Part shown: positions 1-64,000 of the stretch, one piece after another
How positions within the stretch are numbered: the stretch's first letter is position 1
How the letters are laid out: every line of letters begins with the position of its first letter
NCBI RefSeq assembly: GCF_054482525.1
Contig: NZ_CM137006.1
Length of the DNA: 64,000 nt
Reading direction: 5' to 3' (one strand)
Notes under the pieces: model-generated
What the model was told of the DNA's origin: nothing
The model's input: the letters and a program-made list of their open reading frames with translations, nothing else
Database searches by the model: none
Position numbers and translations under genes: made by a program

Positions 1-452
1 ATGGTTTCTTTGCCGCTGGCAAATGAACCGACGTTGAAGGTCTCCTGGAAGTCTGCTTCGGTCAGATCGTGGAAAGACGGATCCAGATCGGCCACTTTAT
101 CTTGCTGCCACAGTCCCAGCGGATCGAGATTCGCATGCTGGTGACCACGGAAGCGGTATGCGTTAATGAGCTGCAGGACTTTAACCTGCTTCACATTGGT
201 GTCAGGGTCGGAGATCGTTGAAGAGTAACGTGAAGCGTCTTTCGCCAGGCGGCGGAAATATTCACGCGTTTGAGAGTGGAATTGATCCGGTTTGACTCCC
301 GTACCAGGTAACTGCTGGAACGTCGAACGCCAGTTAGCGTCAACCGAGTCAGGATCGGTTAAGAAGTCTTCATAGAGCTGTTCTATCCAGCTCTGGTTTG
401 CGCCAGAGAGGTAAGAAGAGTCCAACCAGGCTTTCAAAGCGCTGTTCTGCAT
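1..452 (-). CDS. sucA: 2-oxoglutarate dehydrogenase E1 component, N-terminal part (runs off the window edge)
   Basis: Reverse-complement translation from the ATG at 450-452 gives MQNSALKAWLDSSYLSGANQSWIEQLYEDF..., the SucA N-terminus; the position downstream of sdhB fits the sdh-suc operon. Confidence 0.8.
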   Translation of the reverse strand, partial: MQNSALKAWLDSSYLSGANQSWIEQLYEDFLTDPDSVDANWRSTFQQLPGTGVKPDQFHSQTREYFRRLAKDASRYSSTISDPDTNVKQVKVLQLINAYRFRGHQHANLDPLGLWQQDKVADLDPSFHDLTEADFQETFNVGSFASGKET

Positions 453-569
453 CGTGATCCCTTAAGCATCTTTTTTATGCTTACTTCGCCGTGGATACTA
501 CCACGCACAGTGATGTGCGTGCCGGGGTTCACTTGCGAGCTCTTGTCTACGTAGTGGCTCGCGAAGGAA

Positions 570-608
570 CCTTTAAAAACTGTCTTAGTGTCAGGGGCAG
601 TTTTTAAA
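570..608. repeat. Perfect 12-bp inverted repeat (ctttaaaaactg ... cagtttttaaag) in the sdhB-sucA intergenic region; possible internal terminator or RNA-processing structure
   Basis: Read directly from the sequence; coordinates approximate. Confidence 0.4.
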
Positions 609-651
609 GATTTCCTGAATAGCCGGGGATTTCCCCGGCATCAACATTTAA

Positions 652-1368
652 TTACGCATTACGCTGCAACAACATCGACTTGATATGGCCGATGGCGCGC
701 GTCGGGTTCAGCCCCTTCGGACATACACTGACGCAGTTCATGATGCTGTGACAGCGGAATACACTGAATGCATCGCTCAAACCGTCGAGGCGGCTGTCAG
801 TCTCGGTATCACGGCTATCGATCAGGAAACGATATGCCGCTAACAAGCCTGCCGGGCCGATAAACTTATCGGGATTCCACCAGAAAGACGGACAAGAGGT
901 TGAACAACATGCGCAGAGAATACATTCATACAGCCCGTCGAGTTTTTCGCGCTGCTCTGGCATCTGTAAATGCTCGCGAGCTGGCGGATTTTGTCCATTA
1001 TTCAACAGGTAAGGCTTAATTTTCTCATATTGCGCATAGAATTGTCCCATGTCTACCACCAAATCGCGGATCACCGGTAAACCTGGCAGCGGGCGAATCA
1101 CAATCTTCTTGCCCGGCTGGTTGAGTGCCGAAATCGGGGTAATACAGGCCAGACCATTCTTGCCGTTCATGTTCAGACCGTCGGAACCGCACACACCTTC
1201 ACGGCAGGAACGGCGGAACGACAGGCTGGGATCTTTCTCTTTCAGCTGGATAAGCGCATCCAGCAGCATCATGTCGCGACCTTCTTCCGCTTCCAGGGTG
1301 TAATCCTGCATACGCGGAGCATCATCAACATCCGGGTTATAGCGATAAATTGAAAACTCGAGTCTCAT
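652..1368 (-). CDS. sdhB: Succinate dehydrogenase iron-sulfur subunit
   Basis: 238-aa ORF with 2Fe-2S and 4Fe-4S cysteine clusters (CxxxxCxxC, CxxCxxCxxxCP); last gene of the sdhCDAB order. Confidence 0.95.
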   Translation of the reverse strand: MRLEFSIYRYNPDVDDAPRMQDYTLEAEEGRDMMLLDALIQLKEKDPSLSFRRSCREGVCGSDGLNMNGKNGLACITPISALNQPGKKIVIRPLPGLPVIRDLVVDMGQFYAQYEKIKPYLLNNGQNPPAREHLQMPEQREKLDGLYECILCACCSTSCPSFWWNPDKFIGPAGLLAAYRFLIDSRDTETDSRLDGLSDAFSVFRCHSIMNCVSVCPKGLNPTRAIGHIKSMLLQRNA

Positions 1369-1383
1369 TTTCCTGTCTCCGCA

Positions 1384-3150
1384 TTAGTAAGTACGAATCT
1401 TCGGCGGGAATGCCGGGCGCAGTTTCGGTTCCATGTTGACGCTTCGGCGCGTCATGGATTCCGACTCTGGCAGATACAGGGAGTGGCACAGCCAGTTTTC
1501 ATCATCACGATCCGGGAAGTCGAAGCGGCTATGCGCGCCACGGCTTTCGGTACGGAAGTTGGCAGAAACAGCCGTTGCATACGCCGTTTCCATCAGGTTA
1601 TCAAGTTCCAGGCACTCAACGCGCTGGGTGTTGAACTCGCTGGAAGTGTCATCCAGACGGGCATTTTTCAGGCGCTCGCGGATAACTTTCAACTGCTCAA
1701 GACCTTTCGCCATCGCATCACCTTCACGGAAGACCGAGAAGTTATGCTGCATACATTCTTGCAGTGCTTTACGGATCGCCACCGGATCTTCACCGTTACG
1801 GTTGTTGTTCCAGCGGTTCAGGCGATCCAGAGACGCTTCTACATCAGACTCGCTGGCATCGCGCAGTGCGCCCTGCTCGGCGATAGACTCTTGCAGATGC
1901 AGACCCGCTGCGCGACCAAAGACCACCAGGTCCAGCAGCGAGTTGCCGCCAAGACGGTTAGCGCCGTGTACCGATACGCAGGCAATTTCACCTACCGCGA
2001 ACAGCCCCGGAACCACCACATCTTCGCCTTTCTCGTTCACCGTCAGCGCCTGACCGGTCACTTTGGTCGGAATACCGCCCATCATGTAGTGACAGGTTGG
2101 GATAACCGGAATCGGCTCTTTCACCGGATCGACGTGAGCGAAGGTACGGGAGAGTTCCAGGATACCCGGCAGACGGGATTCAAGAACTTCTTTACCCAGG
2201 TGGTCGAGTTTCAGTTTCGCATGTGGCCCCCACGGACCATCACAGCCGCGACCTTCACGGATTTCAATCATGATGGAACGCGCCACCACGTCACGGCCCG
2301 CCAGGTCTTTGGCGTTCGGCGCATAACGCTCCATAAAGCGTTCGCCATGTTTGTTCAGCAGATAACCGCCTTCACCACGGCAACCTTCGGTGACCAGGAC
2401 GCCCGCACCTGCAATACCGGTCGGGTGGAACTGCCACATTTCCATATCCTGCACCGGTACGCCTGCACGGATAGCCATGCCGACACCGTCGCCAGTGTTA
2501 ATGTGGGCGTTAGTGGTGGACTGATAAATACGCCCTGCCCCGCCAGTCGCCAGCACGGTAGCGCGGGCTTTGAAATAAACCACTTCACCAGTTTCGATGC
2601 ACAGTGCAGTACAACCCACCACCGCGCCATCCTGGTTTTTCACCAGATCCAGCGCATACCACTCGGAGAAAATAGTGGTGTGGTTTTTCAGGTTCTGCTG
2701 ATAAAGCGTGTGCAACAGTGCGTGACCGGTACGGTCAGCAGCCGCCGCAGTGCGTGCCGCCTGCTCGCCGCCGAAGTTTTTCGACTGACCGCCAAACGGA
2801 CGTTGATAGATACGACCATCATCAAGACGCGAGAACGGCAGGCCCATGTGTTCGAGTTCCAGAATCGCTTCCGGCCCGGTTTTACACATATATTCAATCG
2901 CGTCCTGGTCACCGATATAGTCCGACCCTTTTACGGTATCGTACATATGCCATTCCCAGTTATCTTCATGGGTATTACCCAGCGCAACGGTAATGCCGCC
3001 TTGCGCAGAAACGGTATGGGAACGGGTCGGGAAGACTTTAGAGAGCAGCGCACAGGTCTGACCGCTCTGGGAAATTTGCAGCGCCGCGCGCATACCTGCG
3101 CCACCGGCACCAATCACAACTGCATCAAATTCTCTGACTGGCAATTTCAT
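1384..3150 (-). CDS. sdhA: Succinate dehydrogenase flavoprotein subunit
   Basis: ORF-track frame trimmed to the internal Met ([27 protein letters not shown]-binding GxGxxG) for an expected ~588 aa; start overlaps the sdhD stop. Confidence 0.95.
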
Positions 3151-3497
3151 CACACACCCCACACCACAACGAATCCATAAATCACGTAAACCACCAGTGC
3201 AACGACAATCACCAGTTGCAGCATCAGGCGCAAGGCCAGCGGTTTAACGTAGTCGGTCAACACCTGCCACATGCCGATCCAGGCATGAATCAAGATAGAA
3301 AACAGCGCCAGCAGGGTGAACACTTTGGTGAACGCAGAGGCGAAGAAACCGATCCAGACTTCATATGTCAGCTCGCCACTGGTAGCGAAAAAACCGACCA
3401 TATAAATGATGTAGAGCGTCAGGACGATAGCGGTAGCGCGAACGAGGATGAAATCATGTACGCCATTGCGTCCTAATGCGGAGGCGTTGCTTACCAT
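3150..3497 (-). CDS. sdhD: Succinate dehydrogenase membrane anchor subunit
   Basis: 115-aa hydrophobic ORF between sdhC and sdhA. Confidence 0.9.
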
Positions 3498-3880
3498 ACG
3501 AGGACTCCTGCGAGAAGTGAAAGCACGACAGTAATAACAAAGGAGATTTTGGCGGAGCGTTTACCCGCTTCGAATGTTTCTTCCAGATAGCCAAAATCCA
3601 TCATCATGTGGCGAATACCTACGACGACGTGATACGCCAGAGCGGTAAGGATGCCCCACATGATAAATTTGACGAAGAAGCTGCCCATAATCGCAGAAGC
3701 TTGCTCGAAACCTTCAGGGGAAGAGAGGCTGGTACCCAGAAGCCACAGCAGGATGCCCACTGCAACAAAGGTGATCATACCGGAAACGCGATGGAGAATG
3801 GACGCTATCGCCGTGACGGGGAACCGGATGGTCTGTAGGTCCAGATTAACAGGTCTTTGTTTTTTCACATTTCTTATCAT
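3491..3880 (-). CDS. sdhC: Succinate dehydrogenase cytochrome b556 subunit
   Basis: Start trimmed to [15 protein letters not shown] (129 aa); overlaps sdhD. Confidence 0.9.
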
Positions 3881-3895
3881 GAATAACGCCCACAT

Positions 3896-4588
3896 GCTGT
3901 TCTTATTATTCCCTGGGGACTACGGGCACAGAGGTTAACTTTCTGTTACCTGGAGACGTCGGGATTTCCTTCCTCCGGTCTGCTTGCGGGTCAGACAGCG
4001 TCCTTTCTATAACTGCGCGTCATGCAAAACACTGCTTCCAGATGCGAAAACGACACGTTACAACGCTGGGTGGCTCGGGATTGCAGGGTGTTCCGGAGAC
4101 CTGGCGGCAGTATAGGCCGTTCACAAAATCATTACAATTAACCTACATATAGTTTGTCGGGTTTTATCCTGAACAGTGATCCAGGTCACGATAACAACAT
4201 TTATTTAATTTTTAATCATCTAATTTGACAATCATTCAACAAAGTTGTTACAAACATTACCAGGAAAAGCATATAATGCGTAAAAGTTATGAAGTCGGTA
4301 TTTCACCTAAGATTAACTTATGTAACAGTGTGGAAGTATTGACCAATTCATTCGGGACAGTTATTAGTGGTAGACAAGTTTAATAATTCGGATTGCTAAG
4401 TACTTGATTCGCCATTTATTCGTCATCAATGGATCCTTTACCTGCAAGCGCCCAGAGCTCTGTACCCAGGTTTTCCCCTCTTTCGCAGAGCGGCGAGCCA
4501 AATAACAAACGGGTAAAGCCAGGTTGATGTGCGAAGGCAAATTTAAGTTCCGGCAGTCTTACGCAATAAGGCGCTAAGGAGACCTTAA
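3896..4588. promoter_or_regulatory. Divergent gltA / sdhCDAB promoter and control region
   Basis: AT-rich ~690-bp non-coding interval between divergent start codons; this is a well-studied control region in E. coli, but no individual binding sites were mapped here. Confidence 0.6.
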
Positions 4589-5872
4589 ATGGCTGATACA
4601 AAAGCAAAACTCACCCTCAACGGGGATACAGCTGTTGAACTGGATGTGCTGAAAGGCACGCTGGGTCAAGATGTTATTGATATCCGTACTCTCGGTTCAA
4701 AAGGTGTATTCACCTTTGACCCAGGCTTCACTTCAACCGCATCCTGCGAATCTAAAATTACTTTTATTGATGGTGATGAAGGTATTTTGCTGCACCGCGG
4801 TTTCCCGATCGATCAGCTGGCGACCGATTCTAACTACCTGGAAGTTTGTTACATCCTGCTGAATGGTGAAAAACCGACTCAGGAACAGTATGACGAATTT
4901 AAAACTACGGTGACCCGTCATACCATGATCCACGAGCAGATTACCCGTCTGTTCCATGCTTTCCGTCGCGACTCGCATCCAATGGCAGTCATGTGTGGTA
5001 TTACCGGCGCGCTGGCGGCGTTCTATCACGACTCGCTGGATGTTAACAATCCTCGTCATCGTGAAATTGCCGCGTTCCGCCTGCTGTCGAAAATGCCGAC
5101 CATGGCCGCGATGTGTTACAAGTATTCCATTGGTCAGCCATTTGTTTACCCGCGCAACGATCTCTCCTATGCCGGTAACTTCCTGAATATGATGTTCTCC
5201 ACGCCGTGCGAACCGTATGAAGTTAATCCGATTCTGGAACGTGCTATGGACCGTATTTTGATCCTGCACGCTGACCATGAACAGAACGCCTCTACCTCCA
5301 CCGTGCGTACCGCTGGCTCTTCGGGGGCGAACCCGTTTGCCTGTATCGCAGCAGGTATTGCTTCACTGTGGGGACCTGCGCACGGTGGTGCTAACGAAGC
5401 GGCGCTGAAAATGCTGGAAGAAATCAGCTCCGTTAAACACATTCCGGAATTTGTTCGTCGTGCGAAAGATAAAAATGATTCTTTCCGCCTGATGGGCTTC
5501 GGGCACCGCGTGTACAAAAATTACGACCCGCGCGCCACCGTAATGCGTGAAACCTGCCATGAAGTGCTGAAAGAGCTGGGTACCAAAGATGACCTGCTGG
5601 AAGTGGCTATGGAGCTGGAAAACATCGCGCTGAACGACCCGTACTTTATCGAGAAGAAACTCTACCCGAACGTCGATTTCTACTCTGGTATCATCCTGAA
5701 AGCGATGGGTATTCCGTCTTCTATGTTCACCGTGATCTTCGCTATGGCACGTACCGTTGGCTGGATCGCCCACTGGAGCGAAATGCACAGTGACGGTATG
5801 AAGATTGCCCGTCCGCGTCAACTGTATACAGGATATGAAAAACGCGACTTTAAAAGCGATATCAAGCGTTAA
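4589..5872 (+). CDS. gltA: Citrate synthase
   Basis: 427-aa ORF starting [36 protein letters not shown]. Confidence 0.95.
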
Positions 5873-5902
5873 TGGTTGATTGCTAAGCCGTTTACTTTCC
5901 GG

Positions 5903-5932
5903 ACCCGCCTTTAATAGAGCGGGTTCTTTTTT
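5903..5932 (+). terminator. Rho-independent terminator after gltA
   Basis: GC stem acccgc...gcgggt followed by a T-run. Confidence 0.6.
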
Positions 5933-6261
5933 ATATGGCTGAACATAATAAATTGTAAAAATTAAACCAGATGCAAATACCCATTAATAAGGTGAAAAAA
6001 TGTGACAAGTCACATACTGAGCAGAATGATAAGTTTATTTTTATACTTTCCTGCCGGTAGCATTGTTAACCCAATGAAAATTATGCATATCCATCCCACC
6101 CCATCTTTCATCTCATTAAACAATAAATTTATACACTCAATTATTCCATTCTTTATATAACAAGATTTTTAATATTGTTAAATAAAACCAAATACATTCA
6201 ACTGTCAGTTAATATATTCTTGCCTCGCAACACTCTATCTCATTATTTAAAGGACTCAGCT

Positions 6262-6828
6262 ATGTTTAAAGGACAAAAAACATTGGCCGCACTGGCCATA
6301 TCTCTGCTATTCACAGCACCTGTTTATGCGGCTGATGAAGGATCCGGTGAAATTCACTTTAAAGGTGAAGTTATTGAAGCACCGTGTGAAATACATCAGG
6401 ATGATATTGATAAAGAGGTTGAACTCGGTCAGGTGACCACCAGCCATATTAATCAGTCGCATCACAGCGATGCCGTTGCTGTCGACCTGCGCTTAGTCAA
6501 CTGCGATCTGGAAAACTCCAACAACGGTTCCGGCGGCAAGATTTCTAAAGTTGCAGTCACCTTTGAAAGCTCAGCGAAAACCACCGGCGCAGATCCGATT
6601 CTCAACAACACCAGCACGGGTGAAGCCACCGGCGTCGGCGTGCGTTTAATGAATAAAGATCAAAGCAATATCGTTTTAGGCACCGCTACTCCAGATATCG
6701 ACCTGGCTCCGACCTCCAGCGAACAAACGTTAAATTTCTTTGCGTGGATGGAACAAATTGATCAGGCTACACCTGTAACGCCAGGCGCAGTTACGGCGAA
6801 TGCGACCTACGTGCTGGATTATAAATAA
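6262..6828 (+). CDS. ybgD: Fimbrial major subunit (chaperone-usher family)
   Basis: 188 aa from MFKGQKTLAALAISLLFTAPVYA (signal peptide); C-terminal fimbrial subunit strand; AT-rich upstream region. Confidence 0.85.
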   Translation: MFKGQKTLAALAISLLFTAPVYAADEGSGEIHFKGEVIEAPCEIHQDDIDKEVELGQVTTSHINQSHHSDAVAVDLRLVNCDLENSNNGSGGKISKVAVTFESSAKTTGADPILNNTSTGEATGVGVRLMNKDQSNIVLGTATPDIDLAPTSSEQTLNFFAWMEQIDQATPVTPGAVTANATYVLDYK

Positions 6829-6878
6829 GTATCACTTTGGCGGCGTCATCGCCGCCTTTCTTCAAATATTTATCAGGT

Positions 6879-9338
6879 ATGGACACCGTGAATATTTATC
6901 GACTCTCTTTTATATCCTGCCTGGTCATGGCGATGCCTTCCGCATTGGCGGTCGAATTCAATCTGAATGTTCTCGATAAATCAATGCGCGACCGCATTGA
7001 TATTTCATTATTAAAGGAAAAAGGAGTCATTGCTCCCGGTGAATATTTTGTTAGCGTTGCGGTGAATAACAACCAAATCAGTAATGGGCAAAAAATCAAC
7101 TGGCAAAAAAAGGGTGACAAAACCATTCCATGCATCAATGATTCACTGGTCGATAAATTTGGTTTAAAACCAGATATCCGTCAGTCCTTGCCACAGATAG
7201 ATCGGTGTATTGATTTCAGTTCCCGACCTGAAATGCTCTTCAATTTCGATCAAGCCAATCAGCAACTGAATATTAGTATTCCGCAAGCCTGGCTGGCGTG
7301 GCACTCAGAAAACTGGGCTCCCCCCTCTACATGGAAAGAAGGTGTTGCCGGTGTCCTGATGGATTACAACTTGTTTGCCAGCAGCTACCGCCCACAGGAC
7401 GGCAGCAGCAGCACTAATCTGAATGCCTACGGTACCGCCGGAATTAACGCCGGGGCATGGCGCTTACGCAGTGATTACCAGCTTAATAAGACCGATAGCG
7501 AAGATAACCATGACCAGTCAGGCGGAATATCGCGCACCTATCTTTTTCGTCCATTACCGCAATTAGGCTCTAAGTTAACCCTCGGCGAAACCGATTTCAG
7601 TTCCAATATTTTCGACGGCTTTTCTTATACCGGCGCGGCACTGGCAAGTGACGATCGGATGTTACCGTGGGAGCTACGCGGCTACGCCCCACAAATCAGC
7701 GGCATTGCACAAACCAACGCCACCGTCACCGTGAGTCACTCAGGGCGAGTTATTTACCAGAAAAAAGTCCCACCAGGTCCGTTTATCATTGATGACCTTA
7801 ATCAGTCCGTCCAGGGTACGTTGGATGTCAAAGTGACGGAAGAAGATGGTCGGGTGAACAATTTCCAGGTTTCGGCAGCATCGACGCCCTTCCTGACTCG
7901 CCAGGGACAGGTTCGCTATAAATTGGCCGCGGGTCAGCCACGGCCCTCCATGTCACATCAAACTGAAAATGAAACCTTTTTTAGCAATGAAGTTTCCTGG
8001 GGGATGCTGTCAAATACCTCGCTGTACGGCGGCCTGCTGATTTCGGGTGACGACTACCATTCTGCCGCAATGGGTATCGGGCAAAATATGCTCTGGCTTG
8101 GTGCATTGTCGTTTGATGTCACCTGGGCCAGTAGTCAGTTTGATACTCAGCAGGACGAGCGGGGCTTAAGTTACCGCTTTAATTACAGCAAACAAGTGGA
8201 TGCCACTAACAGCACGATTTCGCTCGCCGCTTATCGCTTTTCAGATCGTCATTTTCACAGCTACGCCAACTATCTGGATCACAAATACAACGACAACGAT
8301 GCGCAGGACGAAAAACAGACGATCAGCTTATCCGTGGGGCAACCGATTACCCCACTGAACCTCAATCTGTACGCCAACCTGCTGCATCAAACCTGGTGGA
8401 ATGCAGACGCCTCCACGACCGCCAACATCACGGCGGGTTTTAATGTTGATATTGGTAACTGGAGAGATATCTCGATCTCGACGTCATTCAATACAACCCA
8501 TTACGAAGATAAAGATCGCGACAATCAGATTTACCTGTCGATTTCGCTTCCCTTCGGTAACGGGGGGCGGGTCGGTTATGACATGCAAAACAGTAGTCAA
8601 AGCACCACGCACCGCATGTCGTGGAATGATACGTTGGATGAACGTAATAGCTGGGGCATGTCTACCGGACTGCAATCCGACCGTCCGGATAATGGAGCCC
8701 AGGTGAGCGGTAACTATCAGCACCTGAGTTCAGCGGGTGAGTGGGATATTTCTGGTACCTATGCCGCCAATGATTACAGTTCCGTCAGCAGCAGCTGGAG
8801 CGGTTCTTTCACGGCAACTCAATATGGTGCGGCGTTCCATCGTCGCAGCTCCACCAATGAACCACGTCTGATGGTCAGTACCGATGGCGTGGCAGATATT
8901 CCGGTTCAGGGCAATCTCGACTACACCAACCATTTTGGCATTGCGGTGGTGCCGTTGATTTCCAGTTATCAGCCTTCCACCGTGGCGGTGAACATGAATG
9001 ATTTACCCGACGGCGTAACAGTGGCAGATAACGTTATCAAAGAAACGTGGATTGAAGGCGCGATAGGTTACAAATCGCTGGCTTCCCGTTCCGGTAAAGA
9101 CGTTAACGTCATCATTCGCAACGCCAGCGGTCAGTTCCCTCCCCTCGGTGCGGATATCCGCCAGGATGATAGCGGCATTAGCGTGGGGATGGTTGGCGAG
9201 GAAGGACATGCCTGGTTAAGTGGAGTCGCTGAAAATCAACAATTTACCGTGGTCTGGGGTAATAGCCAGCGTTGCTCGATCCATCTTCCTGAACATATGG
9301 AAGACACCGCAAATCGCCTGATTTTACCTTGTCATTAA
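6879..9338 (+). CDS. ybgQ: Fimbrial outer-membrane usher
   Basis: ~820-aa ORF of usher size with a signal peptide (start choice among nearby codons uncertain); sits between the subunit and chaperone genes. Confidence 0.8.
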   Translation: MDTVNIYRLSFISCLVMAMPSALAVEFNLNVLDKSMRDRIDISLLKEKGVIAPGEYFVSVAVNNNQISNGQKINWQKKGDKTIPCINDSLVDKFGLKPDIRQSLPQIDRCIDFSSRPEMLFNFDQANQQLNISIPQAWLAWHSENWAPPSTWKEGVAGVLMDYNLFASSYRPQDGSSSTNLNAYGTAGINAGAWRLRSDYQLNKTDSEDNHDQSGGISRTYLFRPLPQLGSKLTLGETDFSSNIFDGFSYTGAALASDDRMLPWELRGYAPQISGIAQTNATVTVSHSGRVIYQKKVPPGPFIIDDLNQSVQGTLDVKVTEEDGRVNNFQVSAASTPFLTRQGQVRYKLAAGQPRPSMSHQTENETFFSNEVSWGMLSNTSLYGGLLISGDDYHSAAMGIGQNMLWLGALSFDVTWASSQFDTQQDERGLSYRFNYSKQVDATNSTISLAAYRFSDRHFHSYANYLDHKYNDNDAQDEKQTISLSVGQPITPLNLNLYANLLHQTWWNADASTTANITAGFNVDIGNWRDISISTSFNTTHYEDKDRDNQIYLSISLPFGNGGRVGYDMQNSSQSTTHRMSWNDTLDERNSWGMSTGLQSDRPDNGAQVSGNYQHLSSAGEWDISGTYAANDYSSVSSSWSGSFTATQYGAAFHRRSSTNEPRLMVSTDGVADIPVQGNLDYTNHFGIAVVPLISSYQPSTVAVNMNDLPDGVTVADNVIKETWIEGAIGYKSLASRSGKDVNVIIRNASGQFPPLGADIRQDDSGISVGMVGEEGHAWLSGVAENQQFTVVWGNSQRCSIHLPEHMEDTANRLILPCH

Positions 9339-9353
9339 TTAAGGAAATGAAAA

Positions 9354-10085
9354 ATGACATTTATGAAAGGACTTCCCCTTTTGTTGTTGATTGCCAGTCT
9401 GTGCAGCTACGCTGCGCTACAACCCGATCGCACTCGCATTGTGTTTAACGCTAATGATAAAGCCACCAGCCTGCGAGTGGATAATCGTAGCGATAAACTC
9501 CCCTACCTCGCTTATTCCTGGCTCGAAAATGAAAAAGGGGAGAAAAGCGACGATCTTCTGGTCGCCCTGCCACCGATACAACGTCTGGAACCGAAAGCAA
9601 CAACGCAGGTGCGGATAGTCAAGCAAGCCTCGACCGCGAAATTACCTGGCGATCGCGAAACGCTATTTTTCTACAATATGCGTGAAATTCCTCCCTCCCC
9701 AGAAAAAAACAGCGGCCATGCCGTTCTGCAGGTCGCCATCCAGAGTCGTATCAAGGTGTTCTGGAGACCGTCCGCGTTACGCAAGAAAGCAGGAGAAAAA
9801 GTCGAGCTACAGTTACAAGTCAGCCAGCAGGGCAATCAACTTAACTTAAAAAACCCGACCGGCTATTACCTGACAATCGCCTACCTCGGACGAAATGAGC
9901 AAGCTGTTCTCCCGGGCTTCAAAACCGTGATGGTTGCGCCTTTTAGTACAGTAATTACAAACACCGGAAGTTATAGCGGCAGTCAGTTTTATCTCGGTTA
10001 TATGGATGATTACGGCGCGTTACGCATGACGACGCTCAATTGCAACGGACATTGCCGTTTACAAGCAGTGGAGGCGAAGAAATGA
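9354..10085 (+). CDS. ybgP: Fimbrial periplasmic chaperone
   Basis: 243 aa with a signal peptide, PapD-like size and position. Confidence 0.8.
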
Positions 10086-11143
10086 GTACTGGCAAAGGAT
10101 TGTTGCTCGTCATCTGTCTGTTATTTCTGCCATTGAAGTCTGCGCTAGCGCTGAACTGCTATTTTGGTACTTCCGGCGGAACGGTAGAAAAATCGGAAGC
10201 GATTCAACCCTTTGCTGTGCCAGGTAATGCCAAACCCGGCGATAAGATCTGGGAATCTGACGATATTAAAATTCCCGTCTATTGTGACAACAATACCAAC
10301 GGCAACTTTGAAAGCGAACATGTCTACGCATGGGTAAACCCCTACCCGGGGGTACAGGATCGTTATTATCAACTCGGCGTGACATACAATGGTGTCGATT
10401 ACGATGCCAGTCTGGGGAAAAGCCGCATCGACACCAACCAGTGTATCGACAGTAAGAACATTAACATTTATACCCCTGAGCAGATTATCGCGATGGGCTG
10501 GCAGAACAAAATATGTTCGGGTGACCCCGCTAATATTCACATGTCGCGAACCTTTCTCGCTCGTATGCGGTTATACGTTAAGATTCGCGAAATGCCGCCG
10601 CATGATTATCAAAGTACGCTTAGCGACTACATCGTCGTGCAATTTGATGGTGCCGGTAGCGTTAACGAAGACCCTACCGCCCAAAACCTGAAATACCATA
10701 TTACTGGTCTGGAAAACATTCGTGTACTGGATTGCAGCGTCAATTTTTCTATTTCACCAGAAACACAGGTGATTGATTTTGGTAAATTTAACCTGCTGGA
10801 TATTCGCCGCCACACAATGTCGAAAACATTCAGTATTAAGACGACAAAATCACAAAATGACCAGTGCACCGACGGATTTAAGGTCAGCTCTTCGTTTTAT
10901 ACCGAAGAAACATTGATTGAAGAGGATAAAGCACTGCTGATTGGTAATGGACTGAAGCTACGTTTGCTGGATGAAAATTCTTCACCCTATACTTTCAACA
11001 AATACAGCGAATATGCTGATTTCACCAGCGATATGTTGATCTACGAAAAAACCTATACGGCTGAACTTTCGTCCATTCCCGGCACCCCCATCGAAGCGGG
11101 TCCCTTCGATACAGTGGTGCTTTTTAAGATTAACTATAACTAA
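10082..11143 (+). CDS. ybgO: Putative fimbrial adhesin / minor subunit
   Basis: 353 aa from [23 protein letters not shown]; start overlaps the ybgP stop (ATGA). Confidence 0.75.
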
Positions 11144-11295
11144 TTTATCATGATGCCCTTTGCAGTCAGTAAAGGGCCTCTCTTTCAGAAAATTGCTGAT
11201 TTTCCCCTTTTCCTTGATTGCTGTTATTTTTTCCTGGCCCGGCTTTCTTTATGCTGTATCGATACACCAAAGAAAAAATAATGAGGGAGCGAAGG

Positions 11296-24200: not shown

Positions 24201-24775
24201 ACCCGCTCACACCAGCCGAGTACCCACCACGGCCCCTGCGGACTGTTCGTCGCCAGATAACGATGCGGACTCAGGCGAAGCTCTTCCGGCAGCGCCTGCC
24301 AGAGTGCGGCCAGCCGGTGACCTTCATCCAGTTTCGCCACGCCGCCACGCACCAGCCAGAGTGACTCGCTGCGGCTGTAACCGTCCTCACCGGGAAACAG
24401 GTGCTCAAAATACAGGCTCCTGCCGCCGTTATCACTGAGTATCAGTGTGTTATCGCGCAGCTGTAAGCGGATATCCGCGGGCATTTTCCAGCCGGGGCCG
24501 AGGCTCCCCACCGGCGCGGGCGTTTTTGTCCGGTAACTGCTGTAGGTGCGGGAGAGGATGAACGGCAGCGGGCCGGGCAGGGCAAGGTCGGTTTCGCCGG
24601 GAAGGACCTTCGCACCGAGCAGCGGATTGACCGGATGGCCGGACGTCACCCCGCCGGGGCACACCGAACAGGCCACGCCGGTGGGGGCACCGATGCGCAC
24701 CCCGGCTGAACCCTGAACAATGCTACCGCCATACTGCGTCATGTCGCCCTGACGCGCCGCCGGTTTTCCGCTCAT
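21260..24775 (-). CDS. rhsC: Rhs-family protein, N-terminal domain and YD-repeat core (RhsC-like), truncated by an in-frame TAG
   Basis: 1171-aa [32 protein letters not shown]... with many YD repeats, ending ...CAEYDEWGN; position between ybfA and ybgA matches rhsC. Confidence 0.85.
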
Positions 24776-24963
24776 CTGCTCATCCTTGTTTTATCGGGTT
24801 ATTTGTCTGCTGACAGGCGAAACCCTACAGATTTATAAGAAAGCCTTAAGTGAGATATCCGTCAGATAGAAACAATTAGGAAAATATTTATATATGTTTC
24901 ATGAATATATGTTTCGATTGGTATAACGGTGTCTAAATATTCCTCTGAACATCTTCCTGATAC

Positions 24964-24996
24964 AAAAAAACCGCCAGCGTTTCCGCTGGCGGTTTT
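24964..24996. terminator. Hairpin terminator downstream of ybfA
   Basis: ccgccagcg...cgctggcgg stem flanked by A/T runs. Confidence 0.5.
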
Positions 24997-25018
24997 CAAT
25001 GTATTCAGAACTCAGCAA

Positions 25019-25225
25019 TCAGTAAAAATCACCAGTTGCCTTTTCTGCCTGATCCATCCACACCGGTTTCTCGCTGGTTTTCGACCAGACGCGGTGCAGG
25101 TAGCTGTAAAAGCGGGCGCGGTCTTTCCAGAAAAGCATGAAAGGCAGCGCCAGAACGCCCGCTGCAACCGCATAAGTACGGCGTAAAAAGATAAGCCATG
25201 CAGGATATTCTCTGTAGAGTTCCAT
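25019..25225 (-). CDS. ybfA: DUF2517-family small protein
   Basis: 68-aa ORF upstream of the Rhs gene, as in K-12. Confidence 0.75.
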
Positions 25226-25433
25226 ACTTTTCTCCCCCTTTTGTATCTACCCGGTGAATGGCACCGGAAAAATGAATTTGTTTATCTGATGAAAATAGTA
25301 CCGCCTTTTGTGTAATTTTACTACTCATCCGACCACTTATTTTTGCTTATTGATGGTTTATTTACATTCACCGTGTAATTAAGTTACATGAAAGTTAAAT
25401 TAATACTAATCATTAGTTAAATCATGGCTTTTG

Positions 25434-25464
25434 CCATTTTTATACTTTTTTTACACCCCGCCCG
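25434..25464 (+). promoter_or_regulatory. Probable KdpE operator in the kdpFABC promoter
   Basis: AT-rich tract cattttttatactttttttacaccccgcccg about 75-100 bp upstream of kdpF; resembles the KdpE site as I recall it; coordinates approximate. Confidence 0.5.
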
Positions 25465-25537
25465 CAGATTTTTGCGAAATCTTTGCAGCCAGAATTCTAC
25501 CCTTCCGGTATCACTTTTAGGCCACTGGAGGTGCACT

Positions 25538-25627
25538 GTGAGTGCAGGCGTGATAGCCGGCGTGTTGCTGGTGTTTTTATTACTGGGTTATCTGGTTTAT
25601 GCCCTGATCAATGCGGAGGCGTTCTGA
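25538..25627 (+). CDS. kdpF: K+-transporting ATPase small subunit KdpF
   Basis: 29-aa GTG-initiated [32 protein letters not shown]; stop overlaps the kdpA ATG (ATGA). Confidence 0.85.
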
Positions 25628-27300
25628 TGACTGCGCAAGGGTTCTTACTGATCGCCACGTTTTTACTGGTGTTAATGGTGCTGGCACGTCCTTTAGGCAG
25701 CGGGCTGGCGCGGCTGATTAATGACATACCTCTTCCCGGTACAGCGGGTGTTGAACGCGTACTCTTTCGTTTACCTGGCGTCTCTGACAGTGAGATGAAC
25801 TGGAAGCAGTATCTCTGTGCCATTCTCGGCCTGAACATGCTGGGGCTGGCGGTGCTGTTTTTTATGTTGCTCGGTCAGCACTATCTGCCGCTTAATCCAC
25901 AGCAGTTGCCAGGGCTGTCATGGGATCTGGCGCTGAATACCGCCGTCAGCTTTGTCACCAATACCAACTGGCAATCTTATAGCGGTGAAACCACGTTGAG
26001 CTATTTCAGCCAGATGGCGGGCTTAACGGTGCAAAACTTTCTTTCTGCCGCCAGCGGGATTGCGGTGATTTTTGCCCTCATCCGTGCGTTTACCCGCCAG
26101 AGCATGAGCACACTCGGGAATGCCTGGGTCGATCTGCTACGCATCACGTTATGGGTGCTAGTCCCTGTGGCGTTGTTGATCGCACTGTTTTTTATTCATC
26201 AAGGTGCGTTGCAAAACTTTCTGCCCTATCAGGCAGTGAATACCGTTGAAGGAGCGCAACAGCTGTTACCAATGGGTCCGGTGGCTTCTCAGGAAGCGAT
26301 CAAGATGCTCGGCACTAACGGTGGTGGCTTCTTTAATGCCAACTCGTCGCATCCGTTTGAAAACCCAACCGCACTGACCAACTTCGTGCAGATGCTGGCG
26401 ATCTTCTTGATCCCAACAGCGCTGTGCTTTGCCTTTGGTGAAGTGGCGGGCGATCGCCGCCAGGGGCGCATGTTGCTGTGGGCGATGTCAGTGATTTTTA
26501 TCATCTGCACAGGCGTGGTGATGTGGGCAGAAGTTCAGGGTAATCCGCATCTGCTGGCACTGGGCGCGGACAGCAGCATCAATATGGAAGGTAAAGAGAG
26601 TCGTTTCGGCGTGCTGGTCAGTAGCCTGTTTGCGGTCGTGACTACGGCGGCTTCCTGCGGCGCGGTGATTGCGATGCATGATTCGTTTACCGCTCTTGGT
26701 GGCATGGTGCCGATGTGGCTGATGCAAATTGGTGAAGTGGTGTTCGGCGGTGTCGGTTCTGGTCTTTACGGCATGATGCTGTTTGTCCTGCTGGCGGTGT
26801 TTATTGCCGGGCTGATGATTGGTCGTACACCGGAATATCTGGGTAAAAAAATCGACGTACGCGAGATGAAACTGACTGCACTGGCAATTCTGGTTACCCC
26901 GACGCTGGTGCTGATGGGCGCGGCGTTGGCGATGATGACCGACGCCGGACGTAGCGCCATGCTCAACCCTGGCCCGCATGGTTTTAGCGAAGTGCTGTAC
27001 GCCGTGTCATCCGCCGCTAACAACAACGGCAGCGCCTTTGCCGGATTAAGCGCCAACTCTCCGTTCTGGAACTGTTTACTGGCGTTCTGCATGTTTGTCG
27101 GTCGCTTCGGGGTGATTATCCCGGTGATGGCAATTGCCGGTTCGCTGGTGAGTAAAAAGAGCCAACCCGCCAGCTCCGGCACGCTGCCAACGCACGGCCC
27201 GCTGTTTGTTGGCCTGTTAATCGGCACCGTGTTGCTGGTTGGCGCACTGACCTTTATCCCTGCCCTGGCGCTTGGTCCGGTGGCGGAATATCTCTCCTGA
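25627..27300 (+). CDS. kdpA: K+-transporting ATPase subunit A
   Basis: 557 aa from [30 protein letters not shown]; the ORF track extends upstream in frame. Confidence 0.95.
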
Positions 27301-27322
27301 TGATATTGAGTGAGCACTGAAT

Positions 27323-29371
27323 ATGAGTCGTAAACAACTGGCGCTATTCGAACCAACACTTGTCGTTCAGGCGCTGAAAGAAGCGGTGAAAAAATTAAAC
27401 CCGCAGGCGCAATGGCGCAATCCGGTGATGTTTATCGTCTGGATCGGCAGTCTGCTGACCACCTGTATTAGCATCGCGATGGCAAGCGGTGCGATGCCCG
27501 GCAATGCGCTGTTTAGCGCGGCCATTAGCGGTTGGCTGTGGATCACCGTACTGTTCGCTAATTTCGCCGAGGCGCTGGCAGAAGGCCGCAGTAAAGCGCA
27601 GGCCAACAGTCTGAAAGGGGTGAAAAAAACTGCCTTTGCCCGCAAGCTGCGTGAGCCGAAATATGGCGCTGCGGCGGACAAAGTTCCCGCCGATCAACTG
27701 CGTAAAGGCGATATCGTACTGGTGGAAGCTGGCGATATTATCCCCTGCGATGGTGAAGTCATTGAAGGGGGCGCATCGGTCGATGAAAGCGCCATCACCG
27801 GGGAATCGGCACCGGTGATCCGTGAATCCGGCGGCGATTTTGCCTCCGTCACTGGCGGCACGCGTATTCTTTCTGACTGGCTGGTGATTGAGTGCAGCGT
27901 TAACCCCGGCGAGACATTTCTGGATCGGATGATCGCGATGGTGGAAGGCGCGCAGCGACGCAAAACGCCGAATGAGATTGCCCTGACCATCCTGCTGATT
28001 GCCCTGACTATCGTCTTTTTACTGGCAACCGCCACGCTGTGGCCGTTTTCCGCGTGGGGCGGTAATGCAGTCAGCGTAACGGTACTGGTGGCGCTGCTGG
28101 TCTGTCTGATCCCAACCACTATTGGCGGCCTGTTGTCAGCGATCGGCGTCGCCGGGATGAGTCGGATGCTGGGCGCGAATGTGATTGCCACCAGCGGACG
28201 TGCAGTTGAAGCGGCGGGTGACGTTGACGTCCTGCTGCTGGATAAAACCGGCACCATCACACTCGGTAACCGTCAGGCGTCGGAGTTTATCCCCGCGCAG
28301 GGCGTGGATGAAAAAACGCTGGCCGACGCCGCACAACTGGCTTCGCTGGCTGATGAAACGCCGGAAGGTCGCAGTATTGTGATCCTCGCCAAGCAGCGTT
28401 TTAACCTGCGCGAGCGCGATGTGCAGTCGCTCCACGCAACCTTTGTACCGTTTACTGCGCAAAGCCGGATGAGCGGGATCAACATCGACAACCGCATGAT
28501 CCGTAAAGGTTCTGTCGATGCCATTCGCCGCCATATTGAAGCTAACGGCGGTCACTTCCCTGCCGATGTCGATCAAAAAGTCGATCAGGTTGCGCGTCAG
28601 GGGGCCACGCCGCTGGTGGTGGTGGAAGGTTCCCGTGTGCTGGGCGTTATTGCGCTGAAAGATATCGTCAAAGGCGGTATTAAAGAGCGCTTCGCCCAGC
28701 TGCGCAAAATGGGCATTAAAACGGTGATGATTACCGGCGATAACCGTCTGACTGCCGCCGCCATTGCTGCGGAAGCGGGCGTCGATGATTTTCTCGCCGA
28801 AGCGACACCGGAGGCCAAGCTGGCATTGATTCGTCAGTATCAGGCAGAAGGCCGTTTAGTGGCGATGACCGGCGACGGCACCAACGATGCTCCGGCGCTG
28901 GCGCAGGCAGATGTCGCGGTGGCGATGAACTCCGGTACTCAGGCGGCGAAAGAAGCGGGCAATATGGTGGATCTCGACTCTAACCCGACCAAGTTGATCG
29001 AGGTGGTGCACATTGGCAAACAGATGCTGATGACCCGTGGCTCGCTGACCACCTTCAGCATTGCCAACGATGTGGCGAAATACTTCGCCATTATTCCGGC
29101 GGCATTCGCGGCAACGTATCCACAGTTAAATGCGCTGAACATCATGCGCCTGCATTCGCCCGACTCCGCCATTCTCAGTGCGGTCATTTTCAACGCCTTG
29201 ATTATCGTCTTTTTGATTCCCCTGGCGTTAAAAGGCGTGAGTTATAAACCGCTTACCGCTTCTGCCATGTTGCGCCGTAACTTATGGATTTACGGTCTGG
29301 GTGGGCTGCTGGTGCCATTTATTGGTATCAAAGTCATTGATTTACTGCTGACCGTTTGCGGTCTGGTGTGA
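27323..29371 (+). CDS. kdpB: K+-transporting P-type ATPase subunit B
   Basis: 682 aa; P-type ATPase motifs DKTGTIT and [10 protein letters not shown]. Confidence 0.95.
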
Positions 29372-29379
29372 GGTTTACC

Positions 29380-29952
29380 ATGCGTGGATTACGTCCGGCA
29401 TTATCGACATTTATCTTTCTGTTATTGATTACTGGCGGCGTTTACCCGCTGCTAACCACCGCGCTGGGGCAATGGTGGTTTCCCTGGCAGGCCAACGGTT
29501 CGTTGATCCGTGAAGGTGATACGGTGCGGGGTTCAGCATTAATCGGGCAGAATTTTACTGGCAACGGCTATTTTCATGGTCGCCCGTCGGCAACGGCAGA
29601 AATGCCCTATAATCCACAGGCTTCTGGCGGGAGCAATCTGGCGGTCAGTAACCCTGAGCTGGATAAACTAATAGCCGCACGCGTTGCTGCATTACGGGCC
29701 GCTAACCCGGATGCCAGCGCGAGCGTTCCGGTTGAACTGGTGACGGCATCGGCAAGCGGGCTGGACAATAACATCACCCCGCAAGCGGCAGCCTGGCAGA
29801 TCCCACGTGTGGCGAAAGCGCGTAATCTCAGCGTTGAACAGCTCACGCAACTGATCGCAAAATACAGCCAACAACCGCTGGTGAAATATATCGGCCAGCC
29901 GGTCGTCAACATTGTCGAACTCAATCTGGCGCTGGATAAGCTTGATGAATAA
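29380..29952 (+). CDS. kdpC: K+-transporting ATPase subunit C
   Basis: 190 aa from [27 protein letters not shown]. Confidence 0.9.
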
Positions 29953-32629
29953 CGAACCCTTACGTCCCGATCCCGATCGTCTGCTGGAACAAACTGCCGC
30001 GCCGCATCGGGGGAAGCTGAAAGTTTTCTTCGGTGCCTGCGCAGGCGTCGGGAAGACCTGGGCGATGCTGGCAGAAGCCCAGCGACTGCGGGCGCAAGGG
30101 CTGGATATTGTGGTTGGCGTGGTAGAAACCCACGGGCGGAAAGATACCGCCGCAATGTTGGAAGGGCTGGCTGTTCTGCCGCCCAAACGCCAGGCGTACC
30201 GTGGGCGGCACATCAGCGAGTTTGATCTCGATGCCGCCCTCGCCCGCCGTCCGGCACTGATCTTAATGGACGAACTGGCGCACAGTAATGCGCCAGGTTC
30301 TCGTCATCCTAAACGCTGGCAGGACATCGAAGAGCTGCTGGAAGCTGGCATTGATGTTTTCACAACCGTCAACGTTCAGCATCTGGAAAGTCTGAATGAT
30401 GTGGTCAGCGGCGTCACCGGAATTCAGGTACGGGAAACCGTGCCCGATCCTTTTTTTGATGCCGCCGACGACGTAGTGCTGGTGGACTTGCCCCCGGACG
30501 ATCTGCGCCAGCGACTGAAAGAAGGCAAAGTCTATATTGCCGGGCAGGCGGAGCGCGCCATTGAACATTTTTTTCGTAAAGGTAATCTGATCGCCCTGCG
30601 CGAACTGGCACTGCGCCGTACTGCCGATCGCGTTGATGAGCAAATGCGCGCCTGGCGGGGGCATCCTGGCGAAGAGAAAGTCTGGCACACGCGCGACGCG
30701 ATCCTTTTATGCATCGGGCATAACACCGGCAGCGAAAAACTGGTCCGCGCGGCGGCGCGGCTGGCGTCACGGCTGGGAAGCGTCTGGCACGCGGTGTATG
30801 TTGAAACCCCTGCCCTGCACCGCTTACCGGAGAAAAAACGTCGGGCAATTCTCAGCGCCTTACGTCTGGCGCAGGAGCTGGGCGCAGAGACGGCAACACT
30901 TTCTGATCCAGCGGAAGAGAAAGCGGTAGTGCGTTATGCCCGTGAACATAATCTCGGCAAGATTATTCTCGGTCGCCCAGCCTCGCGCCGCTGGTGGCGT
31001 CGGGAAACGTTTGCTGACCGACTGGCGCGCATCGCCCCCGATCTCGATCAGGTGCTGGTCGCGCTTGATGAACCACCCGCCCGCACGATTAACAACGCGC
31101 CGGATAGCCGCTCTTTTAAAGACAAGTGGCGGGTACAGATTCAGGGATGCGTGGTTGCCGCCGCGTTATGCGCCGTTATCACCTTAATTGCCATGCAGTG
31201 GCTGATGGCGTTTGATGCCGCCAACCTGGTGATGCTGTATCTGCTTGGCGTGGTGGTGGTGGCACTGTTTTATGGGCGCTGGCCTTCGGTGGTCGCCACC
31301 GTCATTAATGTGGTGAGTTTCGATCTCTTTTTTATCGCCCCACGCGGCACGCTTGCCGTCTCTGATGTGCAATATCTGCTGACCTTCGCGGTGATGTTAA
31401 CCGTCGGGCTGGTGATCGGGAACCTTACTGCGGGCGTGCGTTATCAGGCGCGGGTAGCCCGTTACCGCGAGCAACGCACACGGCACTTATATGAAATGTC
31501 GAAAGCTCTGGCTGTGGGCCGCAGTCCGCAGGACATCGCCGCCACCAGCGAACAATTTATTGCCTCCACGTTTCATGCCCGCAGTCAGGTGCTGTTACCC
31601 GATGACAACGGTAAATTGCAGCCGTTAACACATCCGCAAGGAATGACGCCGTGGGACGATGCCATCGCGCAGTGGAGTTTTGATAAAGGCCTGCCTGCGG
31701 GCGCGGGCACCGACACGTTACCCGGTGTACCGTACCAGATTTTGCCGCTAAAAAGCGGCGAGAAAACCTACGGGCTGGTGGTGGTGGAACCGGGGAATCT
31801 GCGCCAGTTGATGATCCCGGAACAGCAACGCCTGCTGGAGACGTTTACGCTGTTAGTCGCCAATGCCCTTGAGCGGCTGACACTGACCGCCAGCGAAGAA
31901 CAGGCGCGGATGGCAAGCGAACGAGAACAGATCCGCAACGCCCTGCTGGCGGCGCTTTCGCATGATTTACGCACGCCGCTTACGGTGCTGTTCGGTCAGG
32001 CAGAAATCTTAACGCTCGATCTGGCGAGCGAAGGATCGCCCCACGCCCGCCAGGCCAGCGAGATTCGTCAGCATGTGCTGAACACGACCCGACTGGTGAA
32101 TAATCTACTGGATATGGCGCGAATTCAGTCCGGCGGCTTTAATTTGAAGAAAGAGTGGTTAACGCTGGAAGAAGTGGTCGGCAGCGCGCTGCAAATGCTG
32201 GAACCGGGTTTATCGTCGCCCATCAATCTTTCTCTGCCAGAACCGCTGACCTTAATCCACGTTGACGGGCCACTCTTTGAACGGGTGCTGATTAATCTGC
32301 TGGAGAACGCGGTGAAATACGCGGGGGCGCAGGCCGAAATTGGTATCAATGCCCACGTTGAGGGCGAAAATCTACAACTGGATGTCTGGGATAACGGCCC
32401 CGGTCTTCCACCAGGCCAGGAGCAGACGATATTTGATAAGTTTGCTCGCGGGAATAAAGAGTCGGCGGTACCGGGTGTAGGGCTTGGGTTGGCAATTTGT
32501 CGGGCGATAGTGGATGTACACGGCGGCACCATTACCGCATTCAACCGACCGGAAGGTGGTGCCTGTTTTCGTGTTACACTTCCCCAGCAAACAGCCCCTG
32601 AACTTGAAGAATTTCATGAGGATATGTGA
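29945..32629 (+). CDS. kdpD: Sensor histidine kinase KdpD
   Basis: 894 aa from [17 protein letters not shown]-terminal histidine kinase region (HDLRTPL H-box); overlaps the kdpC end. Confidence 0.95.
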
Positions 32630-33303
32630 CAAACGTTCTGATTGTTGAAGATGAACAGGCTATTCGTCGCTTTCTGCGCACGGCGCTGGAGGGCGACGGT
32701 ATGCGCGTCTTTGAGGCCGAAACGCTGCAACGCGGCTTGCTGGAAGCGGCAACCCGTAAGCCAGATTTGATTATTCTCGATCTCGGCCTGCCCGATGGCG
32801 ATGGAATTGAGTTTATCCGCGACCTGCGCCAGTGGAGCGCAGTGCCGGTGATTGTGCTTTCCGCACGTAGCGAAGAGAGCGACAAAATCGCCGCGCTGGA
32901 TGCCGGAGCGGATGATTACCTGAGTAAACCATTTGGCATTGGCGAATTGCAGGCCCGTCTGCGCGTCGCTTTACGCCGCCACTCTGCCACCACCACGCCC
33001 GATCCGCTGGTGAAATTTTCCAATGTTACCGTCGATTTAGCGGCTCGAGTGATCCATCGCGGTGAGGAAGAGGTGCATCTCACCCCGATTGAGTTCCGCC
33101 TGCTGGCGGTGTTGCTTAATAATGCGGGAAAAGTGCTCACCCAGCGCCAGCTCCTTAACCAGGTGTGGGGGCCAAACGCGGTCGAACACAGTCATTATTT
33201 GCGTATTTATATGGGGCATCTGCGACAAAAACTGGAACAGGATCCCGCCCGCCCACGCCATTTCATTACTGAAACCGGTATTGGGTATCGGTTTATGCTT
33301 TAG
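32626..33303 (+). CDS. kdpE: Response regulator KdpE (OmpR family)
   Basis: 225 aa; receiver domain (IILDLGLPDGDG) and winged-helix output; start overlaps the kdpD stop. Confidence 0.95.
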   Translation: MTNVLIVEDEQAIRRFLRTALEGDGMRVFEAETLQRGLLEAATRKPDLIILDLGLPDGDGIEFIRDLRQWSAVPVIVLSARSEESDKIAALDAGADDYLSKPFGIGELQARLRVALRRHSATTTPDPLVKFSNVTVDLAARVIHRGEEEVHLTPIEFRLLAVLLNNAGKVLTQRQLLNQVWGPNAVEHSHYLRIYMGHLRQKLEQDPARPRHFITETGIGYRFML

Positions 33304-33313
33304 GGCCTGAATT

Positions 33314-33413
<100 letters not shown>

Positions 33414-33421
33414 TCATAAGT

Positions 33422-33455
33422 AAAAAAGGGCGATCTTCCGACCGCCCTTTTTTAT
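33422..33455. terminator. Bidirectional hairpin terminator (pgm / kdpE)
   Basis: aaaaagggcg...cgccctttttt. Confidence 0.6.
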
Positions 33456-33464
33456 TTAATGTGT

Positions 33465-35105
33465 TTACGCGTTTTTCAGAACTTCGCTAACAATCTCAAC
33501 CGCTTCTTTCTCAATCTGCTTGCGATGTTCTTCCCCGAGGAAGCTTTCACAATAGATCTTATAGGCGTCTTCCGTGCCTGACGGACGCGCGGCGAACCAG
33601 CCGTTGTCAGTCATCACTTTCAGACCGCCGATAGAAGCACCGTTGCCAGGCGCAGCGGTCAGGCGCGCGGTGATCGGGTCACCTGCCAGGGTGCTGGCGC
33701 TCACCATTTCCGGAGACAGTTTAGACAGCGCCGCTTTTTGTGCGGAAGTCGCGGCTGCCTGCAAACGGTTGTAGCTCGGCGCACCAAAGCGTTTTGCCAG
33801 TTCGTTGTAGTGTTCCTGCGGGTTCTTACCGGTGACCGCGGTGATTTCTGCCGCCAACAGACACATAATGATGCCGTCTTTATCGGTGGACCACGGCGTG
33901 CCGTCGAAACGCAGGAAGGAAGCCCCTGCGCTCTCTTCGCCGCCAAAGCCGAAGCTGCCGTCGAACAGACCATCAACAAACCATTTGAAGCCTACCGGGA
34001 CTTCTACCAGCTTACGGCCCAAATCATTAACCACACGGTCGATCATCGCAGATGAAACCAGCGTTTTACCGACAGCAACATCTTTGCCCCACTGCGGACG
34101 GTGCTGGAACAGGTAGTTGATCGCCACCGCCAGGTAGTGGTTCGGATTCATCAAACCTGCCGGAGTGACGATACCGTGACGGTCATAATCCGGGTCGTTA
34201 GCAAACGCCAGATCGAACTTATCACGCAGTGCCAGCAGACCCGCCATCGCACACTCGGAGGAGCAGTCCATACGGATCGCACCGTCTTTATCGAGGTGCA
34301 TAAAGCGGAAGGTTTGATCGACCTGATCGTTAACGATGGTCAGGTTGAGGTTGTAATACTCGCCAATGCGCTTCCAGTATTCGATACCGGAACCGCCCAG
34401 CGGATCAACGCCCAGCGTCAGGCCCGCTTTCTGAATCGCCGCCATATCAACGATATCGGCCAGACCTTCCACAAACGGCTGCACCAGATCCTGCTCTTTC
34501 ACATGACCGGATGCCATCGCTTCGTCGAGGGAGATACGCTTCACACCTTTCAGGCCATCGGCCAGCAGTGCGTTGGCCCTGTCTTCCACCACTTTGGTTA
34601 CGTTGGTATCAGCCGGGCCACCATTTGGCGGATTGTACTTGATACCACCATCTTCCGGCGGGTTATGGGACGGTGTAATCACGATACCGTCTGCCAGCGG
34701 GCCACCTTTTTTATTGTGAACCAGGATGGCATTAGAAACGGCAGGCGTCGGAGTGAAGCCATTGTTTTCCTGCACAATGACATCAACACCGTTCGCTGCC
34801 AGCACTTCCAGTACGGAAATGAACGCAGGCTCGGACAGAGCGTGAGTATCTTTACCCACATAGCAAGGGCCAGTGATGCCGTTTTTCGCACGTTCTTCAG
34901 CAATTGCCTGAGCGATCGCCAGAATGTGCGGCTCGTTAAAGCTGTGGCGCGCTGCACTACCACGGTGACCGGAAGTACCGAATTTCACCGCGTGCTCCGC
35001 ATTCCCTGCTTCTGGTTTCAGTACATAATATTGCGCCGTCAGTTGGGCGACGTTAATCAAATCACTCTGTTGTGCAGGTTGGCCTGCACGATTGTGGATT
35101 GCCAT
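33465..35105 (-). CDS. pgm: Phosphoglucomutase
   Basis: 546 aa from [16 protein letters not shown]; active-site TPSHNP motif. Confidence 0.95.
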
Positions 35106-35130
35106 TGCTTTGTCCTTTGTCTGCAACGTT

Positions 35131-35676
35131 TTAGATAGTTCCGCAAACCTTCTCAATCAATTCCGCCGGGAATTGCATCGACTGCATGATGTGTTCGATC
35201 ATGCTGCATTTACGGCCGGTGTTGGTGTTGGTGATCACCCAATATGGCGTGCCTGGCACATGTTTCGGCTTGGTCTGATTACCATTTTTCAGCAGCGTTT
35301 GTTCATCTGCCGCAAAGTAAACGCGTGTACGACCGTGCAACGATTCCGTGGCCTCGGCAAACGCCTGGGCGTCAAGAGAATATAGTGTAGACAACAGCAG
35401 CATGAAGCGATTGACCGCTCGCTTTTGCTCTGCGTATTCATCCGAAAGCAAAAGTTCACGCATTGCGCGAACCTTGTCTTTAATCGTTTTGACCGGCTTC
35501 GCTTCGACGATAGCAGGTGACGCAACGCGAACCTCTTTCGTCACCGGAGCAGCAGGCTGTGATGCGGCGGAAAATTTCAACATACGCCGTAAAATGTCGG
35601 ATGCGCTCTCGCCGATATGCTTAGTGTGGCTGGCAATATAGCTGTAGAGTTCATCATCAACTTCAATCGTTTTCAT
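35131..35676 (-). CDS. seqA: Replication-initiation negative regulator SeqA
   Basis: 181 aa from [33 protein letters not shown]. Confidence 0.95.
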
Positions 35677-35860
35677 CTTAATCCAGTGCAGTGTCTTAGC
35701 TGAATACAAGTCGCCAGGAGTATATGAATAAATCCCGGCAGCGGATAGCGTCAAGCCTGGCTTGCAGAAAAACTCGGAATAAACCTTATTTGTTGCAGCC
35801 CTGTGGCACAATGGTCAACATAATACCCTAACCCGACAACGCGAAAAAAAGAACTTTGCC

Positions 35861-36625
35861 ATGAAATTGAATATCCGCGCGCAAACTGCACAAAACCAGC
35901 ACAATAATTCTCCCATCGTTCTTGTCCACGGTCTGTTTGGCAGCCTCGACAACCTTGGCGTACTGGCTCGCGATCTGGTAAACGATCACAATATCATCCA
36001 GGTTGATATGCGTAACCACGGTCTTTCACCGAGAGATCCGGTAATGAATTACCCGGCGATGGCCCAGGATCTTGTTGATACCCTGGATGCACTGCAGATC
36101 GACAAAGCAACATTTATCGGTCACTCCATGGGCGGTAAAGCGGTAATGGCACTTACTGCACTGGCCCCCGATCGGATTGACAAGCTGGTGGCAATTGATA
36201 TTGCTCCGGTCGATTATCACGTTCGCCGGCATGATGAGATTTTCGCGGCCATCAATGCAGTCAGTGAATCGGACGCACAAACTCGCCAGCAAGCAGCAGC
36301 AATAATGCGCCAGCATCTTAATGAAGAAGGGGTGATTCAGTTTCTGCTGAAATCTTTTGTTGACGGGGAGTGGCGCTTTAACGTGCCGGTATTGTGGGAT
36401 CAGTATCCGCATATTGTGGGTTGGGAGAAAATCCCGGCATGGGATCACCCTGCCCTGTTTATCCCAGGCGGCAACTCTCCGTATGTTAGCGAGCAGTACC
36501 GTGATGATTTACTGGCACAATTTCCACAGGCACGGGCGCATGTGATTGCAGGCGCGGGTCACTGGGTCCATGCTGAAAAACCGGATGCGGTATTACGCGC
36601 TATCCGTCGCTATCTCAATGATTAA
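35861..36625 (+). CDS. ybfF: Alpha/beta-hydrolase esterase
   Basis: 254 aa with GHSMGG nucleophile elbow. Confidence 0.9.
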   Translation: MKLNIRAQTAQNQHNNSPIVLVHGLFGSLDNLGVLARDLVNDHNIIQVDMRNHGLSPRDPVMNYPAMAQDLVDTLDALQIDKATFIGHSMGGKAVMALTALAPDRIDKLVAIDIAPVDYHVRRHDEIFAAINAVSESDAQTRQQAAAIMRQHLNEEGVIQFLLKSFVDGEWRFNVPVLWDQYPHIVGWEKIPAWDHPALFIPGGNSPYVSEQYRDDLLAQFPQARAHVIAGAGHWVHAEKPDAVLRAIRRYLND

Positions 36626-36764
36626 CGCAACTGATTAAAAACCCAGCGTCCGCGTCGCTTTCCGCGCGCGGGCGTTGGCGTGACTCATCGCGCTGATGTA
36701 TTATGGCGCGCTATCCATCCGGGCAGAGGCCTGGCTGATTGTTTCCCCCGAAGTCACCAAGATC

Positions 36765-37058
36765 ATGGCCAAAGAACAAACGGACCGTACGACATTAGAT
36801 CTGTTCGCGCACGAGCGTCGACCGGGACGACCGAAAACTAATCCGCTTTCGCGCGATGAACAGCTGCGTATTAATAAACGCAACCAGCTAAAACGCGACA
36901 AAGTACGTGGCCTTAAGCGTGTCGAACTGAAGCTGAACGCGGAAGCTGTCGAGGCGCTGAACGAGCTGGCAGAATCGCGCAATATGAGCCGTAGCGAACT
37001 GATCGAAGAGATGTTAATGCAGCAACTGGCGGCGCTGCGTAGTCAGGGCATCGTTTAA
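36765..37058 (+). CDS. ybfE: CopG/ribbon-helix-helix family small protein
   Basis: 97 aa from [29 protein letters not shown]; start choice uncertain. Confidence 0.7.
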
Positions 37059-37197
37059 ATTTCCACTTTCATGTAGCACAGTGTGCAGTCCTGCTCGTTT
37101 GCTGATTCCGCAAGACTGCCTGTTCTGCTATGATTGCCTTTATCCGTGGGCAATTTTCCACCCCCATTTCAATAAGTTTCAAGAGGTTATTTCACTC

Positions 37198-37728
37198 ATG
37201 GCTATCACTGGCATCTTTTTCGGCAGCGACACCGGTAATACCGAAAATATCGCAAAAATGATTCAAAAACAGCTTGGTAAAGACGTTGCCGATGTCCATG
37301 ACATTGCAAAAAGCAGCAAAGAAGATCTGGAAGCATATGACATTCTGCTGCTGGGCATCCCAACCTGGTATTACGGCGAAGCGCAGTGTGACTGGGATGA
37401 CTTCTTCCCGACTCTCGAAGAGATTGATTTCAATGGCAAACTGGTTGCGCTGTTTGGTTGTGGTGACCAGGAAGATTACGCTGAATACTTCTGTGACGCA
37501 TTGGGCACCATCCGCGACATCATTGAACCGCGTGGCGCAACCATCGTTGGTCACTGGCCAACTGCGGGCTACCATTTCGAAGCGTCAAAAGGTCTGGCAG
37601 ATGACGACCACTTTGTCGGTCTGGCTATCGACGAAGACCGTCAGCCGGAACTGACCGCTGAACGTGTAGAAAAATGGGTTAAACAGATTTCTGAAGAATT
37701 GCATCTCGACGAAATTCTCAATGCCTGA
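37198..37728 (+). CDS. fldA: Flavodoxin 1
   Basis: 176 aa from [27 protein letters not shown] (FMN-binding T/SxTGxT loop). Confidence 0.95.
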
Positions 37729-37933
37729 TGTGATGCGGCGTAGACTCATGTCTACGCCGTATTAATAGATAATGCCAATCAAAATAATTGCTACAAATTT
37801 GTAACTTTTGCTGTTGTACCTGTACAATGTCCCGGTGTTCAAGTGGCCTTGCCGTTGTAAATGTAAGCAGTGCCACGTTTTTATTAACAATATTTGCCAG
37901 GGACTTGTGGTTTTCATTTAGGCGTGGCAATTC

Positions 37934-37952
37934 TATAATGATACGCATTATC
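37934..37952 (+). promoter_or_regulatory. Fur-box-like operator (tataatgatacgcattatc) overlapping the uof start
   Basis: About 15 of 19 matches to the GATAATGATAATCATTATC consensus; consistent with fur autoregulation. Confidence 0.55.
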
Positions 37953-38024
37953 TCAAGAGCAAATTCTGTCACTTCTCCTAATGAAGTGAACCGCTTAGTA
38001 ACAGGACAGATTCCGCATGACTGA
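37938..38024 (+). CDS. uof: fur upstream leader peptide
   Basis: 28-aa ORF MIRIISRANSVTSPNEVNRLVTGQIPHD ending inside the fur start region (translational coupling). Confidence 0.8.
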   Translation: MIRIISRANSVTSPNEVNRLVTGQIPHD

Positions 38025-38463
38025 TAACAATACCGCCCTAAAGAAAGCTGGCCTGAAAGTAACGCTTCCTCGCTTGAAAATCCTGGAAGTTCTTCAGGAG
38101 CCGGACAACCATCACGTCAGTGCGGAAGATTTATACAAACGTCTGATCGATATGGGTGAAGAAATTGGTCTGGCTACGGTATATCGCGTACTGAACCAGT
38201 TTGACGACGCTGGTATCGTCACCCGCCACAATTTTGAAGGCGGTAAATCCGTATTTGAACTGACACAGCAACATCACCACGATCACCTGATCTGCCTCGA
38301 CTGCGGCAAGGTAATCGAATTTAGTGATGATTCCATCGAAGCGCGTCAGCGTGAAATTGCCGCAAAACATGGCATTCGCCTGACTAACCACAGTCTCTAT
38401 CTTTACGGTCACTGTGCCGAAGGCGATTGCCGCGAAGATGAGCACGCGCACGAAGGCAAATAA
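38017..38463 (+). CDS. fur: Ferric uptake regulator
   Basis: 148 aa, MTDNNTALKKAGLKVTLPRLKILEVLQ... Confidence 0.97.
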   Translation: MTDNNTALKKAGLKVTLPRLKILEVLQEPDNHHVSAEDLYKRLIDMGEEIGLATVYRVLNQFDDAGIVTRHNFEGGKSVFELTQQHHHDHLICLDCGKVIEFSDDSIEARQREIAAKHGIRLTNHSLYLYGHCAEGDCREDEHAHEGK

Positions 38464-38481
38464 GCCAGCCGGAACGAGAAA

Positions 38482-38506
38482 AGCCAACCTGCGGGTTGGC
38501 TTTTTT
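38482..38506. terminator. Bidirectional terminator between fur and chiQ
   Basis: aagccaacctgcgggttggctttttt. Confidence 0.65.
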
Positions 38507-38546
38507 ATACACGGGAAATAAGAAAAGCGAGAGTTACAGCTCTCAC

Positions 38547-38873
38547 TTATTTGTTATTACTGCGAATTTCCTGCCAGACCTTATCACAATCGGCTTTTAC
38601 CGCCTGGTCATTACCGGTTTGCGTTGCGCGCAGACACTGCTGATAATCCAGTACGCGTACACTTTCCTGATCGGCAAACTGCTGATGTTGTTTCTCTTTC
38701 TTCAGCACGTTTAACACGCTCTGGCAGGCTTCAATTTTTTCTGGCGAACCTTGTGCGGTGTTGATACAGGCGCTGTATGCCTCTTTCAGACGACTGTCTT
38801 CCTGTGGCGCGGTTGATTGCGCACAAGCCACCAGCCCCGATGCCATCATGGCGATGAGAATCAGTTTTTTCAT
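38547..38873 (-). CDS. chiQ: Lipoprotein ChiQ
   Basis: 108 aa with lipobox (LVAC) signal; downstream of chiP. Confidence 0.85.
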   Translation of the reverse strand: MKKLILIAMMASGLVACAQSTAPQEDSRLKEAYSACINTAQGSPEKIEACQSVLNVLKKEKQHQQFADQESVRVLDYQQCLRATQTGNDQAVKADCDKVWQEIRSNNK

Positions 38874-38922
38874 AGCAAATTCCTCAAACGTGCGGCAGGC
38901 ACAAAACCTGCCGCGTCGGGCA

Positions 38923-40328
38923 TCAGAAGATGGTGAATGGTGCGATTACCATAAATTTCACGTCGCGCTCATCCTGGAAGATGTTACCGTAACCGCCGCC
39001 CCAGCTTGGGATGTCGGAGTGGTTGTCGTATTCGGTGAAGTGCAGTTTGAACATCGTGCCTTTAGCGCGACCGTCCTGAATGGTGTAGACCGCATCCAGG
39101 CTGTATGCAGACTCTTCAATAGTCCGGTTCTTGTCGTAGTACGCATCCGGGTTGCTCTGCCAGGTAGCGGGTTTAGCATCCCATGCGTAAACGTAGGAAG
39201 CGCCGATGGCGAAGCCTGGAAGATTCCAGTTTTTCAGATCATACATCGCGCCGAAGAAAACCGCTTTTTCGCCGTTGGCGTTAAAGTCAGAACGGTTATC
39301 CCACCAGATATCCAGGCGGCCGTTCGAGGAAGCGTAGGTTGGGGTCATACGTTGCAGGAAGTATCCCTGCTGACCGTCGGCTTTAACCCAGGTGCCTTCC
39401 AGACGCAAATCCACTACGTCAGCCGCCCGGTAACCAAAGGTCAACGCTTGCAGCCAGGCGGTGCCGTCATAAAGATCGTTGACGCTGCGATCGTCAACTT
39501 TATCGCGCGTACCGTAGAACTGGTAGCTGGTGGTTAACGGGCTACCGGCGATATCAAATTTGTAGCTGGCTTTGGCAAAATATTGATCGATATACCCTTC
39601 TGCCTGACCAAATGCCGCTTCCAGTACAAAGTTATTTTTGAAGTCGTACTTCGCACCAATAGAATGCAGATAATCAACTTTGGTGGTTTTATCGTCTGAT
39701 AAAACTCATCCATTTCCAGATGCCACGGTGCTTTGTATTCGTTGGTCCACATGTAGGAGAAACTCAACGCACCAGCTTCGCCGTAATCAAAATTCGCCCC
39801 GGCTTCCGCACCCTGATAAGTACCCGGCATAAAACTCCAGTGCGGCGCTAACAGCGTCTGACCGGTTGGCTGAATATAACCTGCCCTCGCCCACACCGGG
39901 CCGTATTTAAATTTGGCCGCTGCTTTATACAGGCTTATACCGCTTTTATCGCCGGACCAGTCTTCGTCATAGGCTTTATTGCTTTTTGAAAACGCGATTT
40001 CGTTCGGGTGAGAGCTGTCACCGTTTTCCGCCATTTCAATCGCCGTAAACGCAGCAATATCAAGGCCGAACATATCAGCAGCATAACCGGACTGAAAATC
40101 GAGGTTGGCATTCCAGGTGGAGTGAGAAAGGTTGGTTTTGTATTTGTCGCCGTCGGTAACATCTTTACGGTCGCGTTCACGCTGCCAGTAATAGATACCG
40201 CCGGTTAAGGTTGAATCGTCGATGAATCCTTCGGCGCGAGCCTCCGGCATTGCCATAAAGCCCGACATTGCTGTAACACCGGCGATAGCCAGCGCCAGCG
40301 TACTACGTTTGCCACTAAACGTACGCAT
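38923..40328 (-). pseudogene. chiP: Chitoporin ChiP (outer-membrane porin), reading frame broken by an apparent 1-bp deletion
   Basis: Track ORFs 39534..40328 (264 aa) and 38923..39444 (173 aa) are the N- and C-terminal parts of one porin; the upstream frame diverges after ...HLEMDEFYQ into nonsense and stops, while shifting by one base at ~39694-39697 restores [22 protein letters not shown]... continuous with the C-terminal ORF. Confidence 0.8.
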
Positions 40329-40685
40329 GGGTTAATCCTCTTTGACGTATAAATTGCTGCACCAAAGGTGAACAGCGAAAAAAATAAAAATAAAAAAAGT
40401 AGCGTTGAGAAAAGTCTCGCTGACTACAGGAACAGACTATTTTTCGCGACGCGAATTATCAATCTCTTTCTGTAACCAGAATGTAAGAACATGAGCAACC
40501 GCACATATTTTGATGATTTTTGTTACAAGGCTTAAGTTTGCAGTTGAAAGGCTTGCAGAAGAATAAAAGCGTGAATTTCCAGCAAGATGAAAACGGTTAC
40601 ATTTTATTTAATTATGGTTTGTGATTTTAAATTTGTTTTATGGATAAATTGCGAAGCGGAATTAATTCGCGAAGAAAAGCAGAAA

Positions 40686-40712
40686 AAAACGCCGCAGAGC
40701 GCGGCGTTTGGG
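40686..40712 (-). terminator. glnS rho-independent terminator
   Basis: Minus-strand hairpin aaacgccgcgctctgcggcgttttttt. Confidence 0.65.
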
Positions 40713-40730
40713 ATAATTTGCATATTTCTT

Positions 40731-40766
40731 GCCGGATGCGGCGTAAAAGCCTCACCCGGCCTGGTA
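40731..40766. repeat. REP-like palindromic unit
   Basis: gccggatgcggcgtaaaagcctcacccggcctggta. Confidence 0.55.
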
Positions 40767-40776
40767 GAACTTAAAA

Positions 40777-42441
40777 TTACTCGCCTACTTTCGCCCAGGT
40801 ATCACGCAGCCCAACGGTGCGGTTAAATACCGGTTTTTCCGCCGTAGAATGGCGGCTGTCGAGGCAGAAATAACCTTCACGCTCAAACTGGAATGCTTTA
40901 CCCGCTACCGCGTCTTTCAGAGACGGTTCAGCAAAGCCCTGTTTGATCACCAGCGATTCCGGGTTAATCACCGACAGGAAATCATCCGCAGCACCTGGGT
41001 TCGGCACGCTGAACAGACGATCGTACAGGCGGATTTCAACCGGCAGCGCATGTGCCGCGCTCACCCAGTGAATAACACCTTTGACTTTACGACCATCTGC
41101 CGGATCTTTGCTTAAGGTGTCGGCGTCATAAGTACAGAAGATGGTGGTGATATTGCCTTCGGCATCTTTCTCCACGCGTTCAGCCTTAATGACGTAAGCA
41201 TTACGCAGACGCACTTCTTTACCCAGCACCAGACGTTTGTACTGCTTGTTAGCTTCTTCGCGGAAATCGGCGCGATCGATCCAAATCTCACCGCTAAACG
41301 GCACCTGACGGCTCCCCATTTCCGGTTTGTTCGGATGGTTCGGCATGGTGACCATTTCGCCTTCGCCATGGTAGTTTTCGATAACCAGTTTCACCGGATC
41401 GATAACCGCCATTGCGCGCGGCGCATTTTCGTTGAGATCTTCACGGATGCAGGATTCCAGCGACGCCATTTCAATGGTGTTGTCCTGCTTGGTCACGCCG
41501 ATGCGTTTGCAGAACTCACGAATAGAAGCCGCAGTGTAACCACGACGACGCAGACCGGAAATGGTCGGCATACGTGGGTCATCCCAGCCTTCAACGTGCT
41601 TGTCGGTCACCAGCAGGTTCAGCTTACGCTTGGACATCACGGTGTATTCCAGATTCAGGCGCGAGAATTCGTACTGGCGCGGGTGAACAGGAATGGTGAT
41701 GTTGTCCAGTACCCAGTCGTACAGACGACGGTTGTCCTGGAACTCAAGCGTACACAGAGAGTGCGTAATACCTTCCAGCGCATCGCTGATGCAATGTGTG
41801 AAGTCGTACATCGGGTAGATGCACCACTTGTTGCCAGTCTGGTGGTGTTCAGCAAATTTAATGCGGTACAGCACCGGATCGCGCATTACGATAAATGGCG
41901 ACGCCATGTCGATTTTCGCACGCAGGCAGGCTTTACCTTCTTCAAAACCACCGGCACGCATTTTTTCGAACAGCGCCAGGTTCTCTTCAACGCTGCGGTC
42001 GCGGTACGGGCTGTTTTTACCCGGCTGCGTCAGGGTACCGCGGTATTCGCGGATCTGTTCCGGCGTCAGTTCATCAACGTACGCCAGGCCTTTATTGATC
42101 AGTTCGATCGCATAGGCGTGGAGCTGATCAAAATAATCGGAGGAGTAACGGACGTTACCAGACCAGTGAAAACCTAACCACTCTACGTCGTTTTTGATCG
42201 AATCGACATACTCGATATCTTCTTTTACCGGGTTAGTGTCGTCGAAACGCAGGTTGCACTGGCCTTTATAGTCTTGGGCGATCCCGAAGTTCAGGCAGAT
42301 AGATTTCGCATGGCCAATATGCAGATAGCCATTCGGCTCCGGCGGGAAACGGGTGTGTACTGTGGTGTGCTTACCACTGGCCAGATCTTCATCGATGATC
42401 TGACGAATAAAGTTAGTCGGGCGGGCTTCTGCCTCACTCAT
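40777..42441 (-). CDS. glnS: Glutaminyl-tRNA synthetase
   Basis: 554 aa; class I HIGH motif (HIGHAKS) and MSK motif. Confidence 0.97.
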
Positions 42442-42604
42442 CGTGGATTCCTCAAAGCGTAAACAACGTATAACGGCGTATGATCTTATAAGCGGGACAG
42501 GCTGACAACTGTTAGTTAGTGAAAATCGAAAATCTCACTGAGATTATGGGGATGATTGATGAAAAAAAAAGCGGCAGAGAAGATCTCCACCGCTTATCAT
42601 TGTT

Positions 42605-42628
42605 GGATGCGACGCTCAAGCGTCGCAT
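42605..42628. repeat. Perfect palindrome gatgcgacgct-caagcgtcgcatc (REP-like) between nagE and glnS
   Basis: Read from the sequence. Confidence 0.5.
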
Positions 42629-42643
42629 CAGGCATAAAGCAGA

Positions 42644-44590
42644 TTACTTTTTGATTTCATACAGCGGTGTTTGACCCGCCACAACATGGCCCTGAGCTTT
42701 AATGATCAAGCCACTGAAATCGTCAATATTGCTGCAAACCACCGGGCTAATCATCGAGCGGGCGTTAGCGTTCAGGTAATCCAGATCCATTTCCAGAATC
42801 GGTTGCCCTGCGCTTACCTGCGCGCCCTCTTCCACCAGACGTTTAAAGCCTTTACCTTCCAGCGCTACGGTGTCGATACCCATATGGACGACAATCTCCG
42901 CGCCTTTTTCGGTTTCCAGGCAGAACGCGTGGTTGGTGTTGAAGATTTTCACGATTGTCCCTGCGGCTGGTGATACGACGATTTTATCTGTCGGTTTCAC
43001 CGCCACACCGTCACCCACCGCTTTGCTGGCGAATGCTTCGTCAGGAACCTGATCCAGTGCCACAACATCACCGGTAATCGGCGATACCAGCTCCGCGATA
43101 GACACCGCGTTTGGTACAGCCTGCGGTTTTGCTACAGGCGCGGCAGTTGCAGGCGCAGTTTCAGCTGACGCAGCGGCTACCGGACCACGGGCAACAACTT
43201 TCTTCATTGCATCGTCAATGGATTCCGCTTTCGCGCCAACAATCACCTGAATAGTCTGTTTGTTCAGTTTCACTACCCCAGAAGCACCCAGACGTTTACA
43301 CATCGCATCGTTGACGCGAGCCGAGTCAACCACGGTCAGGCGCAGACGAGTAATACAGGCGTCAATTGCTTTCAGGTTGTCAGTACCGCCCACCGCAGCA
43401 ATATAGTTGGTCGCCAGTTGAGTCAGACCTTCTTCTGTGTTGCTGTTGGCTTCTTCAGTAACGATCTCGTCTTCTTTATCTTCACGGCCCGGCGTTTTCA
43501 GGTTGAACATACGGATAACCAAACTGAACACCACGAAGTAGATAGCGAAGAAGACAACACCCATAACCAGCAGCATCCAGACGTTCTGGCTGGCGGCCGG
43601 CAGGTTATACATCAACGCGTAGTCGATAGCCCCCGCAGAGAAGGAGAAGCCCGCGTGGATACCCAGCAGCGTTGCCACAAACAGGCTGATACCGGTCAGC
43701 AGTGCGTGCAGGAGGTACAGCAGCGGCGCAAGGAACATGAACAGGAATTCCAGCGGCTCAGTCACACCGGTCAGGAACGCAGTAACAGCAACAGAAAGCA
43801 GCATCCCGCCAACCATCGGACGACGCTCTTTCGGTGCTGCGAAGTACATCGCCAGCGCCGCACCCGGCAGACCGAACATCATGATCGGGAAGAAGCCGGA
43901 CATGAACATCCCCGCGGTGCCGTCACCAGCGTAGAAACGGTTGATGTCGCCGTGGAAAACCGTACCCGCCGCGTTGGTGAATTCACCAATCTGGAACCAG
44001 GCGATGGTGTTCAGCACCTGATGCAGACCGGTTGGGATCAGCAGACGGTTGATGAAACCAAAGATACCGGAACCCAGCGCGCCCGCAGAAACGATCCACT
44101 CGCCGCCTGCATGGATAGCGTGCTGTACCGGCGGCCAGACGTAACCAAAAATGGCCGCCAGCACCAGGCAGAAGAAGCCGGTGGCAATCGGCACAAAGCG
44201 TTTGCCGCCGAAGAAGCTCAGGAAGTCAGGCAGTTTAATATCGGACCAACGGTTATAGGCTGCGCCACCAACCAGACCGGTAATGATACCTGCCAGTACA
44301 CCCATGTTAATTTCTGGGTTGATGGTCACCATCGCTTTGGTTAACACAAAGTAACCTACCGCACCCGCCAGCGCCGCCGCACCTGCGCTGTCTTTCGACC
44401 AGCTGGATGCCACACCGATGGCGAAGATTAATGCGAGGTTATCAAAAATCGCACCGCCCGCCTGGGCAATAAACGCAACGTTAAGTAAATCTGGCTGACC
44501 GAATCGCAGCAACAGCGCCGCCACCGGCAGCACCGCGATAGGGAGCTGTAACGCCCTACCGAGTCGCTGGAAAAAACCTAAAATATTCAT
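42644..44590 (-). CDS. nagE: PTS N-acetylglucosamine-specific EIICBA component
   Basis: 648 aa, polytopic N-terminus plus EIIB/EIIA domains. Confidence 0.95.
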   Translation of the reverse strand: MNILGFFQRLGRALQLPIAVLPVAALLLRFGQPDLLNVAFIAQAGGAIFDNLALIFAIGVASSWSKDSAGAAALAGAVGYFVLTKAMVTINPEINMGVLAGIITGLVGGAAYNRWSDIKLPDFLSFFGGKRFVPIATGFFCLVLAAIFGYVWPPVQHAIHAGGEWIVSAGALGSGIFGFINRLLIPTGLHQVLNTIAWFQIGEFTNAAGTVFHGDINRFYAGDGTAGMFMSGFFPIMMFGLPGAALAMYFAAPKERRPMVGGMLLSVAVTAFLTGVTEPLEFLFMFLAPLLYLLHALLTGISLFVATLLGIHAGFSFSAGAIDYALMYNLPAASQNVWMLLVMGVVFFAIYFVVFSLVIRMFNLKTPGREDKEDEIVTEEANSNTEEGLTQLATNYIAAVGGTDNLKAIDACITRLRLTVVDSARVNDAMCKRLGASGVVKLNKQTIQVIVGAKAESIDDAMKKVVARGPVAAASAETAPATAAPVAKPQAVPNAVSIAELVSPITGDVVALDQVPDEAFASKAVGDGVAVKPTDKIVVSPAAGTIVKIFNTNHAFCLETEKGAEIVVHMGIDTVALEGKGFKRLVEEGAQVSAGQPILEMDLDYLNANARSMISPVVCSNIDDFSGLIIKAQGHVVAGQTPLYEIKK

Positions 44591-44922
44591 CTTATTCCCC
44601 CTACGAGAACCCTATTTGGCTCGTTTAAAGCCGTATTTTTATTTTGCTGCAAATTGTACTGCCGATGTTCTGTAATCAGATTGTTAGATCATCTGCTACA
44701 GAGTGTGTGAAAATTTAATTCGTATCGCAAATTAAACGCGTGTCTTTTGTGAGTTTTGTCACCAAATATCGTTATCATCACTCCCTTTTACTGGCTAAAC
44801 CAGAAAACTTATTTTATCATTCAAAAAATCAGGTCGGATTGACGCCTGTCTGCGCAAATCCAGGTTACGCTTAAAGATGCCTAATCCGCCAACGGCTTAC
44901 ATTTTACTTATTGAGGTGAATA
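44591..44922. promoter_or_regulatory. Divergent nagE / nagBACD promoter region
   Basis: Intergenic interval between divergent starts; this is the known NagC- and CRP-regulated control region in E. coli, but individual operators were not mapped. Confidence 0.6.
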
Positions 44923-46931
<2,009 letters not shown>

Positions 46932-46939
46932 GAGAAAGT

Positions 46940-48160
46940 ATGACACCAGGCGGACAAGCTCAGATAGGTAATGTTGATCTCGTAAAACAGCTTAACAGCG
47001 CGGCGGTTTATCGCCTGATTGACCAGTATGGGCCAATCTCGCGGATTCAGATTGCCGAGCAAAGCCAGCTTGCCCCCGCCAGCGTAACCAAAATTACGCG
47101 TCAGCTTATCGAACGCGGGCTGATCAAAGAAGTTGATCAGCAGGCCTCCACCGGGGGCCGCCGCGCTATCTCTATCGTCACCGAAACCCGCAATTTCCAC
47201 GCAATCGGTGTACGGCTTGGTCGTCACGACGCCACCATTACTCTGTTCGATCTCAGTAGCAAAGTGCTGGCAGAAGAACATTACCCGCTGCCGGAACGTA
47301 CCCAGCAGACGCTGGAACATGCCCTGCTGAATGCCATTGCTCAGTTTATTGATAGCTACCAGCGCAAGCTGCGCGAGCTGATTGCCATTTCCGTGATCCT
47401 GCCAGGGCTTGTTGACCCGGACAGCGGCAAAATTCATTACATGCCGCATATTCAGGTAGAAAACTGGGGGCTGGTAGAAGCTCTGGAAGAACGTTTTAAA
47501 GTGACCTGTTTCGTCGGTCACGATATCCGTAGTCTGGCACTGGCAGAGCACTACTTCGGTGCAAGTCAGGATTGCGAAGATTCCATTCTGGTGCGTGTCC
47601 ATCGCGGGACCGGGGCCGGGATTATCTCTAACGGGCGCATTTTTATTGGCCGCAACGGTAACGTCGGTGAAATTGGCCATATTCAGGTCGAACCGCTGGG
47701 TGAACGCTGCCACTGCGGCAATTTTGGCTGCCTGGAAACTATCGCTGCCAACGCCGCTATTGAACAACGGGTGTTGAATCTGTTAAAGCAGGGCTACCAG
47801 AGCCGCGTGCCGCTGGACGACTGCACCATAAAAACTATCTGCAAAGCTGCGAACAAAGGCGATAGCCTGGCGTCGGAAGTGATTGAGTATGTCGGTCGTC
47901 ATCTGGGCAAAACCATCGCCATTGCCATCAACCTGTTTAATCCGCAAAAAATTGTTATTGCCGGTGAAATCACCGAAGCCGATAAAGTGCTGCTCCCTGC
48001 TATTGAAAGCTGCATTAATACCCAGGCGCTGAAGGCGTTTCGCACTAATCTGCCGGTGGTACGTTCTGAGCTGGATCACCGCTCGGCAATCGGCGCTTTT
48101 GCGCTGGTAAAACGCGCCATGCTCAACGGTATTTTGCTCCAGCATTTGCTGGAAAATTAA
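46940..48160 (+). CDS. nagC: NagC transcriptional regulator (ROK family)
   Basis: 406 aa with N-terminal HTH and ROK domain. Confidence 0.95.
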   Translation: MTPGGQAQIGNVDLVKQLNSAAVYRLIDQYGPISRIQIAEQSQLAPASVTKITRQLIERGLIKEVDQQASTGGRRAISIVTETRNFHAIGVRLGRHDATITLFDLSSKVLAEEHYPLPERTQQTLEHALLNAIAQFIDSYQRKLRELIAISVILPGLVDPDSGKIHYMPHIQVENWGLVEALEERFKVTCFVGHDIRSLALAEHYFGASQDCEDSILVRVHRGTGAGIISNGRIFIGRNGNVGEIGHIQVEPLGERCHCGNFGCLETIAANAAIEQRVLNLLKQGYQSRVPLDDCTIKTICKAANKGDSLASEVIEYVGRHLGKTIAIAINLFNPQKIVIAGEITEADKVLLPAIESCINTQALKAFRTNLPVVRSELDHRSAIGAFALVKRAMLNGILLQHLLEN

Positions 48161-48207
48161 TGTGCTTTTATAGTGGCGCTTATTGTTGTCAATATTCTGG
48201 GTAGTCC

Positions 48208-48960
48208 ATGACCATTAAAAATGTAATTTGCGATATCGACGGCGTGCTGATGCACGATAACGTCGCCGTACCGGGTGCAGCGGAATTTTTGCACGGGATT
48301 ATGGATAAAGGCCTGCCGCTGGTGTTGCTGACCAACTATCCTTCGCAGACCGGGCAAGATCTGGCGAACCGCTTTGCCACTGCGGGTGTCGATGTGCCGG
48401 ACAGCGTGTTTTATACCTCCGCGATGGCGACCGCCGATTTCCTGCGTCGCCAGGAAGGCAAGAAAGCGTATGTGGTGGGCGAAGGCGCACTGATTCATGA
48501 ACTGTACAAAGCCGGTTTCACTATTACCGATGTGAACCCTGATTTCGTGATTGTTGGCGAAACGCGTTCCTACAACTGGGACATGATGCATAAAGCAGCC
48601 TATTTCGTCGCTAACGGTGCACGTTTTATCGCCACCAATCCGGACACCCACGGGCGCGGTTTTTATCCCGCGTGTGGCGCGCTGTGTGCAGGCATCGAAA
48701 AAATCTCCGGGCGTAAACCGTTCTATGTTGGTAAACCGAGTCCGTGGATCATCCGCGCGGCATTAAACAAAATGCAGGCGCATTCGGAAGAAACGGTGAT
48801 TGTCGGCGATAACCTGCGTACCGATATTCTGGCGGGCTTCCAGGCGGGTCTGGAGACGATTCTGGTGCTTTCTGGTGTTTCATCGCTCGACGATATCGAC
48901 AGTATGCCGTTCCGCCCTAGCTGGATTTACCCGTCGGTCGCTGAAATCGACGTTATCTGA
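48208..48960 (+). CDS. nagD: HAD-family UMP/ribonucleotide phosphatase
   Basis: 250 aa with HAD motif I (CDIDGVL). Confidence 0.9.
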   Translation: MTIKNVICDIDGVLMHDNVAVPGAAEFLHGIMDKGLPLVLLTNYPSQTGQDLANRFATAGVDVPDSVFYTSAMATADFLRRQEGKKAYVVGEGALIHELYKAGFTITDVNPDFVIVGETRSYNWDMMHKAAYFVANGARFIATNPDTHGRGFYPACGALCAGIEKISGRKPFYVGKPSPWIIRAALNKMQAHSEETVIVGDNLRTDILAGFQAGLETILVLSGVSSLDDIDSMPFRPSWIYPSVAEIDVI

Positions 48961-49216
48961 ATAGCAACCACGTCTGCGGACGTGGTTTCTTATTTTTACC
49001 CATCACTAAAATTCGCCCATTCAATAAAACCCGCCAAAAATTATCGATTCATCAATAAATACACCTCCACACCCTACCCTTTTTCATTAATCAGCAATCA
49101 CCATTACGTTTTTTATTTACCCCCTGCCAAATCGCTTGCGCACAGTGCTGCTTTGCGGCATTTTTTTAAACAAGCAAACACAACAAGCAACAAATACCAG
49201 GTTAACGGAGAAGGTT

Positions 49217-50881
49217 ATGTGTTCAATTTTTGGCGTATTCGATATCAAAACAGACGCAGTTGAGCTGCGCAAGAAAGCACTCGAGCTGTCACGCCTGATG
49301 CGTCATCGTGGCCCGGACTGGTCCGGTATTTATGCCAGCGATAACGCCATTCTCGCCCACGAACGTCTGTCCATTGTTGACGTTAACGCGGGGGCGCAAC
49401 CTCTCTACAACCAACAAAAAACCCACGTGCTGGCAGTAAACGGTGAAATCTACAACCACCAGGCATTGCGCGCTGAATATGGCGATCGTTACCAGTTCCA
49501 GACCGGGTCTGACTGTGAAGTTATCCTCGCGCTGTATCAGGAAAAAGGGCCGGAATTTCTCGACGACTTGCAGGGCATGTTTGCCTTTGCCCTGTACGAC
49601 AGCGAAAAAGATGCGTATCTGATTGGTCGCGACCATCTGGGGATCATCCCACTGTATATGGGCTATGACGAACATGGTCAGCTGTATGTGGCCTCAGAAA
49701 TGAAAGCCCTGGTGCCGGTATGCCGCACGATTAAAGAGTTCCCGGCGGGGAGCTATTTGTGGAGTCAGGACGGCGAAATCCGTTCTTATTATCACCGCGA
49801 CTGGTTCGACTTTGATGCAGTGAAAGATAACGTGACCGACAAAAACGAGCTGCGTCAGGCACTGGAAGATTCCGTTAAAAGCCATCTGATGTCTGATGTG
49901 CCTTACGGTGTGCTGCTTTCTGGTGGTCTGGATTCCTCAATTATTTCCGCGATCACCAAGAAATACGCCGCCCGTCGCGTGGAAGATCAGGAACGTTCTG
50001 AAGCCTGGTGGCCGCAGTTACACTCCTTTGCTGTAGGTCTGCCGGGTTCACCGGATCTGAAAGCAGCCCAGGAAGTGGCAAACCATCTGGGCACTGTGCA
50101 TCACGAAATTCACTTCACTGTACAGGAAGGTCTGGACGCCATCCGCGACGTGATTTACCACATCGAAACCTATGATGTGACCACTATTCGCGCTTCAACA
50201 CCGATGTATTTAATGTCGCGTAAGATCAAAGCGATGGGCATTAAAATGGTGCTGTCCGGTGAAGGTTCTGATGAAGTGTTTGGCGGTTATCTTTACTTCC
50301 ACAAAGCACCGAATGCCAAAGAACTGCATGAAGAGACGGTGCGTAAACTGCTGGCCCTGCATATGTATGACTGCGCGCGTGCCAACAAAGCGATGTCAGC
50401 CTGGGGCGTGGAGGCACGCGTTCCGTTCCTCGACAAAAAATTCCTTGATGTGGCGATGCGCATTAACCCACAGGATAAAATGTGCGGTAACGGCAAAATG
50501 GAAAAACACATCCTGCGTGAATGTTTTGAAGCGTATCTGCCTGCAAGCGTGGCCTGGCGGCAGAAAGAGCAGTTCTCCGATGGCGTCGGTTACAGTTGGA
50601 TCGATACCCTGAAAGAAGTGGCGGCGCAGCAGGTTTCTGATCAACAGCTGGAAACTGCCCGCTTCCGCTTCCCGTACAACACGCCGACGTCCAAAGAAGC
50701 GTATCTGTACCGGGAGATCTTTGAAGAACTGTTCCCACTTCCGAGCGCCGCTGAGTGCGTGCCGGGCGGTCCTTCCGTCGCGTGTTCTTCCGCTAAAGCG
50801 ATCGAATGGGATGAAGCGTTCAAGAAAATGGACGATCCATCTGGTCGTGCGGTTGGTGTTCACCAGTCGGCGTATAAGTAA
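49217..50881 (+). CDS. asnB: Asparagine synthetase B (glutamine-hydrolysing)
   Basis: 554 aa from MCSIFGVFDIK (N-terminal Cys nucleophile). Confidence 0.95.
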   Translation: MCSIFGVFDIKTDAVELRKKALELSRLMRHRGPDWSGIYASDNAILAHERLSIVDVNAGAQPLYNQQKTHVLAVNGEIYNHQALRAEYGDRYQFQTGSDCEVILALYQEKGPEFLDDLQGMFAFALYDSEKDAYLIGRDHLGIIPLYMGYDEHGQLYVASEMKALVPVCRTIKEFPAGSYLWSQDGEIRSYYHRDWFDFDAVKDNVTDKNELRQALEDSVKSHLMSDVPYGVLLSGGLDSSIISAITKKYAARRVEDQERSEAWWPQLHSFAVGLPGSPDLKAAQEVANHLGTVHHEIHFTVQEGLDAIRDVIYHIETYDVTTIRASTPMYLMSRKIKAMGIKMVLSGEGSDEVFGGYLYFHKAPNAKELHEETVRKLLALHMYDCARANKAMSAWGVEARVPFLDKKFLDVAMRINPQDKMCGNGKMEKHILRECFEAYLPASVAWRQKEQFSDGVGYSWIDTLKEVAAQQVSDQQLETARFRFPYNTPTSKEAYLYREIFEELFPLPSAAECVPGGPSVACSSAKAIEWDEAFKKMDDPSGRAVGVHQSAYK

Positions 50882-50890
50882 GAAATGCGA

Positions 50891-50920
50891 AACAGCCCCG
50901 GTGAAATCCGGGGCTGTTTC
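50891..50920 (+). terminator. asnB rho-independent terminator
   Basis: aacagccccggtgaaatccggggctgttt. Confidence 0.6.
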
Positions 50921-51192
50921 AGTTATTGTGCTGCTTGTTGATTCTGATATGCAGTAAGGAAATGTTCCGGGTTTGCCACATCACTGTTTGACAACTCATC
51001 ACTGTAGGCCAGTATTTCATAGATTAATTTCCCACCACTATTGTTGAATTCCGAATTTCATCCTGTATGACAAAAGAATGGCTGTAGGGTGGGGAAAAAA
51101 CACAAAGTAAACAATAATTGACGAATATAGCGCCACGCTGTTCGCAACCTAACCAAACAGTCACTTTCGAGCAATTTTCCTTGAAAAAGAGG

Positions 51193-51221
51193 TTGACGCT
51201 GCAAGGCTCTATACGCATAAT
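51193..51221 (+). promoter_or_regulatory. Sigma70 promoter of the tRNA operon
   Basis: -35 TTGACG, 17-bp spacer, -10 CATAAT, then a GC-rich discriminator (gcgccccgc) typical of stringently controlled stable-RNA promoters. Confidence 0.65.
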
Positions 51222-51260
51222 GCGCCCCGCAACGCCGATAAGGTATCGCGAAAAAAAGAT

Positions 51261-51337
51261 GGCTACGTAGCTCAGTTGGTTAGAGCACATCACTCATAAT
51301 GATGGGGTCACAGGTTCGAATCCCGTCGTAGCCACCA
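51261..51337 (+). tRNA. metT: tRNA-Met (elongator, anticodon CAU)
   Basis: 77-nt GGCUACGUAGCUCAGUUGGUUAGAGCACAUCACUCAUAAUGAUGGGGUCACAGGUUCGAAUCCCGUCGUAGCCACCA with encoded CCA. Confidence 0.9.
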
Positions 51338-51345
51338 TCTTTTTT

Positions 51346-51430
51346 GCGGGAGTGGCGAAATTGGTAGACGCACCAGATTTAGGTTCTGGCGCCGCAAGGT
51401 GTGCGAGTTCAAGTCTCGCCTCCCGCACCA
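51346..51430 (+). tRNA. leuW: tRNA-Leu (anticodon UAG)
   Basis: 85-nt class II tRNA with long variable arm, ending CACCA. Confidence 0.85.
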
Positions 51431-51453
51431 TTCACCAGAAAGCGTTGTACGGA

Positions 51454-51528
51454 TGGGGTATCGCCAAGCGGTAAGGCACCGGTTTTTGATACCGGCATTC
51501 CCTGGTTCGAATCCAGGTACCCCAGCCA
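51454..51528 (+). tRNA. glnU: tRNA-Gln (anticodon UUG)
   Basis: 75-nt UGGGGUAUCGCCAAGCGGUAAGGCACCGGUUUUUGAUACCGG...CCAGCCA. Confidence 0.9.
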
Positions 51529-51562
51529 TCTTCTTCGAGTAAGCGGTTCACCGCCCGGTTAT

Positions 51563-51637
51563 TGGGGTATCGCCAAGCGGTAAGGCACCGGTTTTTGATA
51601 CCGGCATTCCCTGGTTCGAATCCAGGTACCCCAGCCA
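51563..51637 (+). tRNA. glnW: tRNA-Gln (anticodon UUG)
   Basis: Identical copy of the preceding tRNA-Gln. Confidence 0.9.
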
Positions 51638-51652
51638 TCGAAGAAACAATCT

Positions 51653-51729
51653 GGCTACGTAGCTCAGTTGGTTAGAGCACATCACTCATAATGATGGGGT
51701 CACAGGTTCGAATCCCGTCGTAGCCACCA
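51653..51729 (+). tRNA. metU: tRNA-Met (elongator, anticodon CAU)
   Basis: Identical copy of the first tRNA-Met. Confidence 0.9.
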
Positions 51730-51777
51730 AATTCTGAATGTGTCGAATATGTTCGGCAAATTCAAAAACCAATTTGT

Positions 51778-51852
51778 TGGGGTATCGCCAAGCGGTAAGG
51801 CACCGGATTCTGATTCCGGCATTCCGAGGTTCGAATCCTCGTACCCCAGCCA
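51778..51852 (+). tRNA. glnV: tRNA-Gln (anticodon CUG)
   Basis: 75-nt; anticodon loop GGAUUCUGAUUCC. Confidence 0.9.
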
Positions 51853-51889
51853 ATTTATTCAAGACGCTTACCTTGTAAGTGCACCCAGT

Positions 51890-51964
51890 TGGGGTATCGC
51901 CAAGCGGTAAGGCACCGGATTCTGATTCCGGCATTCCGAGGTTCGAATCCTCGTACCCCAGCCA
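51890..51964 (+). tRNA. glnX: tRNA-Gln (anticodon CUG)
   Basis: Identical copy of the preceding CUG tRNA-Gln. Confidence 0.9.
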
Positions 51965-51969
51965 CATTA

Positions 51970-51996
51970 AAAAAGCTCGCTTCGGCGAGCTTTTTG
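51970..51996 (+). terminator. tRNA operon rho-independent terminator
   Basis: aaaagctcgcttcggcgagcttttt. Confidence 0.75.
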
Positions 51997-52053
51997 CTTT
52001 TCTGCGTATATTCAATGCCGAATGCGATGTTGACTCGTCTTATCCTTCAAAGT

Positions 52054-52087
52054 CGGATGCGACGCTGCCGCGTCTTATCCGACCTAC
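52054..52087. repeat. REP element
   Basis: cggatgcgacgctgccgcgtcttatccgacctac. Confidence 0.7.
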
Positions 52088-52117
52088 GGTTGGCATGCAT
52101 CCAGCAATGTTGTGAGG

Positions 52118-53293
52118 CTACAACCCTAACGCATATTTCAGCGCCTGACGTTTCAACATGCCAGCACGCTCCGCCGCCATCAAACCAAGATTACGCACAA
52201 AACGCAGTGGTGGCAGATTATTGCTGAATCCGGCATAGAACAGATCCATACCGCTCTGCATAATGAAGTTATCCGCCATGCGCCGCATCTGGTAACGCTT
52301 GAGGATCGGATAACTGGCCCACGCTTCGCCACGGCTGCGAGCGTTGACCAGAACGTCAATCAGGGCATCGACATCACGATAACCAAGATTCACCCCCTGC
52401 CCCGCCAGCGGATGGATGGTATGCGCGGCATCGCCCACCAGCGCAAGCCCCGGCTGCACATACTGCAACGCATGGCGGCGCGTCAGCGGAAAAGCGCCAG
52501 CGGCAAGCGGTGTTACATACCCAAGACGCGACGGGAAATGCTTCGCGATTTCCGCCTGTAACTGCGCCATATTCATATTCTGCAACTGGCGAATGCGTGC
52601 CGGAGAGTCATACCACACCAGCGATGCCCAGTTATCAAACAACGGCAGAAACGCACGAGGTCCATCCGGGGTAAATTGCTGCCAGGTGCTGTCGCCGGGA
52701 TCGTTCTCACACTGTACGCTAATCAACATGCACGACTGCGCATACTGCCAGGCATGAACGCCAATTCCCGCCATCTGCCGCACCTGCGAATTTGCGCCGT
52801 CGGCACCAATCACCAGCTTCGCGCGGATCGTTTCACCGCCCTTCAGTTCCAGCTCCTGAAGATCATCATGGCGATGCAGCGCAATCAGCGAGGTTGGCAC
52901 ACGTAACGTTACTTTCGGATGCGCTTCCAGCGCCTGCCACAACGCCTGTTGCAGGACAGTGTTTTCCACCATATAGCCAAGCAGCGGTAGCTTAAGTTCA
53001 GCGGCGTCAAACACCACATGCGCCGTTTCCCACTCCCACGTTTCCAGCCTTCGATAAGGATGGCAACGCATGGCCTGTACCGCGTCCCAGACACCTAAAC
53101 CTTTAAGCAGAGACACCGACGCGGCGCTGATCGCTGAGATCCGCACGTCCGGTTGGCTGTCAGCGATAAACGGTGCAGGTTCTGCGTGCTCGATCACCGT
53201 TACCGAAAATCCGTGCTGTGCCAGCCCCAGCGCCAGTGCGCCGCCGACCATTCCTCCGCCGACAATGGCAATTTCCGTTGGTTGATTTGTCAT
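52118..53293 (-). CDS. ubiF: Ubiquinone biosynthesis FAD-dependent hydroxylase
   Basis: 391 aa from MTNQPTEIAIVGGGMVGGALALGL (FAD-binding fold). Confidence 0.9.
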   Translation of the reverse strand: MTNQPTEIAIVGGGMVGGALALGLAQHGFSVTVIEHAEPAPFIADSQPDVRISAISAASVSLLKGLGVWDAVQAMRCHPYRRLETWEWETAHVVFDAAELKLPLLGYMVENTVLQQALWQALEAHPKVTLRVPTSLIALHRHDDLQELELKGGETIRAKLVIGADGANSQVRQMAGIGVHAWQYAQSCMLISVQCENDPGDSTWQQFTPDGPRAFLPLFDNWASLVWYDSPARIRQLQNMNMAQLQAEIAKHFPSRLGYVTPLAAGAFPLTRRHALQYVQPGLALVGDAAHTIHPLAGQGVNLGYRDVDALIDVLVNARSRGEAWASYPILKRYQMRRMADNFIMQSGMDLFYAGFSNNLPPLRFVRNLGLMAAERAGMLKRQALKYALGL

Positions 53294-53438
53294 GGTCAAT
53301 CATCCTGTTAGCAATATGCTTTAAGTTTACAGGATTTTTACCCCTAAGGGCTGATAACGCTCATACTGGTCACAACGGCAGCAAAGCATTACACTATGCG
53401 CCCTGCATTCCTGGCTACTATTTCGCAAGAGCAAGTCG

Positions 53439-54863
53439 ATGACCAAAAAACTCCATATTAAAACCTGGGGCTGTCAGATGAACGAGTACGATTCATCGAA
53501 GATGGCCGATCTGCTGGATGCCACCCACGGCTATCAACTGACCGACGTGGCGGAAGAAGCGGATGTGCTGCTGCTGAACACCTGCTCAATCCGCGAGAAG
53601 GCTCAGGAAAAAGTCTTCCATCAGTTGGGTCGCTGGAAACTGTTAAAAGAGAAGAATCCAGACCTGATTATCGGCGTCGGCGGCTGCGTGGCATCGCAAG
53701 AAGGCGAGCACATTCGCCAGCGCGCCCACTATGTCGATATTATTTTTGGACCGCAAACGCTGCACCGTCTGCCGGAGATGATCAACTCCGTGCGCGGCGA
53801 CCGCAGCCCGGTTGTAGATATCAGCTTCCCGGAAATCGAGAAGTTTGACCGTCTGCCGGAACCGCGCGCCGAAGGGCCGACCGCGTTTGTCTCCATCATG
53901 GAAGGCTGCAATAAATATTGCACCTACTGCGTAGTGCCTTACACCCGTGGTGAAGAGGTAAGCCGTCCGTCCGACGATATTCTGTTTGAGATCGCCCAGC
54001 TTGCGGCTCAGGGCGTGCGTGAAGTCAACCTGCTCGGTCAGAACGTGAACGCCTGGCGTGGTGAAAACTACGACGGCACCACCGGATCGTTTGCCGATCT
54101 GCTGCGTCTGGTTGCGGCGATCGACGGGATCGATCGTATTCGCTTTACCACCAGCCATCCGATCGAATTCACCGACGATATCATCGAAGTGTACCGCGAC
54201 ACGCCGGAGCTGGTGAGCTTCCTGCATCTGCCGGTACAGAGCGGTTCCGATCGCATTCTGAACCTGATGGGACGTACCCATACAGCGCTGGAGTACAAAG
54301 CGATCATCCGTAAACTGCGTGCAGCGCGTCCGGATATTCAGATCAGTTCTGACTTCATCGTTGGCTTCCCTGGTGAAACCACCGAAGACTTCGAGAAAAC
54401 GATGAAGCTGATTGCCGACGTCAATTTCGACATGAGCTACAGCTTTATCTTCTCTGCACGTCCGGGTACGCCAGCCGCCGATATGGTTGATGATGTTCCG
54501 GAAGAAGAGAAGAAGCAGCGTCTGTATATTCTACAAGAACGTATTAATCAGCAAGCGATGGCATGGAGCCGCCGGATGCTCGGCACCACCCAGCGTATTC
54601 TGGTAGAAGGTACATCGCGTAAGAGCATCATGGAGCTTTCCGGTCGCACTGAAAATAACCGCGTGGTCAACTTCGAGGGCACACCGGATATGATCGGTAA
54701 ATTCGTCGATGTAGAAATTACCGACGTCTACCCGAACTCTCTGCGCGGTAAAGTGGTGCGAACTGAAGATGAAATGGGTCTGCGCGTGGCAGAAACACCG
54801 GAATCGGTCATTGCCCGTACCCGCAAAGAAAACGACCTTGGCGTGGGTTATTATCAGCCGTAA
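53439..54863 (+). CDS. miaB: tRNA methylthiotransferase (radical SAM)
   Basis: 474 aa; radical-SAM CxxxCxxC (CNKYCTYC). Confidence 0.95.
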
Positions 54864-55015
54864 TTCTCAGGCCCGCCGTTCCGGTGGGCCTTGTTTTTTC
54901 TCTCTTTATCCCCATCTTTATCGCAATGCTTGCGCCTTTTTCCTGTGGCGTGAATAATTTCCTTATAGGCCGGTGAATGTTCAGCTTCCGGCGACATACA
55001 GATAAGAGGAACGGT

Positions 55016-56056
55016 TTGAACATAGACACTCGCGAAATCACCCTGGAGCCAGCAGACAATGCGCGTCTGTTGAGCCTGTGCGGCCCGTTTGATGACAACA
55101 TCAAACAGCTCGAACGCCGTCTCGGCATCGAGATCAATCGCCGCGATAACCACTTTAAACTGACCGGCCGTCCGATTTGCGTCACCGCTGCGGCAGACAT
55201 TCTGCGTAGCCTGTATGTCGATACAGCCCCGATGCGCGGTCAGATTCAGGATATTGAACCGGAACAGATCCACCTTGCGATTAAAGAAGCGCGGGTACTG
55301 GAGCAAAGCGCGGAGAGCGTGCCGGAGTACGGCAAAGCGGTCAATATCAAAACCAAACGTGGCGTAATCAAGCCGCGCACGCCAAACCAGGCGCAGTACA
55401 TCGCCAATATTCTCGACCATGACATCACCTTCGGCGTTGGCCCGGCGGGTACGGGTAAAACCTACCTGGCAGTGGCTGCGGCAGTTGATGCCCTAGAGCG
55501 TCAGGAAATTCGCCGTATTCTGCTGACTCGTCCGGCGGTAGAAGCCGGTGAGAAACTGGGCTTCCTGCCTGGCGATTTAAGCCAGAAAGTAGACCCGTAT
55601 TTGCGCCCGCTGTACGACGCGCTGTTTGAAATGCTGGGCTTTGAGAAAGTCGAGAAACTGATTGAGCGCAACGTTATTGAAGTCGCGCCGCTGGCCTATA
55701 TGCGTGGCCGTACGCTGAACGACGCGTTTATCATTCTCGATGAGAGCCAGAACACTACCATCGAACAGATGAAGATGTTCCTGACCCGTATCGGTTTTAA
55801 CTCAAAAGCGGTTATCACCGGCGACGTCACGCAGATCGACCTGCCGCGTAATACCAAGTCAGGCTTACGTCATGCCATCGAAGTGCTGGCTGACGTCGAA
55901 GAGATCAGCTTTAACTTCTTCCACAGCGAAGACGTGGTTCGTCACCCGGTGGTGGCGCGTATCGTTAACGCTTATGAAGCCTGGGAAGAAGCAGAACAAA
56001 AACGTAAAGCGGCGCTGGCAGCAGAACGCAAGCGCGAAGAACAGGAACAAAAATGA
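55016..56056 (+). CDS. ybeZ: PhoH-like ATPase
   Basis: ~346 aa from a probable TTG start ([12 protein letters not shown]); Walker A GPAGTGKT. Confidence 0.85.
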
Positions 56057-56520
56057 GTCAGGTGATCCTCGATTTACAACTGGCATGTGAAGATAATTCC
56101 GGGTTACCGGAAGAGAGCCAGTTTCAGACATGGCTGAATGCGGTGATCCCGCAGTTTCAGGAAGAATCGGAAGTGACGATTCGCGTGGTCGATACCGCCG
56201 AAAGCCACAGTCTGAATCTGACCTATCGTGGTAAGGATAAGCCGACCAACGTGCTCTCCTTCCCGTTTGAAGTACCGCCTGGCATGGAAATGTCGCTACT
56301 GGGCGATCTGGTTATCTGCCGTCAGGTGGTTGAGAAGGAAGCACAGGAGCAAGGCAAACCACTGGAGGCGCACTGGGCGCATATGGTGGTGCACGGCAGT
56401 CTGCATTTGTTAGGTTACGATCACATCGAAGATGACGAAGCAGAAGAAATGGAAGCCCTCGAAACAGAGATTATGCTTGCTCTGGGCTATGAGGATCCGT
56501 ACATTGCCGAGAAAGAATAA
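56053..56520 (+). CDS. ybeY: Endoribonuclease YbeY (16S rRNA maturation)
   Basis: 155 aa with [11 protein letters not shown] metal-binding motif. Confidence 0.95.
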
Positions 56521-56609
56521 TTTGCCAGGCATTTGACTGGCAGACGTCCCCGCCGTTGGTGATTAACGACGGCGTTTTGATTAACTAACATGAGAACCCA
56601 TACGACGCC

Positions 56610-57488
56610 ATGAGCGACGACAATTCACACAGTAGTGACACGATAAGCAACAAGAAGGGATTTTTCTCCCTGTTACTCAGCCAACTTTTCCACGGTGAAC
56701 CGAAAAACCGTGACGAACTGCTGGCGCTGATCCGTGATTCCGGGCAGAACGACCTTATCGACGAAGATACGCGCGATATGCTCGAAGGGGTGATGGACAT
56801 CGCAGACCAACGCGTCCGCGACATAATGATCCCCCGCTCCCAGATGATTACCCTGAAACGCAACCAGACGCTGGACGAATGCCTTGATGTCATCATCGAG
56901 TCCGCCCACTCACGTTTCCCGGTGATTAGCGAAGACAAAGATCACATTGAAGGGATTCTGATGGCGAAAGACTTGCTGCCGTTTATGCGCAGCGATGCTG
57001 AAGCCTTCAGCATGGACAAAGTGTTACGTCAGGCAGTTGTCGTTCCTGAAAGTAAGCGCGTAGACCGGATGCTGAAAGAGTTTCGCTCTCAGCGTTACCA
57101 CATGGCGATCGTCATTGACGAATTCGGTGGGGTTTCCGGTCTGGTGACCATTGAAGACATCCTGGAACTGATTGTTGGTGAGATTGAAGACGAGTATGAC
57201 GAAGAAGATGATATCGACTTCCGTCAGCTGAGTCGTCATACCTGGACCGTGCGCGCACTGGCTTCCATTGAAGACTTCAACGAGGCGTTCGGCACCCACT
57301 TTAGCGATGAAGAGGTCGACACTATCGGTGGTCTGGTGATGCAGGCATTTGGGCATCTTCCGGCGCGTGGCGAAACCATCGACATCGACGGTTACCAGTT
57401 CAAAGTGGCGATGGCCGACAGTCGGCGTATTATTCAGGTTCATGTCAAAATCCCGGATGACTCACCCCAGCCGAAGCTGGATGAATAA
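56610..57488 (+). CDS. corC: CBS-domain Mg/Co efflux-associated protein CorC
   Basis: 292 aa. Confidence 0.9.
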
Positions 57489-57512
57489 AACCGAAACTGG
57501 ATAGATAACTAC

Positions 57513-59054
57513 ATGGCTTTTGCCTCATTAATTGAACGCCAGCGCATTCGCCTGCTGCTGGCGTTATTATTCGGTGCCTGCGGAACGCTGGCCTTCTCTC
57601 CTTACGACGTCTGGCCTGCGGCGATTATTTCGCTGATGGGGCTTCAGGCGCTGACCTTTAACCGCCGTCCACTCCAGTCTGCCGCTATTGGCTTTTGCTG
57701 GGGATTTGGCCTCTTTGGCAGCGGTATTAACTGGGTCTATGTCAGCATCGCGACTTTTGGCGGAATGCCTGGCCCGGTTAACATCTTCCTGGTGGTGCTG
57801 CTGGCGGCGTATTTGTCGCTGTATACCGGACTGTTTGCTGGCGTGCTGTCGCGTCTGTGGCCGAAAACCACCTGGCTGCGCGTGGCGATTGCCGCCCCTG
57901 CTCTCTGGCAAGTGACCGAGTTTCTGCGCGGTTGGGTGCTGACCGGCTTCCCGTGGTTACAATTCGGCTATAGCCAGATTGATGGCCCGTTAAAAGGGCT
58001 GGCACCGATAATGGGCGTGGAAGCCATTAACTTCCTGCTGATGATGGTTAGTGGCCTGCTGGCACTGGCGTTGGTCAAACGCAACTGGCGTCCGCTGGTA
58101 GTGGCCGTCGTGCTGTTTGCCCTTCCCTTCCCGCTGCGTTACATCCAGTGGTTTACCCCGCAACCGGAGAAAAACATTCAGGTTTCGATGGTTCAGGGCG
58201 ATATTCCGCAATCACTGAAATGGGACGAAGGCCAGCTTCTTAATACGCTGAAGATTTACTACAACGCAACGGCACCGCTGATGGGCAAATCATCGTTGAT
58301 TATCTGGCCGGAGTCGGCGATAACCGATCTGGAAATTAATCAGCAACCGTTCCTCAAAGCACTGGACGGTGAGTTGCGTGATAAAGGTAGCTCGCTGGTC
58401 ACCGGGATTGTCGACGCGCGTCTCAATAAGCAGAACCGCTACGATACCTACAACACCATCATCACGCTGGGTAAAGGTGCACCGTACAGCTACGAATCAG
58501 CCGATCGCTATAACAAAAACCATCTGGTGCCATTTGGCGAGTTTGTCCCGCTGGAGTCGATTCTGCGTCCGTTAGCGCCGTTCTTTGATCTGCCGATGTC
58601 GTCGTTCAGCCGTGGGCCATATATCCAGCCACCGCTGTCGGTAAACGGTATTGAGCTTACTGCGGCTATTTGCTACGAGATCATACTTGGCGAGCAAGTG
58701 CGTGATAACTTCCGCCCGGATACCGATTATCTGCTGACTATCTCCAACGATGCGTGGTTTGGTAAATCTATTGGTCCATGGCAGCACTTCCAGATGGCGC
58801 GAATGCGTGCGCTGGAGTTGGCTCGCCCACTGCTGCGTAGCACCAACAACGGCATTACGGCGGTGATTGGTCCGCAGGGTGAGATTCAGGCGATGATCCC
58901 GCAATTCACCCGCGAGGTGTTAACCACTAACGTGACGCCGACCACCGGACTCACACCGTACGCACGTACCGGCAACTGGCCGCTGTGGGTACTGACGGCA
59001 TTGTTTGGTTTTGCCGCCGTGTTGATGAGTCTGCGTCAGCGACGTAAACGTTGA
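57513..59054 (+). CDS. lnt: Apolipoprotein N-acyltransferase
   Basis: 513-aa track [35 protein letters not shown]... Confidence 0.95.
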
Positions 59055-59069
59055 TGTGAATGATGCGCT

Positions 59070-59100
59070 GGCCTGCAAAATTGCATCAATTTTGCAGGCC
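59070..59100. repeat. Perfect 13-bp-arm inverted repeat (ggcctgcaaaatt-gcatc-aattttgcaggcc) between convergent lnt and the rhomboid gene
   Basis: Read from the sequence; no adjacent U-tract. Confidence 0.5.
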
Positions 59101-59186
59101 AGATAAACCGTTCACACCGCATCCGGTATCAACAAAACGTACTTCCTCATTGAGCTGTGGGGCGTGATTATCATGCCCCTTTTTTC

Positions 59187-64000: not shown

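Follow-up and report, generated by a model that had tools for sequence, protein, structure and literature searches.

The spacer between sdhB and sucA in Escherichia coli encodes an RNA hairpin, hereafter designated hairpin A, that opens a structured leader of about 165 nt preceding sucA and is its best-conserved helix. Comparative analysis across the Enterobacterales shows hairpin A to be a selected, conserved, cis-acting RNA structure at a fixed position relative to the gene. It is a well-supported example of an element of a known type, a leader or intercistronic processing stem; what is new here is an order-wide covarying helix, absent from Rfam, that stands beside an interchangeable terminator/REP module.

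The window analysed here is a stretch of 64,000 nt of E. coli DNA (contig NZ_CM137006.1) in which the sdh-suc cluster occupies the minus strand. The sdhB-sucA spacer is 199 nt long and lies inside the sdhCDAB-sucABCD transcript. A sequence-only reading of this DNA had described a perfect 12-bp inverted repeat with a 15-nt loop, which was borne out by reading the sequence and by an exact search; the arms are CTTTAAAAACTG at 571-582 and CAGTTTTTAAAG at 598-609, separated by 15 nt (583-597), and the positions first given for the repeat (570-608) were one base off. Its placement in the sdhB-sucA spacer of the sdhCDAB-sucABCD transcript stood, with the correction that the genes run on the minus strand. 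The window contains seven distinct perfect 12-bp inverted repeats with a loop of 3-30 nt, whereas 200 dinucleotide shuffles gave a mean of 0.055 per window and a maximum of one; with so few expected, the repeat is not a product of chance. The elements of the spacer and its borders are listed below in the direction of transcription.

1368 to 652, minus strand: sdhB, with its stop codon TAA at 654-652.
622 to 639, minus strand: G+C-rich hairpin GCCGGGGAAAUCCCCGGC, just after the sdhB stop codon.
563 to 617, minus strand: match to the covariance model described below (64.2 bits, E 7e-16), the only one in the 64-kb window.
566 to 615, minus strand: hairpin A in full, 17 bp with a bulged A611, from G615-C566 to G598-C582, as given by the fold, the consensus fold and the pair counts.
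598 to 609, minus strand, read 609 to 598: 5' arm of the perfect repeat in the transcript, CUUUAAAAACUG.
583 to 597, minus strand: 15-nt loop, CCCCUGACACUAAGA, variable between genera.
571 to 582, minus strand: 3' arm of the perfect repeat, CAGUUUUUAAAG.
535 to 562, minus strand: hairpin B (GCGAGC...GCUCGC), directly 3' of hairpin A and abutting its stem.
502 to 521, minus strand: hairpin C, CACGCACA-UCAC-UGUGCGUG.
485 to 494, minus strand: conserved CCACGGCGAA, the inferred target of the GlnZ sRNA.
482 to 464, minus strand: hairpin D (AAGCAU...AUGCUU).
463 to 458, minus strand: Shine-Dalgarno sequence of sucA, AAGGGA.
452 to 450, minus strand: start codon of sucA, ATG.

The position of the GlnZ site was deduced by combining a site at -166 with a 127-nt spacer deletion, both as reported for Salmonella.

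RNA structure prediction, proposed with the sequence-only reading as a check, returned a stable stem of 17 bp with one bulged A, in which the transcribed strand pairs as GGAAAUCUUUAAAAACUG / CAGUUUUUAAAGGUUCC (window 615 to 566). The predicted fold has a free energy of -18.4 kcal/mol (z = -4.83), and none of 200 shuffled sequences was as stable. The stem is composed of 5 G-C, 1 G-U and 11 A-U pairs, with 38% G+C for the hairpin. The spacer as a whole is also more structured than its shuffled versions (z = -5.7), and its fold comprises, from 5' to 3', the G+C-rich hairpin, hairpin A, and then the shorter hairpins B, C and D upstream of the ribosome-binding site. Of the helices in the minimum free energy (MFE) fold of this spacer, which is devoid of REP sequences, hairpin A is the longest. 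Its strand was taken from gene orientation, and a comparison of G-U with C-A pairs as a test of strand discriminates only weakly (403 versus 391 of 432 cells).

Conservation was assessed through an SdhB search limited to one genome per species, which yielded 80 loci; the sdhB-sucA spacer was delimited in nearly every one. In 27 Enterobacterales species, E. coli and 26 others sampled, the spacer holds a hairpin in the same position, with the same GGUUCC end. The genera concerned include Citrobacter, Pluralibacter, Pseudocitrobacter, Enterobacter, Phytobacter, Mangrovibacter, a Klebsiella sp. and Superficieibacter, as well as Yersinia, Serratia, Rahnella, Erwinia, Pantoea, Rosenbergiella, Pectobacterium, Brenneria, Photorhabdus, Xenorhabdus and Providencia. 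Long loops were trimmed for the alignment of these 27 species, and E. albertii was excluded from it, its hairpin being identical to that of E. coli. In the resulting alignment 90.6% of cells are paired, and 10 of the 17 pairs display double-sided changes; no shuffle out of 500 reached any of the observed measures, and sliding the partner by 1-3 columns lowers pairing to 31-63%. RNAalifold independently recovered the same helix, which is the dominant consensus helix of the whole aligned leader. In Erwinia psidii and Rosenbergiella, the distal arm sequences are unrelated and pairing is nevertheless kept.

The loop ranges in length from 4 nt in Providencia to about 135 nt, and insertions found there in other genera prolong the stem coaxially. 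An ERIC-like palindromic element occupies this position in Phytobacter and Enterobacter, prolonging the helix; such ERIC-like insertions of approximately 75 to 135 nt were seen to produce a long imperfect duplex (loci L010, 2300-2490; L009; L007, 2258-2390; L011). The two arms evolve differently, with UUUUUAAAGGUUCCUU, which corresponds to the 3' arm and its flank (window 566-582), nearly invariant across the 27 species, and a 5' arm that drifts and compensates. The 3' arm and the GGUUCCUU that follows constitute the most invariant stretch of the element, an invariance that exceeds what pairing needs and hints at an added, sequence-specific role. The helix is always found directly after the terminator/REP module and before hairpin B, and conservation of the leader extends order-wide down to the ribosome-binding site.

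A covariance model was built from the 27-species alignment and run on the window and on the untrimmed spacers. Among the loci searched, its matches below E = 0.01 are confined to Enterobacterales sdhB-sucA spacers, with no match in Vibrio, Aeromonas, Shewanella, Alteromonas and similar genera, nor in Acerihabitans, whose spacer is 68 nt long. In Acerihabitans arboris (locus L036, 2218-2285), hairpins A to C are absent, and CCACGGCGAA, hairpin D and the Shine-Dalgarno sequence are kept; with the proximal module alone retained, the leader has two separable parts.

Compensatory changes combined with loops of 4 to about 135 nt indicate that selection acts on RNA pairing, and not on a protein-binding DNA site or a promoter. 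The repeat could otherwise be taken as a DNA-level site, being either part of a weak internal suc promoter or an IHF site repressing that promoter, an explanation we regard as very unlikely. According to Cunningham and Guest, the suc promoter is said to be repressed by IHF and to be partly sigma-38 dependent. The A+T-rich composition of the repeat would suit such a site, and binding of Nac to the sucA promoter is cited in PMC9731577. Yet no sigma-70-like site was detected on either strand of positions 300-900, and the IHF consensus WATCAANNNNTTR, searched with at most two mismatches, occurs only at 639-653, outside the repeat; a promoter or IHF site on the repeat was rejected on these scans. 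Arms that stay complementary when unrelated in sequence, at spacings of 4 to about 135 nt, are also unlike a protein-binding palindrome.

That hairpin A intrinsically terminates or attenuates transcription between sdhB and sucA is extremely improbable and can be regarded as close to refuted; the sequence-only reading had proposed it as a candidate internal terminator. The hairpin does lie in the right spacer, and an internal terminator together with a secondary promoter was reported in this operon (Conway et al. 2014, PMC4161252). Like Rho-independent terminators, it is a stem-loop between two cistrons, but it lacks their G+C-rich stem, their U-tract and a mapped 3' end. The AU-rich stem has G-C pairs at only 5 of 17 positions, encloses a 15-nt loop instead of a short one, and is followed by GGUUCCUUCGCG / UUCGCGAGCC, with no U-tract; a terminator scan of positions 300-900 returned no terminator-like site. 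In K-12, hairpin A corresponds to NC_000913.3 758543-758592, and the comparison with mapped 3' ends that had been proposed for this site went against termination, the Term-seq tables of Adams et al. 2021 containing no 3' end in 758543-758600. The 3' ends they report are at 758531, after the third REP, and at 758707, in the sucA start codon. The latter position (window 450-452) is the second base of that codon, following closely on hairpin D and the Shine-Dalgarno sequence, and may reflect either a stable leader fragment or an end protected by ribosomes or Hfq. The separate upstream G+C-rich hairpin or REP array is a better fit to a terminator role, and in this spacer the terminator-like or 3'-end-protecting element is the hairpin at 622-639.

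Within E. coli, the 67-nt hairpin A region was found at an identity of at least 95% in 5424 of 5426 complete genomes, with a median of one copy per genome. The segment from the sdhB stop codon to hairpin A (window 610-651) is polymorphic: 1760 of the 5426 genomes have the G+C-rich hairpin form (622-639), and REP arrays stand in for it in about two thirds. The REP-bearing strains examined carry REP/BIME arrays of 1.5 to 4.5 units in its place, with spacer lengths of 300 nt (K-12), 349, 384 and 550 nt. These elements are palindromic, share the spacer with hairpin A in those genomes, and form RNA hairpins shaping 3' ends. Hairpin A differs from them in being A+T-rich, single-copy per genome and conserved in position across the order; its membership in the REP/BIME family was rejected on its median of one copy, its G+C content and its lack of sequence similarity to the adjacent K-12 REPs.

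Other variation was noted along the E. coli leader. In strain B2.3 (locus L003, 150-563), a deletion at a REP junction has removed the 5' arm and most of the loop, leaving the 3' arm; this strain appears to be one of only two among the 5426 genomes without an intact hairpin A, and its natural loss of the 5' arm implies that the helix is dispensable for viability. Hairpin B exists in a compensatory variant, GCGGAC...GUCCGC, with another loop, in E. coli UPEC 26-1, B2.3 and E. albertii, and the loop of hairpin C also differs among strains carrying the two versions of hairpin B (loci L002, L003 and L063 versus the window).

RNase III processing of the sdhB-sucA spacer is known since 1998, when Cunningham and Guest reportedly located RNase III processing sites in the sdhCDAB-sucABCD intergenic region, and the earlier suggestion that the repeat might be an RNase processing structure uncoupling sdh from suc expression restates known work. 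That suggestion matches what PMC9731577 gives for this spacer, with three RNase III sites upstream of the GlnZ site, recognition by RNase III of a target with relatively long stem-loops, and an rnc14 mutant in which SucA, and not SucB, is lower. A preprint (bioRxiv 10.1101/2022.04.01.486790) further states that GlnZ repression of SucA needs RNase III. In Gordon et al. 2017 (PMC5371410), the sdh-suc spacer serves as a positive control, with an rnc/WT RNA-seq peak at NC_000913.3 758515, a position with zero coverage in the wild type and covered in the rnc mutant. Judging from this literature on the spacer, hairpin A most plausibly belongs to the zone processed by RNase III and may itself be a substrate, or one of several. 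It resembles the RNase III stems of E. coli mRNAs, such as the sdhCDAB-sucABCD sites, in belonging to the same spacer and transcript, in being double-stranded and near substrate length, and in lying upstream of CCACGGCGAA, the inferred GlnZ site, with an rnc phenotype that is SucA-specific. It differs from them in its 17 bp compared with about 22 bp, and in that the one published coordinate found, 758515, falls outside the stem, 28 nt upstream of its base, within the third K-12 REP.

The explanation that we tentatively favour is that hairpin A is a conserved double-stranded processing and boundary element, with RNase III cutting in or next to the helix. As a double-strand-specific element placed immediately after the leaky terminator hairpin or REP array with which the sdh half closes, it would present a segment of approximately 17-20 bp, much longer where the loop carries a palindromic insertion. 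Cleavage by RNase III in or beside the helix would set the sdhCDAB and sucABCD segments apart; exonucleases would shorten the upstream product as far as the G+C-rich hairpin or REP, and the rest of the leader, comprising hairpins B-D, the GlnZ site and the ribosome-binding site, would stay with the downstream product. Cleavage and trimming would jointly set SucA output independently of Sdh. Loops of 4 to about 135 nt and coaxial growth of the stem are compatible with an enzyme recognising double-stranded RNA, and not with a spaced dimeric DNA site. Classical RNase III substrates have about 22 bp, or two helical turns, of which at least about 11 bp flank the cut on one side. Hairpin A has 17 bp and one bulge, with 11 pairs above the invariant Y-G and C-G pairs, and its being short for a classical two-turn substrate argues against this explanation. 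So do the excess invariance of the 3' arm and GGUUCCUU, for which the processing model gives no account, and the loss of the 5' arm in strain B2.3.

With the 758515 peak located in a REP, the K-12 cuts could fall in REP/BIME duplexes, which are absent from the spacer of the window. Hairpin A might then be an uncut structural boundary or stabiliser, with RNase III acting in the REP/BIME duplexes or in other helices, a possibility that we consider doubtful but of some weight. Such a boundary could act as an insulator that keeps the folding of the terminator/REP module apart from that of the sucA leader, or as a stem shielding the processed sucABCD mRNA from 5'-end-dependent decay. The published peak inside the REP, and not at hairpin A, is consistent with this role, as is the extensive cleavage of REP-containing RNA by RNase III in vitro described in the same preprint (bioRxiv 10.1101/2022.04.01.486790). 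The invariable location of the helix between the terminator/REP module and hairpin B would also suit a boundary, and covariation, which attests to selected pairing, is silent on what reads the helix. However, the spacer is free of REP in the 1760 E. coli genomes mentioned above and in most other sampled genera, and hairpin A is kept there, so that REP cleavage is not the conserved mechanism. No 5' end is mapped at the base of hairpin A in the literature found, which also weighs against such a role.

A further alternative is that hairpin A and the invariant UUUUUAAAGGUUCCUU constitute a ligand- or protein-responsive leader, in which a trans-acting factor (protein, sRNA or metabolite) tunes the translation or stability of sucA. 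We know of no such factor, and this alternative is unlikely. It would account for a nearly invariant 3' arm and flank facing a 5' arm that drifts with compensation, and for the order-wide conservation of the whole leader to the ribosome-binding site. By inspection, GGUUCCUU is moreover complementary to the sucA Shine-Dalgarno sequence AAGGGAUC, with two G-U pairs, and conserved sucA leaders of a separate kind, to which it would be analogous in position, exist in further proteobacterial orders and were proposed as cis-regulators (PMC1950547, PMC2864571). On the other hand, the loop is unconserved and tolerates insertions of more than 100 nt, and accessibility of the Shine-Dalgarno sequence with and without the 5' arm follows no consistent trend across 15 species: removal of the arm raises it in the E. 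coli group, lowers it in Brenneria and Rahnella, and leaves it unchanged elsewhere. An anti-anti-Shine-Dalgarno switch, in which GGUUCCUU would pair with AAGGGAUC once the 5' arm is removed, was accordingly inconsistent in partition-function modelling of these 15 species and was rejected.

The leader also bears no similarity to the Rfam models sucA, sucA-II and sucC, another point against a responsive leader of that kind. None of the three gave a match at E<=10 in positions 1-1500 of the window, no Rfam model of any kind matched the sdhB-sucA spacer there or, at E<=1, in 10 related loci, and hairpin A is absent from Rfam. Those motifs, namely sucA of the Burkholderiales, sucA-II (RF01758) of the Pseudomonadales and sucC (RF01759), are structured RNAs located directly upstream of 2-oxoglutarate dehydrogenase or succinyl-CoA synthetase genes, and are each limited to one order or class (PMC1950547, PMC2864571), two features that the hairpin A leader shares; it differs from them in consisting of simple hairpins arranged one after another within a polycistronic spacer. 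A more speculative and fairly unlikely extension is that hairpin A, UUUUUAAAGGUUCCUU and hairpins B-D form a cis-regulatory sucA leader that spans the Enterobacterales and is so far uncatalogued; it would count as a third sucA motif, independent of the others, and would switch the ratio of 2-oxoglutarate dehydrogenase to succinate dehydrogenase by regulated opening or by RNase III cleavage on a signal.

Carbon and nitrogen metabolism branch at 2-oxoglutarate, and post-transcriptional control by RNase III, the GlnZ sRNA and Hfq converges on the sucA cistron. Of the whole spacer, only hairpin A persists throughout the sampled Enterobacterales, next to a terminator/REP module that is freely swapped, and it offers a concrete, mutable target for understanding how the sdh and suc halves of a single 10-kb mRNA are uncoupled. 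It also shows which K-12 findings should extend to the REP-less third of E. coli genomes and to the sampled genera. The gain is incremental, since RNase III processing of this spacer has been on record for so long.

Several additional features were observed in the window. A 32-codon ORF with a GUG start (532 to 434, minus strand) begins in the conserved GUGAACC and runs past the sucA start in another reading frame. No obvious Shine-Dalgarno sequence precedes it, and other genera do not keep its length, as judged by inspection of the aligned leaders. In the MFE fold, GUGAACC pairs with GGGAUCAC, which belongs to the ribosome-binding site of sucA. Rfam matches in the window that exceed the gathering score are limited to a cluster of seven tRNA genes (51261-51961, plus strand) and the sroC sRNA (62423-62585, plus strand). 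Six more perfect inverted repeats of at least 12 bp with short loops, at 16386-16419, 18006-18036, 24967-24996, 33421-33454, 50889-50920 and 59068-59102, are probably terminators.

Follow-up and report, generated by a model that had tools for sequence, protein, structure and literature searches.

Sequence analysis of the ybgDQPO locus of Escherichia coli: an intact four-gene chaperone-usher fimbrial operon behind an AT-rich spacer

Gene content and class of the operon

We identified a chaperone-usher locus in the 64-kb stretch of DNA analysed here (the window) which very probably represents the E. coli operon for Ybg fimbriae, a Pap-like system of the pi class, in its intact four-gene form, and which would work as proposed in the last section. 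The region (positions 5873-11143) consists of a spacer followed by ybgD, ybgQ, ybgP and ybgO, all intact and on the plus strand. It directly follows gltA, which ends at position 5872, and occupies the slot between gltA and abrB with the same synteny as in K-12. The four open reading frames, whose boundaries are those annotated in RefSeq, encode the predicted major pilin (ybgD, 6262-6828, 188 aa), the outer-membrane usher (ybgQ, 6879-9338, 819 aa), a periplasmic PapD-like chaperone (ybgP, 9354-10085, 243 aa) and a two-domain protein predicted to be the tip adhesin (ybgO, 10082-11143, 353 aa), whose start codon overlaps the ybgP stop codon (ATGA). Coding GC of the operon is 48%, slightly under the window mean of 52.1%.

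The orthologues are of the same or nearly the same length in K-12 (188/818/242/353 aa) and O157 (188/819/243/353 aa), and their alignments cover all four proteins end to end; there is therefore no frameshift and no premature stop. The original prediction, made from the sequence, had claimed a complete ybgDQPO set downstream of gltA with four intact reading frames; Pfam domains, RefSeq boundaries and synteny bear out the first claim, and the alignment to K-12 and O157, which served as the frameshift check, agrees with the second. The Ybg type is defined by locus position and usher (Wurpel et al., 2013), and the operon lies in the gltA/abrB slot and carries the orthologue of K-12 YbgQ (97% identical). 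Approximately 39.7 kb of the window could be compared to E. coli PCN033 at the level of single bases, with an identity of about 99.97%, and identity over the 5.3-kb ybg region is 100.0% when rounded. At residue 795 of YbgQ the window encodes N, as opposed to D in O157 and in the RefSeq record of PCN033 and E in K-12. The genome paper of PCN033 lists the locus as 'pi, Ybg, PCN033_0733-0736, intact' (PMC4578781). Publications thus already cover the operon and its class, the cryptic behavior seen in K-12 and the fact that the genes are intact in PCN033 and, as the operon is already described, the addition to current knowledge is small. New details are the dN/dS values, the mosaic and hypervariable nature of the cassette, the stem-loop after ybgD, the absence of a local switch and the link of YbgO to solved structures.

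The components of a classical chaperone-usher system were all found, namely a three-part usher, a two-domain chaperone with the residues corresponding to Arg8 and Lys112 of PapD, and a pilin of the Fimbrial family. YbgQ contains the PapC_N (9e-35, positions 1-144 of 146), Usher (6.6e-187, 2-548 of 549) and PapC_C (2e-13, 4-62 of 66) domains, and its alignment to full-length PapC (7LHG_C) spans residues 25-818. Against PapC the usher reached 522 bits vs 266-272 bits against FimD, and its best NCBIfam models (StdB, PRK15284, PRK15273) reach 537-640 bits vs 273 bits for FimD-type models. YbgP contains PapD_N (3.6e-34) and PapD_C (1.5e-13) domains and scores 169 bits against PapD vs 97 bits against FimC. 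Its DRTR motif aligns with DRTR of PapD (Arg8), RIKVFWRP aligns with KIKLFYRP of PapD (Lys112), and the alignment also shows the Cys pair at the C-terminus. The best NCBIfam models for YbgP are SteC, StfD and StdC. In the NCBIfam search no equivalog model was reached by any of the four proteins, and YbgO did not match any model. In the gene order ybgD-ybgQ-ybgP-ybgO the usher comes before the chaperone. Such an order is typical of the pi clade. As judged by its scores, YbgQ would accordingly be a pi-clade usher in the classification of Nuccio and Baumler (2007), and the literature puts Ybg in the same clade (PMC4578781, PMC5216030, PMC3559732). HMM classification of usher and chaperone, a check that had been suggested with the original prediction, thus resulted in PapC/PapD and Std/Ste/Stf-like models scoring best. 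Assembly of YbgQ has been measured experimentally (Stubenrauch, 2016, as referred to in a passage of PMC11014939).

YbgD matches Pfam Fimbrial with an E-value of 3.5e-30, and among solved structures FimA and PapA are nearest to it. Inspection of the sequence by eye showed a signal peptide and an N-terminus of alternating hydrophobicity (GEIHFKGEVIEA), and YbgD is accordingly described here as the putative major pilin, made with a signal peptide and bearing a donor-strand extension at its N-terminus. YbgO shows a C-terminal Fimbrial match below threshold in Pfam (24.0 bits vs a cut-off of 25.6). Its AF2 model (pLDDT 88) has two domains, and the protein can be divided into a signal peptide (1-23), a receptor-binding domain (approximately 24-217) and a pilin domain (approximately 218-353). 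This is the organization of a two-domain tip adhesin, with an N-terminal receptor-binding domain and a C-terminal incomplete-Ig pilin domain that has no N-terminal donor strand. Structures of the receptor-binding domain of YbgO itself have been solved (PDB 9RX0 and 9RWW, residues 24-222). Related deposits are 9RWU/9RWV, an E. coli paralogue approximately 37-40% identical, of which the deposited chain was matched at an E-value of 7.8e-99, and 9RWE. These entries are the true structural siblings of YbgO; a literature search for a paper on 9RX0, 9RWW, 9RWU or 9RWE found none. The N-terminal domain also resembles the receptor-binding domains of LpfD (5AFO), Abp1D (8DF0), MrkD (3U4K), GafD (1OIO), UclD (7MZP) and FimH, which share the elongated beta-sandwich lectin-type fold and the C-terminal pilin domain with YbgO, but only 7-15% sequence identity, and ligand specificity is therefore not transferable from these adhesins to YbgO. 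In a literature search no ligand or receptor of YbgO was reported. The structure prediction suggested earlier as a check, the fold of the receptor-binding domain and the entries 9RX0/9RWW all support the claim that YbgO is the likeliest determinant of binding specificity.

The AT-rich spacer and control of transcription

The spacer between gltA and ybgD (5873-6261, plus strand, 389 bp) is presumed, from its composition and the K-12 literature, to hold the promoter and an H-NS silencing region. Its GC content is 31.6% (29.0% after the gltA terminator hairpin) vs a window average of 52.1%, and only 0.75% of all 389-bp windows in the 64 kb are equally AT-rich, in good agreement with the approximately 390 bp of very AT-rich DNA that had been described upstream. 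A/T tracts occur at 18 per kb in the spacer vs 9.3 per kb in the window. Among the three alleles compared, length (386-389 bp) and GC content (29-33%) are kept, but sequence identity is only 43-65%, with K-12 at approximately 65%. A Shine-Dalgarno sequence (AAGGA, 6250-6254, plus strand) lies 7 nt before the ybgD ATG and is kept in all three alleles. Open reading frames of 20-52 aa in the spacer were rejected as genes, being low-complexity translations of AT-rich DNA that are unannotated in the PCN033, K-12 and O157 records. An Rfam scan of 5700-11400 with E-values up to 1 gave no match, and thus no known sRNA or riboswitch in the leader.

A consensus scan found no strong sigma-70 site, as the original prediction had stated: the best matches scored 9/12, their count was 6 vs a shuffle mean of 9.0, and 2 sites lay in the spacer. 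In K-12 the spacer between ybgD and gltA belongs to a set of 78 'promoter islands', with H-NS binding ('A') in all ChIP data sets (PMC3661553); it is also an H-NS-associated sigma-70 SELEX site (PMC3946193). Promoter islands are defined as stretches of 300 bp or more of AT-rich, curved intergenic DNA with at least 8 start points per 100 bp predicted by PlatProm (Panyukov and Ozoline, 2013). With 389 bp, 31.6% GC and A/T tracts at twice the density of the window, the spacer has the composition of such an island; the density of start points, which was approximated by a simple hexamer scan only, showed no excess over shuffled sequences. The K-12 SELEX promoter (TAAACA-16-TAAAAT) was rejected as a promoter in this allele, where it aligns to TGAACA-16-TTAAAC and the -10 hexamer is lost. 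The claim of an H-NS-silenced leader is thus supported by published data for the K-12 allele. As the spacer of the strain analysed here shares only about 65% identity with that of K-12 and does not keep the SELEX -10 hexamer, we infer silencing in this strain from the conservation of AT-richness.

Other candidate elements were found outside the spacer. In the AT-rich 5' end of ybgQ (41% GC in the first 350 nt), a cluster of sites resembling the H-NS high-affinity motif TCGATAAATT was found by motif scan at 6893-7159 (no strand assigned). It contains the sole exact match in the 64 kb (7150-7159) and two sites with one mismatch, and thus three of the ten sites with at most one mismatch. All three sites are present in K-12, which is 96-99% identical there, so that the sharing is not independent, and one is present in O157. 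The cluster is unusual in the window but only partly conserved in O157 and is therefore a hint only; as a candidate downstream silencing element it is speculative.

An alternative is that the operon has no dedicated silencer and is expressed constitutively at a low level, partly by read-through from gltA, a strongly transcribed gene, with host cues inducing it through activators and not through relief from H-NS. Such a mechanism would be consistent with the co-orientation of gltA and ybgD, with the lack of a strong promoter of its own in the consensus scan and with the presence of one moderate hairpin terminator between the two genes. This intrinsic gltA terminator (5901-5932, plus strand) is a stem-loop, GGACCCGCC...GCGGGUUC, followed by six T residues, and the fold of 5880-5935 has a dG of -15.6 kcal/mol (z -2.2). 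The consensus terminator scan missed it, probably because the loop of approximately 10 nt of the perfect stem exceeds the 8-nt limit of the scanner. In addition, ybg transcripts are detectable, and ybg mRNA differs 3- to 5-fold between groups of STEC strains in culture with no significant change in hns (PMC6033998), so that 'silent' is not absolute. Against read-through stand the six-T tail and the stem of the terminator, which the K-12 and O157 alleles share, and the occupation of the K-12 spacer in vivo by both RNA polymerase and H-NS (PMC3661553, PMC3946193). AT-richness is moreover kept across alleles where sequence is not, and a silencer that reads composition therefore fits better than a specific activator site. 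We consider expression without a dedicated silencer to be quite unlikely.

Two further hairpins were found within and after the operon. Between ybgD and ybgQ (6839-6856, plus strand) lies a G+C-rich stem-loop (GGCGGCG-TCAT-CGCCGCC) with a U-rich tail, found by folding and by the terminator scan. Its dG is -16.1 kcal/mol (z -4.7), none of 200 shuffled sequences folded equally well, and the GGCGGC/GCCGCC stem is also present in the K-12 and O157 alleles with a different loop. The U-tail (UUUCUUC) is poor and the efficiency of termination is therefore uncertain. A terminator-like hairpin of 9 pairs after ybgO (11155-11177, plus strand; terminator scan; dG -17.8 kcal/mol, z -2.8), with a weak T-tail, is the probable end of the operon.

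Local switches were also searched for. A Pap-type epigenetic switch was rejected, as 5873-6261 contains no GATC and no papI/papB-like regulator gene lies in or beside the operon. A fim-type invertible promoter was rejected as well, since only imperfect AT-rich inverted matches (75-92% complementary) and no nearby recombinase gene were found.

Allele diversity and selection at the locus

The cassette is a sharply bounded, mosaic and hypervariable locus. Compared to the O157 allele, dS is 1.4-2.2 within the cassette and 0.06-0.19 in the flanking genes, and the edges are sharp at the gltA stop codon and before abrB. The YbgO protein of E. marmotae is 91% identical to this allele and that of E. 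coli O157 88%. YbgD is 78% identical to its K-12 and 72% to its O157 counterpart. A ybgD allele of this type (at least 95% identical) is present in approximately 1,900 of 5,426 genomes and is the commoner type in the species; the K-12 type shows about 73.5% DNA identity to it. Three genomes with at least 99% identity over 5.3 kb had suggested a rare allele, an idea that was rejected when a search with ybgD and the leader showed the common type. Only this particular mosaic is rare, not the ybgD type.

One explanation for such divergence is that the operon arrived recently as a foreign island and is not a core locus of E. coli, and that the AT-rich leader is merely a signature of foreign DNA. 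The contrast in dS with the flanks, the sharp boundaries and the closer match of YbgO to E. marmotae than to O157 are compatible with this, and the locus was scored with predicted foreign genes in the promoter-island paper (PMC3661553). However, coding GC differs only slightly from that of the window, nearly all E. coli carry the operon in this position, it has been called core-associated (PMC3559732), and no integrase, tRNA or repeat boundary flanks the cassette. Recent acquisition as an island therefore seems rather unlikely, and a resident locus whose alleles are replaced through homologous recombination fits better than insertion of an island.

All four genes showed dN/dS values of 0.03-0.12 (approximately 0.11 for ybgD) with dS saturated, and the lectin (receptor-binding) domain of YbgO showed 0.011-0.031. 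The operon is therefore under purifying selection and is maintained, not decaying. The designation of the fimbriae as cryptic stands if read as silenced, as in K-12, but not if read as decaying, and the term should be corrected for ybg in this sense, given the strong purifying selection on the four genes. The opposite view is that the operon is a relic, intact by chance in this strain, unused and heading for loss as in many E. coli lineages. Loss does occur: 664 of the 5,426 complete genomes are without a match and about 610 more have only a partial one. WB61 carries a clean deletion (gltA-abrB gap of 268 bp), only a 3' remnant of ybgO is left in SC477 and ABU 83972, H7 and H35 have IS1 insertions, and ybgO is a pseudogene in S. 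flexneri. Wurpel et al. describe the locus as 'not intact in many strains' (PMC3559732). On the other hand, at least 80% of the locus is kept in 4,152 of the 5,426 genomes, the four full-length reading frames have complete domains, and dN/dS values as low as those found, over a very deep divergence, are unexpected for unused genes. According to passages in two papers the K-12 operon is functional if expressed (PMC6033998, PMC8249706). We consider a relic highly improbable.

A possible, though tentative, reading is that the cassette represents an old recombining polymorphism, in which the antigenic rod subunit is subject to balancing selection over long periods, or to repeated interspecies exchange, around a receptor specificity that is conserved, with silencing residing in base composition and possibly including the intragenic H-NS nucleation cluster in ybgQ. 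We propose this because dS vs O157 is saturated, the E. marmotae adhesin is closer, purifying selection is strong above all on the receptor-binding domain of YbgO, and length and AT content of the leader are kept without its sequence. The hypervariability of the cassette matters for variant calling or GWAS with K-12 as reference, as in the STEC host-association study.

Proposed working and comparison with known fimbriae

In the proposed mechanism, a single ybgDQPO mRNA would start within the 389-bp spacer, past the gltA terminator. Under laboratory conditions its transcription may be kept low by H-NS polymerized over the spacer and possibly also over the AT-rich 5' end of ybgQ, as suggested by the binding known from the literature for K-12. 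The stem-loop between ybgD and ybgQ probably acts as a partial terminator or as an mRNA stabilizer, which would yield rod subunit in excess over usher, chaperone and adhesin, and translation of ybgP and ybgO is coupled, as the ATGA overlap in the sequence shows. The four products are all predicted to carry signal peptides. YbgP would cap the subunits by means of its PapD-like Arg and Lys residues, and YbgQ would be the outer-membrane assembly pore. Following the established chaperone-usher mechanism, YbgO would enter first and sit at the tip, because it has two domains and lacks a donor strand, after which YbgD would polymerize by donor-strand exchange. The N-terminal domain of YbgO would bind a receptor. 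The operon encodes no adaptor subunits, terminator subunit, local regulator or phase switch; without the latter two, control must come from global factors. The K-12 operon, when expressed, promotes adhesion (Korea et al., 2010, as cited in passages of PMC8249706 and PMC6033998), and assembly of a surface fiber is suggested by analogy with this allele, for which the same study, as cited in these papers, is the source.

The Ybg fimbriae of K-12 (Korea et al., 2010; Wurpel et al., 2013) share with the operon described here the slot, the four genes, their order and lengths and the length of the spacer. Usher (97%) and adhesin (98%) are nearly identical, whereas the major pilin is only 78% and the chaperone 87% identical, spacer identity is about 65%, and the -10 hexamer of the K-12 SELEX promoter is absent from this allele.

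Salmonella Std, Ste and Stf are pi-class operons. They are the source of the best NCBIfam usher and chaperone models for YbgQ and YbgP, but the scores lie far under the equivalog cut-offs (e.g., 640 vs 1289 bits), and these fimbriae are therefore relatives of Ybg and not orthologues.

P pili (pap) differ from Ybg in having the PapI/PapB regulators and a GATC pair for Dam/Lrp phase variation, as well as the adaptor subunits PapK/E/F and the terminator subunit PapH, none of which are present in Ybg. PapC and PapD are nevertheless the best solved relatives of YbgQ and YbgP (522 and 169 bits; Arg8, Lys112 and the C-terminal disulfide motif), and both systems have the usher gene before the chaperone gene and a two-domain tip adhesin.

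The ybg cassette and its allelic variation

The Ybg locus of the window is an ordinary, already known locus. Over all 5,271 bases, 5873-11143 is 100.0% identical (rounded) to the chromosome of the porcine ExPEC E. coli strain PCN033 (NZ_CP006632.1), and a genome search identified a related locus in 4,762 of 5,426 complete E. coli genomes. In the RefSeq annotation, gltA (4589-5872) is followed by a gene for a "fimbrial protein" (ybgD, 6262-6828), the usher gene ybgQ (6879-9338), a fimbrial chaperone gene (ybgP, 9354-10085), ybgO (10082-11143), which overlaps ybgP by ATGA, and abrB (11296-12342). The original prediction of a fimbrial operon behind AT-rich DNA was correct in every coordinate, as judged by this annotation, GC measurement and a promoter scan. 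Its claim of four intact reading frames was borne out as well: no frameshifts were found when the four proteins were aligned to their K-12 and O157 orthologues, since the lengths match within one residue and the alignments run end to end.

The window and the RefSeq record of PCN033 are not byte-identical. Twelve single-base differences lie within the first 39.7 kb (9261, 11507, 15462, 20214, 21248-21288, 23329, 24614, 25309); an indel near 39696 shifts the register from there on. Two of the single-base differences, YbgQ D795N and AbrB G71V, are located in or beside the operon; YbgQ residue 795, N in the window, is an acidic one in both K-12 (E) and O157 (D). A 35-aa 'hypothetical protein' annotated by RefSeq at 4276-4383 (WP_001305582.1) is identical in PCN033, K-12 and O157 and sits within the AT-rich sdhC-gltA divergent regulatory region (30-34% GC around 4100-4400).

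Three-way alignment of the window, E. coli K-12 and E. coli O157 showed 97-100% identity in sdhCD, gltA, nei and the genes beyond nei, about 90-97.5% in abrB, and an abrupt drop between the gltA stop and about 11232. Compared with O157, gltA is largely 98-100% identical, falling to 90% in the final 200 bp; identity is then 43-83% inside the cassette and about 95% in abrB. The cassette (5873-11232) is thus a sharply bounded hypervariable segment. It is also a mosaic: ybgQ shares 96-99% identity with K-12 throughout its first half, and the adjoining ybgD 66-83%. Protein identities to K-12 and O157 are 78% and 72% for YbgD, 97% and 83% for YbgQ, 87% and 78% for YbgP, and 98% and 87.5% for YbgO, respectively. 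Synonymous divergence of the ybg genes (Nei-Gojobori estimates, as for dN/dS, in the three pairwise comparisons) is 1.4-2.2 versus O157, which is saturated, and 0.19-1.43 versus K-12, compared to 0.06-0.19 for gltA and abrB. YbgO of E. marmotae (91%) is nearer to the window allele than the O157 type (88%). For ybgD plus leader, the window carries the common type, which about 1,900 genomes, BL21 among them, share at 95% identity or more; the K-12 type is a minority. Deep, recombining allelic variation is usual for fimbrial loci. In line with this allelic pattern, a recent STEC study (PMC12547504) found a high density of variants in ybgP and ybgQ.

Selection and loss of the operon

Loss of ybg is frequent across E. 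coli, which would fit the window's allele being a relic. WB61 (L005) carries a clean deletion with a gltA-abrB junction of 268 bp, SC477 (L004) and ABU 83972 retain a remnant of the ybgO 3' end, two genomes found in the search (H7, H35) have IS1 insertions inside the cassette, and ybgO is a pseudogene in Shigella. This decay elsewhere in the species is recurrent and independent. For the allele in the window, however, each of the three pairwise comparisons gives a dN/dS of 0.03-0.12 for every one of the four genes, and the receptor-binding domain of YbgO has 0.011-0.031. Moreover, the expressed K-12 operon is described as promoting attachment to abiotic as well as epithelial surfaces (Korea et al. 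2010, as cited in PMC8249706 and PMC6033998), and YbgQ assembly is reported to need TAM (PMC11014939). The low dN/dS together with this literature makes a relic unlikely. The fimbriae had been predicted to be cryptic; judged by the substitution pattern, "cryptic" does not mean unselected.

The AT-rich spacer and candidate regulatory elements

The spacer 5873-6261 had been described as ~390 bp of AT-rich DNA with no strong promoter. It measures 389 bp at 31.6% GC (29.0% without the gltA terminator; window average 52.1%), 0.75% of equal-sized windows in the 64 kb are as AT-rich, and a consensus scan found no strong sigma-70 promoter in it. The only other stretch in the window as AT-rich (GC at most 34%) is 19861-20650, which takes in the very 3' end of an RHS element core gene, a 124-aa hypothetical protein that overlaps the RHS end and may be an immunity protein, and the spacer before ybgA. 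The gltA terminator, a hairpin with a six-T tail (dG -15.6), follows the gltA stop at 5901-5932. The remaining spacer contains no Rfam matches, credible ORF, GATC sites or convincing inverted repeats, and no regulator or recombinase gene is annotated as flanking the operon. A Pap-type phase switch is therefore excluded by the lack of GATC and of a flanking regulator gene, and a fim-type switch by the lack of convincing inverted repeats and of a recombinase gene.

The K-12 ybgD/gltA spacer (751980, 413 bp) is one of 78 "promoter islands" and was scored as H-NS-bound in all ChIP studies (PMC3661553). It carries a sigma-70 SELEX site, TAAACA-16-TAAAAT, tagged HNS (PMC3946193), which we located at 2881-2908 of the K-12 locus (L002). 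This promoter is not carried over to the window, where it aligns to TGAACA-16-TTAAAC with a spoiled -10 hexamer. The spacers of the three alleles are 386-389 bp long with 29-33% GC, yet only 43-65% identical. Conservation of composition without sequence would fit a silencer that responds to the shape and composition of the DNA. Cryptic chaperone-usher operons in commensal E. coli are H-NS-repressed (PMC3559732). The predicted H-NS silencing is documented for K-12 and is inferred for the window's strain.

The sole exact match in the 64 kb to the H-NS high-affinity motif TCGATAAATT lies at 7150-7159, where the 5' end of ybgQ is AT-rich. Three of the ten 64-kb sites with at most one mismatch (one exact, two with one mismatch) cluster at 6893-7159, within the opening 280 nt of the gene; a Poisson estimate that takes no account of local AT-richness predicts about 0.003 clusters of this kind. 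The cluster hints at a candidate downstream silencing element. All three sites are conserved in the near-identical K-12 segment but only one in O157.

Between ybgD and ybgQ, a stem-loop (GGCGGCG-TCAT-CGCCGCC, 6839-6856; -16.1 kcal/mol, z -4.7) keeps its stem in both divergent alleles, with a different loop. Intercistronic hairpins in other fimbrial operons increase the amount of rod subunit relative to usher, and by this likeness the stem-loop probably does the same. Terminator scan and RNA folding placed another hairpin 3' of ybgO (11155-11177). An exact 10-nt direct repeat, TTTAAAGGAC, lies on either side of the ybgD start codon (6246-6255 and 6265-6274), so that a Shine-Dalgarno-like AAGGA recurs directly after the ATG. 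Over the first ~28 nt of ybgD the three alleles show a single difference, in O157, within DNA that is otherwise 43-77% identical.

The YbgO adhesin and the chaperone-usher clade

YbgO was modelled with AlphaFold2 (52 homologues; pLDDT 88.4) as a signal peptide followed by two beta-rich domains, the architecture of a two-domain tip adhesin. In Foldseek searches, whole YbgO groups with the two-domain tip adhesins LpfD, FimH, CupB6, CsuE and CfaE, and its C-terminal domain with the pilins PapA and FimA. The comparison values for YbgO are 8.0 for LpfD, 7.8 for Abp1D, 7.3 for MrkD, 7.1 for GafD and UclD, 6.8 for FimH and 5.2 for PapG. The Foldseek library ends at 2026-04-08 and is without 9RX0, 9RWW, 9RWU/9RWV and 9RWE, which were matched by sequence instead. 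In the PDB sequence search, 9RX0 and 9RWW cover YbgO residues 24-222 (10151-10747; E about 1e-130), so the receptor-binding domain has been solved already; related domains are those of 9RWE and of 9RWU/9RWV, the latter from a P0106-like E. coli paralogue with about 37-40% sequence identity. A literature search found no papers mentioning these entries. Model, Foldseek and PDB matches together make the predicted role of YbgO as the adhesin well supported.

YbgD matches the full Pfam Fimbrial domain, YbgQ PapC_N, Usher and PapC_C, and YbgP PapD_N and PapD_C; the sole Pfam match of YbgO is a sub-threshold C-terminal Fimbrial. The top NCBIfam models are StdB, PRK15284 and PRK15273 for YbgQ and SteC, StfD and StdC for YbgP, all with scores far under the equivalog cut-offs. 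Aligned to PapD, YbgP has the C-terminal pair of cysteines as well as the motifs DRTR and RIKVFWRP, the counterparts of Arg8 and Lys112, which anchor the subunits. Ybg has been placed in the pi clade (PMC4578781; PMC5216030), and the PapC/PapD-like scores, the Std/Ste/Stf-type matches and the order of usher gene before chaperone gene agree with this placement. Against solved structures, YbgQ scores 522 bits with PapC and 266-272 bits with FimD, and YbgP 169 bits with PapD and 97 bits with FimC, so that by score the usher is much nearer to PapC than to FimD, and the chaperone nearer to PapD than to FimC.

Follow-up and report, generated by a model that had tools for sequence, protein, structure and literature searches.

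The kdp locus in the 64,000-nt stretch of contig NZ_CM137006.1 (RefSeq assembly GCF_054482525.1; hereafter the window) raises two questions: which of the nested reading frames in front of kdpA is the first gene of the operon, and whether the compact junctions between the genes join all six of them into one translationally coupled unit. The activation of kdpFABC by KdpE, the role of KdpF as a subunit of the pump, and the compactness of the gene junctions have been experimentally established for decades. Every element of the predicted operon start is already known, having been annotated, structurally solved or footprinted in K-12, and the locus is almost certainly the canonical 5' end of the Escherichia coli kdpFABCDE operon.

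Of 5426 complete E. coli genomes, 5423 contain a match to a 571-bp query taken from around the site, three of them at 100% identity, and kdpF and kdpA are the genes annotated beneath it. The RefSeq features of strain SCU-102, which is 100% identical over the 571-bp query, map one-to-one onto window coordinates and follow the order ybfA (on the opposite strand), kdpF, kdpA, kdpB, kdpC, kdpD, kdpE and pgm; the arrangement in K-12 MG1655 is the same, kdpF there being b4513. On the plus strand of the window, RefSeq places kdpF at 25538-25627 (GTG start, 29 codons plus TGA), kdpA at 25627-27300 (557 amino acids [aa]; 797.7 bits against PF03814), kdpB at 27323-29371 (682 aa), kdpC at 29380-29952 (190 aa), kdpD at 29945-32629 (894 aa) and kdpE at 32626-33303 (225 aa, GTG start), the last also identified by a family match and by a match to crystallized KdpE. 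Upstream of ybfA, on the minus strand, the 1171-aa open reading frame (ORF) at 21260-24775 corresponds to the core protein of an RHS element; RefSeq treats it as a pseudogene with an internal stop in SCU-102, the identical strain, and K-12 has an intact rhsC at this position.

The kdpF reading frame and its start

The original prediction held that the operon opens with a GTG-initiated gene for a KdpF of 29 residues, and RefSeq annotation, curated protein families and solved structures all agree with it. The GTG at 25538 follows a Shine-Dalgarno sequence, GGAGG (25527-25531, plus strand), at a distance of 6 nt. The predicted protein scores 27.8 bits against Pfam PF09604 (cut-off, 21.2), 31.5 bits against TIGR02115 (cut-off, 26.85) and, over residues 1 to 29, 74.3 bits against the NCBIfam equivalog NF011332 (cut-off, 56). 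It is identical at 28 of 29 residues to the KdpF chains in the KdpFABC structures 6hra (6hra_D) and 5mrw, and from these near-identical chains the KdpF of the window is predicted to be physically incorporated into KdpFABC as a subunit.

Related loci were gathered by scanning one-genome-per-species contigs with a KdpA query, which yielded 80 loci ranging from E. albertii to Betaproteobacteria, Nitrospira and Firmicutes; their upstream regions were then translated and subjected to an iterated profile search for KdpF-like ORFs. Such an ORF adjoins kdpA in all 78 loci that have upstream DNA, kdpA being at a contig edge in the other two. Loss of the 29-codon frame in related genomes had been named as the observation that would speak against the prediction; the frame, read from the homologous start, is 29 codons long in 25 of 25 Enterobacterales species, a number that, like all cross-species counts given here, comes from related species that are not phylogenetically independent and thus overstates independence. 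The start codon is GTG in 21 of these species and ATG in 4, and GGAGGT lies 5 nt upstream of it in 21. Throughout the 87 nt of kdpF, the alignment of the 25 species contains no indels, and variable columns are distributed over the three codon positions as 21, 12 and 27 of 28, which is a coding signature. Relative to the window, the codon differences in the relatives comprise 190 synonymous and 152 nonsynonymous changes.

Within E. coli, a natural kdpF allele occurs in strain SCU-301 (NZ_CP051751.1; L083:259-336), in which an in-frame deletion of 12 nt between two GGCGTG repeats results in a KdpF of 25 residues, as annotated in RefSeq, with both the GTG start and the TGATG junction with kdpA kept. 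The 90 to 95% identity band that contains this allele holds 2 of the 5423 genomes.

The mechanical list of ORFs for the window includes a 67-aa, ATG-initiated ORF at 25424-25627 whose last 29 codons are kdpF, and the original prediction had dismissed it as a spurious frame that absorbs the real gene. This proved correct, in that the 67-codon frame is unconserved and its ATG is situated upstream of the promoter. That the true product is nevertheless a 67-residue protein initiated at 25424, of which the 29 codons of kdpF merely form the C-terminal part, has a practically negligible probability. The frame is indeed open from 25424 to 25627 and begins with an ATG, and a second E. coli, as well as E. 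albertii and Citrobacter werkmanii, has an in-frame ATG (or GTG) at codon 67, the related species with an ATG there being E. albertii and C. werkmanii alone, but the ATG of the window lies upstream of both the KdpE site and the likely transcription start, such that it should be absent from the kdp mRNA, and it has no Shine-Dalgarno sequence. Across the 25 related species, moreover, the stop-to-stop frame spans only 30 to 48 codons in 11, and an in-frame start beyond codon 29 is absent from most. When the family models are applied to the 67-aa ORF, they align to its last 24 to 29 residues only, and the alignment of the leader contains indels whose lengths are not multiples of three. Because the 29-codon frame is conserved and its upstream extension is not, the 29-codon gene is, judged from sequence comparison, real, and the 67-codon ORF is an artifact.

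Translation could also begin farther downstream, at the internal GTG of codon 5 (25550), and produce a KdpF of 25 residues. The window has a GTG at this position, as do about half of the relatives, and one natural E. coli allele does encode a KdpF of that length; yet that allele arose by the 12-nt in-frame deletion and retains the GTG of codon 1. An internal GTG or TTG is missing in about half of the Enterobacterales, and where present it has a Shine-Dalgarno match of 3 to 4 nt at best. The codon-1 start, on the other hand, is found in all 25 Enterobacterales species, with GGAGGT at 5 nt in 21, and the alignment to the NCBIfam equivalog extends from residue 1 to residue 29. Initiation at codon 5 is therefore very improbable, and the GTG at 25538 is retained as the start of kdpF.

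The contention that kdpF is easily missed by ORF callers is valid for naive longest-ORF calling but not for RefSeq, which has kdpF in every E. coli record sampled: with a 211-bp query, and sampling evenly down the ranking of 5423 genomes, the gene is annotated in all 14 of the matches listed. The locus thus provides an example of a longest-ORF rule hiding a real 29-codon gene within a spurious 67-codon frame. The two are told apart immediately when related genomes are compared, and the significance of the case is mostly one of annotation hygiene.

The KdpE operator and the kdpFABC promoter

Upstream of kdpF, an AT-rich putative KdpE operator had been proposed, and it coincides with the published half-sites, TTTATA-N5-TTTACA, at 25439-25455. 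The KdpE site described by Narayanan et al. consists of the direct repeats TTTATA (S1) and TTTACA (S2) 5 bp apart, in agreement with a KdpE footprint from -72 to -50 (PMC3264566), and the half-sites are numbered -67 to -62 and -56 to -51 elsewhere (bioRxiv 10.1101/256826). In the window, S1 lies at 25439-25444 and S2, 5 bp after it, at 25450-25455, both on the plus strand; each is the published half-site, is identical in K-12 and is conserved in Enterobacterales.

The 17-bp motif has a single match in the 64-kb window, even when one mismatch is allowed. This count is weak by itself: the chance expectation is 0.21 matches, and at least one match turns up in 20 of 100 shuffled sequences. The operator assignment rests instead on identity to experimentally tested K-12 DNA and on conservation across species: the window and K-12 MG1655 are 100% identical over the segment that begins at 25424, takes in the operator and the core promoter and reaches the kdpF GTG (25538-25540), and within the 125 nt upstream of the kdpF start, conservation is strongest in the block ATTTTTATACTTTTTTTACAC, 96 to 104 nt from the start codon. 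The kdpE product of the window matches the KdpE crystallized on this DNA (4KNY and 4KFC) with an E value of about 1e-145. Given that its operator is identical to DNA bound in K-12 and that the cognate kdpE is present, binding and activation by KdpE are predicted for the window.

Two further features adjoin the operator. An inverted repeat, ATGGC-TTTT-GCCAT (25424-25437), abuts S1 and includes the ATG of the spurious 67-aa ORF; outside Escherichia and Citrobacter it is only partly conserved. In the divergent intergenic region between ybfA and kdpF, some 25 bp ahead of the KdpE site, the block ATTAGTTAAAT (25404-25423) shows conservation among Escherichia, Citrobacter, Enterobacter, Kluyvera, Phytobacter and others, and it could be part of the ybfA promoter or the site of another regulator. 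Terminator-like hairpins at 25424-25437 and, inside kdpF, at 25556-25572 were attributed to chance; neither follows the end of a gene on the same strand, and the first was also rejected as a terminator on account of its partial conservation.

A scan for sigma-70 consensus promoters from ybfA to kdpF found none, and the -10 element was for this reason placed by conservation. S2 is followed, at a distance of exactly 42 bp, by a TAnnnT hexamer in at least 24 of 26 sequences, and the alignment from S2 to this hexamer is ungapped across genera, the -35-like block included. The regular expression that anchored sequences on S2 misplaced those of Hafnia and Edwardsiella, and the alignment shows both the operator and TAnnnT in these two. 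The hexamer of the window, TACCCT (25498-25503, plus strand), is accordingly the probable -10 of the kdpFABC promoter. Upstream of it, a -35-like hexamer, TTGCGA (25472-25477, plus strand), starts 16 bp after S2 and ends 20 bp before the -10. TTGCGA or TTGCAA is found at this fixed offset from S2 in 15 of the 26 sequences, with a variant beginning in TT or TA in most of the others. At 20 bp from the -10, which is off the usual sigma-70 spacing, TTGCGA may not act as a -35; this spacing, together with the lack of a consensus promoter, fits a promoter that depends on an activator.

The TTGCGA hexamer belongs to a larger block, TTGCGAAATCTTTGCA (25472-25487), a partial palindrome (TGCnAAnnnTTnGCA) with strong conservation in Enterobacteriaceae that is located downstream of the KdpE site and upstream of the -10. 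This block is a candidate for a -35 element, a constraint on the spacer or a second protein site, and may be any of these.

From the published numbering and from the position of the -10, we infer an approximate transcription start for kdpFABC at 25506-25511 on the plus strand: the numbering would put +1 near 25506-25508, and the -10 would put it at 25509-25511; the sources of the numbering disagree by 2 bp, a promoter derivative having been used in one of them. The leader would then be about 28 to 32 nt long. With the start so placed, the operator would fall where the published numbering has it, 50 to 72 bp ahead of +1, and its position would also agree with a conserved -10 that follows S2 at 42 bp. 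A search of 25000-25900 against Rfam for leader RNAs and riboswitches returned only a miRNA match that was far below threshold.

Gene junctions and possible translational coupling

Overlaps of stop and start codons had been predicted for kdpF/kdpA, kdpC/kdpD and kdpD/kdpE, and all three are present, at 1, 8 and 4 nt, respectively. The TGA of kdpF (25625-25627) and the ATG of kdpA (25627-25629) have one base in common, in TGATG; the ATG of kdpD (29945) precedes the end of the kdpC TAA (29952) in an 8-nt overlap (ATGAATAA); and the GTG of kdpE (32626) overlaps the kdpD TGA, which ends at 32629, by the 4 nt GTGA. The other two junctions are gaps, of 22 nt between the end of the kdpA stop (27300) and the kdpB start (27323), and of 8 nt between the end of the kdpB stop (29371) and the kdpC start (29380).

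The junctions differ in how they are kept among relatives. Of the 25 Enterobacterales, 20 have the 1-nt overlap of kdpF and kdpA, 4 have abutting genes and 1 has a 1-nt gap, and the GTGA overlap of 4 nt at kdpD/kdpE is present in 17 of 21. At kdpA/kdpB, a gap of 11 to 54 nt is found in 23 of 25 and a 4-nt overlap in 2, and at kdpB/kdpC a gap of 0 to 18 nt is found in 19 of 23, and one of 61 to 183 nt in the remaining 4. For kdpC/kdpD, 23 Enterobacterales were scored: the 8-nt overlap occurs only in two other Escherichia genomes and a 4-nt overlap occurs in one; 19 of the remaining 20 have a gap of 0 to 23 nt. The long kdpB-kdpC spacers, 61 to 183 nt, are those of Yersinia and Hafnia (L011, L021, L024 and L025), and in Pectobacterium (L020) the spacer between kdpC and kdpD reaches 301 nt.

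The kdpF/kdpA junction also contains the ribosome-binding site of the downstream gene. The kdpA Shine-Dalgarno sequence, GCGGAGG (25613-25619, plus strand), coincides with codons 26 to 28 of kdpF, within the conserved Ala-Glu-x-Phe tail of the protein, and in 23 of 25 Enterobacterales the ATG of kdpA is preceded by GGAGG at a distance of 7 nt. Codon 26 is GCG in 24 of 25 species and codon 27 is GAG in all 25, whereas in the kdpA genes of the same loci GCG makes up about 35% of alanine codons and GAG about 34% of glutamate codons. Since GCG GAG is frozen against this usage, and against a background in which 27 of 28 third positions of kdpF vary, the embedded site looks selected. Another alanine codon of kdpF, codon 22, is also fairly fixed (22 of 25). 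Outside the Enterobacterales, 45 of 53 loci have GGAG within the final 18 nt of kdpF.

How far these arrangements tie the genes together is a separate matter. The structural and regulatory genes had been proposed to be coupled along the whole kdpFABCDE unit, and this claim goes further than the evidence supports: the overlaps at kdpF/kdpA, kdpC/kdpD and kdpD/kdpE are consistent with it, but kdpA/kdpB and kdpB/kdpC are gaps, the kdpC/kdpD overlap is essentially confined to Escherichia, and an overlap alone is no proof of coupling. Nothing of use on operon read-through or on coupling was found in PMC3938482 or PMC5458449. A single chain in which the translation of each of the six kdp genes depends on that of the gene preceding it would agree with overlaps at three of the five junctions, with the shortness of the two remaining gaps (22 and 8 nt), and with a read-through polycistronic kdpABCDE transcript, which is reported for E. 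coli in a passage of PMC5716572 that cites Polarek et al. 1992. Such a chain is nonetheless unlikely, given that the kdpA/kdpB and kdpB/kdpC junctions are mostly gaps in Enterobacterales, that kdpC and kdpD overlap only in Escherichia and one other genome, and that kdpA, kdpC and kdpE each have a Shine-Dalgarno sequence of their own. The kdpDE genes, moreover, reportedly have a weak promoter of their own inside kdpC, and for this reason synthesis of the regulators would not depend solely on upstream translation.

Only the kdpF/kdpA and kdpD/kdpE arrangements look selected, and because only these two are conserved, the case for coupling along the whole unit is undercut; any translational coupling is something that we infer from the arrangement of the genes. 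A further reading, slightly more probable than not, is that the Ala-Glu-x-Phe tail of KdpF is constrained both as protein and at the nucleotide level, codons 26 to 28 (GCG GAG G) being the ribosome-binding site of kdpA, that kdpF/kdpA and kdpD/kdpE are the sole selected coupling points, and that the kdpC/kdpD overlap is a recent accident specific to Escherichia.

Proposed mechanism and comparison with known systems

All of the elements are present and intact in the window, at conserved, fixed spacing, and they are identified with those of the characterized K-12 locus. Under K+ limitation, phosphorylated KdpE, a regulator of the OmpR/PhoB family, would bind TTTATA-N5-TTTACA as a dimer and, centered some 60 bp ahead of +1, would recruit RNA polymerase to a weak sigma-70 promoter with TACCCT as its -10. 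The resulting mRNA would present GGAGG and GTG on a leader of about 30 nt, and ribosomes guided by GGAGG would initiate at the GTG at 25538 and synthesize a 29-residue, single-helix KdpF that is expected to act as the stabilizing subunit seen in solved KdpFABC complexes. A ribosome ending at the UGA of kdpF would already be on the AUG of kdpA, with the kdpA Shine-Dalgarno sequence 7 nt upstream; because stop and start overlap by 1 base and this sequence lies inside kdpF, terminating kdpF ribosomes would be positioned for the kdpA start, and fresh ribosomes might also load at the embedded site. The genes kdpD and kdpE would be joined in the same manner as kdpF and kdpA, via GTGA.

The closest comparison is with K-12 itself. 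The locus, the GTG start, the length of 29 codons, the TGATG junction, and the leader and promoter of K-12 kdpF (b4513) are common to the window; in the window Thr7 is replaced by Ala, and a single synonymous change is the other difference between the two genes. The KdpE site of K-12 kdpFABC (4KNY and 4KFC), TTTATA-CTTTT-TTTACA, is identical in the window together with its flanks, and no difference was found. More broadly, the operator resembles sites of the OmpR/PhoB family, which are direct repeats with a periodicity of 10 to 11 bp placed upstream of a weak -35: the kdp half-sites are 11 bp apart, center to center, and as a further likeness to such sites their distance to the -10 is fixed in all of the genera examined. 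Unlike ompF and ompC, which have tandem arrays of sites, the kdp operator has one recognition site, built of AT-rich 6-mers.

Follow-up and report, generated by a model that had tools for sequence, protein, structure and literature searches.

The 64,000-nucleotide stretch of DNA analyzed here (the window) very probably carries the fur control region of an E. coli strain other than K-12, together with the uof leader ORF, the Fur box, the fur promoter (Pfur) and regulation of the K-12 type. The original prediction, a uof leader and a Fur operator before fur, was correct and also ordinary, given that this arrangement is already annotated and studied. Fur is the master iron regulator, and the circuit of uof, RyhB and MiaB is a textbook case of small RNA action through an upstream ORF (uORF); finding it in the window only confirms the E. 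coli fldA-fur locus. The additions made here are modest: the start of the uORF is part of the promoter and operator, the short Pfur transcript is unable to code for uof, and the distribution of the uORF among relatives is patchy.

The genes of the locus and the signals at the uof-fur junction are as follows.

37198..37728, plus strand: fldA (flavodoxin 1) coding sequence, from the ORF list, the K-12 annotation and the synteny fldA-uof-fur.
37938..38024, plus strand: uof, 28-codon leader ORF of fur, S14P allele relative to K-12, from the sequence, the K-12 annotation and NCBIfam NF011344.
38003..38006, plus strand: AGGA, probable Shine-Dalgarno sequence 10 nt ahead of the fur ATG (putative function).
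38017..38024, plus strand: ATGACTGA, overlap of the fur start with the stop codon of uof, that is, the coupling junction; invariant in 50 aligned leaders.
38017..38463, plus strand: fur coding sequence, 148 aa, from the ORF list and NCBIfam NF006999 (309 bits, cut-off 146).

As had been predicted, a 28-codon frame ends inside the start region of fur. Read in the window and given in the ORF list alike, it runs from the ATG at 37938-37940 to the TGA at 38022-38024 and encodes the peptide MIRIISRANSVTSPNEVNRLVTGQIPHD; the fur ATG begins at 38017, with uof ending 8 nt within fur and ATGACTGA forming the overlap. The ACAGGAC around the putative Shine-Dalgarno sequence is invariant or nearly so across the 50 aligned leaders. 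Length alone would be unremarkable for a 28-codon ORF, as 50 ORFs of at least 20 aa overlap the same 3-kb stretch. The identity of this ORF as uof, however, is beyond doubt, and nothing speaks against it. The peptide matches the NCBIfam model NF011344, 'fur leader peptide', with 81.3 bits (cut-off 71) over residues 1-28 of 28. At the same position, between fldA and fur, the K-12 feature table has uof (b4637), a 'RyhB-regulated fur leader peptide', and among the matches listed in complete E. coli genomes all carry the RefSeq annotation 'uof: fur leader peptide | fur'. The name given to the ORF is thus upheld. An 84-aa minus-strand ORF with a GTG start (37718-37972) was considered and is without support, and an Rfam search of the region returned no family, only two chance matches with E of at least 2.

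Comparison with the annotated uof-fur region of K-12, which had been suggested as a check, places uof in the same spot and leaves little room for divergence. From the fldA stop to the fur start, 2 of 302 nt differ from MG1655: 37869 (A in the window, T in K-12) and 37977 (C in the window, T in K-12); the DNA from 37870 to 37976 is identical. K-12 uof (b4637; Vecerek, Moll and Blasi 2007) likewise has 28 codons and the ATGACTGA overlap, and its UCA at codon 6 and its complement to the RyhB seed are identical in the window. The one difference within uof is S14P, produced by the T to C change at 37977 in the loop of a leader hairpin, by which one UCU codon is lost. The 372 nt around the site have a match of at least 95% identity in 5424 of 5426 complete E. 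coli genomes, and the exact uof allele with P14 is present in 393 of those 5424 (~7%). In addition, E. coli strains SCU-102 and PCN033 share a 24-kb part of the window at 100% identity.

Upstream of fur, the promoter and operator signals occupy these positions.

37799..37828, plus strand: candidate upstream promoter (Puof), TTGTAA - 18 nt - TACAAT, 9/12 in a consensus scan.
37911..37939, plus strand: Pfur, a sigma-70 promoter with -35 TTTTCA at 37911-37916, a 17-nt spacer and -10 TATAAT at 37934-37939, 10/12.
37934..37952, no strand assigned: Fur box, the Fur operator of the fur promoter, 19-mer TATAATGATACGCATTATC, from the consensus match and the published K-12 footprint.

The Fur-box-like 19-mer that was said to overlap the uof start codon does so: TATAATGATACGCATTATC covers the ATG. 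It agrees with the consensus GATAATGATAATCATTATC at 16 of 19 positions and is the sole sequence with at most three mismatches in the 64 kb, where shuffles give an expectation of 0.01. In K-12, the fur promoter is among the footprinted Fur sites compiled by Chen et al. 2007 (PMC2189734), at the old coordinates 709931-709960; according to Table 3 of that paper, the source is the DNase I work of de Lorenzo et al. 1988. The published matrix scan finds two overlapping sites there, the strongest of 12.3 bits, which cover 83% of the footprint; the genome-scan cut-off of that matrix is 10 bits, and the 12.3 bits refer to the identical K-12 sequence (PMC2189734). Between K-12 and the window, the 19-mer shows no sequence difference and overlaps the -10 of Pfur alike. 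We take the two K-12 sequence versions to be offset by 777 nt, which would put the footprint at ~37926-37955 of the window, enclosing the 19-mer; the offset fits, in that the fes and entC sites then fall within their own listed footprints.

We also built a Fur matrix of our own by de novo palindromic motif finding in eight other footprinted operators (fepA-fes, fepB-entC, tonB, cir, sodA, fecA, fhuF and ryhB) and scored the whole window with the resulting motif, AATGATAATCATTATCATT. Its register lies 3 nt off the classical 19-mer, so that start 37934 scores negative and the meaningful registers are 37931 and 37937. These score 8.5 and 3.0 bits, respectively, and the site ranks 10 of ~64,000 window positions, as against leave-one-out scores of 14.7-27.2 bits for the known operators. 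The weight-matrix check proposed with the original prediction therefore gives a mixed answer: the site stands above the cut-off of the published matrix and is weak by our eight-operator matrix. We conclude that TATAATGATACGCATTATC is a real but weak Fur box, weak in comparison with strong operators such as sodA, ryhB, entC and fhuF; protection by Fur itself would carry over from the K-12 footprint. One might argue instead that the 19-mer is an AT-rich -10 that resembles a Fur box by chance, without Fur autoregulation here, given that 6 of its 19 bases are the -10 hexamer and that its score in our matrix is far below those of strong operators. This is scarcely credible in view of the published DNase I footprint over the 19-mer and its score in the published matrix (PMC2189734), the uniqueness of the match in the window, and the two positive registers 6 bp apart, a spacing typical of Fur sites that recurs in the published scan.

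Two other matches to our matrix may be mentioned. A second, weaker Fur-box-like sequence, GATAATGCCAATCAAAATAATTGCT (~9 bits), lies at 37768-37792, just upstream of the candidate Puof; the stretch is rich in ATAG...CTAC and looks like an OxyR site region. The strongest match of the window, AATTACAATCGTAATTAAT, is at 61182-61206, between a divergently oriented pair formed by a rhomboid-family protease gene and gltI, and scores 14.2 bits with the 19-wide and 16.2 bits with the 25-wide matrix.

In a consensus scan, Pfur is the best promoter-like site of the region, and its GTTTTCA and TATAAT are almost invariant across Enterobacterales (80 fur loci). The Fur box shares this TATAAT with the core promoter, and the ATG of uof is made up of the final two bases of the -10 hexamer and the next G (TATAATG). 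The earlier observation missed this overlap and its consequence: the first six bases of the box serve as the -10 of Pfur, hence Pfur transcripts cannot encode uof. In K-12, the Fur box overlaps the -10 of Pfur-a and fur transcription starts within uof (PMC7867234; PMC6191717). For the window, we infer a Pfur start near 37946-37947, likewise inside uof; Pfur transcripts would then be without the uof AUG, and only longer transcripts initiated upstream could encode uof. Such transcripts have been described. A separate uof promoter and an fldA promoter lie upstream of the ORF (PMC7867234; PMC6191717; PMC4161252), and according to published K-12 work, co-transcription of ybfE-fldA-uof-fur means that read-through from the fldA promoter carries uof-fur (PMC4161252). 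The published uof promoter likely corresponds to the hexamer pair at 37799..37828, from which a transcript would begin near 37835 and include the uof start codon.

Two short elements within uof bear on its regulation.

37953..37955, plus strand: UCA, the sixth codon of uof (serine), whose decoding reportedly requires MiaB-modified tRNA-Ser (sequence; PMC11448259).
37957..37962, plus strand: GAGCAA, complement of RyhB nt 42-47 (UUGCUC, including G44 and C45), from duplex prediction.

In K-12, translation of fur is coupled to that of uof (PMC7534054; PMC12683245; PMC11448259), RyhB blocks uof initiation (PMC7534054), and the UCA codon makes uof decoding dependent on MiaB and iron (PMC11448259). 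All sequence features needed by this mechanism are present in the window, namely the stop/start overlap, TCA and GAGCAA, and RyhB itself is found in 5424 of 5426 E. coli genomes. By near-identity of sequence, the K-12 mechanism of RyhB, coupling and MiaB should apply here as well. Following the published K-12 work, Fe-Fur would bind the box and weakly repress Pfur, while the uof start codon would be carried by longer RNAs, which either originate at an OxyR-dependent promoter upstream or read through from fldA. Ribosomes translating uof would terminate on the fur start and thereby allow fur to be translated. Under iron limitation, RyhB would pair with the uof region and block uof initiation, lowering Fur synthesis, and a loss of MiaB activity would lower it too by slowing the decoding of UCA. 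To this we would add that Pfur transcripts, starting at ~37946-37947 without the uof AUG, would have to be reached by RyhB through another route, e.g. decay, and that the uof start codon presumably exists because promoter and operator read TATAATG. A comparable design is seen in thrL and ivbL, targets of GcvB, where a small RNA acting on a short upstream ORF controls the downstream gene as it does with uof (PMC7534054). However, thrL and ivbL act through transcription attenuation, whereas uof acts through translational coupling at the stop/start overlap.

The predicted contact between RyhB and uof centers on GAGCAA, 19 nt into uof, with a core duplex of -11.9 kcal/mol; its partner bases G44 and C45 of RyhB are essential for uof/fur repression (PMC6191717). 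A discontinuous duplex of 37925-37971 with RyhB 37-78, predicted at -20.2 kcal/mol, covers the uof AUG and has GAGCAA as its core. These energies are within background, in that the best local site is equalled by 4% of random 30-nt windows, and a published benchmark failed to reproduce the RyhB-uof pairing model. Energy prediction alone cannot confirm the pairing of RyhB with uof from this sequence; this is a second point that the earlier observation missed. We used local RyhB scans in place of unrestricted duplex folding against the whole leader, which was discarded, as its end-to-end pairings were matched by shuffles and by other segments of the window. Within the leader, the stretch most complementary to the RyhB core in the local scans lies upstream of uof, at 37856-37884 (-17.9 kcal/mol), and its pairing is stronger in the window than in K-12 (-14.1) owing to the A/T difference at 37869. 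As a RyhB site it was rejected, being not significant against that 4% of background windows and weaker in K-12.

A published finding complicates a mechanism that acts through uof only. By Northern analysis, RyhB lowers the short Pfur transcript and not the uof-fur transcript (PMC6191717); an effect on a transcript that lacks the uof AUG is a poor fit to uof as the sole point of action, and RyhB probably also acts through decay that does not depend on uof initiation. In a stronger version of this idea, the main effect of RyhB on Fur would come from base pairing at the 5' end of the short Pfur RNA and from the decay that this triggers, leaving uof gating a minor part confined to long transcripts. 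Besides the Northern data, the position of the seed complement at 37957-37962 argues for it, as this lies ~11 nt from the predicted 5' end of Pfur RNA and so is on that transcript. Reviews of the original work nevertheless state that RyhB blocks uof initiation (PMC7534054), the extended predicted duplex covers the uof AUG, and decay and uof gating are not mutually exclusive. We consider it rather unlikely that decay is the main route, and prefer uof gating with decay alongside it.

The gene miaB itself is in the window, at 53439-54863, ~15 kb downstream of uof; this is the normal E. coli gene order and the proximity is probably coincidental.

Apart from its coding potential, the leader contains a local RNA structure.

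37969..37989, plus strand: stem-loop UCACUUC / UCCUAAU / GAAGUGA, uof codons 11-18, from folding and shuffles.
Corresponding stems elsewhere: GCUCC/GGAGC in Atlantibacter; GCUCA/UGAGC in Cedecea; GCCC/GGGC in Mangrovibacter; AGGCU/AGCCU in Pectobacterium and Dickeya.

The 7-bp stem-loop folds with -8.5 kcal/mol (z = -3.7), and 0 of 200 shuffles were as stable; the base that makes S14P, 37977, sits in its loop. In other genera, a hairpin is found at the same distance from fur (~-49 to -28) with different stems, whether the uORF is intact or not. RNAalifold did not recover the leader hairpin from a MAFFT alignment of 50 sequences, in which loops of variable length put the 5' arms out of register, and it was replaced in this test by a covariance model of the E. 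coli-type stem. The model matches the fur leader in 50 of 81 sequences (the window and 49 of 80 related loci); in its alignment 90% of cells are paired, compared with 32-54% in slid controls, and two pairs are changed on both sides. Because the structure itself guides this alignment, and most stems show simple conservation, these figures are only suggestive of hairpin conservation. The whole 115-nt Pfur leader is no more stable than shuffles (z = 0.48), and we therefore make no claim of a structure that sequesters the fur ribosome-binding site.

How far the uORF is shared was followed in 81 sequences, the window plus 80 related Enterobacterales fur loci, with 66 distinct leaders serving for the open-frame counts. 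The E. coli-type frame, which starts at the ATG of the -10 and ends at +5, is present in 37 of the 81, with 28 or 29 codons; it occurs in Escherichia, most Citrobacter, Enterobacter, Kosakonia, Kluyvera, Phytobacter, Leclercia and Pluralibacter. Another frame gives an ATGA overlap at +1 in Mangrovibacter, Cedecea, a Buttiauxella and others (loci L022, L027, L030, L054, L056 and L065). In four loci (Buttiauxella izardii, B. agrestis, Dryocola and an Enterobacter sp.; L057, L058, L060 and L063), the frame of the -10 ATG is in frame with fur and, if used, would give Fur an N-terminal extension. The frame stops upstream of fur in 24 of the 81, including Salmonella, Klebsiella oxytoca, Raoultella and Atlantibacter; the Salmonella uORF has 16 codons and stops at -30 because of a 1-nt deletion in the hairpin loop. 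Eight of the 81 lack the -10 ATG, and the remaining 73 have TATAAT followed by the G that completes it, whether or not the frame is open. Conservation of the uof ORF in relatives, on which the original prediction depended, thus holds for most of the Enterobacteriaceae genera sampled, and the ORF is broken in Salmonella and Klebsiella. The uORF is therefore lineage-restricted, being present in Escherichia and most Citrobacter and Enterobacter, which sets bounds on any generalization of the K-12 mechanism.

The open frame may itself be under selection. Of 66 distinct leaders, 44 keep it open as far as the fur start, compared with 17.6 +/- 3.6 expected from composition-matched shuffles, counts for which shared ancestry is uncorrected. 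Where the frame would terminate in ATGACTGA, 40 of 47 leaders have it open; where it coincides with the fur frame, 4 of 19 do. As a control within the same sequences, the other two frames are open in 1/66 and 27/66. Taken together, and with the counts uncorrected for ancestry, support for selection on an open uORF is moderate. What is kept does not appear to be the peptide: Escherichia itself has Ser, Pro or Phe at codon 14, and the uof peptide sequence itself is hence not conserved. Of the 33 intact uORFs from other species, just 12 have TCA at codon 6.

These patterns invite the opposite view, in which the uof frame arises largely as a by-product, with an ATG imposed by the TATAATG of -10 and Fur box, and the functional elements are the promoter, the operator and the RNA hairpin rather than translation of the ORF. 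The ATG does persist irrespective of an open frame, Pfur transcripts begin downstream of it, and codon 14 is free to vary; moreover, Salmonella, C. sedlakii and Enterobacter sp. Bisph1 have lost the frame to 1-nt insertions or deletions in the loop of the hairpin, and one of the control frames is likewise open in 27 of 66 leaders. Yet experiments in K-12 show coupling (PMC12683245; PMC7534054), the ATG frame is open far above its expectation, intact uORFs differ in length by 3 nt (28 vs 29 codons), and frames ending in ATGACTGA stay open where those in the fur frame mostly do not. We therefore regard a mere by-product as quite improbable, and hold to uof as a translated leader of K-12 type.

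More tentatively, the uof ATG may be hard-wired in an ancient Pfur -10/Fur box (TATAATG), with selection across Enterobacteriaceae keeping any open frame from this ATG that ends on the invariant ATGACTGA of fur. Either of two frames would serve, the +5 type or the ATGA type seen in Mangrovibacter, Cedecea and a Buttiauxella, and no particular peptide would be kept; Salmonella and Klebsiella, being without such a frame, would be left with the conserved hairpin of the leader and with other routes. We put this forward as a possibility that is more doubtful than not.

One last observation concerns the beginning of the fur coding sequence. The second codon of fur is ACT in 77 of the 80 related loci, though synonymous sites of the following codons vary, and the constant ACT means that the TGA stop of uof is kept. 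The exceptions are L046, L068 and L074, and the uORF of L046 runs on to +68.

Follow-up and report, generated by a model that had tools for sequence, protein, structure and literature searches.

A single-base deletion in the chitoporin gene chiP of an Escherichia coli genome, probably a recent and strain-private loss of function

The chitoporin gene chiP is interrupted by the loss of one nucleotide in the stretch of DNA analysed here (64,000 bases, referred to below as the window), which corresponds to the E. coli sdh-gltA ... kdp ... fur-chiQ-chiP-glnS-nagE-nagBACD region. On balance, we judge the lesion to be a recent, strain-private loss-of-function mutation that is probably real rather than an artefact. 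If it is real, it constitutes one more independent loss of chiP beside those of the O157 lineages, and if it is an artefact, it calls for a one-base correction of the assembly. Taken on its own the finding matters little, being an ordinary single-base frameshift and a routine allele. The disrupted gene and its parts are as follows.

38923..40328, minus strand: chiP (chitoporin), 1406 nt as against 1407 nt when intact, disrupted by a 1-nt deletion
39695..39696, minus strand: site of the chiP deletion; TT on the plus strand of the relatives (sense AA in CAGAACGAT), a single T/A at 39695 in the window
39534..40328, minus strand: truncated chiP ORF, 264 aa, with its ATG at 40328 and a premature TAA-class stop at 39534-39536
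38923..39693, minus strand: out-of-frame 3' remnant of chiP, covering ChiP model positions 210-460 and including the C-terminal ...PFTIF

The first-pass annotation had placed an apparent one-base deletion at this point of chiP, and the comparison with E. coli reference genes that it recommended bears this out. In a search of 5,426 complete E. coli genomes, of which 5,424 contain a match to the 1406-nt gene, the best matches were found in PCN033, SCU-102 and 19KM1776 (99.9% identity over 1407 bases), all of which have chiP annotated as intact (WP_001258844.1, 468 aa). A global alignment against these closest genomes has one 1-nt gap, at 39695/39696, and 0 mismatches elsewhere in the 1406 nt, so that the relatives are intact and identical but for one base. 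The gap falls at gene nt 634/635 and breaks codon N212; on the sense strand the relatives read CAGAACGAT and the window CAGACGAT, with one A missing, and the repair that had been proposed (cagaacgat) is the exact sequence present in the relatives. A compensating second indel within chiP is ruled out by the same alignment, with its single gap. Since the break in the frame is a direct observation on the sequence, chance is not at issue. The position of the gene between glnS and chiQ-fur, behind a leader with a ChiX pairing site, establishes orthology by position, and the synteny is the same as in PCN033, SCU-102 and 19KM1776.

The truncated ORF consists of a signal peptide and native sequence up to Q211, followed by 53 out-of-frame residues, which agrees with the earlier description of a frame that reads normally and then turns into nonsense and stops (211 native residues plus 53, giving the ORF of 264 aa). 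The downstream frame holds the remainder of ChiP with no further change; the sole start codon available in its frame is the TTG at 39444, and it has no signal peptide. To place these pieces in the protein family we used the NCBIfam ChiP equivalog NF047822, for which membership means a score of at least 750 bits (the curated cut-off) over the full model of 460 positions. For the upstream ORF the score is 360 bits, over model positions 1-209, and for the downstream frame it is 480 bits, over positions 210-460, and neither piece thus qualifies as a member; the two matches abut exactly, as expected from the claim that the shifted frame is continuous with the C-terminal ORF. With 852 bits for the intact allele of the relatives, the identification of the gene as chiP, encoding about 468 aa once repaired, is likewise upheld. 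The intact 468-aa product is matched by Pfam PF03573 (OprD), and the EcChiP structures 7VU1/7VTZ, in which the mature chain starts at residue 33, match this assignment. EcChiP is monomeric and forms an 18-stranded barrel of the OprD type (PMC9582717). The truncated ORF ends after 179 mature and 53 junk residues and is without ...PFTIF, and it therefore lacks the complete 18-stranded barrel and the C-terminal aromatic beta-signal that define the OprD family. The DNA is chiP by descent, and the encoded products are not complete ChiP members. For annotation, the locus is best labelled as a chiP pseudogene (frameshifted) rather than as two hypothetical ORFs.

Outer-membrane barrels need a C-terminal aromatic signal for their assembly. 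In the course of events that we propose, one A would have been lost from a 2-base run in chiP in an E. coli of the PCN033 / SCU-102 clade, translation would change frame after Q211 and halt 53 codons on, and the product would retain the signal peptide and approximately 41% of the mature 18-stranded barrel (179/436 residues), while the 3' remnant would be left with neither a signal peptide nor a good start codon. Because such a product would be without the C-terminal Phe-ending strand needed for outer-membrane assembly, no functional chitoporin is expected from it. We infer that the allele is a protein null; if the lesion is real, the strain makes no chitoporin, and its growth should be poor on chito-oligosaccharides exceeding the size that the general porins admit. 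The pseudogene would be young, as it shows neither a further lesion nor any substitution when set against the intact allele.

One could also speculate that the broken gene is leaky, given a short run of adenines close to the deletion.

39687..39690, minus strand: A-AAA run (sense ACG ATA AAA CC) just downstream of the deletion, noted from the sequence only

A -1 slip at this run would, in a fraction of translations, bring the ribosome back into frame and produce a full-length ChiP carrying N212T/D213I. The tRNA-Lys is slippery on A-runs, as in dnaX, and in the mutant frame, ACG ATA AAA CCA, its re-pairing one base back would lead to a 468-aa product with two residues changed, with the rare ATA codon just upstream of AAA possibly slowing the ribosome. 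We nevertheless regard this as highly improbable: the full X XXY YYZ heptamer is absent, as are an SD-like stimulator upstream and a structural one downstream, and spontaneous slippage on a run of four A is typically well under a few percent. Nor can conservation argue for the slip, since the lesion is a singleton. Programmed ribosomal frameshifting and phase variation were considered in their own right and rejected, as the break is not conserved, the tract is AA and there is no repeat.

The gene is well conserved, and the deletion in it is a singleton. When a 60-nt sequence with the deletion junction in its middle was searched against 5,426 complete E. coli genomes, approximately 5,411 gave a match, none of them free of the gap; the matches listed for this query all span 61 bases, and about 5,410 genomes have the intact junction. 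By exact look-up, the 264-aa product is absent from a 153-billion-gene catalogue of public gene calls, and exact 31-mer scans found the 31-nt deletion junction in neither the metagenome nor the species-representative collections. These last scans carry little weight, because the intact-junction controls gave just 12 and 3 matches in the two collections (including E. albertii and E. whittamii). The intact ChiP protein, in contrast to the truncated one, occurs in 8,062 catalogue blocks, which makes it too common to be of use as a lineage marker. Together with the absence of disruption in 56 of 56 sampled genomes outside O157 (see below), this indicates that chiP is normally kept.

The first-pass annotation had left open whether the gene is a pseudogene or a homopolymer sequencing error. 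Both alternatives stand, but the label of homopolymer fits poorly, the site being a 2-base run (AA). The decision between them draws on the whole window, in which the following features are of relevance.

20600-24775, minus strand: Rhs core gene with an internal TAG at 21260-21262 (CAG in PCN033), common to SCU-102
51261-51961: seven-tRNA cluster Met-Leu-Gln-Gln-Met-Gln-Gln, matching the relatives
9261: YbgQ usher D795N, private with respect to the nearest sister, GCA_017732615.1
15462: PxpB A4V, private with respect to the same sister
40392, minus strand: chiP leader SNP, A->T on the sense strand, 64 nt before the ATG; extends a run of T6 to T7
43215, minus strand: NagE G459D, private (nagE 42644-44590)

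An error of consensus or assembly, in which the base was dropped in base-calling or polishing and chiP is intact in the isolate, is possible, although we lean away from it. The deletion occurs in no other public sequence searched, and an error would look the same; the gene is otherwise nucleotide-identical to the intact allele of a highly conserved protein. The window crosses both the 4.2-kb Rhs repeat, where the short-read contigs of sister strains end, and the seven-tRNA cluster, so the assembly is probably long-read or hybrid. Residual 1-base deletions do occur in assemblies of these kinds. The nearby leader SNP lengthens a homopolymer, a context prone to miscalls, and the three private SNPs in coding sequence are without exception nonsynonymous, a pattern towards which unfiltered noise would lean. 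The same pattern is also expected of very recent real mutations, and its probability by chance is around 0.4 if some 3/4 of random coding changes are nonsynonymous (an estimate).

Several observations speak against an error. The 64,000 bases are collinear with those of PCN033 and SCU-102, from which they differ by 15 and 6 SNPs, respectively, and in each comparison by a single indel, the chiP gap; collinearity extends to 19KM1776, with 14 SNPs and 3 gaps, of which two stem from deletions that 19KM1776 itself has in its Rhs gene. Among 267 homopolymer runs of at least 5 bases in the window, the number differing in length from PCN033 or SCU-102 is 0. With all 267 runs in agreement and the chiP gap as the only indel, indel errors are not a general weakness of this assembly, and the 2-base site in a window free of homopolymer miscalls thus tilts the balance towards a real mutation. 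The deleted A belongs to an AA dinucleotide with no Dam/Dcm motif at the site, and such a motif is found at 0/4 of the private SNPs. Apart from the deletion, the private changes consist of substitutions in ordinary contexts, a form that consensus errors seldom take. All other CDSs lying whole within the window are open, save for the Rhs nonsense codon, whose presence in SCU-102 marks it as inherited.

The branch leading to this strain itself looks real, since AbrB G71V of the window recurs in dozens of public contigs of independent origin, whose identity to the window is 99.97-99.99%; these sister contigs end before chiP. The nearest sister, GCA_017732615.1, overlaps the window for 21 kb, over which the window differs at 9261 and 15462 only. 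The full private set of the window comprises YbgQ D795N, PxpB A4V, NagE G459D, the leader SNP at 40392 and the chiP deletion, and the private load is similar in PCN033 (4) and 19KM1776 (4 SNPs and 2 indels). Neither the NagE G459D nor the YbgQ D795N protein occurs as such in the public gene catalogue, and PxpB A4V is otherwise seen only in distant lineages, at about 95% identity. The NagE SNP and the chiP deletion both create the sense hexamer GACGAT, which is probably a coincidence.

The Rhs gene carries further variation: 19KM1776 has two separate 1-bp deletions in it, and five SNPs at 21248-21288 resemble a short recombination tract. Its decay seems to be under way independently in several strains of the clade. 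Two other features lie towards the end of the window.

59187-61064, minus strand: rhomboid-family intramembrane protease gene, 625 aa, between gltI and lnt; presumably not at this position in K-12
62423-62585: SroC sRNA in the gltI-gltJ spacer, matching the relatives

If the mutation is real, as we think probable, the question arises of what it does to the remainder of the operon, for which two flanking features are of importance.

40336..40347, minus strand: core pairing site of the ChiX sRNA, 12 nt, intact, overlapping the Shine-Dalgarno sequence (CGTCAAAGAGGA); its role is described in PMC4098024 and PMC6582626
38547..38873, minus strand: chiQ lipoprotein gene, 108 aa, intact, with its own GAGGA ribosome-binding site

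The suggestion that the regulatory 5' region is retained holds for the ChiX pairing/SD site, where pairing of the leader core with K-12 ChiX is predicted, but not for the leader in full, which carries the unique SNP at 40392. The 200-nt chiP leader has a match in 5,424 complete genomes, with an identity of at least 99% in 4,883 of these, and the SNP is found in none of the 5,424. Its position is not within the ChiX core, and both the predicted duplex and the predicted fold of the leader are unaltered by it. The gene chiQ is retained, as had been claimed, and is identical to that of the relatives; it now stands behind approximately 660 nt of untranslated RNA. In Salmonella, blocked translation of chiP exposes a Rho loading site and lowers the expression of chiQ (PMC6582626). 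Rho-dependent polarity across the newly untranslated stretch may reduce chiQ here as well. C-rich, G-poor stretches past the premature stop are present at 39596-39506, 39362-39285 and 39089-38973; the strongest C>G stretch, at 40194-40065, is still translated in the mutant, and the windows beyond the new stop are weaker.

We surveyed the integrity of chiP in an evenly spaced sample of 60 complete genomes. The gene was disrupted in about 4 of the 60, all four belonging to O157, and in 0/56 outside O157. The three O157:H7 records in the sample have a chiP of 1406 nt, in which a G is lost at gene nt 437 within a GGG run, and which RefSeq lists as 'frameshifted' (e.g. RIMD 0509939, L037 601-2006). 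The fourth, the sorbitol-fermenting O157 strain 493/89, gave a split match, with two partial CDSs around an IS30 (L038 872-3501). In both O157:H7 and 493/89, chiQ is intact. Being common to three O157:H7 genomes of the sample, the O157:H7 lesion is inherited, and the loss of a G at nt 437 as against an A at nt 634/635 makes it independent of that in the window. Natural E. coli have thus lost chiP before, and to this kind of event, already known, the window adds a private allele that is new. The product name 'chitoporin' without 'ChiP' was also tried as a marker of pseudogenes and rejected, the gene of H8 being intact.

These earlier losses raise the possibility that the loss of chiP was selected, perhaps together with the leader SNP and NagE G459D, as an adaptive shutdown of chitosugar/GlcNAc entry, for instance one that lessens the entry of aminoglycosides; we find this improbable. 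Its appeal lies in the location of three of the five private changes within 3.5 kb, two at chiP and one in nagE, and in the inactivation of chiP on at least two independent occasions in O157 lineages. According to a preprint (10.1101/2022.09.05.506620), aminoglycosides pass through ChiP and deletion of chiP lowers susceptibility to them, which offers a conceivable selective reason. Yet the clustering is not significant in tests that avoid a choice of genes after the fact (the triple at P=0.075, the pair at P=0.20), and a significant mutation cluster at chiP/nagE is rejected on these values; the leader SNP, as a change outside the ChiX core with no effect on the predicted duplex and fold, does not fit readily either. 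NagE G459 lies in what we take to be the C-terminal part of the IIB domain, presumably at a position that is not conserved in the paralogue PtsG. Expression of chiP is normally shut off by ChiX and NagC (PMC4098024), so its loss should be nearly neutral in most conditions and drift suffices to explain it. The wider picture, in which chiP would be a recurrent target of inactivation (O157:H7, 493/89 and this PCN033-like strain) because a silent porin is a liability, and in which the leader and nagE changes would belong to the same selected shutdown, strikes us as hardly more than a long shot.

In comparison with E. coli ChiP (YbfM; 7VU1/7VTZ, NF047822, PF03573), the window shares the locus glnS-chiP-chiQ-fur, the leader, the ChiX site and the signal peptide, and all its codons match the intact allele of the closest strains but for the missing base; it differs in that the frame breaks after residue 211, so that no complete barrel is encoded. 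The ChiX/Rho polarity of chiPQ (Bossi et al. 2012, as reviewed in PMC6582626) likewise involves untranslated chiP RNA upstream of chiQ. In the known case, the block on translation lies at the start codon and loading of Rho takes place early in the gene, whereas in the window any polarity would presumably come from the later stretches. The O157:H7 pseudogene offers a parallel, a 1-nt deletion with an intact chiQ downstream, and in 493/89 the same gene is inactivated with chiQ intact, but by insertion of IS30. The O157:H7 allele and that of the window are set apart by site and lineage, the latter being a singleton in a PCN033-like background.

Follow-up and report, generated by a model that had tools for sequence, protein, structure and literature searches.

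In the glyW-cysT-leuZ, argX-hisR-leuT-proM, valV-valW and secG-leuU operons of Escherichia coli, as in the metT operon, several tRNAs are encoded per promoter and terminator, and the transcripts are likewise matured by endonucleases and then by 3′ exonucleases. The first description of the metT operon is that of Nakajima, Ozeki and Shimura (1981, Cell 23:239). Its transcript was followed in K-12 by Mohanty and Kushner with nine probes (PMC2241853). In their northern blots, the full-length transcript comprised the 5′ leader, the seven tRNAs and the terminator. RNase E takes off the Rho-independent terminator and contributes to the separation of the distal tRNAs, whereas the upstream tRNAs are released by RNase P cuts at their 5′ ends; the 3′ ends are finished by RNases T, PH and D (PMC2241853). 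The same study showed that RNase P is inhibited by a retained terminator. In the glyW and argX transcripts, separation of the tRNAs depends on RNase E, whereas in the metT transcript RNase E mainly removes the terminator and RNase P separates the upstream tRNAs (PMC2241853). The metT operon is already known and ordinary: its sequence dates from 1981, its processing was worked out in 2007-2008, and the annotation of every E. coli genome includes it.

The DNA analyzed here (the window) is a stretch of 64,000 nucleotides. A first-pass annotation of the window had read seven tRNA genes in the order Met-Leu-Gln-Gln-Met-Gln-Gln within about 700 bp and had named them the metT-leuW-glnUW-metU-glnVX operon. 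ARAGORN, which had been proposed as a check, called seven tRNA genes with the anticodons that the annotation gave. All seven are on the plus strand at 51261-51964 (704 bp in total), and they are the whole ARAGORN yield of the 64-kb window. The same seven tRNAs were matched by Rfam RF00005 with scores of 57.6-71.1 bits (gathering threshold, 29) and E-values of 1e-10 to 1e-14. In ARAGORN, in Rfam and in the K-12 annotation, the array order is Met(CAU), Leu(UAG), two Gln(UUG), Met(CAU) and two Gln(CUG), all on one strand. The seven genes are as follows.

51261-51337, + strand: metT, elongator tRNA-Met (CAU), 77 nt, CCA encoded (ARAGORN, Rfam, identity with K-12)
51346-51430, + strand: leuW, tRNA-Leu(UAG) (tRNA-Leu3), 85 nt, CCA encoded (ARAGORN, Rfam)
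51454-51528, + strand: glnU, tRNA-Gln(UUG), 75 nt (ARAGORN, Rfam)
51563-51637, + strand: glnW, tRNA-Gln(UUG), identical to glnU in sequence (ARAGORN, Rfam)
51653-51729, + strand: metU, elongator tRNA-Met (CAU), identical to metT in sequence (ARAGORN, Rfam)
51778-51852, + strand: glnV, tRNA-Gln(CUG), anticodon wild type (ARAGORN, Rfam)
51890-51964, + strand: glnX, tRNA-Gln(CUG), identical to glnV in sequence, anticodon wild type (ARAGORN)

The operon name given by the first-pass annotation was correct. In a base-by-base alignment, every tRNA base is the same as in the metT operon of K-12 MG1655, and the gene order, the anticodons, the promoter hexamers, the discriminator and the terminator are also shared. 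The flanking genes are asnB and ubiF, as in K-12; these flanks were taken from the K-12 annotation and from an annotated record with 100% identity to the window over 1401 bases. Only four small spacer differences from K-12 were found: the A-run in the leader has one A fewer in the window, the metT-leuW spacer has one T fewer, and the metU-glnV spacer has one substitution and one extra A. The flanks are about 96.6% identical to those of K-12, and thus the source is a non-K-12 strain. A 1401-nt query found 100% identity in nine complete genomes including PCN033 and SCU-102, and the window is collinear with SCU-102. On sequence grounds, we assign the region to E. coli.

The anticodon CAU is common to elongator tRNA-Met, initiator tRNA-fMet and lysidine-modified tRNA-Ile2, and ARAGORN cannot separate the three. 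Therefore, the products of metT and metU could in principle be initiator tRNA or tRNA-Ile2. However, their sequences are those of the K-12 elongator tRNA-Met genes metT and metU, and their products are handled as tRNA-Met in PMC2241853. Both genes possess a G1-C72 Watson-Crick pair rather than the C1xA72 mismatch of the initiator, and their anticodon stem (CATCA/TGATG) lacks three consecutive G-C pairs. Because of the G1-C72 pair and the absence of a GGG/CCC run in the anticodon stem, the CAU tRNAs are non-initiator tRNAs. Together, the sequence features and the identity with K-12 rule out initiator tRNA and tRNA-Ile2, to which we give virtually no probability, and by these features the two CAU tRNAs are classed as elongator tRNA-Met. 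For the glutamine tRNAs, glnV and glnU differ at seven positions, one of which is the first anticodon base. The remaining six fall into three pairs, located in the anticodon stem and the T stem. These paired changes look compensatory, as expected for two functional isoacceptors. A 3′ CCA is encoded in all seven tRNA genes.

The first-pass annotation had placed the cluster under one promoter with a GC-rich discriminator and one terminator. The region 50900-52300 was scanned for both signals, and a single motif match of each kind was obtained. The elements outside the tRNA genes are as follows.

51193-51198 and 51216-51221, + strand: promoter-like site, -35 TTGACG and -10 CATAAT separated by a 17-nt spacer (consensus scan)
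51222-51228, + strand: GC-rich discriminator GCGCCCC, directly after the -10 hexamer (sequence)
51229-51260, + strand: 5′ leader of about 32 nt, including the A-run GAAAAAAAGAT; its start is set from the position of the -10 hexamer
51970-52005, + strand: Rho-independent terminator, AAAAAGCTCGC-TTCG-GCGAGCTTTTT followed by GCTTTTCTGC (scan and fold)

The promoter hexamers match the consensus at 10 of 12 positions, and TTGACG-17-CATAAT is the only promoter-like site in 50900-52300. The scan by itself is not significant, because 1.5 sites are expected in shuffled sequences against the one found. The weight of the promoter assignment is carried by position, conservation and literature rather than by the scan score. 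In an RNase P mutant, a species of about 125 nt that consists of the 5′ leader and metT accumulates (PMC2241853). Its size fits a leader of about 32 nt and a start a few bases past the -10 hexamer, near 51228. The discriminator GCGCCCC suggests stringent and growth-rate control, because it resembles those of rRNA and tRNA promoters; in a limited collection of literature, we found no paper in which the response of this promoter to ppGpp or its stringent control was tested. At the other end of the cluster, the hairpin at 51970-51995 has a folding energy of -17.9 kcal/mol (z = -4.2), and none of 200 shuffled sequences folds as well. Together with its T-rich tail, this hairpin is the only co-oriented terminator-like site in 50900-52300. 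The A-run on its 5′ side would let the hairpin also serve the convergent ubiF gene. As motif matches, one promoter-like site and one co-oriented terminator-like site thus bracket the cluster. The first-pass annotation had placed the operon at 51193-51996, bounds that correspond exactly to the -35 hexamer and the terminator hairpin.

The cluster might instead be divided into two or more transcription units; a second promoter before metU, for example, would place its two halves under separate regulation. In favor of this idea, metU and glnV are separated by a long, AT-rich spacer of 48 nt, and an intermediate that contains metU, glnV and glnX exists (PMC2241853). In that study, however, the metU-glnV-glnX species arises from an RNase P cut at the 5′ end of metU, and the full-length seven-tRNA transcript is seen with both the leader probe and the terminator probe. 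Moreover, a second promoter-like site was not found in 50900-52300. We therefore regard separate transcription units as very improbable. In the single operon, which we prefer, one sigma-70 promoter with a GC-rich discriminator would produce a single transcript of about 770 nt, which would carry the seven tRNAs and the Rho-independent terminator. As in the published K-12 experiments, RNase E would act first, taking off the terminator and separating the distal tRNAs. Then RNase P would cut at each tRNA 5′ end, and RNases T, PH and D would trim the 3′ ends to the encoded CCA. Co-transcription and processing by RNase E and RNase P in the source strain are assumed from the sequence identity to K-12 in all of these elements.

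To place the operon among E. coli genomes, the 811-nt operon was compared with 5426 complete genomes. It is present at a coverage of at least 80% in 5355 of them and at an identity of at least 99% in 5299. Single-gene queries in about 5420 genomes gave a median of four places per genome for tRNA-Gln, two for elongator tRNA-Met and one for leuW. These medians equal the content of the operon. Thus, all genes for tRNA-Gln, elongator tRNA-Met and tRNA-Leu(UAG) in E. coli genomes appear to lie in the operon, which would be the sole source of these three tRNA types. Mohanty and Kushner also describe leuW as unique to the metT operon (PMC2241853). The operon would accordingly supply the cell with tRNA-Gln (both isoacceptors), elongator tRNA-Met and tRNA-Leu(UAG). 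For annotation, its value is that the window contains the wild-type source of all of these tRNAs.

We also searched for the operon on plasmids. This possibility was rejected, because the 35 matches in PLSDB are mislabeled chromosomes, large chromosome fragments or distant single-tRNA matches. One E. coli record of 28.8 kb filed as a plasmid (CP043024.1, L017) is a fragment with many errors. It includes kdpE as well, and only four distorted tRNAs were called in it by ARAGORN.

Copy number varies in rare genomes. In MDR_56 and A1.S1.65, exactly one 112-bp glnV/glnX unit is lost. In AVS0790, both Gln pairs are down to single copies. In AVS0935, a truncated glnV is followed by a duplicated spacer. 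Some of these variants could be assembly collapses. In a further assembly, CEA224S, all seven tRNAs are missing (position -1 of metT through A76 of glnX), and there is no copy elsewhere. Its other tRNA operons are intact. The idea that CEA224S had been stripped of all tRNAs was rejected, because the lysT-valT cluster is intact. The loss is most likely an artefact or the result of an incomplete deposit.

The first-pass annotation had described the Gln(UUG) pair, the Gln(CUG) pair and the two Met(CAU) copies as identical, had stated that repetition extends to the spacers in front of the second Met and second Gln(UUG) genes, and had described the layout as that of an internal tandem duplication. 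The first of these statements is exact: direct comparison gave 0 differences between metT and metU, between glnU and glnW, and between glnV and glnX. The repetition of the spacers did not hold. When the upstream sequences were anchored at the tRNA 5′ ends, those of metT and metU matched at 9 of 15 positions (nominal p of about 0.02, not robust over 11 tests) and those of glnU and glnW at 5 of 23 positions (p = 0.69). By local alignment against shuffled sequences, no spacer pair was significantly alike: the best raw p value of 21 comparisons was 0.03, and it came from two A-runs. Spacer homology was accordingly rejected as evidence of duplication, since nothing was significant against the shuffles. 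The repeat units appear to be essentially the tRNA bodies only and not the spacers. The support that the spacers lend to a tandem duplication is weak.

The arrangement was compared in six genomes including E. coli; the non-E. coli genomes are chromosomes that are filed as plasmids in PLSDB. The clusters of the other species are as follows.

Klebsiella aerogenes and Klebsiella pneumoniae: same seven-gene order as E. coli, between asnB and ubiF
Yersinia pseudotuberculosis: Met-Leu-Gln(UUG)x2-Met-Gln(CUG), between asnB and ubiF
Proteus mirabilis: Met-Leu-Gln(UUG)x2-Met-Gln(UUG)-Leu, flanks unannotated
Aeromonas caviae: Met-Gln(UUG)x3-Met-Gln(UUG)-Met-Leu, flanks unannotated

The Klebsiella and Yersinia clusters occupy the same asnB-ubiF slot as the operon in the window. 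In all four genera, a Met gene comes first and the cluster is built of Met, Leu(UAG) and Gln genes. In contrast to the window, the Yersinia cluster has a single Gln(CUG) gene; the Proteus cluster has one more Gln(UUG) gene, one more Leu(UAG) gene and no Gln(CUG) gene at the locus; and the Aeromonas cluster has three Met, four Gln(UUG) and one Leu gene. These arrangements bear on the age of the copies. Because the copies are identical at every base, they might be recent tandem duplications in the E. coli lineage, the identity reflecting youth, as the first-pass annotation with its repeated spacers implies, and the weak likeness of the 15 nt upstream of metT and metU points in the same direction. 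However, the same duplicated arrangement is found in Klebsiella, and its Met-Leu-Gln-Gln-Met part is common to Yersinia and Proteus. Furthermore, a recent duplication should have copied the spacers too, and these are without significant similarity. Recent duplication is therefore largely refuted by the arrangement common to several genera, and we consider it highly unlikely. The duplicated array is instead older than the divergence of these genera, and its age accounts for the lost resemblance of the spacers.

Copies within a genome were then compared with copies between genomes. The Met copies have 0 differences within each of the six genomes and 1-8 differences between species (0 between the two Klebsiella species). 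Position 16 of both Met copies, for instance, is T in E. coli and C in Klebsiella. The Gln(UUG) pair has 0 differences within E. coli, Klebsiella and Yersinia and eight between E. coli and Yersinia; both Yersinia copies differ from E. coli at the same eight positions. The three Gln copies of Proteus differ from one another by 1-3 positions, and one Aeromonas copy differs by four, which shows that homogenization is incomplete in these two genera. Copies that are identical within species and different between species point to concerted evolution of an old array. In a limited collection of literature, nothing specific was found on concerted evolution of E. coli tRNA genes.

Because tRNA sequences are strongly constrained, purifying selection alone might keep the copies identical, with no gene conversion or exchange. 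The leuW and Gln(CUG) genes, which barely vary between genera (0-2 differences), would agree with this idea. However, lineage-specific substitutions are common to all copies in a genome, and selection alone would need the same changes to arise independently in each copy. Furthermore, the exact repeat-unit deletions found in rare genomes are evidence that recombination between the copies occurs. We therefore consider selection alone unlikely. In the concerted evolution that we favor, the tRNA bodies of an old tandem array would have been homogenized, by gene conversion or unequal exchange, and held by purifying selection while the spacers diverged, and the repeats would occasionally recombine so that exact repeat units are deleted. 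The mechanism of homogenization, gene conversion or unequal exchange, is one that we infer from the six genomes only. Taken as a whole, we are almost certain of the explanation as a single seven-tRNA metT operon with K-12-type processing, in which an old array is kept identical by homogenization and selection. Nothing that contradicts the identification of the metT operon was found.

The first-pass annotation had called this operon the locus of the amber suppressor supE (glnV) and, because the CUG anticodon is wild type, had stated that no suppressor is present. The anticodons of glnV and glnX are indeed both CTG, and the supE-type CTA is not present in the window. As compared with supE44 (glnX44, formerly glnV44), the window has the same locus and the same tRNA-Gln(CUG) body but CTG in both copies. 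A query that bears CTA has an exact match in 155 of 5423 genomes. The 60 matches listed are all named K-12 laboratory lines, among them C600, DH5alpha, DH1, J53, NCM3722 and RR1, or records of about K-12 size. In four sequenced strains (C600, DH5alpha, NCM3722 and TUM22775), CTA lies in the seventh, promoter-distal gene, which corresponds to glnX of MG1655, and not in glnV. The supE44 mutation was reassigned from glnV to glnX by Singaravelan et al. in 2010, as cited in PMC4444293 and PMC11148124, and the four strains agree with this. Thus, the supE44 mutation is physically in glnX, and "supE (glnV)" is a traditional label, which is right for the locus and names the wrong copy. In the genomes that carry it, the suppressor gene is left unannotated by PGAP and is called tRNA-Pyl by ARAGORN. 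Two useful by-products of the comparison are therefore that supE44 is placed in glnX and that standard pipelines are seen to drop or mislabel the suppressor gene.

The question of a suppressor had been raised because of an in-frame TAG in rhs in the same window. This TAG is present at 21262-21260 on the minus strand, as codon 1172 of an RHS core frame of 1391 codons. A 98%-identical relative has CTG (Leu) at this position. The TAG is rare: the exact 61-mer that contains it was found in only 2 of 5426 genomes, PCN033 and SCU-102. A supE tRNA at this codon would put Gln where relatives have Leu. With both anticodons wild type, the rhs TAG is unreadable by any supE-type suppressor from the metT-operon locus. 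Other amber suppressor genes are located elsewhere in the E. coli genome, and therefore the statement that no suppressor is present holds for the metT-operon locus and the window only.

An inverted repeat lies around metT. The segments 51246-51262 and 51335-51351 form 15 of 17 possible pairs, in which the metT leader GCGAAAAAAAGAT pairs with the metT-leuW spacer and the first bases of leuW (ATCTTTTTTGCGGGA). The pairing is present in the minimum-free-energy fold of the pre-metT region. That this complementarity is functional seems quite unlikely to us. In the helix, which would have metT inside it and a U-run behind it, G1 and G2 would pair with C75 and C74. If functional, it could determine in which order or how fast RNase P cuts, or it could serve as a weak internal terminator, so that the output of metT is uncoupled from that of the downstream tRNAs. 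Such a role of a leader/spacer helix is not described for the metT operon in the literature examined. The inverted-repeat motif is conserved across E. coli, Klebsiella, Yersinia and Proteus. For the A-run in the leader and the T-run in the spacer, E. coli strains have the lengths (A,T) of (7,6), (8,7), (7,7), (9,6) and (8,8); Klebsiella has (7,6) and (6,6), Yersinia has (6,5) and Proteus has (7,7). Strict covariation of the two runs was rejected, because their lengths are only loosely correlated, as expected from homopolymer slippage.

The seven-tRNA metT operon (metT-leuW-glnUW-metU-glnVX) varies in gene content among the compared E. coli assemblies. CEA224S (NZ_CP166080.1), an assembly labeled complete, has none of the seven tRNAs; the missing stretch begins at metT position -1 and ends with A76 in glnX (near position 4090 of the compared locus), while the operon promoter, leader and terminator are retained. 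In the rest of this assembly, no match to tRNA-Gln, elongator tRNA-Met or leuW was found; its remaining tRNA operons are intact. Taken as it stands, the loss of the seven tRNAs in CEA224S is biologically implausible. Copy-number variants of the operon were also observed. One 112-bp glnV/glnX unit is exactly lost in both MDR_56 and A1.S1.65, both Gln pairs are collapsed in AVS0790 to give the order Met-Leu-Gln-Met-Gln, and AVS0935 carries a truncated glnV together with a duplicated spacer. Furthermore, leuW is absent from 10 genomes in which the Met and Gln genes are retained.

The CTA anticodon of the amber suppressor allele supE44 is located in the seventh gene, glnX, in TUM22775, C600, DH5alpha and NCM3722. 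Its position in these strains is as follows.

Locus positions 901-975 or 1302-1376 (L008-L011, the loci of these four strains): glnX with the CTA anticodon (supE44)

Of the 155 genomes that carry this CTA gene, the 60 listed have no PGAP annotation for it, and ARAGORN names the CTA-bearing glnX tRNA-Pyl. The window itself contains an in-frame TAG at 21260-21262, which is codon 1172 of an RHS core frame of 1391 codons (24775-20600, minus strand). This TAG is replaced by CTG (Leu), two base changes apart, in a relative with 98% identity. Of 5426 complete E. coli genomes, just 2 (PCN033 and SCU-102) contain an exact match to the 61-mer spanning the TAG.

We also considered whether the operon is carried by plasmids. 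Every whole-operon carrier among the records filed as plasmids (PLSDB H176-H187 and CP043024.1) proved to be a mislabeled chromosome or a large chromosome fragment, and this candidate was rejected. CP043024.1 (28.8 kb) is chromosomal DNA rich in errors.

The 5′ leader of metT (51246-51262) is complementary to 51335-51351, which comprises the metT-leuW spacer and bases 1-6 of leuW, with 15 of 17 positions paired. Klebsiella, Yersinia and Proteus also retain this complementary leader and spacer motif. Run lengths range from 6 to 9 for the A-run of the leader and from 5 to 8 for the T-run of the spacer, and the two are only loosely correlated.

Downstream, the interval that separates the operon terminator from ubiF, a convergent gene, holds the following pair.

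52011-52095: two tandem 35-nt REP-like elements

Their sequences are TTCAATGCCGAATGCGATGTTGACTCGTCTTATCC and TTCAAAGTCGGATGCGACGCTGCCGCGTCTTATCC, followed by GACCTAC, and they are present in K-12 as well. Upstream, the interval from asnB to the promoter is about 430 bp longer in some E. coli strains (window 50883-51192 versus AVS0790 279-1020), and the extra segment holds an annotated 438-nt hypothetical ORF on the minus strand (WP_000943484.1); both the window and K-12 lack this segment and its ORF. The glutamine-tRNA ligase gene glnS, placed from the annotation of a relative (L003), lies at about 40780-42445 on the minus strand, approximately 9 kb upstream of the operon with all four tRNA-Gln genes.

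Over the whole window, 13 of 15 8-kb windows show negative GC skew on the plus strand. Read alongside the K-12 coordinates, this skew suggests head-on transcription of the highly expressed operon relative to replication. Beyond the tRNAs, the sole Rfam match in the window is the following small RNA.

62423-62585, plus strand: sroC sRNA (Rfam RF00369, 174.8 bits)

Finally, the kdpE-pgm interval (about 33313-33348) is approximately 610-650 bp shorter than that of strain WP4-S18-ESBL-07, in which the stretch missing from the window bears a 495-bp hypothetical ORF.

Follow-up and report, generated by a model that had tools for sequence, protein, structure and literature searches.

Organization of the lnt/rhomboid gene spacer

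In the window, by which is meant the whole 64-kb stretch of DNA that was analyzed, lnt and a rhomboid-family gene are convergent and are separated by a short spacer; the sequence of the window is identical to that of E. coli PCN033. The rhomboid gene (59187-61064, minus strand) is located between lnt and gltI and encodes a protein of 625 aa combining a rhomboid protease with a beta-propeller (Pfam Rhomboid and Lactonase/YncE-like matches). The gene occupies a syntenic position in Klebsiella aerogenes and other enterobacteria, with 49-57% identity. The features assigned to the spacer are collected in Table 1.

Table 1. Features of the spacer between lnt and the convergent rhomboid gene, with positions in the window.
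Feature	Position	Strand	Basis and remarks
lnt stop codon TGA	59052..59054	+	ORF 57513..59054
Left (Z1-type) REP head remnant / left BIME end, GTGAATGATGCG	59056..59067	+	Alignments; exact TGATGCGCT match to the Z1 REP of the BIME-1 at 33310-33412
Palindrome left arm, CTGGCCTGCAAAATTG	59068..59083	+	REP foot GGCC, complement of the GTAG box (CTGC, not CTAC; 59073-59076) and first linker bases
Loop, CAT	59084..59086		With flanking AAAATTG / CAATTTT, forms the 17-nt collapsed BIME-1 'L' linker
Palindrome right arm, CAATTTTGCAGGCCAG	59087..59102	+	Linker end, GTAG box (GCAG, 59094-59097) and Y-type REP foot
Degenerate Y-type REP, GCAGGCCAGATAAACCGTTCACACCGCATCCGGT	59094..59127	+	32/38 identity, tail included, to canonical Y REP 33314-33352; own stem mostly lost
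BIME outer flank, ATCAACAAAAC	59128..59138	+	Compare ATGAACAA in the short allele and beside BIME-1 copies elsewhere
lnt intrinsic terminator: 9-bp GC-rich stem, 3-nt loop, T6	59159..59185	+	In every rhomboid-bearing allele; outside the BIME
Stop codon of the convergent rhomboid-family / beta-propeller gene (59187-61064)	59187..59189	-	ORF

The initial annotation had placed ggcctgcaaaatt-gcatc-aattttgcaggcc at 59070-59100 and described it as a perfect palindrome with 13-bp arms. Coordinates, letters and perfect symmetry were reproduced, but the arms returned by a repeat finder are longer, at 16 nt each with 100% complementarity, and enclose a loop of 3 nt. The distance to the lnt stop, previously given as 16 bp, is 15 nt when measured to position 59070 and 13 nt when measured to the base of the stem, while the distance of about 85 bp to the rhomboid stop holds (84 nt from the stem). 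No perfect hairpin-type repeat in the window is longer than the palindrome, the runners-up having 13-nt arms. From base composition, the expected number of such repeats was only ~1.7e-4 (about 0.0002) per 64 kb, and a chance origin was rejected on this basis. Fold energies of the RNA were -26.6 kcal/mol for the plus strand and -25.8 kcal/mol for the minus strand (z ~ -6 vs. shuffled sequences). A search of 58000-62000 on both strands with the Rfam 15 covariance models gave no match at E ≤ 1. The other perfect hairpins with 13-nt arms are found at 18006-18036, 24967-24996 and 50889-50920; among these, CCTGATAAAACGC/GCGTTTTATCAGG looks REP-related, and AAAACCGCCAGCG/CGCTGGCGGTTTT and GAAACAGCCCCGG/CCGGGGCTGTTTC look like bidirectional terminators.

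The palindrome is followed by AUAAACCG on the plus strand and by CGCAUCAU on the minus strand, and a U-run is present on neither, as had been stated earlier. A textbook intrinsic terminator was found on the plus strand 57 nt 3' of the palindrome, in which GGGGCGTGATTATCATGCCCC (59159-59179) is followed by TTTTTT (59180-59185); the terminator scan reported only 59159-59179 and an intragenic site. The lnt transcripts presumably end at this terminator (59159-59185), which places the hairpin within the lnt 3' UTR. The terminator abuts the rhomboid stop codon, and on the minus strand its hairpin is followed by ACAGCUC, with no U-tract. Judged by its sequence, the lnt terminator seems to be unidirectional and the E. 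coli rhomboid gene seems to have no intrinsic terminator, so that rhomboid transcripts probably run into the repeat remnant described below. Neither a minus-strand terminator nor a promoter-like site was found in 58800-59400.

Homology to REP and BIME-1 elements

A BIME-1 consists of two opposed REPs with an IHF-binding spacer (PMC2817692). The window contains a textbook copy at 33310-33412, with a Y REP, an L linker carrying the IHF-like ATTCAATATATTG (33360-33372) and an inverted Z1 REP, and this copy was used as the internal reference for REP comparisons. A single REP-like unit is also located at about 52055-52087.

To the right of the palindrome, positions 59090-59127 were identical to the canonical Y REP and tail of the reference copy at 32 of 38 positions (84%), an alignment score that was reached by none of 2000 shuffles. 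Using sensitive blastn, a 58-nt match (82.8%, E=2e-6) was obtained to the linker and Y REP of a BIME-1 from a different E. coli locus. This match spans the loop and the inner left arm of the palindrome, and additional independent matches were obtained to Y REPs elsewhere in E. coli. To the left, the flank GTGAATGATGCGCT represents a Z1-type REP head, corresponding to GTGCCTGATGCG (GTGCCTGATGCGCT) in sister alleles, and the B-type allele continues from there through an entire Z1 REP. In the multiple alignment, which included four BIME-1 copies, the palindrome fell at the junction of linker and REP foot. Because REP matches are present on both flanks and the multiple alignment agrees, 59056-59138 can be read from its sequence as a BIME-1 that has lost the interior of Z1 and the middle of the L linker.

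Both units are reduced. The Z1 unit comprises the head TGATGCGCT and the foot GGCCTGC, with ~10 fewer internal nucleotides than in the B allele, and the linker measures 17 nt vs. ~35 nt in canonical BIME-1. The Y unit persists in degenerate form: the stem part GGCG/CGCC is mutated to ACCG/CACC, and in the fold of 59095-59135 (minus strand) another small hairpin was predicted and the REP stem was not formed. The GTAG box, which is reported to be essential for binding and cleavage by TnpA-REP, the REP transposase (PMC3479197), reads GCAG on one arm and is matched by CTGC on the opposite arm. The Y REP remnant is extragenic, lying between the stops of lnt (59054) and the rhomboid gene (59187) and upstream of the lnt terminator.

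In intact enterobacterial BIMEs, the REP feet and linker ends form an inverted repeat of ~12 nt, GGCCTACAAAAT ... ATTTTGTAGGCC, whose halves are ~25 nt apart. A BIME of Pseudocitrobacter, GGCCTACAAAATTGC-(20 nt)-ATTTTGTAGGCC, has the architecture of a natural precursor. In the window the spacer between the feet is only 7 nt, and the feet therefore fold as a single 16-bp hairpin. The palindrome was also considered as a separate repeat family, and this was ruled out: only 7 stretches in a set of 100,044 species genomes fitted the pattern GGCCTRCAAAAT-N(0-30)-ATTTTGYAGGCC, of which 6 were in unrelated taxa and 1 was a normal Pseudocitrobacter BIME, so the palindrome does not constitute a family of its own. 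It is an atypical derivative of the known REP/BIME family.

The linker bears directly on whether the palindrome is a protein-binding site, as had been proposed in the initial annotation. A palindromic operator, or another site bound by a transcription factor, IHF or gyrase, would be expected to show the perfect dyad symmetry observed here; IHF binds to BIME-1 linkers, and gyrase and Pol I to BIMEs (PMC2817692). However, the IHF-like motif ATTCAAYATATTG (WATCAANNNNTTR), which occurs in both the canonical BIME-1 (33360-33372) and the B allele, was not found in 59040-59140 even when 1 mismatch was allowed. Gyrase binding has been described for multi-unit BIME-2 and atypical BIMEs (PMC2817692), unlike the single remnant pair in the window. 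The site lies at the 3' ends of convergent genes with no promoter-like site nearby (58800-59400), and its sequence is missing from 96% of E. coli and is mutating in its carriers. A binding site of this kind is very improbable, and that part of the earlier proposal is unsupported.

Allelic variation at the lnt 3' end

Alleles at the lnt 3' end were counted in 5426 complete E. coli genomes, and four common alleles mark this site as a hotspot of REP/BIME polymorphism. The palindrome allele was present in 192 genomes (~3.5%), as one copy each and always at the lnt 3' end. An allele of the strain B type, a BIME-1 derivative comprising a Z1 REP, the full L linker and a truncated Y REP, was present in 788. 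At least 1698 genomes carried a short allele, GTGCCTGATGT/ATCCGGCATGAAC, which consists of just the two outer BIME ends and has no hairpin. The remaining common type is that of K-12, from which the rhomboid gene is absent (2185 genomes). Relative to the short allele, the palindrome segment is a 57-bp insertion. The B-type allele is still recognizable as a BIME-1 (84 aligned columns to the canonical Z1-L-Y arrangement), and its REP begins 3 nt past the lnt stop codon. The BIME core had a median of 15 to 40 or more matching places per genome, vs. one for the diverged palindrome unit at the megablast level. No second copy of the exact unit was found in any E. coli genome, phage or plasmid searched.

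The lnt gene of the window encodes 513 aa and ends in ...LRQRRKR (3' end 59031-59054). The product ends in ...LRQRRK in K-12 (512 aa) and in ...LRARKR with the B and short alleles (512 aa). From these sequences, the 3' end of lnt in the window looks chimeric between the two haplotypes, switching exactly in the last codons, which suggests a recombination breakpoint at the end of the gene.

Among the 192 carriers, the perfect 55-bp stretch was matched exactly in 47 and its A59089T version exactly in 44, and the remaining carriers were 1-3 bases off the perfect stretch. In all 5 variant carriers that were sequenced, the changes in the arms were one-sided and broke or weakened pairs (one changed G-C to G-U). 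No compensatory pair changes were found in these 5, with up to three changes in one strain (right arm), and their hairpins had fold energies of -21 to -23 kcal/mol. Since the A at 59089 is the canonical BIME state (ATTTTG), the perfect form is probably ancestral and now decaying, this polarity being deduced from the reference copies. In E. coli HS-02 (NZ_CP172818.1, 677266-677519), three bases of the right arm are substituted, on that side only. The sequence departs from that of other carriers ~20 nt past the BIME (TACTTTCTCATTACTTCGG), and lnt has no annotated rhomboid gene beside it, which may represent a secondary deletion of this gene within the palindrome-bearing lineage.

Outside Escherichia, two enterobacterial relatives (one of them Klebsiella aerogenes) have the same gene order, gltI-rhomboid-lnt-corC. 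Their lnt/rhomboid spacer is 31-36 nt long and contains a single terminator hairpin and no REP; in Klebsiella aerogenes this hairpin has U-tracts on both strands. The REP material therefore entered within Escherichia, and the hairpin is not ancestral to the convergent-gene layout.

These distributions bear on the suggestion that the palindrome is a bidirectional attenuator or an RNA-stabilizing hairpin. According to this explanation, the site would have been selected as an attenuator or terminator insulating the convergent lnt and rhomboid genes. Its location between them, the high stability of the hairpin on both strands (-26.6 and -25.8 kcal/mol), and rhomboid transcripts with no obvious intrinsic terminator of their own are all compatible with such a role, and REPs have been reported to facilitate Rho-dependent termination (PMC2817692). 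On the other hand, neither strand of the palindrome has a U-tract, the terminator scan reported nothing at this position, and the plus strand is already served by the canonical terminator 57 nt further on. The same gene pair carries the hairpin-free short allele in at least 1698 genomes, and uncompensated, pair-breaking mutations on one side of the stem build up in the carriers. The suggestion thus fits the REP/BIME class to which the element belongs, but not a conserved device, given a hairpin present in 192 of 5426 genomes and altered in most carriers by one-sided, pair-breaking mutations. A selected attenuator was judged improbable.

Comparison with K-12 and IS5

The initial annotation had also raised the possibility that IS5 lies near lnt in K-12 and that the palindrome marks its insertion. 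An IS5 is indeed present: in K-12 MG1655, IS5D (insH3) lies between gltI and lnt. Its flanks align to 61274-61419 and 61412-61566 of the window and overlap on the 8 bases 61412-61419, which identifies these as the insertion point, upstream of gltI. This is 2.3 kb from the palindrome, which consequently does not mark the insertion. K-12 lacks the entire stretch 59049-61273, palindrome included, and has ~154 bp of its own sequence, with a REP-like stretch, in place of 2.2 kb. Comparison with the K-12 lnt downstream region therefore showed the palindrome to be unrelated to IS5D. The state of K-12 looks like a deletion, because the rhomboid gene is syntenic in other enterobacteria and absent from K-12-type E. 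coli. K-12 (L007, 4760-4840) has a hairpin of its own, GTGCCGGAATACATCCCATATTTCGGCAC, directly after the lnt stop, together with the REP-like CACCGGATGCGGCATCAGTGCATTATCCGG; neither carries a repeat annotation in the RefSeq record.

More generally, the palindrome could be the scar or target of a mobile element, i.e. the K-12 IS5 site, a MITE, or a segment derived from a prophage or plasmid. The presence of IS5D in the gltI-lnt interval of K-12 and the 57-bp insertion by which the segment differs from the short allele would agree with this, but the mapping of the IS5D flanks and the absence of 59049-61273 from K-12 do not. Phages gave no match, and matches in the plasmid collection were confined to the generic Y REP, in records of 0.37-4.9 Mb. 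Only one copy is present per genome, and no target-site duplication is evident, the flanks being the BIME's own ends. An origin as a mobile-element scar or target is extremely improbable. The plasmid records matching the REP part, among the matches listed, were typed non-mobilizable, and with sizes of 0.37-4.9 Mb they look like chromosomes, chromosome fragments or megaplasmid-sized records.

Origin of the palindrome

Taken together, the palindrome is probably the foot-to-foot junction of a decayed BIME-1-type repeat, dispensable and drifting, and not a selected regulatory site. The anatomy of the BIME remnant appears directly in the alignments, and from this we infer the manner of its origin. 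In the simplest scenario, a BIME-1 located between the lnt stop and the terminator would have been the starting point, with different internal deletions then arising in different lineages. In the lineage of the window, loss of the mid-linker, including the IHF-like site, and of most of the left REP would have joined the feet as a 16-bp hairpin with a 3-nt loop. The deletion was probably aided by hairpin-templated 'perfecting', i.e. template switching, which is suggested because the two arms share non-consensus bases (GCAG for GTAG; CTGG/CCAG).

The departures from the REP consensus are paired in the stem, at G59075-C59095 (canonical A-T in CTAC/GTAG) and at T59069-A59101. This symmetry suggests that the sequence of one arm was templated by the other through a template switch during replication. 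For quasipalindromes, such switching has been documented in E. coli (PMC7202029), and a role in keeping inverted repeats perfect was proposed for it (PMC5941160). Symmetric departures in the arms could also have arisen through selection for pairing, and strong selection of this type is disfavored because the later decay is one-sided. Substitutions in the flanks (CC to AA at 59059-60, C to T at 59127, and G to C at 59130) were considered as templated and rejected, as reverting all of them changed the energy by +0.1 kcal/mol; the energy is barely altered because the REP heads pair instead. No template-switch intermediate was found, and we infer the mechanism from the arms. An uncollapsed BIME-1 at lnt was likewise not found, with 0 of 5426 genomes reaching 80% coverage of the reconstructed ancestor, which leaves a common ancestry of the three derivative alleles putative.

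Predicted RNA-level activity

If the remnant has an activity, it is most likely passive and exerted at the RNA level. In PMC12306157, REPs are described as barriers to 3' exonucleases that stabilize upstream mRNA (summarizing Newbury 1987), and genes are reported to be translated less when a REP follows their stop codon by less than 16 nt (Liang et al. 2015). By analogy, a hairpin of -26 kcal/mol would be predicted to block 3'-to-5' exonucleases, and would act in the lnt 3' UTR and in transcripts reading through from the rhomboid gene. Ribosomes terminating at the lnt UGA may in addition be stalled by the stem, whose base lies 13 nt further on, with a possible modest effect on Lnt synthesis. 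Any such effect appears to be dispensable, because the population data show the hairpin to be missing from most E. coli genomes.

In its stronger form, the latter effect would amount to a stop-proximal translational brake on lnt. A ribosome would meet the hairpin 13 nt past the UGA, and stalling, mRNA cleavage or tmRNA tagging would lower Lnt. Such a brake is compatible with the decayed-BIME explanation, since it concerns function only. The position of the stem base would suit it, as would the REP of the B-type allele at 3 nt past the stop. However, the published effect concerns canonical REPs, and nothing comparable is present at this position in the short allele or the outgroups. Any brake would therefore be lineage-specific and evidently not required, and a strong brake would be unlikely because Lnt is essential. 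The brake was considered rather unlikely overall. We are more doubtful still of a combined scenario, in which an unusually strong, stop-proximal hairpin, made by template switching at a BIME-1 junction together with its paired GTAG-to-GCAG change, tunes Lnt synthesis and/or the 3' end of the rhomboid mRNA in the 3.5% sub-lineage; if this template-switch tuning were true, repeat decay would have been converted into a lineage-specific post-transcriptional element.

With the decayed BIME-1 as the preferred explanation, a conspicuous palindrome is accounted for as a REP/BIME derivative, which matters little beyond correct annotation and leaves the current understanding of REPs unchanged. The carriers provide a natural series for the collapse of a BIME and for the rise and decay of a long hairpin, from the perfect form to forms with 1, 2 and 3 one-sided mismatches, and this series also bears on stop-proximal hairpins and essential-gene expression.

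Comparison with known systems

An intrinsic terminator likewise has a hairpin with GC-rich pairs downstream of a stop codon, but the palindrome has no U-tract on either strand. It resembles a quasipalindrome perfected by template switching in that its arms share departures from the consensus at paired positions, and differs in that the intermediate was not found and that the flank substitutions add no stability. REPINs are also composed of two inverted REP-derived sequences with a short spacer that are predicted to form a single long hairpin. They are, however, doublets mobilized by RAYTs and present as multi-copy replicating populations (PMC3116915, PMC8049555), whereas the palindrome is single, locus-bound and decaying, with one REP truncated and its GTAG boxes mutated.

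The similarity to a Y-type REP, or palindromic unit (PU), is closer, comprising the 84% identity with the tail included, the extragenic position, and the ability to form RNA hairpins. The hairpin of the window is nevertheless made from the feet of two REPs and not from the imperfect stem-loop of a single REP, and the GTAG is mutated. BIME-1 elements (RIB/RIP; Y REP - L linker - Z1 REP) differ from the palindrome in having a linker of ~35 nt, not 17 nt, with an IHF-like motif. In the palindrome allele, only the head is left of the Z1 REP, the stem of the Y REP is lost and the boxes read GCAG; the 16-bp perfect hairpin is not present in the intact copies compared here, and the variant is single-copy. 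With BIME-1 it nonetheless shares opposed REP-derived units placed foot to foot, in an extragenic position at the 3' end of a transcription unit, and homology to canonical copies is seen both in its outer ends (TG..TGATGCG ... CGCATCCGG.AT.AACAA) and in its Y REP.
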